Below the pieces are notes generated by a model. That model was not told where the DNA came from, searched no databases, and worked only from the letters and a program-made list of their open reading frames with translations. A stretch of 20,000 nucleotides of DNA, taken from positions 49,346 through 69,345 of the IMG/VR virus record IMGVR_UViG_3300031539_000018, one strand, 5' to 3'. The first letter of the stretch is position 1, and the number at the start of each line of letters is the position of its first letter. This stretch comes from an uncultured virus (IMG/VR IMGVR_UViG_3300031539_000018) (taxonomy: Duplodnaviria; Heunggongvirae; Uroviricota; Caudoviricetes). Both the position numbers and the translations under genes were made by a program. This document shows positions 1 through 20,000 of this stretch, in pieces.

Positions 1-2
1 TT

Positions 3-425
3 CCGCACTTCAAGTATGTGCGGCCCCTGATATGGGACAAGATTGTTTCCTACAACGGATACACGTGGCGACACCAGCATGAGTTGATTGCGTGGGGCGA
101 AGGAGTGGGGGCGCAGAGGGTTCCCACGGGCGATGGGGACATTCTGAGATGTAGGGGGGTTCTCCAGAAAGACAGAAGGCATCCCGCAGAAAAGCCACTC
201 GCTCTATTGCAGCAACTCATAGCCAAGCATGAACGGGGGCGGGTTGTATTGGACCCATTTGTTGGCTCAGGGACCACCCCCATAGCCGCATGGCTAGAGG
301 GCGATCACTACCTCGCCTTCGAGATAGACCCCGACGTAGCAGAGCGGGCGAGGGAGCGGGTGAGGAACACCCAGCCACCCCTCTTCGTGATGCAGCCAGA
401 GCAGACAATACTAGAACTGGAATGA
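3..425 (+). CDS. DNA N6-adenine/N4-cytosine methyltransferase, C-terminal part (5' truncated by window)
   Basis: Frame is open from the window edge. Contains HPAEKPLALLQQLI and the SAM-binding motif VLDPFVGSGTT...FEID typical of the N6_N4_Mtase family. Confidence 0.9.
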   Translation, partial: PHFKYVRPLIWDKIVSYNGYTWRHQHELIAWGEGVGAQRVPTGDGDILRCRGVLQKDRRHPAEKPLALLQQLIAKHERGRVVLDPFVGSGTTPIAAWLEGDHYLAFEIDPDVAERARERVRNTQPPLFVMQPEQTILELE

Positions 426-435
426 GGTGTAACCA

Positions 436-729
436 ATGGATAGTAACGTACTCACTCACAGCGCGGTGCTCCCAAGGCGCAACGTCAAGCGGCTGCGGCG
501 TTGCCTGAACCCTCAATGCCTCTACGTGGCGGGCGGCGGCAAGATGCCTTTGAAGATCACTCGCATTGGCGAGTATACCCGGCTTGGTTGCTCCAAGTGC
601 GGGTCCGTAAGTGTGTTCAACCCGGTAGCGACGGTAAGGCCTGACAAGGCCAGGCACATCTTCGTGGCTCGTGACCGTGGGGGCGTGGTGGAGCACATCT
701 TCCCCAAGGCGAGGGTATTGGTACCGTGA
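436..729 (+). CDS. Hypothetical protein with possible Zn-ribbon
   Basis: GAGGTG RBS; CLNPQC and CSKC pairs; GTGA overlap with next gene. Confidence 0.6.
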   Translation: MDSNVLTHSAVLPRRNVKRLRRCLNPQCLYVAGGGKMPLKITRIGEYTRLGCSKCGSVSVFNPVATVRPDKARHIFVARDRGGVVEHIFPKARVLVP

Positions 730-1205
730 GAAGGCGTTACTTCGAGTGGGACTATGTCGCCAACAGGGTCATTGAGTGGGTGCGTGTGGGTACGTGCTGC
801 CGGTGCGGTGCGTGTTGCCGGGGGTCCATCGGTTACAATTTCGAGAATGTTAAGACGTACCATGCGAATAAGGCGGGCGGCTATTATACCACTGGCAGGG
901 GTGTCTGGCAGGAGATCCGTGCGGGCCGGTATCGGCACTTTTTCCGGATGGAGTACATGGCCGTGAAGGGGCGGGGGTGGTGTGGCAGTTTCGAGAATGG
1001 CCTTTGTGCTGAGTATGAGCATCGGTCCTGGATTTGCCGGGAGTGGCCCTTCTCGCCCCGGTGCATTGCGCCGTTTGCGGAGTGCACCTATGGGTTCCGT
1101 GAGGTAGACCGCTGGCCGTTCGTGGTGGATGTCCCCAAGGATCCGGCAAAAGAGGGGAAGGATGCTGGCGGTTTTGTTCATGTGCCGCGGAGAGGGGTCC
1201 CGTGA
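726..1205 (+). CDS. YkgJ-like CxxCxxCC cysteine-cluster (Zn/Fe-S) protein
   Basis: CCRCGACCRG at the N-terminus and C...LCAEYEHRSWICREWPF, matching the family C-x-x-Y-x-x-R-x-x-x-C-R-x-(F/W)-P pattern. Confidence 0.8.
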   Translation: MRRRYFEWDYVANRVIEWVRVGTCCRCGACCRGSIGYNFENVKTYHANKAGGYYTTGRGVWQEIRAGRYRHFFRMEYMAVKGRGWCGSFENGLCAEYEHRSWICREWPFSPRCIAPFAECTYGFREVDRWPFVVDVPKDPAKEGKDAGGFVHVPRRGVP

Positions 1206-1870
1206 TCACTAAGCGCCTGGTTTACATCCACGTCTTCCGGACCGGCGGGTACATGGTGCAGGGGGTCTTGCGAAAGGTCCCTGGCCTGGTGATGGTCTCT
1301 GACAGGCCCACGGAGCACCTCACCTATGCACAGATGACCACGGTATGCGCTCAGCAGCGCATGTCGAGGCCACTGGCTGCTGTGTTCGTTCGCAACCCGT
1401 TTGACTGGTACGTGTCGATGTGGTGCTGGGTCAATACGGCCCCGAATGTGCCTTCCTTCCCTAGCTTCCGGGCATACCTGGGGGCGATTGATGAGAGGCG
1501 CTTTGGCATCACGGGAACGGGGCGCAACTACAGCAGATTCACCGACCATTGGAAGGACATGGGTGCTGACTCAGCAAAGTGGACGGGACGTTTCGAGCGC
1601 CTGCAGGAGGACTTCGTGGCCATCATGCTGGAGGCCATGCCTGAACTGGTGAACGAGAAGATGCTGAGGCGCCTTATAGTCAAGGAACCCATCCATCACC
1701 CCAGCAGGCATCCCCAGACCGGCAAGCACCCAGGGGCCTATCAGCAGTACTACGATGCGGAGACGAGGGCGCTGGTAGAGGGGTGGGACGGCGCGCTGTT
1801 GGAGCGCTTCGGCTACAATTTCGAGGGGGAGGAGGCGGATGATGAAGATTTATCCCATACCGGTGCCTGA
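1202..1870 (+). CDS. Sulfotransferase-family protein
   Basis: 5'-PAPS-loop-like YIHVFRTGG, 3'-PAPS-like FVRNPFDWYVSMW, GRFERLQEDF and YQQYYD...D...FGYNF. Confidence 0.8.
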   Translation: MITKRLVYIHVFRTGGYMVQGVLRKVPGLVMVSDRPTEHLTYAQMTTVCAQQRMSRPLAAVFVRNPFDWYVSMWCWVNTAPNVPSFPSFRAYLGAIDERRFGITGTGRNYSRFTDHWKDMGADSAKWTGRFERLQEDFVAIMLEAMPELVNEKMLRRLIVKEPIHHPSRHPQTGKHPGAYQQYYDAETRALVEGWDGALLERFGYNFEGEEADDEDLSHTGA

Positions 1871-2738
1871 CGAGTTCCGGCCTGCCAGTCAGGGCTATGC
1901 CATGCCGCCACACTGCCCGGTGGAGGGTTACGGCGTGGAGCAGGACTTCGACCTGTGGCTCCGGCAGCGCCCTACCATTCTGGCCCCAAGTATTGAGGAA
2001 GCTGATTGGTACTACCTACCGGTGTACTGGAATCGTCTTTTTATCGCTACCTGGAAGTGGGCTCAGGATGAGGCCGCTATTGAGCGGTGCACCCGGTATA
2101 TCGAGGACCTCCGGGGGGCCTTGGACTTCTCGCGGGTGTTCACCGTCTGCGAGTGGGACCTGACCACGGAACGGCAGGAGATCGGGATTGGGGAGATGAC
2201 CGTGCTCACGGCAGGGCGGCGGGACCACACGGGCATCGATGTCCCTTTGCTCTGCGCGCCCCATGGTGTCCCTCCCATGCAATATGCCAAGCGGCACCTG
2301 GCGTCGTTCGTGGGCAACGTCGGAACCTCCGGCTGGCGTCAGGCCATGCAGGAGGCCCTAGAGGTCTATGACGGGTGCCTGATTGAGCACGCGCAGAACG
2401 GTTCCGCCTACTTCCGGGACGTGATGACTGAGAGCTACGTAGCCCTGGCCCCCAGGGGGCACCGGGGTCAATCGTTCAGGTTCTACGAGGCCATGGACAT
2501 GGGCGTGGCCCCGGTGCTGATCGGCGACATGGACACGCGGCCCTTCAAGAACTGGATTGATTGGGACTCATGCTCGTACTACGTGCCTGACGCCTCGGAG
2601 TTGCCGGGGTTCCTAGACGGCCTTGATTTGGAGGACGCGCTTCGTCGCGGTGTACGGGCGGCGCAGGTGTATCATGAGGAGCTGCGGTTTGGAAGGTGGT
2701 GCCGGTTCGTTGTGCCGGAGCTTTTGAGCGTGCCGTGA
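1839..2738 (+). CDS. Exostosin/GT47-like glycosyltransferase
   Basis: GGAGG RBS; EEADWYYLPVY, LASFVG and SYVALAPRGHRGQSFRFYEAMDMGVAPVLIGD...PFKNWIDW resemble exostosin motifs (LxPxG...SxRxxEAxxxGxxPV). Confidence 0.8.
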   Translation: MMKIYPIPVPDEFRPASQGYAMPPHCPVEGYGVEQDFDLWLRQRPTILAPSIEEADWYYLPVYWNRLFIATWKWAQDEAAIERCTRYIEDLRGALDFSRVFTVCEWDLTTERQEIGIGEMTVLTAGRRDHTGIDVPLLCAPHGVPPMQYAKRHLASFVGNVGTSGWRQAMQEALEVYDGCLIEHAQNGSAYFRDVMTESYVALAPRGHRGQSFRFYEAMDMGVAPVLIGDMDTRPFKNWIDWDSCSYYVPDASELPGFLDGLDLEDALRRGVRAAQVYHEELRFGRWCRFVVPELLSVP

Positions 2739-2744
2739 ACTCCT

Positions 2745-2808
2745 GCCGCCTTGCCAGGGGCGGCGCGTTTCCTCCTTTCTTTGGGGGGCAGGGCCGGGCC
2801 TGCCCCCC
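2745..2808 (+). terminator. Tandem GC hairpins after the GT47-like gene; probable intrinsic terminator
   Basis: GCCGCC/GGCGGC stem (2745-2764) followed by a pyrimidine/T-rich tract, then GGGGGGCAGG/CCTGCCCCCC stem (2783-2808). Confidence 0.55.
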
Positions 2809-3031
2809 GCTTCATTACTGGTGATTCCCGGCGATAAGGATTCTGGCCTGTTTCTCCCTCTGGACTTGCATGTAAACGACGCTATTCTGTTTTGTTTGCG
2901 ACCTTGCTTTTGGGCGTCATTAGCGGCGCCCTGGCGGGCGCTGGCGGTTTTTGTGGCAGAATAGGTCTCTTGGTATCCTCGAAACGGCAGAACGACGCAC
3001 AGTGAATCATGTTATAATAGCAAACTGGTAC

Positions 3032-3060
3032 TTGACAAAAAACAAACAACCTGTTATAAT
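3032..3060 (+). promoter_or_regulatory. Consensus sigma70-type promoter with extended -10
   Basis: TTGACA (3032-3037), 17 bp, TATAAT (3055-3060) with TG at the extended -10 position. A second TGTTATAAT lies at 3010-3018. Confidence 0.9.
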
Positions 3061-3090
3061 ATAAGTAGAATGAAGAAGCAGGAGGGGGCA

Positions 3091-3585
3091 ATGGGGAGCG
3101 AGATCAAGGACCTGAGGGTTTGGAAGAGAAACGGCGGCAAAGAAGTCAGATATTATGTCCACACGGTCGATGGCCGCGAAGGTTGCCACTACGTGACCGG
3201 CAATCACTGGAATGAGGCGGGGAGTTACAGCGGCGATATGACCGAGGCGGAGTGGGCAGAAGCTCTTGAGATCGCAACCTGGGACGGTACAGTTCACACG
3301 GTTTACGAAGACCGGGTGAACCAGGCCAAAGCCAATGCAGATGTCGGGGAACCGGTGAAGCGGGAATCGCAGTCGCGCAAGAACGCCTACGCGGGGGTTT
3401 GCATCTACTGTGGTCGATCAGTTCCGGCGCGGTCAGGCGAATTGCTCTACATCGGCGAGGGCGACGAATACGCATTTCAGAATGCCCGGTTCGGTGGTTT
3501 TGGCTGGCAAGTCAAGTGTGCCGGTGGTTGTCTCTCGGTAGCGTCGGGAGCAGCGACGGGCAGCGAAGAATCAATCACAGCATAG
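3091..3585 (+). CDS. Hypothetical phage early protein with C-terminal CxxC
   Basis: First gene after the promoter; GGAGGGGG RBS before ATG 3091 (alternative start 3070); KNAYAGVCIYCG motif. Confidence 0.75.
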   Translation: MGSEIKDLRVWKRNGGKEVRYYVHTVDGREGCHYVTGNHWNEAGSYSGDMTEAEWAEALEIATWDGTVHTVYEDRVNQAKANADVGEPVKRESQSRKNAYAGVCIYCGRSVPARSGELLYIGEGDEYAFQNARFGGFGWQVKCAGGCLSVASGAATGSEESITA

Positions 3586-3604
3586 CAATGAGGAGGAGAG
3601 GACA

Positions 3605-3814
3605 ATGGCACAGAGAGTCTATCGCAATCCCGATGCAGTTCTCAGGGCCGCGCAACGCAAGCTAGGGGGCAGGCTGGCAACTGACACCGGCTCGCCAGTT
3701 CTGCATCTCTCGCAGCGCAGCTCAGTCCACGGCGCAGTTGTAGACACATATCTATCGCCTAGCCAGGCGGCTGAGTGCGCTGGACTGGACTACCTGCCAC
3801 ATGACCAAGCATAG
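3605..3814 (+). CDS. Hypothetical protein
   Basis: GAGGAGGAGAGG RBS; fits operon packing. Confidence 0.65.
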   Translation: MAQRVYRNPDAVLRAAQRKLGGRLATDTGSPVLHLSQRSSVHGAVVDTYLSPSQAAECAGLDYLPHDQA

Positions 3815-3851
3815 CCACGGCGGAACCTATACATAGAGAGGAGAAGATACA

Positions 3852-4066
3852 ATGACACACCCTTGGGAAGATGTGGGGGGAACGCTCTGCCCTGAGTGCG
3901 GAGAGCCAACGGGTACTGTGATGCGTTCGGCTAGGGAGGAGAGGCCGAGTGGCCCGCTTGGGTTGCTTATCATGATGAGAAGTACCTGGTCGATGCTGTT
4001 CGCGAGAAGGTCGAGAGGGCCGCATGGGCAGTAGCCGATGCCAAGATGGAGGGAAACGATGGCTAA
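3852..4066 (+). pseudogene. Probable degraded Zn-ribbon gene (frameshift plus internal TAG)
   Basis: RBS and MTHPWEDVGGTLCPECGEPT in one frame. A second frame from 3914 reads YCDAFG*GGEAEWPAWVAYHDEKYLVDAVREKVERAAW...NDG* and overlaps the next start. Confidence 0.45.
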
Positions 4067-4271
4067 CGTGTCGCAGGAAGAGTTCGACAGGGTCCTGGCG
4101 GAGGTGGAGCGCAAGACCTGCTTCCGGTTCACGGCGGGTACGCGGAACCCCACGTCAACTGCGTTCATGGTGCCAGTCGCGTCCGACGGCAAAACTCCCA
4201 TGGGCAGCGCCACAGAGTTTTCCTGGAAGCAGTTGGTGGGTATGTCCAAACTTCCCGAGAGACCCAAGTAG
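4059..4271 (+). CDS. Hypothetical protein
   Basis: GGAGGG RBS before ATG 4059 (alternative start 4038). Confidence 0.6.
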   Translation: MANVSQEEFDRVLAEVERKTCFRFTAGTRNPTSTAFMVPVASDGKTPMGSATEFSWKQLVGMSKLPERPK

Positions 4272-4340
4272 CCGATAACCGGGGGCAACCCCGGTCACCC
4301 GCGATGCCGCCGTGCGGGTCCGATGAGGCAGAGGGCGGCA
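4271..4340 (+). ncRNA. Variant type II hammerhead-like ribozyme with loop I/3' tail pseudoknot
   Basis: GCC-GATAA-[CCGGGG GCAA CCCCGG]-TC-[ACCCGCG...TGCGGGT]-CCGATGA-GGC. Loop TGCCGCC (4305-4311) is complementary to GGCGGCA (4334-4340). Confidence 0.65.
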
Positions 4341-4363
4341 ACGGAGGACAGAGGAGGCTACCA

Positions 4364-5017
4364 ATGACTGCACTGACTCTCGATGAACAAAGTCTCAAGA
4401 CATGGCAGCGGCTGCGCCCCACGCACAAGCAGATACTGAGCCTGGGCACCAACCCCAAGCAGTTCATGCACGTGCAGATGGGCCAACTGGAGGCCTGGGG
4501 CAATGGCTTTATGCTACTGGTGGGGAACTCGCCGGATGTGCCGTGCGTGGACGAGAGAGAACGCACGGACTGGACCAACAAGCAGCATCTCCTGAAGCCG
4601 GGTTCTTGCCCTATGGATCCGCTGCTCTACGTGGAGGCCGACGGCTACAGCACGCGGGATAGGTCCCTGCTCATCATGGCTATGCTGTCGCCCACGGATG
4701 GGGCCGTGCTGGAGCACCTGACCGTCAATGCCCGCATGGCGCTCTTCATAGAACGCGAGTACAGAGCACGGTTCCCCGAGGACTGGATACTTGGCTGGCG
4801 GGGTAACTTATCGGCGGAGGCGCACATGCACGGCTGCGCCAAGGTACACCCGAGGCCGCTGACGTACTGCGTGCGGGGTCCGGCGGAGGATGGCTGGATT
4901 GGGGCAGGGGTGCTCATGCCCAGGACGGCGGGCTTTGTGAGGGCTAGGGACGGCTCCCAGGCGGTGCGGTATGATAGTGGGACTAGGATGTATCATCGTG
5001 AGGCACCTGGCGTATAG
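4364..5017 (+). CDS. Hypothetical protein
   Basis: GAGGAGG RBS before ATG 4364; long ORF; no family recognised. Confidence 0.7.
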   Translation: MTALTLDEQSLKTWQRLRPTHKQILSLGTNPKQFMHVQMGQLEAWGNGFMLLVGNSPDVPCVDERERTDWTNKQHLLKPGSCPMDPLLYVEADGYSTRDRSLLIMAMLSPTDGAVLEHLTVNARMALFIEREYRARFPEDWILGWRGNLSAEAHMHGCAKVHPRPLTYCVRGPAEDGWIGAGVLMPRTAGFVRARDGSQAVRYDSGTRMYHREAPGV

Positions 5018-5054
5018 GAAGGCTTTGAGATTATGAGAGAGGGAGGATGGTGAT

Positions 5055-5312
5055 ATGACCCGCATGATAGAACCGTATAATGCGAGATCTCTGGAACCTG
5101 GCGATGTGATGGTGCGCACAGTGGCAGTGCATGTACTTCCGGGGCGTCAGGATGGTGAGCTGCTATATCGTGTGTACGTTTGCGCGTGGTCTGACCCGCC
5201 CCTGAGTGATGGGGTGCCGCAGGGTACGCGCATCTATGATGAGGGGGGCAAGGTAGCACAACAGCTATGCCCGATCATCGGCTACGTCGGGGCCAAACCT
5301 GACCTGGGCTGA
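5055..5312 (+). CDS. Hypothetical protein
   Basis: GGAGGATGGTG RBS; fits operon packing. Confidence 0.7.
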   Translation: MTRMIEPYNARSLEPGDVMVRTVAVHVLPGRQDGELLYRVYVCAWSDPPLSDGVPQGTRIYDEGGKVAQQLCPIIGYVGAKPDLG

Positions 5313-5367
5313 TGTTTTGCTGGCAAAGGAAACTGTGGGCTGCGCTTTTGCGCAAAAGGAGGGAGAG

Positions 5368-5730
5368 ATGGACTGCTTTCTGGAATCACTAAGTGTGGCA
5401 ATGAGCTGTGGGGTGGTTCTCGGTCTTTTGCTACTAGCGGCTGTACTCGGGTTTGGCATAGCGGGTGAGCTGGGCCTCATTGCCCCAATAGGAAATGAGA
5501 AGCCAAACCGGCGCTGGCTTGAGAGGCAACGGGGTTATAACCTGCCCAACATGCCCAACAGGACCCCGGCACAGATAATCCGGTTCCTTTGTCATGAGTA
5601 TGCCGCGTGCCGCAAAAACGAGAGGTACTTCAAGGCGAAGGGTTATTCTGCAGAGGCTCATCAGTATCGCATGTGGGCAGGCTATCTCAGGATAGCGATT
5701 GTAGATCTCAAGAGAGGCCGCACGAAATAG
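5368..5730 (+). CDS. Hypothetical protein with N-terminal transmembrane segment
   Basis: AGGAGGGAG RBS; hydrophobic GVVLGLLLLAAVLGFGIAG. Confidence 0.65.
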   Translation: MDCFLESLSVAMSCGVVLGLLLLAAVLGFGIAGELGLIAPIGNEKPNRRWLERQRGYNLPNMPNRTPAQIIRFLCHEYAACRKNERYFKAKGYSAEAHQYRMWAGYLRIAIVDLKRGRTK

Positions 5731-5741
5731 GGAGATGGGCG

Positions 5742-5969
5742 ATGCCAGATAAGTTTCGGGGCCAGTATCCGACGGTGCCCTGTGTGGAACAGCGCCTTGA
5801 GGAGTACCTGGATAAAGAGGACCGCTGCGTCCTGGAGGACGACTACTGGTGGGAGATGCAGGACGCGGCGGCTGACAGCGGGGTGGACGTGATGATCCTG
5901 GTGGAGGAGATACCGTTTGAGAAGTGGCTGCGGGCCAGGAGGGAGGGGCGTGGTGACCGCGAAAGCTAG
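5742..5969 (+). CDS. Small acidic hypothetical protein
   Basis: GGGAG RBS; MPDKFRGQYP...; fills the gap between neighbouring genes. Confidence 0.6.
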   Translation: MPDKFRGQYPTVPCVEQRLEEYLDKEDRCVLEDDYWWEMQDAAADSGVDVMILVEEIPFEKWLRARREGRGDRES

Positions 5970-6462
5970 TCGTGTCAAGAGGGCGCGGGCCATGGTGGAC
6001 CTGGGTGCGGTGTCGGTCCTGCGGAAGAAGAAAGGGAACCGGCAACGGGCCTGGCGTATGCCCAGCGCCTCCGTGATGGGTAGCTGGTACGAGGTCTTTG
6101 CCAAGTTCGTGGCGGACAATGGCATAGTCCGGGCGTGGTTCTTCTGCAACCATATTCACCCGTGGGGTGACTGCGAACCTGATTCTAGCCCTACGCTCCC
6201 TACAGAGTTGGGCGGAAACTACGCATCTATGGAGAAGTGCGACGGCAACCGCAACACGGTCTGCTATCACTGCCTGGCGGCCATGGTCAAACTGGCCAAA
6301 GGCCGCCGGATGACCGTGCAGTTTGTGGACAGCCGCCGGAAGGCTCAGGCGCTTGCGCGGCTGGGGACGGTGGTGGAGATGTGTGGGGAGGGGCAGGTGA
6401 AGCCGAAGGTGTGGGCTGTGATGCGCAAGCGAGGAAGGAAGAGGAGGAAGTGCAGTGGCTAA
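5950..6462 (+). CDS. Hypothetical protein with SWIM-like Zn-binding motif
   Basis: GGAGGGG RBS before GTG; C...CDGNRNTVCYHCLAAM resembles the SWIM C-x-H-x-x-A pattern; basic tail. Confidence 0.6.
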   Translation: MVTAKASRVKRARAMVDLGAVSVLRKKKGNRQRAWRMPSASVMGSWYEVFAKFVADNGIVRAWFFCNHIHPWGDCEPDSSPTLPTELGGNYASMEKCDGNRNTVCYHCLAAMVKLAKGRRMTVQFVDSRRKAQALARLGTVVEMCGEGQVKPKVWAVMRKRGRKRRKCSG

Positions 6463-6856
6463 ACCGCGGTTCCGGCGCGGGTTCAAGCAGCACCGCCTCC
6501 GTGCTCGGTACGTATGTCCCAAGTGCAGGCGCGTGGCTTACTACCCGTGCTACCTAGACGGGCCGGGGGAGCGGATTCGTGGGCGTCCCAAGGAAGACTA
6601 CTGCACCTGCGGGGCGCTCACCGAGTATTGGGGATTCACGAGCCGCTACAAGGGCACGGTGCCCTACGCCTGGGGTGGGCGGTGGATGCGGGATTGTAAG
6701 GACTGTAAGAAGTCTACGGAGCATGCCCGCATGGACGAAGGGGGCAAGTTGTGCCGCTGTATGGAGTGTGGCCAGCAGCGGCATCTCGACGATGAAGAGG
6801 AGAAGCGTCGGGAGGAGTCCCAGAATTGGACCGCAACAGACATTTGGGGAGAGTGA
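6455..6856 (+). CDS. Cys-rich Zn-finger protein
   Basis: CPKC, CTCG, CKDC and CMECG pairs; GAGGAGG RBS. Confidence 0.7.
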   Translation: MAKPRFRRGFKQHRLRARYVCPKCRRVAYYPCYLDGPGERIRGRPKEDYCTCGALTEYWGFTSRYKGTVPYAWGGRWMRDCKDCKKSTEHARMDEGGKLCRCMECGQQRHLDDEEEKRREESQNWTATDIWGE

Positions 6857-6865
6857 GGAAACGTG

Positions 6866-8062
6866 ATGAAAGAGTACTCAATCTGGCAAGAGCAGACCTT
6901 AGCTGTAATGACGGCTATGCAGGCCAACGTGCCTGCGCTCATCTTAGGGGTGCCCGGCATCGCCAAGACGGCGTTCCTGAAAGCGGCTACGAAGGCCCTG
7001 GGATGGGATTTGTACGTGTTTATGGGCAGTATCCGGCAGCCCTCGGACATCATTGGCTACCTGGCCCCGGACTTGGAGCGCCGGGTGACTTTGGAGCTGC
7101 CCCTGGAGTGGGCGCGTAGCATCAGCGACCGCGCCACCGAGGGTCATGTGACTGTGGTGTTTCTTGAGGAGCTGACTACGGTGTTCCCTGCGATGCAGGC
7201 GGCACAACTCCGGTTCGTGCATGAGCGGTGCGTAGGCGATTGCTACCTTGGTGATAGCACCCGCATTGTGGCGGCTGCGAACCCGCCGGAGATGGCCCCT
7301 GGGGGATTTCAACTGTCACCGCCTATGGCTAACCGGTTGCTGCATCTGGGGTGGCAGGAGGACGCGGCGCATTGGGCCGACAATATGCTGCTAGACTTCC
7401 CGGCCCCGGTGCTGCCTACGTTTGATGCGGCCAAGGCGGCGGAGTCCCGTGAGCGGTGGAAGGGGTTGATTTACGCCTACATCATGGGATACCGTCGGCA
7501 GCACTTGGTGGTCATGCCTGTGGATCGGGAGGGCCGTGTGGATGAGGAGAAGGCGTCTGGGCCGTGGGCCAGTGAGCGGTCCTGGTATGAGTACCTGCTG
7601 CCCTGTTTGTCCTGGCTGGATGCTGTGCGGGGCATCTCTAAGCAACTCTATGAGAGCGTGCGGGAGCGGTTGGCGGTGGGGTCTATTGGTGCAGTGGGTG
7701 CGGAGTTCCTTCTGTGGTCCGATAACCTGGACCTCACCTCGGCGGAGGACATGCTCAAGCAGGGGTCCAAGTACGTGGTGCCGGACCGCCAGGACAGGGC
7801 CTATGCGGAGCTGGCGAACCTGGCGATTTACGTGTCCGGCAAGAAGATCACGCCGAAGATTTGGGTAGCGGCCTGGAATGTATTTGCGGCTGCGGCGGAC
7901 CAGGGCAAGACGGGCACGGCTGCGGCTGCGGCGCGGTCCCTAGCGTCCAAGGCCAGGGCTGACCTACCCCCGGTTTACGAACAGATAGCGCGGTTTCAAC
8001 CTTTGCTGGAGCGTGCGAAGATGATACCGAAACTGGATGATGACGCGGCGATGGAACTGTGA
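6866..8062 (+). CDS. MoxR-type AAA+ ATPase
   Basis: Walker A GVPGIAKT, Walker B VVFLEE, sensor-1 AAANPPE and arginine-finger region LSPPMANRL. Confidence 0.88.
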   Translation: MKEYSIWQEQTLAVMTAMQANVPALILGVPGIAKTAFLKAATKALGWDLYVFMGSIRQPSDIIGYLAPDLERRVTLELPLEWARSISDRATEGHVTVVFLEELTTVFPAMQAAQLRFVHERCVGDCYLGDSTRIVAAANPPEMAPGGFQLSPPMANRLLHLGWQEDAAHWADNMLLDFPAPVLPTFDAAKAAESRERWKGLIYAYIMGYRRQHLVVMPVDREGRVDEEKASGPWASERSWYEYLLPCLSWLDAVRGISKQLYESVRERLAVGSIGAVGAEFLLWSDNLDLTSAEDMLKQGSKYVVPDRQDRAYAELANLAIYVSGKKITPKIWVAAWNVFAAAADQGKTGTAAAAARSLASKARADLPPVYEQIARFQPLLERAKMIPKLDDDAAMEL

Positions 8063-8076
8063 GGAGGTAGGAGAAG

Positions 8077-8955
8077 ATGGGCAAGACGAGGATTGAGTGG
8101 GCTGATGAGAGCTGGAATCCAATCACGGGCTGCACCCATGCGGGTACTCCCGGCTGCGACAACTGCTATGCCCGGCGCATGGCACAGAGACTGGCGGGGC
8201 GGTTCGGGTATCCCGAGAAGCCACATCAGTTCGACGTGACGTTTCACCAGGACAAGCTGGATGAACCGCTGAGTTGGAGGAAGCCGAGAGTGGTGTTCGT
8301 GTGCTCGATGGGGGACCTGTTTCACCAGGATGTGACCTGGGAGCAGAGGGGCGATGTGTGGCAGGCGATGTATGAGGCTCCACAGCATACCTTCTTGGTA
8401 CTGACCAAGCGGCCAGCGGAGATGCGCGATTGGTTCATTGGCTATTGGCAAGAGGCAGTTGCGACCAGCGACGAGCTAATTCTATCCAACGTCTACCTCG
8501 GCGTCTCGGTCGAAACCCAAGACCAGATGTGGCGGGTCGAGGAGCTGGTCAAGATACCGGGCAAGCACTGGGTGAACTTCGGCCCGCTGTTGGGGCCCGT
8601 CACGATCCCCCCTGAGCTACTAGCACGACTTGCTGGCGCAGCCGTGGAGGGCGAATCAGGGCCAGGGGCTAGGCCAATGCACCCCGACTGGGCACGAAAC
8701 ATCAGAGATCAATGCGTAGCAGCAGAGATTCCATTTTCGTTCAAGCAATGGGGGGAGTGGGGGCCAACTTCCTACGGTGGTTCCTATGAGCGCTATCACG
8801 CATTCACAAGACCACTACCGCCGGATCCTGCACGTATGATGGTTGAGGCTCAGGTATACCGTGTTGGAAAGGCCCAGGCAGGCCGACTACTCGACGGGCA
8901 GCTCTGGAATCAGTGGCCGTGGGATGTGATAGGGGACATGGAGCATGGTGAGTGA
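8077..8955 (+). CDS. Phage Gp37/Gp68 (DUF5131) family protein
   Basis: TRIEWADESWNPITGC...GCDNCYA, FVCSMGDLFH, LTKRP, LGVSVE, GESGPGARPMHPDWAR, FKQWGEW and KAQAGRLLDG. Confidence 0.93.
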   Translation: MGKTRIEWADESWNPITGCTHAGTPGCDNCYARRMAQRLAGRFGYPEKPHQFDVTFHQDKLDEPLSWRKPRVVFVCSMGDLFHQDVTWEQRGDVWQAMYEAPQHTFLVLTKRPAEMRDWFIGYWQEAVATSDELILSNVYLGVSVETQDQMWRVEELVKIPGKHWVNFGPLLGPVTIPPELLARLAGAAVEGESGPGARPMHPDWARNIRDQCVAAEIPFSFKQWGEWGPTSYGGSYERYHAFTRPLPPDPARMMVEAQVYRVGKAQAGRLLDGQLWNQWPWDVIGDMEHGE

Positions 8956-9220
8956 GGAAGAAATGAGGAAGATCATGAGGGGTGTGCAAGCCATCGGTCG
9001 AAATAATACGGGCGTGGAAGAGGCCGCTCAGCTCCTCGCCGAAGCGATGAAGGAAGATGTGGTGTACGAAAGCACAGGGGTTGCTGACTATGATGGATGC
9101 TGTGTTCGCCTGGGCTGTGGAACTGAGCTTATCTTAGGTCCTGATGATGAGTGGGACATTCTTGACGGCCGGCAGTACCACGTGACCGTGACGGAAGAAC
9201 CTACCAATGACCAACCGTGA
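8945..9220 (+). CDS. Hypothetical protein
   Basis: Overlaps both neighbours in operon fashion; acidic 91 aa ORF. Confidence 0.6.
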   Translation: MVSEEEMRKIMRGVQAIGRNNTGVEEAAQLLAEAMKEDVVYESTGVADYDGCCVRLGCGTELILGPDDEWDILDGRQYHVTVTEEPTNDQP

Positions 9221-10568
9221 TGCTACTTTGGCGATGGACGCGGCAAGGGTGCGGCTCAACTATCTGCGTGGCTACCTTCGGGCTGTGTTGTGGACTATGC
9301 GCATGGTGCCCACTGGAGAGGTGCCCAGTATGGCTATGTCCAAGGACGCGGTGATCTACTACAACCCGGAGGAGGTAGCCAAGTGGCCCTTGGAGGCCTG
9401 CGTGACGGTCCTGTACCATGAGGTGTGCCACTGGATGCGGCGTCACTATGAGCGCATGGCAGACTTCCCGGACGAACAGTGCGCGCTCATTGCGGCGGAA
9501 TTGGAACTCCAGGGTGACATCGAGGATGAGATCAACGGTGACTCGAATCTGGATTGGCCCCCACAGGGATACATTGCACCGGGCAAGCCGCCTTTCGAGA
9601 GCTTGCTCAAGGGCCTCCTGGCTGAGGAGTATTATCGACTTCTGGAGCGGCAACAGCAGCAATCCGGTGGCGCAGGGGGCCAGCAGCAGGGCAAGGGGCG
9701 GCAACAAGGTCAAGGCCAGGGGCAGAGTCAACAGGGGCAGAGTCAACAGCAAGGTAAGGGCCAAGGCAAGGGCCAGCAAGGTCAAGACCAGCAACCAGGC
9801 CAGGGCCAGGGTTCTGTGTCTGATGGGCACTGGAAGGACTGGGAGCAGCAGGACCATCCGGAGGGCATCACTGAGGCCCAGGGGCGGCTCATTGCCCGCA
9901 AGCTGGCCCAGGACATCCAGGAGGCCGCGGAGCGTGATAAGTCGCAGCGGGGCATCGGCTCAGTACCCGGCTGGATGAAGCGTTGGGCAGAGATGCAGCT
10001 TTACTCCAAGGTGCCCTGGTACAAGGTTCTAGACCGCTGGATACGTCAGTCCATTGGGCACGTCCTGGGGTTCTCAGACTACTCATTCAGGACACCGAAC
10101 CGTAGGGCTGCGTTGAGCGGCCTCATCCTGCCGGGTTTGGTGAAGCCTGTGCCGAGGATCGCTGTGGTTCTGGACACATCAGGGTCCATGTCCGGTCATC
10201 AGGTTGGGTTGGCCCTCACGGAGATTGGCGGCGTGCTCAGGGCTATGGGGATGCTGGAGGGCGTGTGGGTACTGGCTACGGATGCGGAGGCCCATACCTG
10301 CCAGCGTGTGTTCAATCCCCGCCAGGTGGACGTTGTGGGCGGTGGGGGAACCATCCTGGAGTCGGGCATTGCACGAGCCATGAAGCTGCGGCCCCGGCCT
10401 GAGATCGTGGTCGTCATCTCGGACTGCCTGAACTATTGGGATGAGGTCAAGCCTGCCAGGGTGAGCATCGTGATCGTGCGTGTGGGCACGGGCAAGCCGC
10501 CTACGTGGGCCGACAAGGTGATTGACGTGGAGGATGTGGTAGAGGACTGGACGGTGTGGACAAGATGA
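9207..10568 (+). CDS. DUF2201-type metallopeptidase-like plus VWA domain protein (MoxR partner)
   Basis: LYHEVCH (HExxH), Gln/Gly-rich linker, MIDAS motif VVLDTSGSMS, GGGGT and VVISD. Confidence 0.88.
   Translation: MTNRDATLAMDAARVRLNYLRGYLRAVLWTMRMVPTGEVPSMAMSKDAVIYYNPEEVAKWPLEACVTVLYHEVCHWMRRHYERMADFPDEQCALIAAELELQGDIEDEINGDSNLDWPPQGYIAPGKPPFESLLKGLLAEEYYRLLERQQQQSGGAGGQQQGKGRQQGQGQGQSQQGQSQQQGKGQGKGQQGQDQQPGQGQGSVSDGHWKDWEQQDHPEGITEAQGRLIARKLAQDIQEAAERDKSQRGIGSVPGWMKRWAEMQLYSKVPWYKVLDRWIRQSIGHVLGFSDYSFRTPNRRAALSGLILPGLVKPVPRIAVVLDTSGSMSGHQVGLALTEIGGVLRAMGMLEGVWVLATDAEAHTCQRVFNPRQVDVVGGGGTILESGIARAMKLRPRPEIVVVISDCLNYWDEVKPARVSIVIVRVGTGKPPTWADKVIDVEDVVEDWTVWTR
9650..9810 (+). repeat. Low-complexity Gln/Gly-coding tract including a 15-bp tandem duplication
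   Basis: CAGGGGCAGAGTCAA twice at 9717-9746 within the QQQQSGG...GQGQ linker. Confidence 0.8.
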
Positions 10569-10870
10569 CCACTGAGCTTCGTCTGTACGTGGTTCCTAAT
10601 GGCCGGGGCGGTAGCGCCGTATCGTGCCCGGAGTGCCGAGAGCACGTGTTCCCCAGCGAGGACTACGTGATCCGCTGCGACGTGGGGCTGAGGCACGTGT
10701 ACGCCTGCGAGTCTGTGACGCGGGGGTGGCTGGTGGGACGCCGGGTGTGTAACCTCTATGAGCGAGTGGGCCTGGTGGTGCACATTCGGCGGCTGAGGGG
10801 GGTATTGACCGGAAGGGACCGGAAAGTGCTGGAGGGTTTTCTGAACCTGATCGGTTTGGCAAGGGGGTGA
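10565..10870 (+). CDS. Hypothetical protein with CxxC
   Basis: ATGA overlap with the VWA gene; CPEC...HVYACESV. Confidence 0.6.
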   Translation: MTTELRLYVVPNGRGGSAVSCPECREHVFPSEDYVIRCDVGLRHVYACESVTRGWLVGRRVCNLYERVGLVVHIRRLRGVLTGRDRKVLEGFLNLIGLARG

Positions 10871-12201
10871 TGGTGGCTACAAGCGATTTGATGGGACTGT
10901 TTGGCACCAGACCCTTCCTGGAGGTCCGCAACGAGTTTCGTGCGGCCTTGCAGGCTGGGGCGCGTGAGGTTCGTTTCCGTGAGGATGACTATTCAGACGT
11001 GATACGGCTCCTGGCAGCAGCCAGTAACGGCGTGCCCGTGTTCCTGGATGAGGAGCGGCTGCCGGGTTTGAGGAAGGGCAGCCTGCGCATGAATCTCGAA
11101 TGGTGCCGCCTGTTCGTGGAGGCCAACGGGACTGCGTTTCCGGGGGTCATGATCGTTAGGGAGAACGGGACGGCGATGTTTGTGAGGCTCTTGCCTGGCG
11201 TGCCTGTGCAGGTCACCTTGGATGTGACGGAGCTGGGGGCCTTCAATGAGGCTGGGGACGCGCTGCGGGGCATGTGGGCGGTGCAGTTAGATCACATGGC
11301 GGCATCGGTGCTACTCAACCCCTGGACTGTGACCAGGCCCCTCACGGACCCGGCGCAGGTAGACTTTCATGCAGCCCACAGGACGCCTCCGGCAATGGGG
11401 GCCGGGAGGCTGGAAGAAATCGGTGCCCCATCGGCGGACCTGCTTATGCGGCCCGTGAGGGTGACCGTAGCAGCCCCGGACCCGGTGGATACAAAGCGTG
11501 CCTGTGAGGCTCTGATGGGCGTGGTGGATTCCTACAACTGCTCCAAGCCGTCTTATGGGCACCTCTATGGCCTTCTGGAAGAGGCAGGGAGGACTGGTAT
11601 TGGTGATGCAGTCTTTGAGCGCGTTTTGGATTCCTTCCCTCTTAGTGGTCAGGATACCTTTGGTGAGATCATAGACGGCCTGATTGATGAGGGCTATGAG
11701 TGGGCTGGGTTCCTGCCTCGCCCCGATCCGGACTGGACCTATCGTGAGGACTACGTGGTCAAGTGGGCGGGAGGGGAGACCGGTATCAACCTGCAGATCG
11801 CTAAGTACCAGCGATTATTGAGGGCATGGGCCTTCATGGTCCGGGCTATGGGCAAGCTGTTGGGCCTCAACGGGTGGGCCTTCACGCCGGGCCTGTTGGT
11901 GGGGGATGAGGACTATCTGGCTGAGATTTCAGAGTGGGGTGGTAGAACCTTCGTGCTGTTGAACCCGCAGGGGTTGCGCGTCAGTGCGGCCAATAGTGAG
12001 ATGGTTTTGATGTTACGGGACCGGGCGGCGCATGTGGTGGCCCATGTGGGCCAGCCGAATCATGACGAGAGTTGGGCCAGGCGGTACGAGTTCCTGCTGG
12101 AGGAGAGTGCGTCCCTGCTATCGAAGTGGGGGCGGGAAGAGTTGTCTTGGCTGAATTCCTATGGATCGAGCATGGCTACCAAGAAAGGGGTGCAGAGATG
12201 A
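10867..12201 (+). CDS. Hypothetical protein with a degenerate zincin-like C-terminus
   Basis: 444 aa ORF coupled at both ends; AAHVVAHVGQPNHDESW resembles HExAH-x5-H with E replaced by V. Confidence 0.7.
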   Translation: MMVATSDLMGLFGTRPFLEVRNEFRAALQAGAREVRFREDDYSDVIRLLAAASNGVPVFLDEERLPGLRKGSLRMNLEWCRLFVEANGTAFPGVMIVRENGTAMFVRLLPGVPVQVTLDVTELGAFNEAGDALRGMWAVQLDHMAASVLLNPWTVTRPLTDPAQVDFHAAHRTPPAMGAGRLEEIGAPSADLLMRPVRVTVAAPDPVDTKRACEALMGVVDSYNCSKPSYGHLYGLLEEAGRTGIGDAVFERVLDSFPLSGQDTFGEIIDGLIDEGYEWAGFLPRPDPDWTYREDYVVKWAGGETGINLQIAKYQRLLRAWAFMVRAMGKLLGLNGWAFTPGLLVGDEDYLAEISEWGGRTFVLLNPQGLRVSAANSEMVLMLRDRAAHVVAHVGQPNHDESWARRYEFLLEESASLLSKWGREELSWLNSYGSSMATKKGVQR

Positions 12202-12506
12202 AGGAGACCGAGGTTCAGTTGAAGGATGTAGATATGAAGGTGGTGGACCCGCATCTTACGCTGGTGCAGTCGTTGGACCTGAAGAACAGGCTGGCTAGCG
12301 CCATGCAGGGCATCGGGAGGCAGGGTTTCGCCGATATCCTGGGCATGGGGCGACCGCGCTGGTGGCGTTGGCGGACCAAGGGCCAGGCCCCGGTGAAGGT
12401 GGAGGAGTACCTGCACATCATCGCCCGGTTCCCGGAGCTGCGGGGCAAGGTATGGCGGCACCTGTTGCACCGGGCGCAGACGGAGATTGATAGCAGGAAG
12501 GGATAG
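12198..12506 (+). CDS. Putative Cro/XRE-like helix-turn-helix regulator
   Basis: ATGA overlap; GRQGFADILGMGRPRWWRWRTKGQAP fits the A-x-x-L-G...W-x-x-G-x-x-P HTH pattern. Confidence 0.6.
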   Translation: MKETEVQLKDVDMKVVDPHLTLVQSLDLKNRLASAMQGIGRQGFADILGMGRPRWWRWRTKGQAPVKVEEYLHIIARFPELRGKVWRHLLHRAQTEIDSRKG

Positions 12507-12509
12507 GTT

Positions 12510-12875
12510 GTGAAGCAGGTACTCGTGTTGCCTACCTTTGAAATTCGCAACGATGGTGTATGCCGTAAATGTCTAAAGGAGTTGTCCTGCCACAATGATG
12601 ATGCCATTGTGATAAGGGTGCAAAATATATATTGGTCTGGTTTCAAGAGTCACGTTTTCAATATTGTGAAGGTGGCAAATCCTTGGAACCATTCGAATCT
12701 TACATGGCGCGTCTACGGTCAACCGTTGTGTGGGTGTACATTGTCTAGTATACGAAGAGATGAGCCCCCTTATGAGTTGCTGTGGCTGCCAAGGTTGTTT
12801 CAGTTCGTCAACCCGGAGGACCGGCAGGCATTAGAAGAGGCGTTGGTATTGATGGCCCTGGCGGGGGAGATGTGA
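12510..12875 (+). CDS. Hypothetical protein (visibly more AT-rich than its neighbours)
   Basis: GTG start 3 nt after the upstream stop; CRKC and C-x-C; 121 aa. Confidence 0.6.
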   Translation: MKQVLVLPTFEIRNDGVCRKCLKELSCHNDDAIVIRVQNIYWSGFKSHVFNIVKVANPWNHSNLTWRVYGQPLCGCTLSSIRRDEPPYELLWLPRLFQFVNPEDRQALEEALVLMALAGEM

Positions 12876-12877
12876 TG

Positions 12878-12915
12878 CTTTCTTTTGCTCCCAAAAGGTT
12901 TTAGCGATCTATAAT
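12878..12915 (+). promoter_or_regulatory. Repeated palindrome plus -10 promoter motif, copy 1
   Basis: CTTTCTTTTGCTCCCAAAAG-N12-TATAAT, with the same layout at 16465-16502. Confidence 0.75.
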
Positions 12916-12937
12916 GAGTGAGTGAAGTAAATGAGGC

Positions 12938-12966
12938 TTGACAAACCGGAAGGAATCTGCTATACT
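12938..12966 (+). promoter_or_regulatory. sigma70-type promoter upstream of tnpB
   Basis: TTGACA (12938-12943), 17 bp, TATACT (12961-12966). Confidence 0.85.
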
Positions 12967-12972
12967 GATAAT

Positions 12973-13064
12973 GCTACAGGTGCGGCGTGGTTGTTTTGTT
13001 ATAGAAGGGGTCATGCAGGCCACGCGCACCTGTAGCGGGACGCAAGGCAATGTGTGACCCCTTT
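12973..13064 (+). ncRNA. Putative pseudoknotted leader RNA of unknown class
   Basis: 17-bp stem 12973-12990/13020-13036 with one bulge; loop 13004-13017 is complementary to 13051-13064 (14 bp including G-U pairs). Confidence 0.6.
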
Positions 13065-13075
13065 GACATAAGGCG

Positions 13076-14287
13076 ATGATTGTACAGAAGAGCCATAGGA
13101 TACAACTGAGACCCAACAATGAGCACCGAAGCGGTTTCAACCGCTGGGTTGGTGCTTACCGTTGGACTTACAACTGGGCGCTAGAACAGAAGAAGACAGC
13201 CTATGAGCAAGAGGGCAAGTCACTGAGTAAGTACGGTGTGCAGAAACTCTTGACTATTGAGAAACACACGCTGGAAAGGGCGTGGCTCAATGATATCCTG
13301 CGAGACACGCTTGTCAATGCAATATGGAACATGGACAGGGCATACCAGAACTTCTTCCGGCGGGTCAAGAATGGAGAGGCCAAAAAGGGTTTCCCAAAGT
13401 TCAAGTCAAGACGGACGGCGCGGCGCGTTTTCCACGTCACGGCGTACCTCGTGCAATTGAGCGAAGACCGACGGAGCGTCAAGTTGCCTAAACTTGGATG
13501 GGTTAGGATGAGCAAGGCCCTGCGATTTGAGGGCAAGATGGTTGGGACAGTGGCTGTCAGTGAAGAGGCGGGGCGGTGGTATGCATCCTTCGTCGTTGAG
13601 ACTGAGATACCCGATCCTCCGGATCGTAGTGCTGACCCTGTGGTGGGCATCGACGTCGGTATCAAAACGCTAATGACGCTTTCTGATGGGAAGCGATATG
13701 AGAATCCGAAGGCTACCTATGAGCTAGAGAAGCTACTGGCGCGGTCACAGCGCCAACTATCCTGCAAGACTAAGGGGAGTAAGCGGCGGGCTAGGGCAAA
13801 GCTGAGAGTCCAGCGGATACAGAAGCGGATCAAGGATGTGCGGGTAAATGCGGCACATCAAGCCACGGCGGAGGTGACTAGGGACTACGGCCTCGTAGCT
13901 ATGGAGGACTTGAATGTCAAAGGCATGGTCAAGAATCGTCACTTGGCAAAGGCCGTGTCAGACTCCAATTTCAATCGGTTGCGCCAGCAGTTGACGTACA
14001 AGACCGCGTGGAGCGGCAGTAAACTGAGGCTCGTGGACCGTTGGTTCCCGTCCAGCAAGCTGTGCTCTGAGTGCGGTTGCATCAATGATAATCTGACACT
14101 TTCAGATAGGAGGTGGACTTGCGATTGTGGGGCTGTTCATGACAGGGACCTAAACGCTGCCCAGAATATTCTAGCGGCGGCGCTAAAGTTGGCCGACGAA
14201 TCGGCGGTCACTGGGCGTGGAGGGATAGGGGCCTCAAGTCCTCCCGATGAAGCGTCAAGCGGGCAGCAGGAGGTGATAGATGCATAA
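13076..14287 (+). CDS. tnpB: RNA-guided endonuclease TnpB (IS200/IS605/IS607 superfamily), catalytic motifs intact, no adjacent TnpA
   Basis: N-terminal HRIQLRPN...YRWTYNWAL, GFPKFKSR, LPKLGWVR; RuvC-I VGIDVGIK, RuvC-II AMEDLNV, Zn finger CSECG...CDCG, RuvC-III HDRDLNAAQNI. Confidence 0.95.
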   Translation: MIVQKSHRIQLRPNNEHRSGFNRWVGAYRWTYNWALEQKKTAYEQEGKSLSKYGVQKLLTIEKHTLERAWLNDILRDTLVNAIWNMDRAYQNFFRRVKNGEAKKGFPKFKSRRTARRVFHVTAYLVQLSEDRRSVKLPKLGWVRMSKALRFEGKMVGTVAVSEEAGRWYASFVVETEIPDPPDRSADPVVGIDVGIKTLMTLSDGKRYENPKATYELEKLLARSQRQLSCKTKGSKRRARAKLRVQRIQKRIKDVRVNAAHQATAEVTRDYGLVAMEDLNVKGMVKNRHLAKAVSDSNFNRLRQQLTYKTAWSGSKLRLVDRWFPSSKLCSECGCINDNLTLSDRRWTCDCGAVHDRDLNAAQNILAAALKLADESAVTGRGGIGASSPPDEASSGQQEVIDA

Positions 14288-14322
14288 GACCCGCAACCCC
14301 GAATTGACGGGGTCCTCATTCG
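14190..14322 (+). ncRNA. Putative omegaRNA/reRNA-like scaffold overlapping the tnpB 3' end
   Basis: Hairpin GCCGA-CGAA-TCGGC, a GGGCGTGGAG...CTCCCGATGAAGCGTC segment resembling TnpB right-end RNAs, and hairpin ACCCCG-AATTGA-CGGGGT. Boundaries are inferred. Confidence 0.5.
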
Positions 14323-14346
14323 CGTGGGCAATGGCTATTGTGAAGG

Positions 14347-14624
14347 GTGCACCCCATGCGCATGTGGGGGATTCGCGCAGATGCGGGTCTGAAACGACGA
14401 CCCCAAACGTGCACCCCATGCGCATGTGGGGGATTCGTACGGCAAGTATTGCCAGAAGCCGCAGAAACCCGTGCACCCCATGCGCATGTGGGGGATTCGT
14501 TGGCCCTGTGCTTGCGGCTGCGCAGGACGAAGTGCACCCCATGCGCATGTGGGGGATTCGTCAAATGACAAGCGATTGCACGCCAGCATACGTGTACCCC
14601 ATGCGTATGTGAGGGGGGGATTCG
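14347..14624 (+). CRISPR. Mini CRISPR-like array: four identical 29-bp repeats, one degenerate terminal repeat, four spacers
   Basis: GTGCACCCCATGCGCATGTGGGGGATTCG at 14347, 14409, 14471 and 14532; degenerate GTGTACCCCATGCGTATGTGAGGGGGGGATTCG at 14592-14624; unique spacers of 33, 33, 32 and 31 bp. The CCCC...GGGG stem recalls type I-E repeats. Confidence 0.93.
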
Positions 14625-14635
14625 GTGGAGACTAA

Positions 14636-15949
14636 ATGAGCGAACCCTATGATGTGGACGTAGAGAGGTCGGCCCTCGGCAGCTTGCTCCTGGACCCCGC
14701 ACTCTTGGCTGAGGCTGAGGCTGTGTTGCTCCCAGAGGACTTCTACCGGGAGGCGCACAGCACAGTCTACGGGGCCATGCTGGAGCTGTGGCGCTCAGGT
14801 TCGGCGCTGGATTACACGCTGCTATGCCGGGCCTTGGAGGACCGCGGACACTTGGAGGCTGTGGGCGGGACGGCATACGTGGCTTCGCTCATTGAGGCCA
14901 CACCGACCAGTGCTCATTTCGCGTCCTATGCCCGCGAGGTTCTGGCCCTGGCGAATCGGCGCCGCTTGATAGTGGCGGGTATTGAGTTGCAGAACATGGC
15001 CTGCGAGGGCGGCTACGGTGTGCCGGAACTCCTGGAGCAGGCTCAGGTCTTGCTCAATCAGGTTTCTGTGAGGGCCGATTTGCAAGGAGCGGTAGTGCCT
15101 TTCGAGAGTGCTTTGGAGGCCTACTGGAGTGCATTGGCGATGGAGCTGTCGGGCGCGGTGACGCGGATTCCCTTTGGGTTCCGAGACCTGGACTCATTGG
15201 TTGGGGGATTGAAGCCGGGGGACCTGTGCTATATCGGGGGCCGGCCAAGTATGGGCAAAACTACTTTGTGCCTGCAAGCGGCCCTGAACCTGGCTAAGTT
15301 GGGCGTGGGTCCGACGGTGGTGTTCTCGGTGGAGAGCACGGAACCGGAGTTGGCAGGTCGCATCCTTGGCTATGCCACTGGGGTGACCTCGGACGCCATG
15401 CGGAAGCGCACGGTGGATGTAGAGGCTATGTCCTGGGTAGGGCAGGTTGCGTCTGTGCTGGAGATCCCCGTGTTGCTGCGGGAGGATTACGACCTCTCAC
15501 CGGCGGGGATTGATGCGGCGCTCACGTCCATGCCCCAGCCTCCCCGGCTGGTGGTGGTGGACCACGTGCACCGTATGGAGGGGGGCCGCAGGTTCAGGGA
15601 CCGTCGGGAGGAGGTGACGTACATCTCGCGGCGGTTAAAGTCCCTGGCGCAGAAGCATTCGGTCCCGGTGGTGGCGGTATGCACCCTGAGCCGGATGGTG
15701 GAGAACCGCAAGCCACCGAGGCCCATGCTGGCGGATTTGAAGGAATCGGGAGACCTGGAGCATGATGCGGACGTGGTGATTATGCTGTACTGGGCTGGTC
15801 ACTACGATTCGGAAAGCCCCAGGCAGTTTGTGACCGAGGCCATTGTGGCCAAGCACCGGGACGGTCCCACGGGCACGGCGTATCTTCGGCGCGGGGGCCA
15901 GGGGCAATTGAGCGACCTGGTGTGTAAGAATGATTTGATGATGCTTTAA
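14636..15949 (+). CDS. dnaB: Replicative DNA helicase, DnaB family
   Basis: N-terminal ERSALGSLL...PEDFYREAH; Walker A GGRPSMGKTT; VVVDHV; LADLKESGDLEHDADVV; IVAKHRDGPTG. Confidence 0.97.
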   Translation: MSEPYDVDVERSALGSLLLDPALLAEAEAVLLPEDFYREAHSTVYGAMLELWRSGSALDYTLLCRALEDRGHLEAVGGTAYVASLIEATPTSAHFASYAREVLALANRRRLIVAGIELQNMACEGGYGVPELLEQAQVLLNQVSVRADLQGAVVPFESALEAYWSALAMELSGAVTRIPFGFRDLDSLVGGLKPGDLCYIGGRPSMGKTTLCLQAALNLAKLGVGPTVVFSVESTEPELAGRILGYATGVTSDAMRKRTVDVEAMSWVGQVASVLEIPVLLREDYDLSPAGIDAALTSMPQPPRLVVVDHVHRMEGGRRFRDRREEVTYISRRLKSLAQKHSVPVVAVCTLSRMVENRKPPRPMLADLKESGDLEHDADVVIMLYWAGHYDSESPRQFVTEAIVAKHRDGPTGTAYLRRGGQGQLSDLVCKNDLMML

Positions 15950-15967
15950 GAGGGAGGGAGACGTGAC

Positions 15968-16435
15968 ATGGCAAAGGTACAGGATACAGATGGGCAGGAG
16001 GATGGGCAGGAACTGGTGGATATCAGTTCATTGACCATCGAGCAGGAGGCCGCGTTGGTCCTGGAGCAGATGGCGCGGCTGATGCGAGAGAACAGGGAAG
16101 CTACTGAGGCACAGCGGTATTATGTGGAACAAGCCCGCAAGGTGGTGGCGAACTGGGAAGCCGCCATTGCAGAGGTCAACGCTGAACGTGACGCGGCCCT
16201 GGCTAAGTTGGAGGAGCGCGCCAAGGGGCTGGGCCTGCGGGCTGAGCAAACCATCAAGACTGAGCATGGCGTCATCAAGTTCAAGAACGGCTATCCTCGC
16301 GTAACCTACGACGCCAAGGGTCTCGATGCCGTGAGCAAGGCACCGGAGCATGGCTGGCTGCGCCAGTATCGCTCTGAGACCCTGGTCATGCCGACGGTGA
16401 CGAAAGTAGACGTCAAGGTGGATAAGGCCGACTGA
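15968..16435 (+). CDS. Coiled-coil protein, possibly Mu Gam-like or gp157-like
   Basis: Long helical N-terminal half followed by TIKTEHGVIKFK; located in the replication module. Confidence 0.5.
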   Translation: MAKVQDTDGQEDGQELVDISSLTIEQEAALVLEQMARLMRENREATEAQRYYVEQARKVVANWEAAIAEVNAERDAALAKLEERAKGLGLRAEQTIKTEHGVIKFKNGYPRVTYDAKGLDAVSKAPEHGWLRQYRSETLVMPTVTKVDVKVDKAD

Positions 16436-16464
16436 GGGCCTTTTGCACAACACGCGGAGCGGCC

Positions 16465-16502
16465 CTTTCTTTTGCTCCCAAAAGATTCTAGGGGGCTATA
16501 AT
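16465..16502 (+). promoter_or_regulatory. Repeated palindrome plus -10 promoter motif, copy 2
   Basis: CTTTCTTTTGCTCCCAAAAG-N12-TATAAT followed by a GGAGGT RBS and a gene start. Confidence 0.75.
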
Positions 16503-16519
16503 AGTTTCAGGAGGTGTGG

Positions 16520-16714
16520 ATGAATGAGCAGGTTGTGTTCAACCGGGAAGTTGATAACGTGCTTTATGATGCCGCTGGTTGTCCCAGAGACCCCGACGTT
16601 TACCCTGACAGCCCTGAGGGGCGGGCCGAGCTGGCCCGGTGTCAGGAGGCCGAAGTCTTGGGCGTGGACCCGTCCACGCTGGACCTGCTGGGCTCCGGCC
16701 AGTTGGGGTTGTGA
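16520..16714 (+). CDS. Small hypothetical protein
   Basis: AGGAGGT RBS directly after the promoter motif. Confidence 0.6.
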   Translation: MNEQVVFNREVDNVLYDAAGCPRDPDVYPDSPEGRAELARCQEAEVLGVDPSTLDLLGSGQLGL

Positions 16715-16725
16715 GCTGTGAGTAT

Positions 16726-16837
16726 GGGGGCGGCGGTAGCTCAATAGGCAGAGCACGGACGGATGGGTGAGCGATGACGTCTAGCAAAACCCCGGGAAAG
16801 CCGCGTTGTGGGTTCGATCCCCACCCAGCCCGCCCCC
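16726..16837 (+). ncRNA. tRNA-like element or pseudo-tRNA with expanded anticodon arm
   Basis: TA-GCTC-AATAGGCA-GAGC D arm; GTGGG-TTCGATC-CCCAC T arm; closing stem GGGGGCGG/CCGCCCCC; 42 nt between CGG and CCG; no CCA. Confidence 0.75.
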
Positions 16838-16876
16838 TTTTCATCGGAAGGCAAGCAAATTAGACAGGAGGCAAAC

Positions 16877-17263
16877 ATGTCGGACAAACCGAAAGCGGGA
16901 AGCGCGAAACTGGCTGAGATGCCGTCGGCGGTGATTCCGCCCGTCAAGGTGGTCAAGGAGTTCCCATTCACCTTGCGGTCCCTGACGCTCAAGGATGTGA
17001 CAAAGTTACCGGGGGCGCAGCGGTACTCCTCCAGGGAGTTCGGGGTACCTTATGCCACGGTGGACTTGGACTGGCCGGGTACCGTCAAGGTCACGGAGAA
17101 CGAGGACCCCTTGGTGGAGCTGGCTGAGGGGATCCGGAAGCTCATGCTCTGGCTCCAGGGCACAGGCACGGAGATGGGTCGTGAGATCATGGCGAGCATT
17201 GGGGTCGATCAGGCCCAGGCGCAGATTGATGATGTGCCTGTTCGGGACCTAAAAGAGATATAA
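16877..17263 (+). CDS. Hypothetical protein
   Basis: AGGAGG RBS before ATG 16877. Confidence 0.75.
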   Translation: MSDKPKAGSAKLAEMPSAVIPPVKVVKEFPFTLRSLTLKDVTKLPGAQRYSSREFGVPYATVDLDWPGTVKVTENEDPLVELAEGIRKLMLWLQGTGTEMGREIMASIGVDQAQAQIDDVPVRDLKEI

Positions 17264-17273
17264 GGGGGGAGAT

Positions 17274-18326
17274 ATGGCAAAGGTACAGGATACAGAGAGT
17301 AGCGATTTCGACCGAGTACCGAAGGGTGAATACATCGCTTTCTTCGCGGGCTTCGTGCCCCGTGACGAGGACACGATGAGGCCCCGGATCATCCAGGTTG
17401 ATGAGTGGAAGGACAACGTGAAGACGGGGGACAAATCGCCTGCCATACTGTGGAGCTTTCAGATCATCTACCCGGAAGAACATCGTGGTGAGGAGCCTAC
17501 CGGCAAGACGCCCTGGAAGGCACTGCGGGTTGTCCAGAACGAGCAGAATGAGAATATCCTACAGGTGGACCGTGTGGGCAGTTGGATCGCCAACATCGTC
17601 AGGTGGTCCGAGATTTGTGGTGTGGATTGGCAGGCTGACCTTGGGAGTAGCCTACCCGACGCCGGGCAGATTACCGACCAGATGATTGTGGAGGCCCTGG
17701 AGTCTGCCCTTCTGAATCATGCCCGTGTAGGCGTTCGCGTGGTCATCAAGATAGGTGAAAGCGGTTACGTGGATACCAAAGACCACAATAGCGACTGTGT
17801 GATGCCGCTGGCTGCTGGACCTGCGGCCAAGAAGGTCGAAGGTATCGAGTACAAGGTGCCGGACTACTACGGCAAGGCTGCGGGCGGCATGGGGTCTGTA
17901 GAGGCCGGGTCTTGGTCTGATGAGGACCTGGACGTTATGCGGGTTCACATCCGGCAAGTTCTGCACCCGGCCCTGATTACAGGCGAGGCGGTATTGACCC
18001 TTGAGGAGGCCAAAGACAAGCGGTGGCTGGCCCTGGCGATATCCACGGGCGGTGCGGACTATGCCTTGCGGGCACAGACCTTTGCTGACACTATGGTCGA
18101 AGGGGGCTTTGACGCCGTGAAGACTAACTTGCTGATTGGGCTGATTAGCGTGGTCACAGGTCATCCGGTGAAGGAGCGCATCGTGGATTTCCTGGCCCCG
18201 CCGCAGTTGGAGGCTGCCGTGGAGCACCTGACGTCCCTGGCTCGGTCCTTGGGCAAGGAGGTCCCGGACCCGCCAGCATTGTCGCAGGATAGCCCTGATG
18301 AGGACGAAGGGGAGATACCCTTCTGA
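17274..18326 (+). CDS. Putative phage single-stranded DNA-binding protein (DUF669-like N-terminus)
   Basis: DFDRVPKGEY N-terminal motif and acidic SSB-type tail DEDEGEIPF; near dnaB. Confidence 0.6.
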   Translation: MAKVQDTESSDFDRVPKGEYIAFFAGFVPRDEDTMRPRIIQVDEWKDNVKTGDKSPAILWSFQIIYPEEHRGEEPTGKTPWKALRVVQNEQNENILQVDRVGSWIANIVRWSEICGVDWQADLGSSLPDAGQITDQMIVEALESALLNHARVGVRVVIKIGESGYVDTKDHNSDCVMPLAAGPAAKKVEGIEYKVPDYYGKAAGGMGSVEAGSWSDEDLDVMRVHIRQVLHPALITGEAVLTLEEAKDKRWLALAISTGGADYALRAQTFADTMVEGGFDAVKTNLLIGLISVVTGHPVKERIVDFLAPPQLEAAVEHLTSLARSLGKEVPDPPALSQDSPDEDEGEIPF

Positions 18327-18336
18327 TAGGGGGATT

Positions 18337-18370
18337 GGGGCAGGTGGCCGATAGGGCCGCCTGCCCCTTT
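18337..18370 (+). terminator. Probable intrinsic terminator
   Basis: 13-bp stem GGGGCAGGTGGCC/GGCCGCCTGCCCC followed by only TTT, just after the SSB-like stop. Confidence 0.6.
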
Positions 18371-18380
18371 GGAGGATGAC

Positions 18381-18584
18381 ATGGCCTTTCCTTGTGATGA
18401 CTGCCAGTGCAATCTTGGTCAGCGATATGCTGAGTGCAGTAAGGGGTACGATCCGCAGTATGGTGACTGCCCGCCAGAGGAGCGGGTTCCATACGAGAGC
18501 TATCATGGTTTCAGTGAGCAGGCTTTGGAGGCTGGGGATTACCGCGGTCACCTGGAAAGGGATGATGGGGGCTACAGGGAATGA
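18381..18584 (+). CDS. Small Cys-containing hypothetical protein
   Basis: GGAGG RBS; CDDCQC; ATGA overlap with next gene. Confidence 0.6.
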   Translation: MAFPCDDCQCNLGQRYAECSKGYDPQYGDCPPEERVPYESYHGFSEQALEAGDYRGHLERDDGGYRE

Positions 18585-18847
18585 GCGATAGACAGTTGCG
18601 AGAGGCAATGCGCTATGTTCGTCGTGATAACTTGACAGAGTATAGCGGCTTACGGGTTATTGAAAAAGCCCTTGCCGATGACCCCGACGTGGTGGTGCTC
18701 GCCAAGGAACTGATAAGTGGGCATACCTTGATGGATGAAGAGGGCGGTATGTGGGTCAACTTAGAGTATGACATTCTACTAGGCATTCTTGAGGTTCAGT
18801 TCCACGTCCGCCTCACCGACGACGGGGGCTATGAGTATACGGAATGA
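18581..18847 (+). CDS. Hypothetical protein
   Basis: ATGA coupling at both ends. Confidence 0.7.
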   Translation: MSDRQLREAMRYVRRDNLTEYSGLRVIEKALADDPDVVVLAKELISGHTLMDEEGGMWVNLEYDILLGILEVQFHVRLTDDGGYEYTE

Positions 18848-19053
18848 AACAGATACTCCAGTACAGGCATCGCTATCGGGATTACTGGCGCAGACAGCCG
18901 GAGGAGTGGTGGCTAGCTCGCTTGATGCAGGAGGTTGGAGAACTAGCCGACACGATGACAGGTGAGACGGGTGATACCAGGAATCACGAGCTTCGTCAGA
19001 TAGCCTCCATCTGCATCAACTGGCTAGACATGCGGGGGGAGTGGACGGAATGA
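18844..19053 (+). CDS. Minimal MazG-like NTP pyrophosphohydrolase-fold protein
   Basis: LMQEVGELA...HELRQIASICINWL matches the phage MazG-like EExGE...ELxQxAxV pattern. Confidence 0.65.
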   Translation: MKQILQYRHRYRDYWRRQPEEWWLARLMQEVGELADTMTGETGDTRNHELRQIASICINWLDMRGEWTE

Positions 19054-19169
19054 CTACCCGCCTAACGCCTAAACAGATCATCAGGGCTATTCTGATTGGC
19101 CTCGGCCAGTGGCTGCAACTGCTCGGGGCGCTGGTGAGGAGGGAGAGAGCATGGACAAGATGCCCGTAA
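19050..19169 (+). CDS. 39-aa hydrophobic peptide (not in ORF track)
   Basis: ATGA overlap; MTTRLTPKQIIRAILIGLGQWLQLLGALVRRERAWTRCP. Confidence 0.45.
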   Translation: MTTRLTPKQIIRAILIGLGQWLQLLGALVRRERAWTRCP

Positions 19170-19894
19170 CTCAGAGTTGGATTGAGCAGATATTTGAGCA
19201 GCAGATTGATTGGGACGTAGACTGTCCTAACGCCTGCTTCGTGAGTGGCGAGTTTGTAAATGCTATCGCCGCCCAGCACGAGCAGGAGGTTACTGAAGCA
19301 CGCAAGCACACCTGGAAGGAGGCAGAGGCGCACTTTGCCCCCTATGTCGCAGCCGATGATGCGTCCTTTAGGTTGTTTGAGCAATATAGTGAGGGCGGTG
19401 GACTGACGCCAGCCGAGACGCTAGAGAAGGTTGCGGAAGTGCTTGGCAATCTATGCAACGCGCTTGCAGAACAGATAGACAGGGCGGTGGCCGCCGAGGA
19501 GGAGAACGCCGAGTTGGTGGCGCGGGCGGCGGTGATGAGTGAGGCGTTGGGGTTCGTCAGGAATGCAATTGGACAGGCGTGGAAGGCCGACCGAGAACTA
19601 CGTGACCGAGGAGGTATACTGGCAGAGCAGTTTGCCCAAGTAATTGACGCGTTGGGTAGTTGCTCGGAAAGGGCAGAGCAGGCCCTCTCTGCTGCACCGA
19701 AGGTGTGGCGGGTGAAGGGTAGGACGAGCAAATACTATGACCTAGAAGTCGTGGCAGACGATGCGCCAGAGGAGTTTCGACAACTGCTCATTGGGCGGGG
19801 TATGTTCGCTGCTTGGGATGTCATAGTGTGTCCACCCAAGGGCGAACAGCCCCCAGAGAGCGAACAGGGCAAGGAGGAGAGAGAGGATGGATAA
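19151..19894 (+). CDS. Hypothetical coiled-coil protein
   Basis: GGAGGGAG RBS before ATG 19151; Ala/Glu-rich helical sequence. Confidence 0.7.
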   Translation: MDKMPVTQSWIEQIFEQQIDWDVDCPNACFVSGEFVNAIAAQHEQEVTEARKHTWKEAEAHFAPYVAADDASFRLFEQYSEGGGLTPAETLEKVAEVLGNLCNALAEQIDRAVAAEEENAELVARAAVMSEALGFVRNAIGQAWKADRELRDRGGILAEQFAQVIDALGSCSERAEQALSAAPKVWRVKGRTSKYYDLEVVADDAPEEFRQLLIGRGMFAAWDVIVCPPKGEQPPESEQGKEEREDG

Positions 19895-20000
19895 GGGATG
19901 GGATAAGGAATGGGTTGAGAAGACCATCAGGGAGAAACGAAGATGGGTCACGCTCTCCCTAGTCGAGGGGACACAGGACCTTAACTACTCCGAGGCCGCT
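19887..20000 (+). CDS. Hypothetical protein, 3' truncated by window
   Basis: AGGAGGAG RBS; MDKGWDKEWVEKTIREKRRW..., open to the window edge. Confidence 0.6.
   Translation, partial: MDKGWDKEWVEKTIREKRRWVTLSLVEGTQDLNYSEAA

Follow-up and report, generated by a model that had tools for sequence, protein, structure and literature searches.

A candidate type II hammerhead ribozyme with two core deviations, conserved between genes of an uncultured phage

An intergenic gap in the genome of an uncultured dsDNA phage holds a complete pseudoknotted type II hammerhead whose core departs from the consensus at two places, by a C in place of U at position 4 (U4C) and by an extra U after A13 (U13a). The gap lies in the window, that is, the whole stretch of 20,000 nucleotides analysed here, which forms the final 20 kb of an IMG/VR virus record of 69,345 bp with an estimated completeness of 93%. 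Judging from its conservation in a diverged relative, the element is very likely a hammerhead homologue under purifying selection, and the reading that we consider probable on the same sequence evidence is that of a genuine pseudoknotted type II hammerhead that has a variant core, is kept by selection and functions as a self-cleaver.

U4 is among the most conserved hammerhead nucleotides, and U4 together with a contiguous GAAA is treated as near-invariant, so annotation pipelines skip elements of this kind; the one in the window stays below the Rfam threshold.

A complete hammerhead architecture in an intergenic gap

On sequence inspection, window positions 4271–4340 contain all parts of a pseudoknotted type II hammerhead (Table 1). 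The original prediction, made from the letters alone, had described a complete type II topology between two genes, a core reading CCGAUGA instead of CUGAUGA and GAUAA instead of GAAA, and a 7-bp pseudoknot between 4305–4311 and 4334–4340; each part is present where it had been placed, both core deviations are correct and the pseudoknot consists of seven Watson–Crick pairs.

Stems I and III are capped and stem II is open, with three helices arranged round the junction, as in the type II permutation. Stem II has 3 bp (4271–4273 with 4327–4329), while stem III has 7 bp, the A15.1–U16.1 pair included (A4278–G4284 with C4289–U4295), and carries a GNRA-type loop. Stem I also has 7 bp, the last of which is a G·U pair (A4297–G4303 with U4313–U4319), and encloses loop I (4304–4312), seven of whose nine bases are taken up by the pseudoknot (U4305–C4311 with G4334–A4340). 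The tertiary contact between stems I and II is thus present in the form of a loop I/3′-tail pseudoknot. In the core strand from C3 to A9, five of the six specified positions match the hammerhead consensus and position 4 is C. The pairs A15.1–U16.1 (A4278–U4295) and G10.1–C11.1 (G4327–C4273) and a non-G at position 17 (C4296) are all in place. On the other core strand, a single U is inserted after A13 relative to the consensus GAAA, and G12, A13 and A14 are not contiguous.

Table 1. Coordinates of the hammerhead element and of the neighbouring features in the window
Feature	Position	Strand	Basis or remark
Sigma-70-like promoter: TTGACA, 17 nt, TATAAT, 12 of 12 matches, with TG	3032..3060	+	Consensus scan; predicted function
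Upstream ORF, 77 aa, no known family	4038..4271	+	GC3 0.78, as in other window genes
Hammerhead reading: GCC GAUAA CCGGGG-GCAA-CCCCGG UC ACCCGCG-AUGCCGCCG-UGCGGGU CCGAUGA GGC AGAG GGCGGCA	4271..4340	+	
Stem II 5′ strand GCC, positions 11.3–11.1	4271..4273	+	Sequence, Rfam alignment, descriptor
Core strand G12 A13 U13a A14, reads GAUA, then A15.1	4274..4277	+	Sequence, Rfam alignment
Stem III hairpin: ACCGGGG, loop GCAA, CCCCGGU	4278..4295	+	Sequence, folding
Predicted cleavage site: C17, scission C4296/A4297	4296..4297	+	Predicted from hammerhead architecture
Stem I hairpin: ACCCGCG, loop AUGCCGCCG, UGCGGGU	4297..4319	+	Sequence; identical in L007
Pseudoknot 5′ strand UGCCGCC, in loop I	4305..4311	+	Sequence, descriptor
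Core strand C3 C4 G5 A6 U7 G8 A9, reads CCGAUGA; consensus CUGAUGA	4320..4326	+	Sequence
Stem II 3′ strand GGC, positions 10.1–10.3	4327..4329	+	Sequence
Pseudoknot 3′ strand GGCGGCA, after the 4-nt linker AGAG (4330–4333)	4334..4340	+	Sequence
Shine-Dalgarno AGGAGG, 6 nt before start codon 4364	4352..4357	+	Sequence; same AGGAGG and 6-nt spacer in L007
Downstream function-unknown gene, 217 aa	4364..5017	+	Only neighbour conserved along with the element

The Rfam Hammerhead_II model (RF02276) aligns to the element over its full length (1–66 of 66) with 28.2 bits and an E-value of 5e-4 in a 221-nt search (4200–4420), below the gathering score of 37 bits. This match is not listed in a 70,000-base Rfam search at E ≤ 1, the filters being stricter with more sequence. 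The same search gave no other ribozyme in the genome at E ≤ 1, and no ribozyme reaches the Rfam gathering thresholds in the window or in the remaining 50 kb of the genome. We also used a relaxed descriptor that admits U or C at position 4 and 0–1 base after A13, with at least 5 bp in stem I, at least 4 bp in stem III and at least 2 bp in stem II. It found exactly one site on both strands of the 69,345-nt genome, namely window 4271–4329 with its 7-bp pseudoknot, and none in 100 first-order Markov genomes. Nested MFE folds of the element, of its cleaved halves and of the diverged relative described below (L007) were no better than those of shuffled sequences (z from −1.3 to +0.1); nested-only folds swap stem I for the pseudoknot helix, and MFE folding is uninformative here.

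Genomic setting

The plausible genes of the window all lie on the + strand and include a DNA methyltransferase fragment, an ATPase, a DUF5131 protein, an HNH endonuclease, a phrog_506-family transposase and a DnaB-like helicase. The candidate promoter at 3032–3060, which is preceded by a terminator-like hairpin (2924–2943) followed by a T-rich tail, probably starts the operon that contains the hammerhead element. Counted from there, the element lies some 1.2 kb downstream, within what is probably an operon of small function-unknown genes. The first ATG (3070) comes only 10 nt after the −10 box of this promoter, which suggests that the first gene of the operon is leaderless or nearly so.

The element occupies most of the 92-nt gap between the upstream ORF and the gene at 4364–5017, and the UAG stop codon of the former (4269–4271) shares G4271 with stem II. 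A position just before the next ribosome-binding site (RBS) had been part of the original prediction, and this agrees with the AGGAGG ahead of gene 4364 and with the place of the element inside the operon; a second GGAGGA stands at 4343–4348. An overlapping frame at 4024–4278 was rejected as a gene, as it is without the GC3 pattern of the real genes here.

The neighbouring proteins yielded no functional lead from PHROG, Pfam or Atlas. Megablast of window positions 3000–6000 against cultured phages gave no match, and blastn of the element against cultured phages gave three chance-level matches (E about 1–3), which lie inside structural genes of Gordonia phages. The DnaB-like helicase is at most 35% identical to that of any INPHARED phage.

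Two further observations concern other parts of the window. The 403-aa transposase at 13076–14287 (phrog_506, E 1.6e-113) is overlapped at its 3′ end by a sub-threshold match to the Rfam family ‘Transposase-2 RNA’ (14249–14315, 25.3 bits vs 42.7), and, judging from sequence, the segment 13076–14315 resembles the transposase gene of an insertion sequence together with the 3′ RNA that belongs to it, placed inside the phage replication-gene region. A tRNA-like match at 16730–16832 is likewise sub-threshold (27.6 bits vs 29) and spans 103 nt for a 71-position model; ARAGORN found no tRNA in the 20-kb window.

Conservation in a diverged relative

Identical copies of the element occur on two other IMG/VR assemblies (L005 and L006), so the core changes are not sequencing errors. 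One diverged relative, L007, is located elsewhere on the contig of L006. Its downstream protein is 67% identical to that of the window, and the two genes agree at 70.9% of nucleotides and at 57.3% of third codon positions (213 aligned codons). The 77-aa ORFs upstream of the element show no similarity between the window and L007, so the homology starts at the 5′ edge of the element.

The L007 element reads GCC GAAA CUGGGG-UGGAGG-CCCCGG UC, continues with stem I, loop I, CCGAUGA and GGC as in the window, and ends with GAU GGGCGGCG. It therefore has C4 with a canonical contiguous GAAA, U13a being absent, and it scores 27.5 bits against Rfam Hammerhead_II. Two of its differences from the window fall on paired positions, and both keep the pairing: C4280 is replaced by U in stem III, turning a C–G into a U·G pair, and A4340 is replaced by G in the pseudoknot, turning a U–A into a U·G pair. 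Loop III is GCAA in the window vs UGGAGG in L007, and the linker is AGAG vs GAU.

Altogether, 57 of the 59 paired or core positions are identical between the window and L007, whereas the unconstrained positions of the element have almost all changed. At the divergence of the downstream gene, the binomial probability of only 2 changes in 59 positions is 5e-7. That loop III, the linker and U13a differ while the pairs and the core persist speaks against a recent copy and for selection on the fold. From this comparison, the hammerhead fold and core, including C4, appear to be under purifying selection and not to be decaying. The original prediction had allowed for either an active variant or a decayed ribozyme; with all but two constrained positions unchanged and those two pair-preserving, L007 favours the former and speaks against the latter. 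The signal of fold conservation is strong and that of covariation weak (one diverged relative with two one-sided, pair-preserving changes), the covariation being weak because the family of the element itself comprises only two distinct sequences and includes no double compensatory change.

Protein-guided scans of IMG/VR and metagenomes returned no versions of the element beyond the window type and L007. One contig with a closely related downstream protein (L012, 92% identity) begins 15 nt before the ATG, and the element region is therefore absent from it. The contig shared by L006 and L007 is an IMG/VR sequence of 143,142 bp on which the two versions, about 30% diverged, lie around 53 kb and 126 kb, some 73 kb apart. 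The occurrence of the window sequence and of a diverged version on one contig seems to reflect either an end-to-end joining of two related phage genomes or a chimeric assembly.

Recurrence of the two core changes

U4C and the U insertion had been pictured originally as a paired change that other phages might share. The pairing did not hold: C4 occurs alone in L007 and in 16 other sequences, and U13a occurs alone in L200. Each change therefore recurs in phages by itself, and the scans run gave no example of the C4 and U13a combination in any hammerhead other than the window element. The idea that U4C and U13a form a compensating pair was rejected, since L007 and the 16 others have C4 with GAAA and L200 has U13a with U4.

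A scan of IMG/VR with the pattern GCGAAAC..GTC..CYGATGAGC, which admits both bases at position 4, yielded at least 130 loci and at least 155 matches; among the matches listed, stems I and III both reach 4 bp or more in 122, of which 120 have U4 and 2 have C4. The complete C4-only scan (GCGAAAC..GTC..CCGATGAGC, IMG/VR) gave 97 loci. The stem filter, which asks for 4 bp or more in both stem I and stem III, is passed by 27 of them, against about 0.2 expected by chance by our own arithmetic, and failed by 70. The 27 passing loci represent 16 distinct sequences. C4 phage hammerheads found in this way include L214, L220, L224, L226, L237, L240, L261, L264, L273, L287, L290 and L292. The stems of the 16 sequences are very different from one another, many of the sequences directly follow a stop codon, and their GAAA is canonical. 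These data show that C4 keeps recurring in phage type II hammerheads whose structure is otherwise intact. In principle the change could reflect mutational noise and not a tolerated state.

The C4 sequences were compared with the 115 distinct U4 sequences among the matches listed. Stem lengths are similar in the two sets, a pseudoknot of at least 4 bp is available in 11/16 C4 vs 80/115 of these U4 sequences, and a Shine-Dalgarno sequence and start codon follow within 40 nt in 9/16 vs 71/115. When the window and L007 are added to the 16, stem I pairs 1–6 are paired in 17–18 of the 18 C4 sequences, with two to five standard pair types at each position; the first four of these pairs were required by the filter in 16 of the 18, and pairs 5 and 6 were free. 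Scores against Rfam vary widely: L240 (56.8 bits) and L264 (48.9 bits) lie above the threshold and L214 (28.1 bits), L273 (29.5 bits) and the U13a variant L200 (34.6 bits) below it, and the scored C4 hammerheads other than the window and L007 span 28.1–56.8 bits. A third stem II pair (10.3 = C) is present in 10/16 C4 sequences vs 38/115 U4 sequences among the matches listed, a difference that is exploratory and uncorrected (Fisher p 0.03). The window element likewise has a 3-bp stem II.

The IMG/VR scan for U13a (GCGATAAC..) returned 22 loci, of which one, L200, passes; here GAUAA goes with the canonical U4, a pseudoknot is present and an RBS follows. Scans built on stem I were narrower. With ACCC/GGGU as the first four stem I pairs and C or U at position 4, IMG/VR contains seven loci, which are the window family and two distinct canonical type II hammerheads, and with C4, ACC/GGU as the first three stem I pairs and a canonical GAAA, L007 is the sole match. 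The ACCC/GGGU pattern has 39 matches in bacterial genomes, nearly all of them chance occurrences in GC-rich coding DNA; the only hammerhead by eye among them, L048, has U4.

Canonical type II hammerheads were also seen in arrays, with at least 10 pattern matches within 2.9 kb of L139, at least 4 at L085 and at least 3 at L097, which amounts to about one ribozyme per small gene.

Proposed working and alternative explanations

We infer transcription, cleavage, its rate and its consequences for expression as follows. The element would be transcribed within a polycistronic mRNA, probably from the promoter at 3032–3060. Stems I, II and III would fold, the loop I/3′-tail pseudoknot would keep stems I and II parallel, and self-cleavage by internal transesterification would separate C4296 from A4297. 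Genes 3070–4271 would then be on an upstream message whose 3′ end is the stem III hairpin with its GNRA loop and a 2′,3′-cyclic phosphate, and the downstream message (gene 4364–5017 onward) would begin with a 5′-OH and the stem I hairpin, 45 nt 5′ of the Shine-Dalgarno sequence. From there on, stability or translation could differ between the two halves of the operon. Cleavage with C4 would probably be slower than with the consensus core, or condition-dependent, and C4 and U13a could jointly be worse than either change alone. That the element cleaves itself at a biologically useful rate is, on the evidence of its sequence, fairly likely.

A wider extension of this scheme, drawn by analogy, strikes us as doubtful. 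In it, C4 hammerheads would form a functionally distinct, selected subclass in which metal ion, pH or a factor gates cleavage, like the Mn2+-preferring A6C hammerhead of Bcep176. The window element with C4 and U13a would be its most attenuated member, a tunable cut setting the ratio of the upstream early genes to gene 4364–5017, and the homology boundary at the 5′ edge would hint that such ribozymes mark or even promote the exchange of phage cassettes.

The sequence GUAGCC (4268–4273), which overlaps both stop codon and stem II, is perfectly complementary to GGCUAC (4356–4361) at the end of the Shine-Dalgarno sequence, and the two are paired in the MFE fold of the uncut RNA. Masking of the RBS by this helix and unmasking by cleavage was considered and rejected, since L007 offers only three such pairs.

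Conservation could also be maintained in a hammerhead derivative that has lost catalysis and is retained as a structure, a stable three-way junction and pseudoknot set between stop codon and RBS, where it might block exonucleases, insulate the translation of neighbouring genes from one another or bind a factor. Two changes at near-invariant core positions would fit such a role, and selection on paired positions alone is no proof of catalysis. U4C moreover lowers activity in vitro strongly, according to the accessible part of PMC3088659. A purely structural role, however, would need none of C3, G5, A6, G8, A9, G12, A13, A14 and C17, all of which are intact in the window and identical in L007, and this makes us regard a dead derivative as unlikely. 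The 16 other C4 hammerheads keep the remaining core as well, an observation that is weakly informative because the search pattern fixed those positions.

We hold it to be quite improbable that the element is a decaying, functionless relic whose identity with L007 stems from recent recombination between co-occurring phages. The two versions do come from the same sample and share a 143-kb contig, a block of 41 nt is 100% identical between them, and homology starts abruptly at the left edge of the element, as at a mosaic junction. A recent transfer would nevertheless have kept the loops identical, yet loop III, the linker and U13a differ; substitutions have spared the constrained positions or preserved their pairing, and the adjoining gene is 29% diverged in nucleotides.

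A third reading, with no RNA element at all and an N-terminal extension of the downstream protein from ATG 4304 instead, a codon that shares the frame of 4364 in the window as in L007, finds support in the open frames (4304–5017 and, in L007, 1450–2163) but was rejected on its GC pattern and is hardly credible, as GC by codon position is flat over 4304–4363 (0.70, 0.65, 0.70) vs 0.62, 0.47 and 0.77 in the gene, no Shine-Dalgarno sequence stands before 4304 whereas both phages have AGGAGG and a 6-nt spacer ahead of 4364, and 100% identity over 41 nt ill suits a gene that is 57% identical at third positions.

Significance and comparison with known systems

With the window element, the known phage hammerheads gain one that carries two simultaneous core deviations and still bears the signature of purifying selection. 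Should cores with C4, and with C4 and U13a together, prove to cleave, the accepted hammerhead consensus would have to be loosened, and the natural variants would represent ready-made slow or condition-dependent ribozymes. Should they fail to do so, the conservation of these cores would suggest that the hammerhead fold has a non-catalytic use. Either outcome would be of modest reach.

Neither the kind of element nor its placement is new, and each core change taken singly has been described before, whereas the combination of U4C with U13a and the extent to which C4 recurs in phages appear to be unreported in the literature searched. A search on U4C or CCGAUGA hammerheads returned nothing relevant beyond Perreault et al. 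2011, and no paper on phage C4 hammerheads was found. Neither CCGAUGAG nor the string CGAUAAC occurs in the accessible part of the Perreault et al. supplements, whose alignment file, available in part, may contain such variants.

The window element resembles the type II hammerheads of RF02276 in its permutation, short stem II, GUC cut site, G10.1–C11.1 and A15.1–U16.1 pairs, loop I/tail pseudoknot and location between phage genes. It differs from them in having C4 instead of U4, an extra U after A13 and a score below the gathering threshold. Its pseudoknot is long, with 7 bp compared with mostly 4–5 bp among the IMG/VR matches listed. Its canonical IMG/VR neighbours, L014 and L017, have the same layout before an RBS and an ACCC/GGGU stem I, which the scan required, and score 44.6 and 47 bits.

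A viroid ribozyme with U4C differs from the window element in topology and in biology (rolling-circle processing). For this viroid hammerhead it has been reported that the change ‘considerably decreases activity in vitro’ yet leaves enough for function in vivo (Ambros and Flores 1998, as cited in the accessible part of PMC3088659). The type II consensus with its loop I/3′-tail pseudoknot is described in the same source (Perreault et al. 2011, PMC3088659, Figure 2A), where natural variants are also presented, among them U13a, ‘inserted in the GAAA region’, whose extra base may point out of the core with ‘minimal structural change’; the natural example is apparently from Solibacter usitatus (Figure 5 and Figure S6). 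This variant and L200 have GAUAA in common with the window element, but both keep U4 where the window has C4.

The closest phage precedent for a single core substitution is the A6C hammerhead of Burkholderia phage Bcep176, which is slow with Mg2+ and active with Mn2+ (Naghdi et al. 2020, PMC7151607, and PMC3088659, each in its accessible part). Like the window element it is intergenic in a phage and has a substitution in the core, one that slows Mg2+-dependent cleavage, but at a different core position (PMC7151607, accessible part). The shift in preference towards Mn2+ has been shown there for A6C. The U4-to-C change of the window, in a hammerhead that is otherwise intact, is shared by the viroid U4C example in the accessible part of PMC3088659 and by the phage C4 hammerheads found here. 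The latter also share the order of stop codon, ribozyme and RBS with the window element, but have a canonical GAAA and a GC/GC stem II.

What the first reader, a model, noticed from the sequence alone, without database searches (positions are those of the whole stretch)
12938..14624. Phage-borne TnpB with intact catalytic motifs directly followed by a CRISPR-like mini-array: candidate nascent type V-like system
Seen: a 403-aa TnpB with all three RuvC acidic motifs and the Zn finger, its own near-consensus promoter, no TnpA, and a 5-repeat/4-spacer array starting 59 bp after its stop on the same inferred strand (the degenerate repeat is distal). No cas1, cas2, cas6 or Cascade genes were recognised in the window. 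Established: Cas12 lineages arose repeatedly from TnpB that acquired arrays, and phages also carry cas-less mini-arrays that use host machinery. Inference: this TnpB may use the spacers as multiple guides against competing elements or the host, as a TnpB-to-Cas12 intermediate. The alternative is a chance insertion beside an array that hijacks host type I-E.
Basis: partly seen in the sequence, partly recalled or inferred. Interest (0 to 1): 0.92.

Follow-up and report, generated by a model that had tools for sequence, protein, structure and literature searches.

The report
Phage TnpB guided by CRISPR spacers
A phage carries a small transposon-type DNA cutter (TnpB) whose guide-RNA scaffold runs into a short CRISPR array, and across relatives the end of each repeat changes in step with the scaffold loop it should pair with, which suggests a compact, multi-guide nuclease caught early on the way from transposon to CRISPR-Cas12.

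Summary
Observation confirmed. The scaffold's pseudoknot loop (CGAAUC) is complementary to the repeat's 3' end (GAUUCG), which puts each spacer at the guide position. The layout recurs: 20 array-bearing TnpB loci in three tree groups, including 4 of 5 close homologues with enough flank. Loop and repeat end covary over 15 combinations (permutation p=2e-5). The arrays share the leader junction and 29+32 geometry of Anaerolineae type I-E arrays but not their ACCG handle, so host Cas1-Cas2 probably adds spacers that TnpB, not Cascade, uses. Two spacers of a relative hit this phage or its sister beside ...GG. Against: the two targets seen for the window's own spacers lack GG; no RNA or cleavage data exist; no long anti-repeat was found. 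It works like TranC and Thermus-phage Cas12r but matched neither tested protein: a new variant of a known kind. The scan noted a similar layout on other DNA (e1-5925203). Jin 2025 and the V-U tables could not be read, so prior cataloguing is not excluded.

The parts
12878..12918 (+). Phage promoter-like motif into which the cassette is inserted: AAGG at 12895-12898, then 20 nt with TATAAT (12910-12915). Putative empty-site target
   Evidence: Recurs in both phages. The 20 nt after the sister phage's terminal repeat match 12899-12918 at 17 of 20; 0 of 60 shuffles gave such a hit
12919..14624 (+). Whole tnpB-omegaRNA-array cassette
   Evidence: Identity shared with the sister phage becomes exact at 12919 while flanks are 72-74% identical; joint 12918 to 14685 in 4 of 4 runs laid (30-letter side, sequence between not known)
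12938..12966 (+). Cassette's own sigma-70-type promoter
   Evidence: 11 of 12 consensus matches; conserved in L094, L099, L103
12972..13078 (+). Structured 5' leader with two alternative or pseudoknotted helices, one covering the ribosome binding site; role unknown
   Evidence: Fold z -4.0; 4 of 25 consensus pairs with changes on both sides, 4 sequences
13076..14287 (+). tnpB, 403 aa, catalytically intact, no domain insertions
   Evidence: aligns over residues 1-383 with ISDra2 TnpB (8H1J, E 9e-72)
14190..14313 (+). omegaRNA scaffold: 5' stem-loop 14190-14210 with pseudoknot loop 14197-14202, core helix 14214-14218/14252-14256, stem 14259-14263/14290-14294, terminal hairpin 14296-14313
   Evidence: Weak Rfam Transposase-2 match at 14249-14315 (E 0.019, below gathering score); stems kept with paired changes in 7 aligned loci, read by eye; helices located by script
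14314..14346 (+). Linker/leader; residual 5-bp loop partner at 14317-14322 (window phage only); ends in GAAGG like host I-E leaders
14347..14624 (+). Mini-array: repeats 14347-14375, 14409-14437, 14471-14499, 14532-14560, degenerate 14592-14624; each is a hairpin plus a 3' GATTCG that complements the scaffold loop
14376..14408 (+). Spacer 1; matches a non-array contig in the laid runs
   Evidence: Loose ends at 14376 in 4 of 4 runs and at 14410 in one; first 20 nt not in IMG/VR outside own arrays
14438..14470 (+). Spacer 2; no target found
14500..14531 (+). Spacer 3; matches from its second base a contig that also carries the spacer 1 target on the other strand
   Evidence: Loose ends at 14501 in 4 of 4 runs; joint 14410/14531 in 3 of 4 runs
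14561..14591 (+). Spacer 4; no target found
   Evidence: searched only in fetched DNA, plasmid and phage collections
14636..15949 (+). dnaB-like helicase, downstream phage gene (context)
   Evidence: PF00772, PF03796

Best explanation
A domesticated, TnpA-less TnpB cassette in which a type I-E-like mini-array has replaced the transposon right end. One transcript (inferred) carries tnpB, the omegaRNA scaffold and the array. The last bases of each repeat pair with the scaffold's 5' loop to form the pseudoknot that the transposon end normally completes, so the spacer that follows becomes the TnpB guide: in cis for spacer 1, and by looping or in trans after processing (host Cas6e or TnpB itself; not resolved) for the others. 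The leader junction and repeat hairpin let the host's type I-E Cas1-Cas2 add new spacers. TnpB then cuts competing mobile elements beside a short G-rich motif, probably ending in GG. Shown: anatomy, recurrence, loop/repeat covariation, spacer turnover, some protospacers. Inferred: expression, guide loading, cleavage, the motif, the source of spacers.
For: (1) Loop CGAAUC pairs over 6 bp with the repeat end; none of 84 linker 7-mers pairs as well. PMC10097598 (passages) places this pseudoknot at positions -6 to -2 before the guide. (2) Covariation: 15 unique loop/end combinations from 18 loci score 63.5 against 49.5 +/- 3.4 permuted (p=2e-5); 11 clade-2 combinations p=0.005; five rows from separate branches p=0.009; three host I-E ends score 35-43. 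(3) Array-less relatives carry the loop's partner at their own scaffold end, for example L095 at 77% identity, L102, L137 (read by eye). (4) 4 of 5 homologues at 69-82% with enough flank have the same repeat type with different spacers; sister phage B has the same repeat and two other spacers. (5) All 17 array-bearing proteins checked keep D-E-D. (6) 37 of 42 spacers are 31-34 nt; AGG precedes the first repeat in 14 of 20 TnpB arrays and 13 of 26 Anaerolineae-class I-E arrays, while all 23 readable host repeats end ACC(G), TCCG or ACCC (counted by eye). (7) L100 spacer 1 matches phage B at 32 of 32 after TAGGG; spacer 3 matches phage A at 28 of 32 after ACAGG and phage B over its first 20 nt after CAGGG; phage B's terminal repeat points at a promoter after AAAGG. 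An IS607 TnpB motif of TGGG is published (10.1101/2023.11.20.567912, passages).
Against: The only targets seen for the window's own spacers do not follow GG: the flank before spacer 1 ends AGC and that before spacer 3 ends GTT with a mismatch at base 1 (loose-end table). They may be escape variants, or the motif may be wrong. Only 3 of 42 spacers had a credible match in 2.07 Mb of fetched DNA, so the motif rests on two spacers of one relative and one terminal guide. The window scaffold keeps a 5-bp loop partner of its own at 14317-14322, so a cis guide could compete. Pairing is weak in L105 and L148 (score 3), and 7 of 18 linkers hold an equally good 7-mer. No extended anti-repeat exceeds shuffles, so a trans complex would rest on 4-6 bp plus protein contacts. 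The scaffold fold is no more stable than shuffles (z +1.1 to +1.6). The hairpin rule was tightened after three mis-picks (first pass p=1e-4) and four repeat lengths were set by hand. The host is inferred, not shown.
Confidence: 0.72

Rival explanations
1. Cas-less phage mini-array that loads host type I-E Cascade (or acts as an RNA anti-CRISPR); TnpB is a neighbour or a linked homing gene.
For: Repeat length, hairpin, spacer length and leader junction are I-E-like; 38 of 301 Anaerolineae-class genomes carry I-E cas2; one target follows AGG and AAG lies one base off before the spacer 1 target. Virus-borne mini-arrays are published (PMC6858448, search listing only).
Against: The handle differs from all 23 readable host repeats and tracks the omegaRNA loop instead; the repeat type was found only beside tnpB (5 of 5); exact repeat absent from GTDB genomes; two targets follow GGG; one match covers only the first 20 nt, as suits a TnpB-length guide.
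Confidence: 0.1
2. Only one position is a working guide: spacer 1 in the continuous scaffold-repeat-spacer RNA, or the terminal repeat plus flank as a homing guide. Other spacers are a record of past guides.
For: No long anti-repeat to hold a trans crRNA; phage B's terminal guide resembles the cassette-less promoter, with the insertion point 20 nt from AAGG; many arrays hold only 1-2 spacers.
Against: All full repeats keep the pairing end; non-first spacers have targets (L100 spacer 3; window spacer 3); L005 and L230 carry a separate scaffold-array unit upstream of tnpB; the window's own terminal flank matches nothing at under 4 mismatches.
Confidence: 0.11
3. Dual use: the same crRNAs serve both TnpB and host Cascade, or TnpB mainly drives homing of the cassette with the array as useful cargo.
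For: Cassette nearly identical in two phages that differ by over a quarter of bases in the flanks; a cassette-less allele seems to coexist; AGG would suit both machines (I-E PAM tolerance recalled).
Against: No window spacer matches either phage at up to 9 mismatches; the recoded handle should hinder Cascade (inference; PMC4787809 passages show handle bases are contacted).
Confidence: 0.07

Closest known systems
TranC transposon-CRISPR intermediates (Jin et al., Cell 2025, not held; known through passages of PMC13565253, PMC13639567, 10.1101/2025.09.28.678669 and 10.64898/2026.03.27.714800), notably phage-borne CauTranC9
   Same: TnpB-sized effector without added domains, CRISPR array, no cas genes, reRNA function shared between scaffold and repeat, repeated origins from IS605/IS607 TnpB, phage carriage.
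   Different: Described TranC repeats are 32-38 bp of unknown subtype (38 bp for clade 9); here 27-30 bp and I-E-like with an I-E leader junction. No long anti-repeat: the scaffold keeps its terminal hairpin and only the pseudoknot strand moves to the repeat. LaTranC aligns only over the RuvC end (E 2e-25).
Cas12r of Thermus Lalka phages (10.64898/2026.04.20.719267; abstract, passages and Discussion read)
   Same: Phage TnpB-like nuclease followed by 29-bp I-E-like repeats and 31-33-nt spacers; host I-E adaptation proposed; purine-rich PAM (ARG); targets other mobile elements.
   Different: 564 aa, crRNA-only, 15 bp between gene and array, repeat still ends ACCG; not alignable with this protein (best E 0.032). 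Here a canonical 403-aa TnpB keeps a full scaffold.
ISDra2 TnpB-omegaRNA (PMC10097598, passages) and IS607 CboTnpB (10.1101/2023.11.20.567912, passages)
   Same: Protein colinear with ISDra2 TnpB; same 5' loop/3' end pseudoknot; GG-ending motif as in IS607.
   Different: No transposase; the single flank-derived guide is replaced by an array of variable spacers.
V-U predicted systems of the typical TnpB clade (PMC10691335, passages; one supplement searched)
   Same: CRISPR associations of 300-450-aa DRDXN TnpBs lacking adaptation genes.
   Different: The passages seen give no I-E link or pseudoknot covariation ('type I-E' 0 and 'pseudoknot' 0 occurrences in the main text). Its sequence tables (S2, S4) were not visible, so overlap is untested.
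Cas12n (V-U4) and Cas12f
   Same: Guide scaffold encoded at or after the gene's 3' end; Cas12u4 and Cas12f profiles score 255-262 bits.
   Different: They use an anti-repeat stem and have expanded REC/WED domains; NCBIfam C2c8 and Cas12f2 models stay far below cut-off.

Membership tests
RNA-guided TnpB (typical clade) | Family profile over its curated cut-off | tested here: met
   NF040570 294.7 vs 100 bits
RNA-guided TnpB (typical clade) | RuvC D-E-D, DRDXN motif, C4 zinc finger | tested here: met
   D193, E277, D358; C330/333/349/351
RNA-guided TnpB (typical clade) | omegaRNA overlapping the gene's 3' end with 5' stem-loop and pseudoknot | tested here: met
   (sequence-level; no RNA data)
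IS607 element | Serine recombinase TnpA and intact element ends | tested here: not met
   PF00239 absent from G000 and G001; right end replaced by the array
IS607 element | IS607 TnpB equivalog profile; GG-ending target motif | tested here: inconclusive
   NF038280 251 vs cut-off 350, IS200_TnpB 320 vs 425; GG before 3 matches and one terminal guide but not before the window's two targets
TranC | Compact TnpB-derived effector stably linked to an array, without cas genes | tested here: met
TranC | reRNA split into tracrRNA and crRNA that pair | tested here: inconclusive
   Pseudoknot pairing covaries; no extended anti-repeat; separate RNAs not observed
TranC | Placement in a named TranC clade | tested here: inconclusive
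TranC | crRNA-guided DNA cleavage | not testable with these tools
   Needs biochemistry
Cas12r | Homology to LalCas12r | tested here: not met
   Best E 0.032
Cas12r | Phage-borne, 29-bp I-E-like repeats, 31-33-nt spacers | tested here: met
Cas12r | crRNA only, no scaffold RNA | tested here: not met
   A conserved scaffold lies between gene and array; its requirement is untested
Cas12f / Cas12n | Subtype profile over cut-off; anti-repeat stem | tested here: not met
   PADLOC hits have no cut-off and are shared by all four TnpBs scanned
Type I-E array for host Cascade | 29+32 geometry, hairpin, leader junction | tested here: met
Type I-E array for host Cascade | Repeat equal to a host repeat, with ACCG-type handle | tested here: not met
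   0 exact matches in GTDB genomes; 0 of 23 readable host repeats share the end; true host unknown
Type I-E array for host Cascade | I-E PAM (AAG-like) beside protospacers | tested here: inconclusive
   GGG, GGG, AGG; AGC, GTT

The most novel reading that the evidence does not exclude
A second, repeatable route from TnpB to type V CRISPR, different from splitting the scaffold's last stem: an unmodified TnpB plugs into the host's type I-E pipeline. Leader and hairpin are kept for Cas1-Cas2 (and perhaps Cas6e), while the crRNA 5' handle is recoded into the pseudoknot strand of the omegaRNA, so 4-6 bp turn any acquired spacer into a TnpB guide. It arose in at least three TnpB lineages, is used both by phages and by host-side loci against each other, and an array-less sister at 77% identity shows the state next to it.
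Probability: 0.4. Interest if true: 0.9.

Novelty: new variant of a known kind. Interest (0 to 1): 0.76.

Why it matters
How TnpB gained arrays and access to spacer acquisition is an open step in the origin of Cas12. These loci name a concrete, testable link: a few bases of repeat that complete the omegaRNA pseudoknot, plus a borrowed I-E leader. Near-identical proteins with and without an array (77-82%), natural loop/repeat swaps and three separate lineages make the transition directly testable. If it works, it is also a roughly 400-aa nuclease programmed by a natural multi-spacer array, with a short, non-T-rich motif.

Tried and rejected
Rfam at gathering score: nothing in the window. Self-targeting and A-versus-B targeting: none of 6 spacers matched G000 or G001 outside its own array at up to 9 mismatches. 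IMG/VR exact search of the first 20 nt of spacers 1 and 2: own arrays only; spacers 3 and 4 were not scanned there. Array against plasmid and phage collections: chance-level hits only. Two degenerate repeat patterns found nothing in 5 and 201 genomes; the second was too narrow, since arrays were later seen beside cas2. DnaB search for sister phages gave only phage A records. The L009 search gave no close relative. No close clade-1 member in GTDB genomes: 20 loci, best full-length 43%, none with an array. Extended anti-repeat in the 5' leader or scaffold: not above shuffles. IS607 left-end comparison to read a parental motif failed. AlphaFold on a 10-sequence alignment gave pLDDT 63.7 with a poor RuvC, so no fold search was run. 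Sequencing runs: no RNA holder listed. The careful tree did not finish; quick and FastTree trees were used. Reading the repeats as reversed I-E repeats was rejected because the leader junction and degenerate distal repeat fit the + strand. L269 and L275 have 60-66-nt tandem repeats on both sides of tnpB that are not I-E-like and were not counted. Low depth over spacer 4 in the laid contigs is not taken as evidence.
Full report
1. Observation. The gene, promoter and array are as described. tnpB spans 13076-14287 (403 aa), passes the guided-TnpB cut-off but not the IS200, IS607, C2c8 or Cas12f2 cut-offs, keeps D193/E277/D358 and the zinc finger and is colinear with ISDra2 TnpB over residues 1-383 (E 9e-72). 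Four identical 29-nt repeats and a degenerate fifth enclose spacers of 33, 33, 32 and 31 nt; there is no other copy in the 69-kb record. The record is a tailed phage, 93% complete, without cas6e or a serine recombinase.

2. The 3' end of tnpB and the next 26 nt encode an omegaRNA scaffold (14190-14313): a weak Rfam Transposase-2 match (E 0.019, under the gathering score), a 5' stem-loop, the core helix and a terminal hairpin, kept with paired changes in seven aligned loci (read by eye). In ISDra2 the loop of the 5' stem pairs with bases -6 to -2 before the guide (PMC10097598, passages). Here the loop CGAAUC (14197-14202) is the exact complement of the last six bases of each repeat. The repeat is a hairpin followed by this strand, so it mimics the end of an omegaRNA, and the spacer sits at the guide position.

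3. Relatives. IMG/VR gave four near-identical loci among 80. They resolve into this phage (A) and a sister phage (B); the 143-kb record G001 looks like a figure-eight join of both (inference), and G002 and G003 show the B and A arrangements separately. B is 72-74% identical in the flanks, 98% in TnpB, has the same repeat and two different spacers. The shared sequence becomes exact at 12919. Contigs of 4 of 4 runs laid (of 6 listed, all soil metagenomes of one year, perhaps one campaign) join 12918 to 14685 at a depth near that of tnpB in X1 (108 vs 122), which points to a cassette-less allele; the side is only 30 letters at likeness 88, so this is a hint. The metagenome scan (best 80 of 543) gave nine further homologues at 69-92%. 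Four end before the array position. Of the other five, four (L097, L098, L100, L101) carry the same repeat type with new spacers; L095 (77%) has none in 557 nt and its scaffold ends in its own loop partner. L100 lies beside a sigma-54 gene and L097 beside a protease and an integrase fragment, so they may be host-side. More distant TnpBs (37-43%) also carry I-E-like arrays. Among 218 distinct TnpB loci with at least 250 nt downstream, a strict detector found tandem repeats in 18: 16 I-E-like and 2 of another kind. Four more were added by eye (L097, L098, L116 with one repeat at a contig end, L119), giving 20. The sample was enriched by searching with array-bearing proteins, so this is no prevalence estimate. 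They fall in three tree groups: the window's clade, a 14-row clade with 13 arrays, and L009. An AU test on 32 of those 56 rows rejects one clade (p=0.0003; group named after seeing trees, LG+G4). Independent gains or swaps of the RNA module would both fit. In the reverse direction, a degenerate repeat pattern hit 5 IMG/VR loci, all beside tnpB.

4. Covariation test. For 18 loci (duplicates L003, L101, L229 left out) a script located the 5' loop and scored its pairing with the last 7 nt of the repeat. Fifteen unique combinations gave 63.5 against 49.5 +/- 3.4 in 50,000 permutations (p=2e-5); clade 2 alone p=0.005; five rows from separate branches p=0.009; three host I-E ends scored 35-43. Examples: GAAUC/GAUUC (window), CAAAC/GUUUG (L104, L107), UAAGC/GCUUA (L121), GGUC/GACC (L005), CCUG/CAGG (L009). 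In 11 of 18 loci no linker 7-mer pairs as well; in 7 one does, and L105 and L148 pair weakly. No long anti-repeat was found. Array-less IS607-like neighbours show the same loop pairing with their own element end (by eye; the IS607 label rests on recalled end and TnpA motifs).

5. Link to type I-E. The GTDB homologues are mostly Chloroflexota, so I sampled the class of an Anaerolineae genome: 38 of 301 have I-E cas2, and 26 of 30 loci read showed arrays. Thirteen of 26 have AGG before the first repeat, as do 14 of 20 TnpB arrays (by eye); unit lengths agree, and 37 of 42 spacers are 31-34 nt. But all 23 readable host repeats end ACC(G), TCCG or ACCC, none like the TnpB arrays, and the exact window repeat is absent from the GTDB collection. 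The reading is that the parts Cas1-Cas2 needs are kept and the handle is recoded for TnpB. The host itself is not identified.

6. Targets. Of 42 spacers searched in 2.07 Mb of fetched DNA, three had credible matches. L100 spacer 1 matches phage B at 32 of 32 after TAGGG. L100 spacer 3 matches phage A at 28 of 32 after ACAGG (just beyond the window's end, L333) and phage B over its first 20 nt after CAGGG. L009 spacer 2 matches its own upstream region at 29 of 32. The 20 nt after B's terminal repeat match the promoter at window 12899-12918 at 17 of 20, after AAAGG, with the cassette starting 20 nt from that motif; 0 of 60 shuffles did so, but the promoter is a repeated phage motif, so this may be a remnant of the insertion. 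These share GG, like the TGGG motif of an IS607 TnpB (10.1101/2023.11.20.567912, passages). Against this, the laid contigs show targets for window spacers 1 and 3 on one abundant contig (joint in 3 of 4 runs, depth 292 in X1), and their flanks end AGC and GTT, with a first-base mismatch in spacer 3 (extent of match inferred from end places, 11 rows hidden). Escape is plausible but unproven. No window spacer matches A or B.

7. Mechanism. Most likely (0.72): TnpB loads scaffold plus repeat-end plus spacer and cuts rival elements; host I-E Cas1-Cas2 refreshes the array. Whether distal spacers act by looping or after processing, and by which enzyme, is open. Rivals: Cascade hijack with TnpB as neighbour (0.10), a single working guide position (0.11), dual use or homing (0.07).

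8. Known systems. It works like TranC and like Cas12r. TranC is known to me only through passages of four papers (one section); the primary paper is not held. CauTranC9 is also phage-borne and TnpB-sized but has 38-bp repeats. Cas12r (abstract, passages, Discussion) has 29-bp I-E-like repeats and proposed host I-E adaptation, but is 564 aa, needs no scaffold, keeps ACCG and does not align with this protein. PMC10691335 (passages, one supplement searched) reports many array links of typical TnpBs, but its tables were not visible. Five searches on TnpB with arrays (listings and abstract starts) showed no paper describing a retained scaffold whose loop covaries with a recoded I-E handle; subscription journals and bioRxiv supplements are outside these searches. 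The scan's notes hold a similar layout on another genome (e1-5925203), unchecked here and read after my own analysis.

9. Verdict. Real, recurrent and probably functional; a new variant of a known kind. Interest 0.76: the class is published, but the pseudoknot-only coupling to borrowed I-E adaptation, seen in three lineages with an array-less sister, makes a step in Cas12 origin directly testable.

Noticed in passing
window 12972-13078: The tnpB 5' leader can form a long hairpin (12973-13036) or a helix that covers the ribosome binding site; both helices show paired changes in L094, and L102 and L123 have similar leaders. Possible translational switch; no convincing Rfam match.
   Followed up: partly
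window 12878-12918 and 16465-16500; G000 24977, 32227, 33468, 42983: A family of phage promoters with an inverted repeat (CTTTTGC...AAAAG) upstream of TATAAT-like boxes, 8 copies in G000 at up to 6 mismatches; possible operator sites.
   Followed up: partly
G001 (143,142 bp): Appears to be a chimeric figure-eight assembly of two related 69-74-kb phages joined through the shared tnpB cassette.
   Followed up: partly
L005:2700-2990 and L230 (about 360 nt upstream of tnpB): A stand-alone scaffold-plus-array unit lies upstream of tnpB; L005 also keeps a second scaffold with the same loop at the gene's 3' end, and L230's unit has its own promoter-like site.
   Followed up: partly
L009:2759-2790 and 4257-4422: Spacer 2 matches the locus's own sequence about 230 nt upstream of tnpB (29 of 32): possible autoregulation or insertion-site remnant.
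   Followed up: no
L097, L100, L101: Close homologues in apparently cellular context (sigma-54 gene; protease and integrase fragment); L100 targets phages A and B, and spacers of all three share a 10-11-nt motif found in phage B at L088:9068-9079.
   Followed up: partly
contigs of runs X1, X3, X5, X6 laid on window 14376-14531: An abundant unidentified element carries the targets of spacers 1 and 3 tail to tail, next to an inverted repeat; not in IMG/VR by the spacer 1 search.
   Followed up: partly
L269, L275, L300: Large phages with 60-66-nt tandem repeats beside tnpB (both sides in L269 and L275), not I-E-like.
   Followed up: no
L003:4450-4545: Between phage B's array and dnaB lies a run of short imperfect GGTGTGGCGAGG-like repeats, absent from phage A.
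   Followed up: no
window 1202-2738, 6863-10568: The phage carries an exostosin GT47-like glycosyltransferase, an AAA ATPase with a DUF2201 metallopeptidase/vWA partner and a DUF5131 gene; further glycosyltransferase and sugar epimerase genes lie outside the window.
   Followed up: no
L227: A clade-2 TnpB on a virus record with scaffold but no array: a second possible loss or ancestral state.
   Followed up: no

Follow-up and report, generated by a model that had tools for sequence, protein, structure and literature searches.

The tnpA leader of IS200 combines a hairpin that covers the ribosome-binding site with an antisense RNA and a weak promoter, whereas the T4 gene 32 mRNA, with a pseudoknot at its 5′ terminus, and the rpsO (S15) operator are autoregulated by the nucleic-acid-binding protein that they encode, which acts via the knot; in rpsO the knot alternates with two hairpins. 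A pseudoknot is also contained in the guide scaffolds of the TnpB/Cas12 protein family. TnpB proteins and their CRISPR-like derivatives are the object of intensive study, both for their use as compact genome editors and for their place in the ancestry of Cas12, and attention has rested almost wholly on their 3′-terminal guide RNA. In one account of this effector class, downstream arrays and omega-RNAs are described as the rule (PMC10691335), and no report of a conserved, structured RNA at the 5′ end of a TnpB gene came up in a search of the full-text literature. Another account describes several T4-type homing-endonuclease genes (I-TevI, I-TevII, I-TevIII, segB, mobE and seg43(25)) as controlled by leader hairpins (PMC2988022).

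The window, i.e., the whole 20,000-nucleotide stretch of uncultured virus DNA analyzed here, contains a tnpB-like gene (13076–14287, + strand) for a protein of 403 amino acids that is a close relative of ISDra2 TnpB (8bf8; E 9.1e-72 over residues 1–383). The protein matches the Pfam families OrfB_IS605 (8.4e-24), Cas12f1-like_TNB (4.9e-22) and HTH_OrfB_IS605 (4.2e-13), and reaches 294.7 bits against the guided_TnpB model NF040570 (cut-off 100). From the gene end to the first repeat runs a region resembling a guide-RNA scaffold (14249–14346, + strand), which is strongly conserved in the related loci L085, L087, L088, L090 and L091 and which Rfam Transposase-2 RNA matches weakly at 14249–14315 (25.3 bits with a gathering score of 42.7; E 0.019). 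A mini CRISPR-like array follows (14347–14625, + strand) with five 29-nt repeats, the fifth of them degenerate, and a period of 60–62. The guide scaffold is this 3′ region and not the leader discussed below, and the array likewise belongs to the TnpB module and not to the leader. Outside the array its spacers match the phage genome over at most 12 contiguous bases, the longest imperfect match being 15/16, and they match nothing outside arrays in any locus examined, so that self-targeting or autoregulatory spacers were rejected. In the two ORFs directly upstream (12510–12875 and 12215–12646) a search detected no Pfam family, and the next gene downstream encodes a DnaB-type helicase; tnpB thus has no TnpA beside it.

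A structured RNA of about 92 nt, with a sigma-70-like promoter before it, lies ahead of tnpB. Our preferred explanation, held with moderate confidence and drawn from the sequences of this and related loci, is that the two form a portable leader cassette, made up of promoter and pseudoknot, that belongs to selfish nuclease genes of phages and would act in cis on mRNA stability and translation. The promoter scan places the −35 hexamer TTGACA at 12938–12943 and the −10 hexamer TATACT at 12961–12966, both on the + strand, with a 17-nt spacer, 11 of 12 consensus matches and a TG before the −10, and transcription is predicted to start at about 12971–12973. Five promoter-like sites occur in the region as against 1.5 ± 1.0 in shuffles. 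The first helix, S1, begins 6 nt past the −10 box. Its 5′ arm, GCTACAGGTGCGGCGTGG (12973–12990, + strand, as are all elements of the leader), read directly from the sequence, pairs with the 3′ arm CCACGCGCACCTGTAGC (13020–13036) through 17 base pairs, all of them Watson-Crick, with a single bulged G (G12985). The S1 loop opens with a U-rich linker, L1 (TTGTTTTGTTATA, 12991–13003), that contains a TTTTGTT-like run, and carries in its 3′ part the 5′ arm of the second helix, S2 (GAAGGGGTCATGCA, 13004–13017), which a GG junction, L2 (13018–13019), joins to the S1 3′ arm. Beyond S1, the linker L3 (GGGACGCAAGGCAA, 13037–13050) leads to the S2 3′ arm (TGTGTGACCCCTTT, 13051–13064), so that S2 comprises 14 pairs, 11 Watson-Crick and three G-U, and ends 11 nt before the tnpB ATG at 13076. 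These 11 nt (13065–13075) are predicted to be single-stranded and hold a Shine-Dalgarno-like AAGG, which is weak and close to the ATG. Both helices agree to the base with the original prediction, which had described S1 as 17 pairs with one bulge starting 6 nt past the −10 box and S2 as 14 pairs with three G-U ending 11 nt before the ATG.

The folding energy of the 106-nt stretch is −45.9 kcal/mol, compared with −33.8 ± 2.9 for 200 dinucleotide shuffles (z −4.2), none of which folds as well. The leader has 13+14 contiguous pairs; the helices of 429 control gene-body regions did not exceed 11+11 pairs in a crude descriptor scan. The 5′ edge of the conserved RNA is set at 12973, because a variant on a metagenome contig (run X2, record 14) is alike from exactly this position on and carries a different sequence upstream. 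The four runs aligned with the stretch are DNA contigs, and a look-up of RNA runs listed none that contains it. The leader is present as a single copy, and no direct repeat of it was found. Its lack of resemblance to a known riboswitch or ribozyme, also part of the original prediction, was borne out at gathering as well as permissive thresholds: Rfam 15 gave no match in the window at the gathering score, the only match overlapping the leader at E up to 10 was a chance-level microRNA, and the leaders of seven homologous loci, the second copy ahead of an HNH endonuclease gene in the same phage (hereafter the HNH copy) and the second leader of phage G004 were without matches.

Both helices are real and conserved in relatives. 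In a set of six leaders, composed of clade A and the HNH copy and comprising 185 cells over 31 pairs, 94.6% of the cells are paired and 10 of the 31 pairs change on both sides, a result reached by none of 500 shuffles, while slid controls yield 30–50% pairing. Changes on both sides affect 6 of the 17 pairs of S1, in which 96.0% of cells pair, and 4 of the 14 pairs of S2, in which a further five change on one side and 92.9% of cells pair. An alignment of five leaders made with MAFFT gives both-sided change in seven pairs (0/500 shuffles). In clade B, formed by L092, L033 and the second TnpB gene of G004 (the phage of L033), every cell pairs in a 13-column S1 core and in 10 columns of S2 despite differing sequences, and L097 and L113 have the identical layout in unrelated sequence. 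An ATG- or GTG-initiated frame running through the clade-A leader was considered as a leader peptide and rejected: it is lost in L097 and clade B, and the compensatory changes favor RNA over coding. With Rfam families, IS ends and unconserved helices, the three grounds for refutation that had been proposed beforehand, all examined, the finding survived.

Over 277 cells in nine leaders there are 23 G-U appositions and one A-C, and S2 alone has 19 G-U and no A-C; since G-U is far in excess of A-C, the RNA of the + strand is the folding molecule. This asymmetry bears on the idea that the leader is a left-end hairpin of an IS200/IS605-type transposon, acting at the DNA level as single-stranded substrate of TnpA. 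In its favor, tnpB is here of the ISDra2-like type, imperfect palindromes are found at IS200/IS605 ends, and the identity of L004 to the window climbs sharply from about 12918 onward, which would place the cassette inside an exchanged module. Still, the G-U pairs on which S2 depends are unusable by DNA hairpins or by the opposite strand, and no S1-like copy was found at the right end in L033, L097 and L113 or in the window (12500–14900). A loop of 29–80 nt with a second helix is, moreover, unlike known IS end hairpins, tnpB has no TnpA beside it and the same type of element precedes an HNH gene, all of which makes a DNA-level function extremely improbable.

The layout is kept even where the sequence is not. 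Each of the nine TnpB-linked leaders has a promoter-like box, with S1 starting 4–7 nt after its −10 (read by eye in L097), and near-consensus promoters occupy the equivalent place in homologous leaders. L1 measures 13–45 nt, with its U-rich run recurring in clade A, clade B and L113, and L3 measures 7–15 nt, with a CAAGGCA kept in the alignments of clade A and the HNH copy. Seven of the nine leaders have an L2 of 1–3 nt; in L113 and L084 it extends to 11 and 8 nt, respectively, and the corresponding junctions of the HNH copy and of the second G004 TnpB leader measure 5 and 3 nt. A short L2 fits the requirement of an H-type pseudoknot with stacked helices. The tail from S2 to the ATG spans 11–20 nt in the TnpB-linked leaders (19 nt in the second G004 leader) and is U-rich, with 4–7 T in 12 nt. 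L004 differs from the window at just 10 positions over 12918–16284, seven of which cluster within 13043–13057, a patch made up of the end of L3 (13043–13050) and the upstream half of the S2 3′ arm (13051–13057); of the four changes in that arm, three preserve pairing and the terminal one breaks it. Across clades, unpaired nucleotides are hardly conserved. This argues against a riboswitch that senses a ligand through an H-type pseudoknot in the manner of SAM-II or preQ1-II, which the leader resembles in that a knot stands just before the start codon and the U-rich L1 could lie in the groove of S2. The helices, of 13–24 pairs, are also far longer than those of known pseudoknot riboswitches, no metabolic logic ties a small molecule to TnpB and HNH nucleases, and Rfam offers no match; a ligand-sensing function is therefore very unlikely.

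The leader is absent from three TnpB relatives at 69–74% protein identity, namely L086, where the gene lies behind four tRNA genes, L087 and L090, and is therefore dispensable for the nuclease. A covariance model (R1) run over 157 loci found clade A only, and three pattern scans of IMG/VR, checked by eye and with R1, returned chance matches besides the known contigs. The upstream regions of 80 loci from a species-genome collection (at most 41% identical) gave weak descriptor matches only, and no such leader was seen by eye in Thermobifida phage P1312 or an uncultured 485-kb phage, whose TnpB proteins are 38–40% identical. The descriptor scan matched 35 of 216 upstream regions and 13 of 429 gene-body controls, a ratio not used as evidence because most of the extra matches inspected (n = 15) were A+T-rich chance stems. 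Transcription from the other strand was also considered: a promoter-like site on the minus strand (13317 to 13290) recurs only in L093 and the leaderless L086, with a weaker one nearby in L097, and is absent at that gene position in seven other loci of the 11 checked, so that an antisense RNA was rejected.

Within the same phage, the R1 model detected a second, diverged copy of the leader at G000:C1:445-564 (52.5 bits, E 1.1e-15). It precedes an ORF with an HNH motif, has its own consensus promoter and is not accompanied by an array. It lies about 81 nt from the start codon, with an extra hairpin in between, which shows that a short distance to the start codon is not a general property of these leaders. 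Of nine sigma-70-like promoter sites (at least 10/12 matches) in the 69-kb phage as a whole, two carry the architecture, and these are the TnpB and HNH leaders; in phage G004, the convincing cases are two of 29 promoter-like sites, both ahead of TnpB genes. One HNH relative at 32% identity was inspected (L384) and has no leader.

Instead of acting in cis, the RNA could be a stable small product of about 95 nt that is made in excess and acts in trans, restraining or assisting the nuclease like an RNA antitoxin or addressing host or phage targets, with the nuclease mRNA arising by read-through. The strong promoters (11–12 of 12 matches or an extended −10) in five lineages, the HNH copy and the second TnpB gene of G004 would suit such an RNA, as would a 5′ end flush with a stable hairpin, the U-rich stretch after S2 and the use of one cassette type by two unrelated nucleases. 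The order of promoter, knotted RNA and nuclease gene, furthermore, resembles that of type III toxin-antitoxin loci. However, the leader is a single copy and not a tandem repeat as type III antitoxin units are, and four related virus records besides the window's own, as well as 80 and 76 pattern-selected virus loci, yielded no orphan copy lacking a nuclease gene. The 11–20 nt that separate S2 from the ATG in TnpB-linked leaders point to coupling with translation, close TnpB relatives manage without the leader, and complementarity to the guide region is lacking. Nor does a classical terminator follow S2: no terminator-like site was found in the leader by a scan with a loop limit of 3–8 nt, and a hairpin-plus-T-tract terminator score is negative in all 10 leaders (−37.5 to −0.8). 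Because no classical terminator separates the leader from the ORF, the leader is most likely part of the mRNA, although the U-rich tail after S2 would still allow partial termination. We consider a trans-acting small RNA unlikely.

A second role beyond the mRNA, raised by the original prediction next to that of an undescribed cis-regulatory leader, was that of an accessory RNA of the tracrRNA or scoutRNA kind, which would pair with the CRISPR-like repeat and be needed to mature or load guides. The leader does adjoin an effector-plus-array module and is predicted to be strongly transcribed; by eye, 11 of 14 positions of the S1 3′ arm (13020–13033) are identical to the repeat core, which would make the repeat a possible partner of the S1 5′ arm, and the best duplex of the repeat is formed with the antisense of 13005–13050 (−36.7 kcal/mol). 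On the + strand of 12850–14346, however, the best repeat duplex reaches −29.0 kcal/mol, as compared with −29.9 ± 2.5 (minimum −37.4) for 30 shuffled repeats, and leader–guide region duplexes are no better than shuffles in any of six lineages (z −0.8 to +2.0). L097 has a quite different repeat, and by eye its leader has no complement to the GC-rich core of that repeat (z 0.08). Leader and array also occur independently of each other, with arrays but no leader in L087 and L090 (69–70% identity), a leader but no array in L033, and no array at the HNH copy; the guide scaffold, for its part, is at the 3′ end of tnpB as is usual for TnpB. The tracr/scout-like reading is thus largely refuted and has hardly any probability left, whereas that of an undescribed cis-regulatory leader fits a structure that belongs to no Rfam family, covaries in both helices and keeps a fixed place between transcription start and start codon.

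The topology of the leader is that of an H-type pseudoknot, in which the loop of a hairpin pairs 3′ of it, with covariation supporting both helices. S1, the first helix to be transcribed, is too stable to melt without help; the covarying S2 therefore most likely forms on top of it, the two coexisting as an H-type pseudoknot. A fully stacked knot would be strained in L033, where an L3 of only 8 nt has to cross about 19 S1 pairs. Alternatively, S1 and a rod-like S2 hairpin might exclude each other, with S1 leaving the start region open and some factor (protein, RNA, ribosome or temperature) setting the balance. In such a switch or attenuator, opening or blocking S1 would let the long S2 hairpin form, upon which the freed upstream sequence would pair with the ribosome-binding site and AUG, or S2 and the U-rich tail that follows it would stop some polymerases. 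Nested folds containing S1 or S2 differ by just 0.7–6.2 kcal/mol in 10 of 10 leaders, the energies of the isolated S1 and S2 hairpins track each other (−17 to −50 kcal/mol), the minimum-free-energy fold flips between S1 and S2 forms among close homologues, and in 9 of 10 leaders the predicted unpairedness of the region from −12 to +3 is higher when S1 is enforced than when S2 is. The near-equal energies and the openness of the start region are as compatible with a two-state switch as with a knot. On the other hand, the accessibility differences are small (0.02–0.39) and reversed in L092, and the matched energies may merely reflect base composition. There is no base common to the arms of S1 and S2, and thus no path for strand exchange, S1 would form first at −17 to −50 kcal/mol and trap the RNA, and the constant abutment of the S2 5′ arm on the S1 3′ arm through a short L2 is a junction that a plain switch does not need. 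Together with the negative terminator scores and the absence of a terminator in the scan, this makes a two-state leader rather unlikely.

Under the preferred reading of a cis-acting pseudoknot leader, the near-consensus sigma-70 promoter and the RNA of about 92 nt would constitute the transcribed 5′ leader of an expression cassette that is portable, standing here ahead of an ISDra2-like tnpB with its mini-array and elsewhere in the same phage ahead of an HNH endonuclease gene. The very stable S1 hairpin would lie flush with the predicted 5′ end, and the 3′ part of its loop would pair downstream to form S2. A paired 5′ end may protect a long transcript from decay initiated at that end; in the case of TnpB this transcript would also carry guide scaffold and array at its 3′ end. 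Ribosome loading could at the same time be limited by the base of S2, which lies 11–20 nt before the AUG and precedes a ribosome-binding site of low strength or unfavorable spacing, and the net outcome would be plenty of RNA and little nuclease. The regulatory effect of the leader is in its entirety a proposal. A contrary point is that the ribosome-binding site is left free by the conserved helices: a Shine-Dalgarno-like tail lies 3′ of S2 in 9 of 9 leaders, and it is covered only by a non-conserved, G-U-rich extension and only in the S2-rod fold. A near-consensus promoter, moreover, fits poorly with a device meant only for low expression.

Going beyond a passive stabilizer, the knot might be a portable RNA “governor” exchanged among RNA-guided TnpB and protein-guided HNH genes, either as a bistable or protein-responsive operator or as an excess small RNA that binds the nuclease. 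This is a speculative and quite unlikely extension; if true, nuclease output would be coupled to the state of infection, or the nuclease would be neutralized until needed, as by an RNA antitoxin for homing nucleases. More generally, should the leader determine how much nuclease is made relative to guide RNA, or keep nuclease toxicity in check, it would represent a natural part for expression control of such enzymes. The presence of homologous promoter-leader cassettes ahead of TnpB and HNH genes in one phage suggests that selfish nucleases share regulatory modules, and, with covariation in two helices and several independent lineages, the leader is a clean candidate for a new RNA family.

Compared with described systems, the leader is like tracrRNA, scoutRNA and omega-RNA in being a non-coding RNA beside a TnpB/Cas12-type effector, but differs from them in having no anti-repeat, in its independence of arrays and in lying on the wrong side of the gene. 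With gene 32 and rpsO it shares an H-type pseudoknot at or near the mRNA 5′ end followed by an unstructured stretch containing the ribosome-binding site; the helices of those knots, however, have only 4–8 pairs and no sequence likeness to the leader. The IS200 tnpA leader is likewise a structured 5′ UTR of a gene of the IS200/IS605 superfamily and is assumed to damp expression, whereas here the gene is a tnpB, the promoter is near-consensus and the candidate antisense promoter (13317 to 13290) lacks conservation. The T4-type leader hairpins, as one account presents them, resemble the leader in being structured RNA directly upstream of a selfish phage nuclease gene, thought to limit its production, and seg43(25) in particular has a very stable structure that ends just before an uncovered ribosome-binding site (PMC2988022). 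The same account portrays the T4-type leaders as simple hairpins which, in most cases, hide the ribosome-binding site and act together with a late or middle promoter nested within (PMC2988022). The leader described here, in contrast, has two covarying helices in a pseudoknot topology, a consensus sigma-70 promoter of its own ahead of the entire structure and a ribosome-binding site outside the conserved helices, serves RNA-guided TnpB as well as HNH nucleases, and has no sequence relation to the T4-type leaders. The control of homing-endonuclease genes by hairpins, long known from T4, would thus be extended both to RNA-guided nucleases and to an RNA architecture that is new.

The window covers the terminal 20 kb of a virus record 69 kb long and contains a tnpB-like gene of 403 aa (13076-14287) with Pfam OrfB_IS605, Cas12f1-like TNB and HTH domains, the nearest solved structure to its product being ISDra2 TnpB (8bf8, E 9.1e-72). 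The gene is preceded by a leader RNA with two helices, S1 and S2. A -35 box (TTGACA, 12938-43) is followed after a 17-nt spacer by a -10 box (TATACT, 12961-66), and six bases later S1 begins, in which 12973-90 pairs with 13020-36 through 17 Watson-Crick pairs, with a single G bulged out. S2 joins 13004-17, located inside the S1 loop, to 13051-64 in 14 pairs, three of which are G-U, and the tnpB ATG lies eleven bases 3' of it. This direct reading of the sequence agrees with the original prediction, which had placed promoter, S1, S2 and ATG in this order. The stretch folds better than all 200 shuffles (z -4.2), and its 5' edge is 12973, as a variant in a soil-metagenome contig is alike from exactly there with different upstream sequence. 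Close by, a 33-nt promoter-like repeat (12883-12915), composed of a small inverted repeat (CTTTTG/CAAAAG) and then TATAAT, has a second copy in the phage at 16470-16502; within soil metagenome contigs it reaches 3-5 times the depth of its flanks, and assemblies branch at 12915-12918. From about 12918, the identity of the tnpB module to the related locus L004 climbs sharply. A strong promoter-like site on the minus strand (TTGACA-16-TATCAT, 11/12; 13290-13317) is antisense to the tnpB start and leader; of 11 loci checked, L093 and L086 alone have it at the corresponding point of the gene, L097 has a weaker one close by, and the site is probably due to chance. Further upstream in the phage, an ORF at 9207-10568 combines a DUF2201_N domain (putative metallopeptidase) with a VWA-like DUF2201 domain.

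Relatives were collected from virus and metagenome contigs by protein-guided searching, and the leader is present in all those with upstream DNA at 100, 98, 92, 89, 80 and 53% TnpB protein identity. In a MAFFT alignment of five distinct leaders of clade A, formed by the window leader and its sequence relatives, 94.8% of cells (one base pair in one aligned sequence) are paired and seven pairs are changed on both sides, a number matched by 0/500 shuffles. When a second copy from the same phage is added in an alignment guided by R1, a covariance model of S1, 94.6% of 185 cells are paired, compared with 30-50% in slid controls, and 10 of the 31 pairs (six in S1, four in S2) are changed on both sides, which none of 500 shuffles reaches; this alignment is fitted to S1 and so biased towards it, while S2 lies outside the model. 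In clade B, which comprises L092 (53%), L033 (39%) and the leader of a second TnpB gene in the phage of L033, both helices differ in sequence and the layout is the same. Every cell of a 13-column S1 core and of 10 S2 columns is paired there, and a tandem mismatch in the middle of S2 is kept (G/A, A/G; C/A, A/G in the third member), although the register of this third member was chosen position by position by the analyst and the clade-B count of both-side changes is generous. In all three sequences an invariant GGCGG in linker L1 is complementary to CCGCC in linker L3 (4-5 pairs), a possible third helix or else an alternative pairing. Two more leader versions, unrelated in sequence, occur in L097 (39%) and L113 (41%). 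Across the nine leaders, S1 cells comprise 144 Watson-Crick, 4 G-U, 1 A-C and 1 other, and S2 cells 102 Watson-Crick, 19 G-U, no A-C and 6 other, a bias from which it follows that the folding molecule is the plus-strand RNA. The window and L004 have just 10 differences over 12918-16284, seven of them within 13043-13057; four of these are in the S2 arm, and three of the four preserve pairing. L093 shares this arm sequence, so the patch looks like an allele exchange, and the comparison shows that S2 may change freely in its outer part provided that pairing is kept.

By the analyst's reading, the anatomy of the nine leaders is fixed. A promoter-like box is located upstream of each, with 11-12/12 matches in clade A, L092, L033 and L113 and a TATAAT identified by eye in L097. 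S1 starts 4-7 nt after the -10 hexamer, L1 is U-rich and 13-45 nt long, and the 5' arm of S2 sits next to the 3' arm of S1, the linker between them (L2) being 1-3 nt in 7/9 leaders. Between S2 and the ATG runs a tail of 11-20 nt, whose Shine-Dalgarno-like motif is weak or oddly spaced.

This arrangement is not confined to TnpB genes. R1 finds a match in the window's own phage (G000:C1:445-564; 52.5 bits, E 1.1e-15), within a second, diverged promoter and leader cassette outside the window (G000:C1:415-548, equal to L378 415-548), which is also found in the 143-kb record G001. Its promoter (TTGACA-17-TATATT) is followed 6 nt later by an S1 of 17 pairs with two bulges (GCTAC...GTAGC), S2 has 13 pairs, and L3 contains the same CAAGGCA as the window leader. 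About 81 nt downstream, beyond an additional 12-bp hairpin, an ORF of 234 aa with an HNH endonuclease motif begins (L378 630-1334; Pfam HNH 20.4 bits, slightly below the cut-off of 21.4, and weak NCBIfam HNH-region matches). In the whole phage just nine sites have at least 10/12 promoter matches, and the S1/S2 architecture occurs at exactly two of them, those of TnpB and HNH. The 100-kb phage of L033 (G004) has 29 such sites and two convincing leaders, both 5' of TnpB genes (G004:C1 ~44383 and 81937, minus strand), each with its own consensus promoter and clade-B leader; the second gene encodes 413 aa (L391 1334-2737). Since the TnpB and HNH cassettes are homologous from the -35 box to a point after S2, the unit is promoter plus leader, and it is common to two unrelated selfish nuclease genes.

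Downstream of tnpB, a conserved scaffold-like stretch is followed by a mini CRISPR-like array (14347-14625), in which 31-33-nt spacers separate five repeats of 29 nt, the last of them degenerate. A DnaB-type helicase gene comes next, starting at 14636. Repeat number ranges from 2 to at least 6 in L087, L088, L090 and L091, L085 (77%) has no array repeats, the spacers of L005 differ from those of the window, and no protospacers were found in the phage itself or any fetched locus. The array module is not new: V-U-type variants in which a small array follows tnpB have already been described (PMC10691335). Short arrays with a CCC-A-YGCGCG repeat type are also seen in relatives at only 37-41% identity (L011 3250-3420; L007 1835-1985; L097 1931-2019), that of L007 being upstream of the matched gene and perhaps belonging to a neighbouring one. 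The suggestion that the leader is an accessory tracr- or scout-like RNA for this module is not supported, since complementarity is lacking and leader and array occur independently. On the plus strand the repeat finds no better partner than shuffled repeats do, and complementarity between leader and guide region is at chance level in 6/6 lineages. L087 and L090 (69-70%) have arrays and other leaders in place of the S1/S2 leader, L033 combines the leader with an ordinary omega-RNA-like 3' end and no array, and the HNH copy has no array either. Scaffold-like sequence is instead located at the tnpB 3' end, the usual place for TnpB (PMC10691335). The best duplex of the repeat is with the antisense of 13005-13050 (-36.7 kcal/mol), because the S1 3' arm (13020-13033) resembles the repeat core (14354-14367; CCAYGCGCAY) at 11/14 positions by eye; this likeness is not seen in L097 and is therefore taken as chance, probably in G+C-rich palindromes. 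A transposon end hairpin is disfavoured by the lack of an S1 copy at the right end and the reliance of S2 on G-U pairs, and no classical terminator was found in the leader, though its tail is U-rich. Rfam assigns the window leader, the homologous loci, the HNH copy and the second G004 leader to no known RNA family. The nuclease does not require the leader, which is replaced by others in L087 and L090 and missing from L086 (74%), where the gene follows, at a distance of 28 nt, a cluster of four tRNA genes for Arg, Met, Leu and Leu (L086 24-653).

S1 is the first helix to be transcribed and is very stable, at a predicted -17 to -50 kcal/mol, and as it has no bases in common with S2 there is no easy path from it to an S2 rod; yet S2 must form, since it covaries. 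An H-type pseudoknot would be the simplest way to reconcile these points and agrees with a short L2 and a long L1. A serious rival is a two-state switch in which S1 and S2 folds alternate: their energies are near-equal, and the start region is predicted to be more open with S1 in 9/10 leaders. It is also possible that the product is a separate small RNA. We favour a pseudoknot acting in cis as cap and brake, as suggested by its position, the absence of a terminator, the link to nuclease genes and a T4 precedent. Pairing at the 5' end would shield the message, and initiation would be limited by the base of S2, which lies beside a poor ribosome-binding site; for TnpB this may yield abundant transcript, with the guide as its 3' end, and little protein. 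No description of a structured RNA upstream of TnpB was found in full-text searches, and hairpin control of T4 homing-endonuclease genes is reported in PMC2988022; the leader is therefore a new architecture within a known class of device, the leader RNAs controlling selfish phage nuclease genes, with its own control function being putative.

Follow-up and report, generated by a model that had tools for sequence, protein, structure and literature searches.

Does a CRISPR array that follows a phage tnpB gene supply the guides of the encoded nuclease? The locus that raises this question lies in a 20,000-nt window, the whole stretch of DNA analysed here, which forms the end of a 69-kb soil phage record. 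The window contains a 403-aa ISDra2-like TnpB with an intact RuvC site, an omegaRNA scaffold and a five-repeat array, all on the plus strand. Neither cas nor tnpA genes were found with the TnpB–array locus. The original prediction had proposed that each repeat replaces the 3′ end of the scaffold in trans, giving a split tracrRNA/crRNA-like arrangement. To judge from the sequence, this arrangement fits the conserved linkage of tnpB, scaffold and array and the extreme conservation of one scaffold loop, both described below. We give a probability of roughly 55% to the reading that the locus is a phage-borne TnpB–CRISPR hybrid with a split guide like that of TranC and type V-U systems, for which we infer crRNA loading, cleavage and the machinery that inserts the spacers.

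Profile and structure-database matches identified tnpB (13076..14287) as the gene for a 403-aa, ISDra2-like RNA-guided nuclease. The protein has the Pfam domains HTH_OrfB_IS605, OrfB_IS605 and Cas12f1-like_TNB. It passed the NCBIfam guided_TnpB model (294.7 bits; cut-off 100) and scored 320 bits with the narrower IS200_TnpB model, under the cut-off of 425. In a PDB search, residues 1–383 matched ISDra2 TnpB with an E-value of 9e-72. The RuvC triad, D193, E277 and D358, and the zinc-finger cysteines were retained in all nine clade members. The dN/dS of tnpB among clade members was 0.07–0.17, with synonymous sites saturated between the tnpB subclades (dS >1). Scores with curated Cas12 models fell below their cut-offs (C2c8, 87 bits against 350; Cas12f2, 50 bits against 450). 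The PADLOC models for Cas12f (E 3e-78) and Cas12u4 (E 3e-76), both of which are without cut-offs, matched the protein.

The gene is preceded by a sigma-70-like promoter (12938..12966) that agrees with the consensus at 11 of 12 positions and has a 17-nt spacer. This promoter lies at the left edge of a conserved module: the DNA from there onward is common to the window and loci L007, L097, L101 and L092, and the DNA upstream of it is unrelated between them. The 5′ leader of tnpB contains a long imperfect hairpin (12974..13035; arms 12974–12990 and 13020–13035), whose pairing is retained in L092 despite changes in both arms. Its sequence would suit either a relic of a transposon left end or an RNA element. 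The locus does not have the make-up of an IS200/IS605 transposon: it is without TnpA, a six-frame search of the 69-kb record for Y1_Tnp found none, it occurs in single copy, its left boundary is defined by comparison and a right end was not found.

The CRISPR array (14347..14624) comprises four identical 29-nt repeats (14347–14375, 14409–14437, 14471–14499 and 14532–14560), a degenerate fifth repeat of 33 nt (14592–14624) and four spacers of 33, 33, 32 and 31 nt (14376–14408, 14438–14470, 14500–14531 and 14561–14591, respectively). Every repeat forms a hairpin and leaves its 3′ tail unpaired. As expected of a CRISPR array, all spacers differ between phages whose tnpB is 97–100% identical. The sequences of spacers 1 and 3 also occur on contigs with non-repeat flanks in four soil runs shared with the locus, consistent with an origin in foreign DNA; read depth over the spacer 1 and spacer 3 bins was ∼370 and ∼780, respectively, versus ∼95 over tnpB. 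None of the runs found to contain the locus was an RNA run. No TAM or PAM was readable because the two protospacer flanks have no common motif. A search for spacer targets in 50,697 INPHARED phage records returned nothing credible (seven weak matches, E 2–8), and exact scans of viral contigs for spacers 1 and 3 recovered only the arrays themselves. In a local BLAST of 35 spacers, the single non-self match was that of spacer 2 of L013 to the upstream region of its own locus.

The array has the design of type I-E arrays: a 29-nt hairpin repeat, spacers of ∼32 nt and a 5′ leader. Compared with the type I-E array of E. coli K-12, the repeat length and the 60–62-nt period are alike, the leader has the same orientation, and 18 of the 29 repeat bases are identical (P 0.007). 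The phage was found to have no adaptation or interference cas genes. Cas1, Cas6e and type I-E Cas2 were each searched for and not detected in the phage, in searches of limited sensitivity whose Cas6e and Cas2 controls were detected only in Thermus. These features would also suit an orphan type I-E mini-array of the phage, processed by host Cas6e and used by host Cascade–Cas3 against rival elements, with TnpB as a neighbour that provides a promoter or leader. Phage mini-arrays apart from tnpB do occur in the data set (L151). We nevertheless consider this explanation unlikely. A search of one genome per species, for 185,579 species, recovered no array of this repeat and yielded two single, non-array chance matches; as evidence this is weak, because the search pattern demanded exact repeat ends. 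A mini-array used by the host also leaves unexplained why arrays lie on the same strand, right after the omegaRNA, in two deep TnpB clades.

This linkage was evident in a set of 133 TnpB loci whose 3′ flank is 350 nt or longer: 16 of them (13 non-redundant) have an array on the same strand, 48–214 nt past the last aligned residue. Loci L095, L114 and L117 also bear arrays. In the remaining ∼740 kb of sequence from all these loci, two CRISPR-like arrays only were seen; the array of L009 follows another omegaRNA and that of L151 is I-F-like. The layout of gene, scaffold and array, with differing spacers, recurs in two TnpB clades (69–100% and ∼40% identical, respectively) and in L013. In a FastTree tree, arrays were confined to these two well-supported clades and L013, and the array label changed six times, as compared with 13.6 times in shuffles, none of 500 of which gave so low a count. 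Within the window's clade, the leader end is common to all six array-bearing lineages with a 3′ flank, and only L093 is without an array. Nine of the ten rows of the second clade have one. The repeat of the window occurs in four viral contigs, each time adjoining this tnpB. Overall, the locus possesses the conserved effector–array linkage that is expected of type V and TranC systems.

As in other TnpB loci, an omegaRNA scaffold overlaps the 3′ end of the gene, as indicated by conserved structure and a sub-threshold Rfam match. RNAalifold detected compensatory changes among relatives in 11 of 41 predicted pairs. Stem 1 (hairpin A; 14190..14210) is formed by arms 14190–14195 and 14205–14210, which covary. 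Stem 2 (14214..14256) pairs 14214–14218 with 14252–14256 in the RNAalifold consensus, also with compensatory changes, and encloses an inner hairpin. The 3′ part of the scaffold (14249..14315) has a stem of 14259–14263 with 14290–14294, followed by a stem-4-like hairpin of 14296–14301 with 14308–14313. This part matched the Transposase-2 RNA of Rfam (RF03015) at 14249–14315 over the full model length, with 25.3 bits versus a gathering score of 42.7 (E 0.003–0.02). At gathering thresholds, Rfam had no match in the window; by E-value, it returned the sub-threshold Transposase-2 match only, and no CRISPR repeat family. Together with the conserved structure beyond the stop codon, this match bears out a scaffold that reaches past tnpB to the hairpin 14296–14313, which is present in all clade members, and rules out an end at 14258. 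The shorter inner hairpin around CGAA that had first been drawn is not the one that covaries; in the covarying register, the 9-nt loop of stem 1 (14196–14204) still holds all six bases proposed to pair with the repeat.

No other nucleotide stretch of tnpB is as conserved as this loop. An alignment of 403 codons from nine genes contained only two runs of at least three invariant codons: codons 374–377 (14195–14206), at the loop, and codons 381–383, in omegaRNA stem 2. The ISDra2 omegaRNA forms a pseudoknot between its stem-1 loop and nt −6 to −2, just ahead of the guide (PMC10097598), and the topology in the original prediction is the one solved for that RNA in the same report. The loop 14196–14204 corresponds to the pseudoknot-forming loop of ISDra2.

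The scaffold need not be required for guiding, because the Cas12r of Thermus phages, whose array has an equal geometry, is reported to work without any tracrRNA (bioRxiv 10.64898/2026.04.20.719267). TnpB could likewise be guided by repeat–spacer RNAs alone, with the old scaffold no longer involved. We regard this as improbable: the scaffold is kept with the compensatory changes described above, it contains the two stretches of the gene in which nucleotides are most conserved, and the protein is ISDra2-sized without added domains, ISDra2 TnpB being described as dependent on its entire scaffold (PMC10097598).

In agreement with the original prediction, nt 14197–14202 of the loop and the six 3′-terminal bases of each of the five repeats are exact reverse complements. 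The complement of the repeat tail occurs once in 13076–14346, where 0.31 occurrences are expected by chance, and the loop–tail duplex has a calculated ΔG of −7.2 kcal/mol. In relatives, the repeat tail is invariant and the repeat hairpin varies. The tail is the sole conserved partner of the loop in the locus because array-bearing relatives have lost the complementary cis tail. An orphan type I-E mini-array would not explain why the loop that fits the tail is so highly conserved in lineages without a cis partner.

Covariation, which had been suggested as a check on this pairing, was found in some relatives and not in others. In ten array-less relatives, the loop–tail helix covaries: 86% of cells are paired, and three of five pairs are changed on both sides. 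The covariation score, calculated for the helix plus four stem-1 pairs, was 0.303 versus 0.103 in shuffles, none of 500 of which reached it; the helix counted was drawn from the same ten sequences. When the partner was slid by 1–3 columns, 28–57% of cells paired. By contrast, the window's own clade displays co-conservation without covariation because loop and tail are both invariant. In L013, an independent array-bearing relative, both partners are altered and four to five pairs are still possible.

Across nine array systems, a test restricted to the loop gave a sum of 34 for each system's own pairing as compared with a mean of 25.6 after permutation (P 0.003). When the test was not restricted in this way and repeat tails were compared with a scaffold segment of 49 nt, significance was not reached (P 0.21 and 0.29). 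The fit of loop and tail was good in only ∼3 of 9 systems of the second clade, and the type I-E-like systems L205, L234 and L235 had no fit by eye. The pairings of L093, L100, L135, L121 and L110 were also read by eye; in the array-less L093, six bases located much like 14317–14322 can pair with the loop, including one G-U pair. No longer anti-repeat was detected in 14 systems (z −1.96 to +1.06), for which 6.5–88% of shuffles folded at least as well. The only RNA–RNA joint found is one of six base pairs.

The segment between tnpB and the array had been delimited correctly, with the stop codon at 14285–14287, a post-stop segment at 14293–14322, 24 nt at 14323–14346 and repeat 1 at 14347–14375. 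Its interpretation fared less well. The post-stop segment had been proposed to mirror the repeat, and its hairpin part is indeed kept in relatives. The overall likeness is weak: a global alignment of 14293–14322 to the repeat scored 2 (P 0.011 versus shuffles), and 1.1% of 34,477 sampled 32-nt phage windows aligned equally well. The five-base end (14318–14322) is lineage-specific, occurring only in the window and 100%-identical copies and absent from L007/L008/L091, L095, L096, L098 and L099. Missing in these close relatives, it was rejected as a conserved scaffold end. Five of the six bases at 14317–14322 are pairable with the loop, and the stretch may be a relic of the scaffold's own pseudoknot strand. 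It is not conserved among array-bearing relatives, five of six array-bearing lineages having lost the cis complement. The 24 nt after it had been read as unique and as a possible native guide. However, nt 14338–14346 are identical in all six array-bearing lineages of the clade, even though every spacer differs, and in L096 the stretch is shorter but ends alike. With this leader-like conservation of its 3′ end, where the conserved part abuts repeat 1, 14323..14346 looks like an array leader rather than a native guide.

A one-piece omegaRNA that carries only a fixed guide from ∼14323, with the array as a chance passenger and the six-base match as a product of chance and cis-pseudoknot conservation, would suit the shortness of the matches, the five bases that 14317–14322 can still pair with the loop and the partial conservation of 14323–14346, but it is improbable given a loop that stays invariant where the cis complement is gone, the leader-like position of the conserved nucleotides beside repeat 1, and spacers that turn over and match co-occurring DNA.

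Transposon-to-CRISPR intermediates have already been described and, by the features compared below, the locus looks like a new variant. TranC systems (Jin et al., Cell 2025) are presented as such intermediates in later reports (bioRxiv 10.64898/2026.03.27.714800, PMC13565253 and PMC13639567), the first of which describes CauTranC9, a TnpB-sized TranC from a Caudoviricetes genome. Like TranC as described there, the locus has a TnpB-derived effector, a downstream array and no other cas genes, and is phage-borne with spacers aimed at other elements; the ancestral right-end RNA would likewise be split into a scaffold and repeat–spacer parts. Unlike TranC, the protein is much closer to ISDra2 TnpB, its match to LaTranC (E 2e-25 to 3e-25) being confined to the C-terminal RuvC third. 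Moreover, the repeats are of 29 nt rather than the 32–38 bp reported for TranC, and a six-base pseudoknot strand was found in place of a repeat–antirepeat duplex.

The Cas12r-CRISPR systems of Thermus Lalka phages (bioRxiv 10.64898/2026.04.20.719267) resemble the locus in several respects: both are phage-borne, with 29-bp repeats that share type I-E elements, 31–33-nt spacers directed against other mobile elements, no adaptation genes and a proposed reliance on host type I-E adaptation. In both, the guide RNA would consist of the 3′ part of a repeat followed by a spacer. According to that report, however, Cas12r is a protein of 564 aa, as compared with 403 aa here, from a separate branch of thermophile TnpBs, and it needs crRNA alone, whereas the full omegaRNA scaffold is retained and conserved here. 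The Cas12r PAM is ARG; the two protospacer flanks available here disclose none.

With ISDra2 TnpB (PDB 8H1J, 8EXA and 8BF8; PMC10097598), the protein shares family and size. The predicted RNA shares a stem-1 loop that would pair with pre-guide bases, a stem 2 that encloses stem 3 and a last hairpin that precedes the pseudoknot strand. The locus differs in that tnpA and a recognisable right end of a transposon are lacking, an additional stem separates stem 2 from the last hairpin and, as proposed, guides are drawn from an array. Finally, in the type V-U* candidates (Altae-Tran et al. 2023, PMC10691335), the gene for a TnpB-like protein is likewise followed by a conserved array, and further cas genes are absent. 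Their origin was proposed to involve either duplication of an omegaRNA segment or insertion beside an existing array.

A split guide best explains what was observed: the anatomy, the conserved linkage, pairing partners that are conserved and covary, the spacer turnover and the matching targets. The array probably supplies the guides of TnpB, because every repeat end fits the strongly conserved scaffold loop. A nuclease-competent TnpB would retain, as a tracr-like RNA, the greater part of the omegaRNA scaffold that overlaps the end of its gene and extends shortly beyond it, and the array would be transcribed from the same strand as tnpB. The repeat hairpin would replace omegaRNA stem 4, and pairing of the six-base repeat tail with nt 14197–14202 of the stem-1 loop would rebuild the pseudoknot just before the guide, as in the ISDra2 omegaRNA. 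The spacer would then act as the guide, directed at other DNA elements of the same community. Because the phage has no adaptation module, new spacers would most likely be added by a type I-E adaptation module of the host.

We suggest, tentatively, a more specific history in which an unenlarged ISDra2-like TnpB took over an array that is built like those of type I-E and refilled by the host. Loop and repeat tail would have become fixed as matched six-base strands, and the guide would be held by a single short pseudoknot, with no repeat–antirepeat duplex. If true, no smaller step from a transposon RNA to a CRISPR guide would have been seen so far, and array capture, not duplication of an omegaRNA segment, would emerge as one way in which type V systems arise. 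The cassette may also be passed on between related phages through the cutting of rivals close to where it is itself inserted; the self-like spacer found in L013 gives a hint of this.

A minimal path from a transposon nuclease to an adaptive, reprogrammable weapon may be seen in this locus: the scaffold RNA would be kept, and a borrowed array would contribute nothing beyond the terminal hairpin, pseudoknot strand and guide. The idea rests on a 403-aa protein and a defined six-base interaction, which makes it directly testable. It is relevant to the origin of type V arrays, for which both omegaRNA duplication and the capture of existing arrays are under consideration, and would provide another case in which a phage turns the adaptation enzymes of its host to arming its own nuclease against rivals.

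The tnpB gene (13076-14287, plus strand; 403 aa), identified by profile matches, belongs to a 69,345-bp IMG/VR virus record with a completeness rating of 93%, of which the window is the final 20 kb. In a Pfam scan of 60 of the record's 90 greedy ORFs of at least 60 aa, we identified a large terminase, a siphovirus tail protein, glycosyltransferases, methylases and DnaB, and found no cas gene or transposase. Six-frame searches for Cas1, Y1 TnpA, Cas6e and type I-E Cas2 were negative, the Cas6e and Cas2 controls being positive in Thermus only. Among solved structures, the closest natural relative of the window's TnpB is ISDra2 TnpB (E = 9e-72, residues 1-383). The RuvC triad and zinc finger are both intact, and a dN/dS of 0.07-0.17 indicates purifying selection on the gene. 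Upstream of tnpB lies a strong sigma-70-like promoter (12938-12966, plus strand), and no terminator-like site was found between the gene and the downstream elements. The stretch from the promoter to the tnpB start contains a long imperfect hairpin (12974-13035) that is conserved in the related loci L007, L097 and L101, and a further locus, L092, preserves the pairing despite changes in both arms. Beyond the promoter, the upstream DNA of each of these four loci is unrelated to that of the others; the left edge of the module is therefore sharp in at least four contexts. Upstream of the module, positions 6863-10568 hold a gene group for an AAA_5-like ATPase, DUF5131 and a DUF2201 metallopeptidase/VWA-like protein.

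Nine relatives were aligned to derive a consensus RNA structure, 11 of whose 41 pairs show compensatory changes. On the plus strand, the structure comprises a first hairpin with a 9-nt loop (14190-14195 with 14205-14210), a second stem enclosing an inner hairpin (14214-14218 with 14252-14256), a further stem (14259-14263 with 14290-14294) and a last hairpin (14296-14301 with 14308-14313). The 3′ half of the scaffold matches the Rfam Transposase-2 RNA over the whole model, with a score of 25.3 bits, below the gathering score of 42.7. A scaffold end at 14258 was rejected because the structure and this sub-gathering match extend beyond it. In the solved ISDra2 complex (PMC10097598), five bases of the long stem-1 loop pair with nucleotides −6 to −2 just before the guide, and the last stem, with its tetraloop, links the tracr-like and crRNA-like halves of the omegaRNA. 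The first hairpin of the window (14190-14210) corresponds to ISDra2 stem 1. The pseudoknot of the original prediction, between this loop and the end of the repeat, thus has the topology established in that complex.

Directly 3′ of tnpB lies an array of five repeats, comprising four identical 29-mers and a degenerate last copy, with spacers of 31-33 nt. As originally predicted, with coordinates that were correct throughout, the loop bases 14197-14202 are exactly complementary to the six-base end of each of the five repeats. This complement occurs once on the plus strand from the tnpB start to the first repeat (0.31 expected), and the duplex has a ΔG of −7.2 kcal/mol. In a 403-codon alignment of nine genes, the only two runs of at least three invariant codons fall in the stem-1 loop (374-377) and stem 2 (381-383); synonymous sites are saturated between subclades (dS above 1), yet the stem-1 loop codons are invariant. 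Invariance extends to the repeat tail, whereas the repeat hairpin varies. In a reading by eye, five of the six array-bearing lineages showed no complementary stretch from the last hairpin to repeat 1, which leaves the repeat tail as the sole conserved partner of their stem-1 loop. The complementarity is real, and beyond chance once its position is fixed by homology.

Covariation was examined in ten array-less relatives with one-piece omegaRNAs, aligned by reference. In these, the loop-tail helix was paired in 86% of cells, both sides changed in three of five pairs, the covariation score of the whole counted structure exceeded that of 500/500 shuffles, and sliding the partner by 1-3 columns reduced pairing to 28-57%. 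These controls are weakened because the helix was drawn from the very sequences tested. Some results run against the pairing: a separate complementarity test, with the repeat tail free to pair at any place in a 49-nt scaffold segment, was not significant. A loop-only test across nine array systems gave a P of 0.003, the signal coming from about half of them. Three further type I-E-like systems showed no loop-tail fit by eye, and a longer anti-repeat was absent in all 14 systems tested. At the related locus L013, the loop and repeat tail both differ from those of the window, and four to five pairs can still form.

Two other parts of the original prediction, that the scaffold end mirrors the repeat and that a native guide follows it, do not hold. 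The hairpin at 14296-14313 within the supposed mirror (14293-14322) is kept in all relatives. The likeness to the repeat is weak (P 0.011 against shuffles, with roughly one window in 90 across this phage scoring equally well), and the five-base end (14318-14322) is not conserved, being confined to the window and copies identical to it. Of the putative guide, 14323-14346, the last nine bases are shared unchanged by all six lineages of the window's clade that bear an array, while the spacers all differ; this stretch therefore behaves as a leader rather than a guide.

Protein-guided scans retained the best 80 of 136 viral-contig relatives and the best 80 of 543 metagenome-contig relatives. Among the former, the window's repeat adjoins the gene in all four loci of 97-100% identity, two of which have entirely different spacers. 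Among the latter, L095, L096, L098 and L099 (69-82% identity) share the scaffold and leader end; their repeats have the same ten-base 3′ end with different hairpins, and their spacers are other ones. L093 (77% identity) has no array. Related 28-30-nt repeats occur at the same place in nine of ten members of a second clade (~40% identity), and L013 is a third, separate array-bearing case. A scan for related scaffold motifs found an array after 13 of 81 loci, including other repeat families of 36-37 nt, and ~740 kb of flanks outside the stretch just 3′ of tnpB contained only two CRISPR-like arrays. Linkage of tnpB and array is therefore old, clade-wide and position-specific.

Several related loci have other arrangements. 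In several viral contigs, a different ~36-nt palindromic repeat family lies directly 3′ of a related omegaRNA scaffold, ~80 nt after the motif, with short, irregular spacers and periods of 52-72 (L198, L203, L204, L231, L232, L245, L247 and L249). In L221, ~37-nt repeats are followed by a second tnpB. The metagenome contig L151 (21-1130) exemplifies arrays not tied to an omegaRNA: two type I-F-like mini-arrays with 28-nt repeats lie on the opposite strand, 1-2 kb upstream of TnpB. In L009, a second scaffold and three type I-E-like repeats (2740-2990) lie just upstream of the main tnpB, and so two TnpB modules stand in tandem. L006 and L007 are module copies (100% and 98% identical) with differing arrays ~74 kb apart on one 143-kb viral contig, in which assembly appears to have merged two related phage genomes. 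Spacer 2 of L013 (4347-4378) matches, over almost its whole length (25/26 bases, one indel), intergenic DNA of its own phage (2759-2784) ~220 nt upstream of its tnpB, which suggests targeting of close relatives beside the cassette insertion site.

Spacers turn over between near-identical phages, and four soil DNA runs aligned to the locus contained many further spacers beside the same repeat. Contigs from these runs carry the sequences of spacers 1 and 3 flanked on both sides by non-repeat DNA, and depth over the two spacer bins was ~370 and ~780, respectively, versus ~95 over tnpB. The two 5′ target flanks compared had no common motif. Neither named phages nor viral contigs yielded a spacer target, and a search for RNA runs containing the locus gave none. 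In these runs, matching non-array contigs cease to match at the repeat-proximal spacer edge (14376-14410 and 14501-14531), the match starting at the first base of spacer 1 and the second of spacer 3; the cause may be escape changes adjacent to the TAM side, or merely alignment clipping. The array extends to the ribosome-binding site of dnaB. At 14592-14650, the degenerate last repeat retains an intact six-base tail and is followed at once by this site and the dnaB start codon. A transcript reading through the last repeat would run on into dnaB, and an 'extraneous' guide derived from that repeat would match the start of dnaB in the phage itself.

The window repeat agrees with the type I-E repeat of E. 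coli K-12 in length, period and orientation, with 18 of 29 bases identical (P 0.007), and is identical to the second-clade repeat at 22 of 29. A scan of one genome per species found no host array with the window's repeat. Judged from sequence, capture of an array and duplication of the last omegaRNA hairpin are about equally supported as origins. Use of the array by a host Cascade appears unlikely. Ranked ahead of it, and best supported at a probability of roughly 0.55, is a split guide, in which TnpB would keep the omegaRNA scaffold as a tracr-like RNA and the array repeats would supply the hairpin, pseudoknot strand and spacer guide.

TnpB-derived effectors with downstream arrays are already known. 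TranC systems (Jin et al. 2025, as described in citing papers) are TnpB-derived effectors whose right-end RNA is split, and a 2023 paper (PMC10691335) listed forty V-U* branches as candidates in which an array lies downstream. In Thermus phages, Cas12r combines 29-bp type I-E-like repeats with 31-33-nt spacers and an ARG PAM, and has neither adaptation genes nor a tracrRNA (bioRxiv 10.64898/2026.04.20.719267). The window locus would operate in a similar manner. It differs from these systems in three features: an unenlarged ISDra2-like TnpB, an entire scaffold that is kept and conserved, and a six-base pseudoknot strand on a type I-E-like repeat as the sole detectable RNA-RNA joint.
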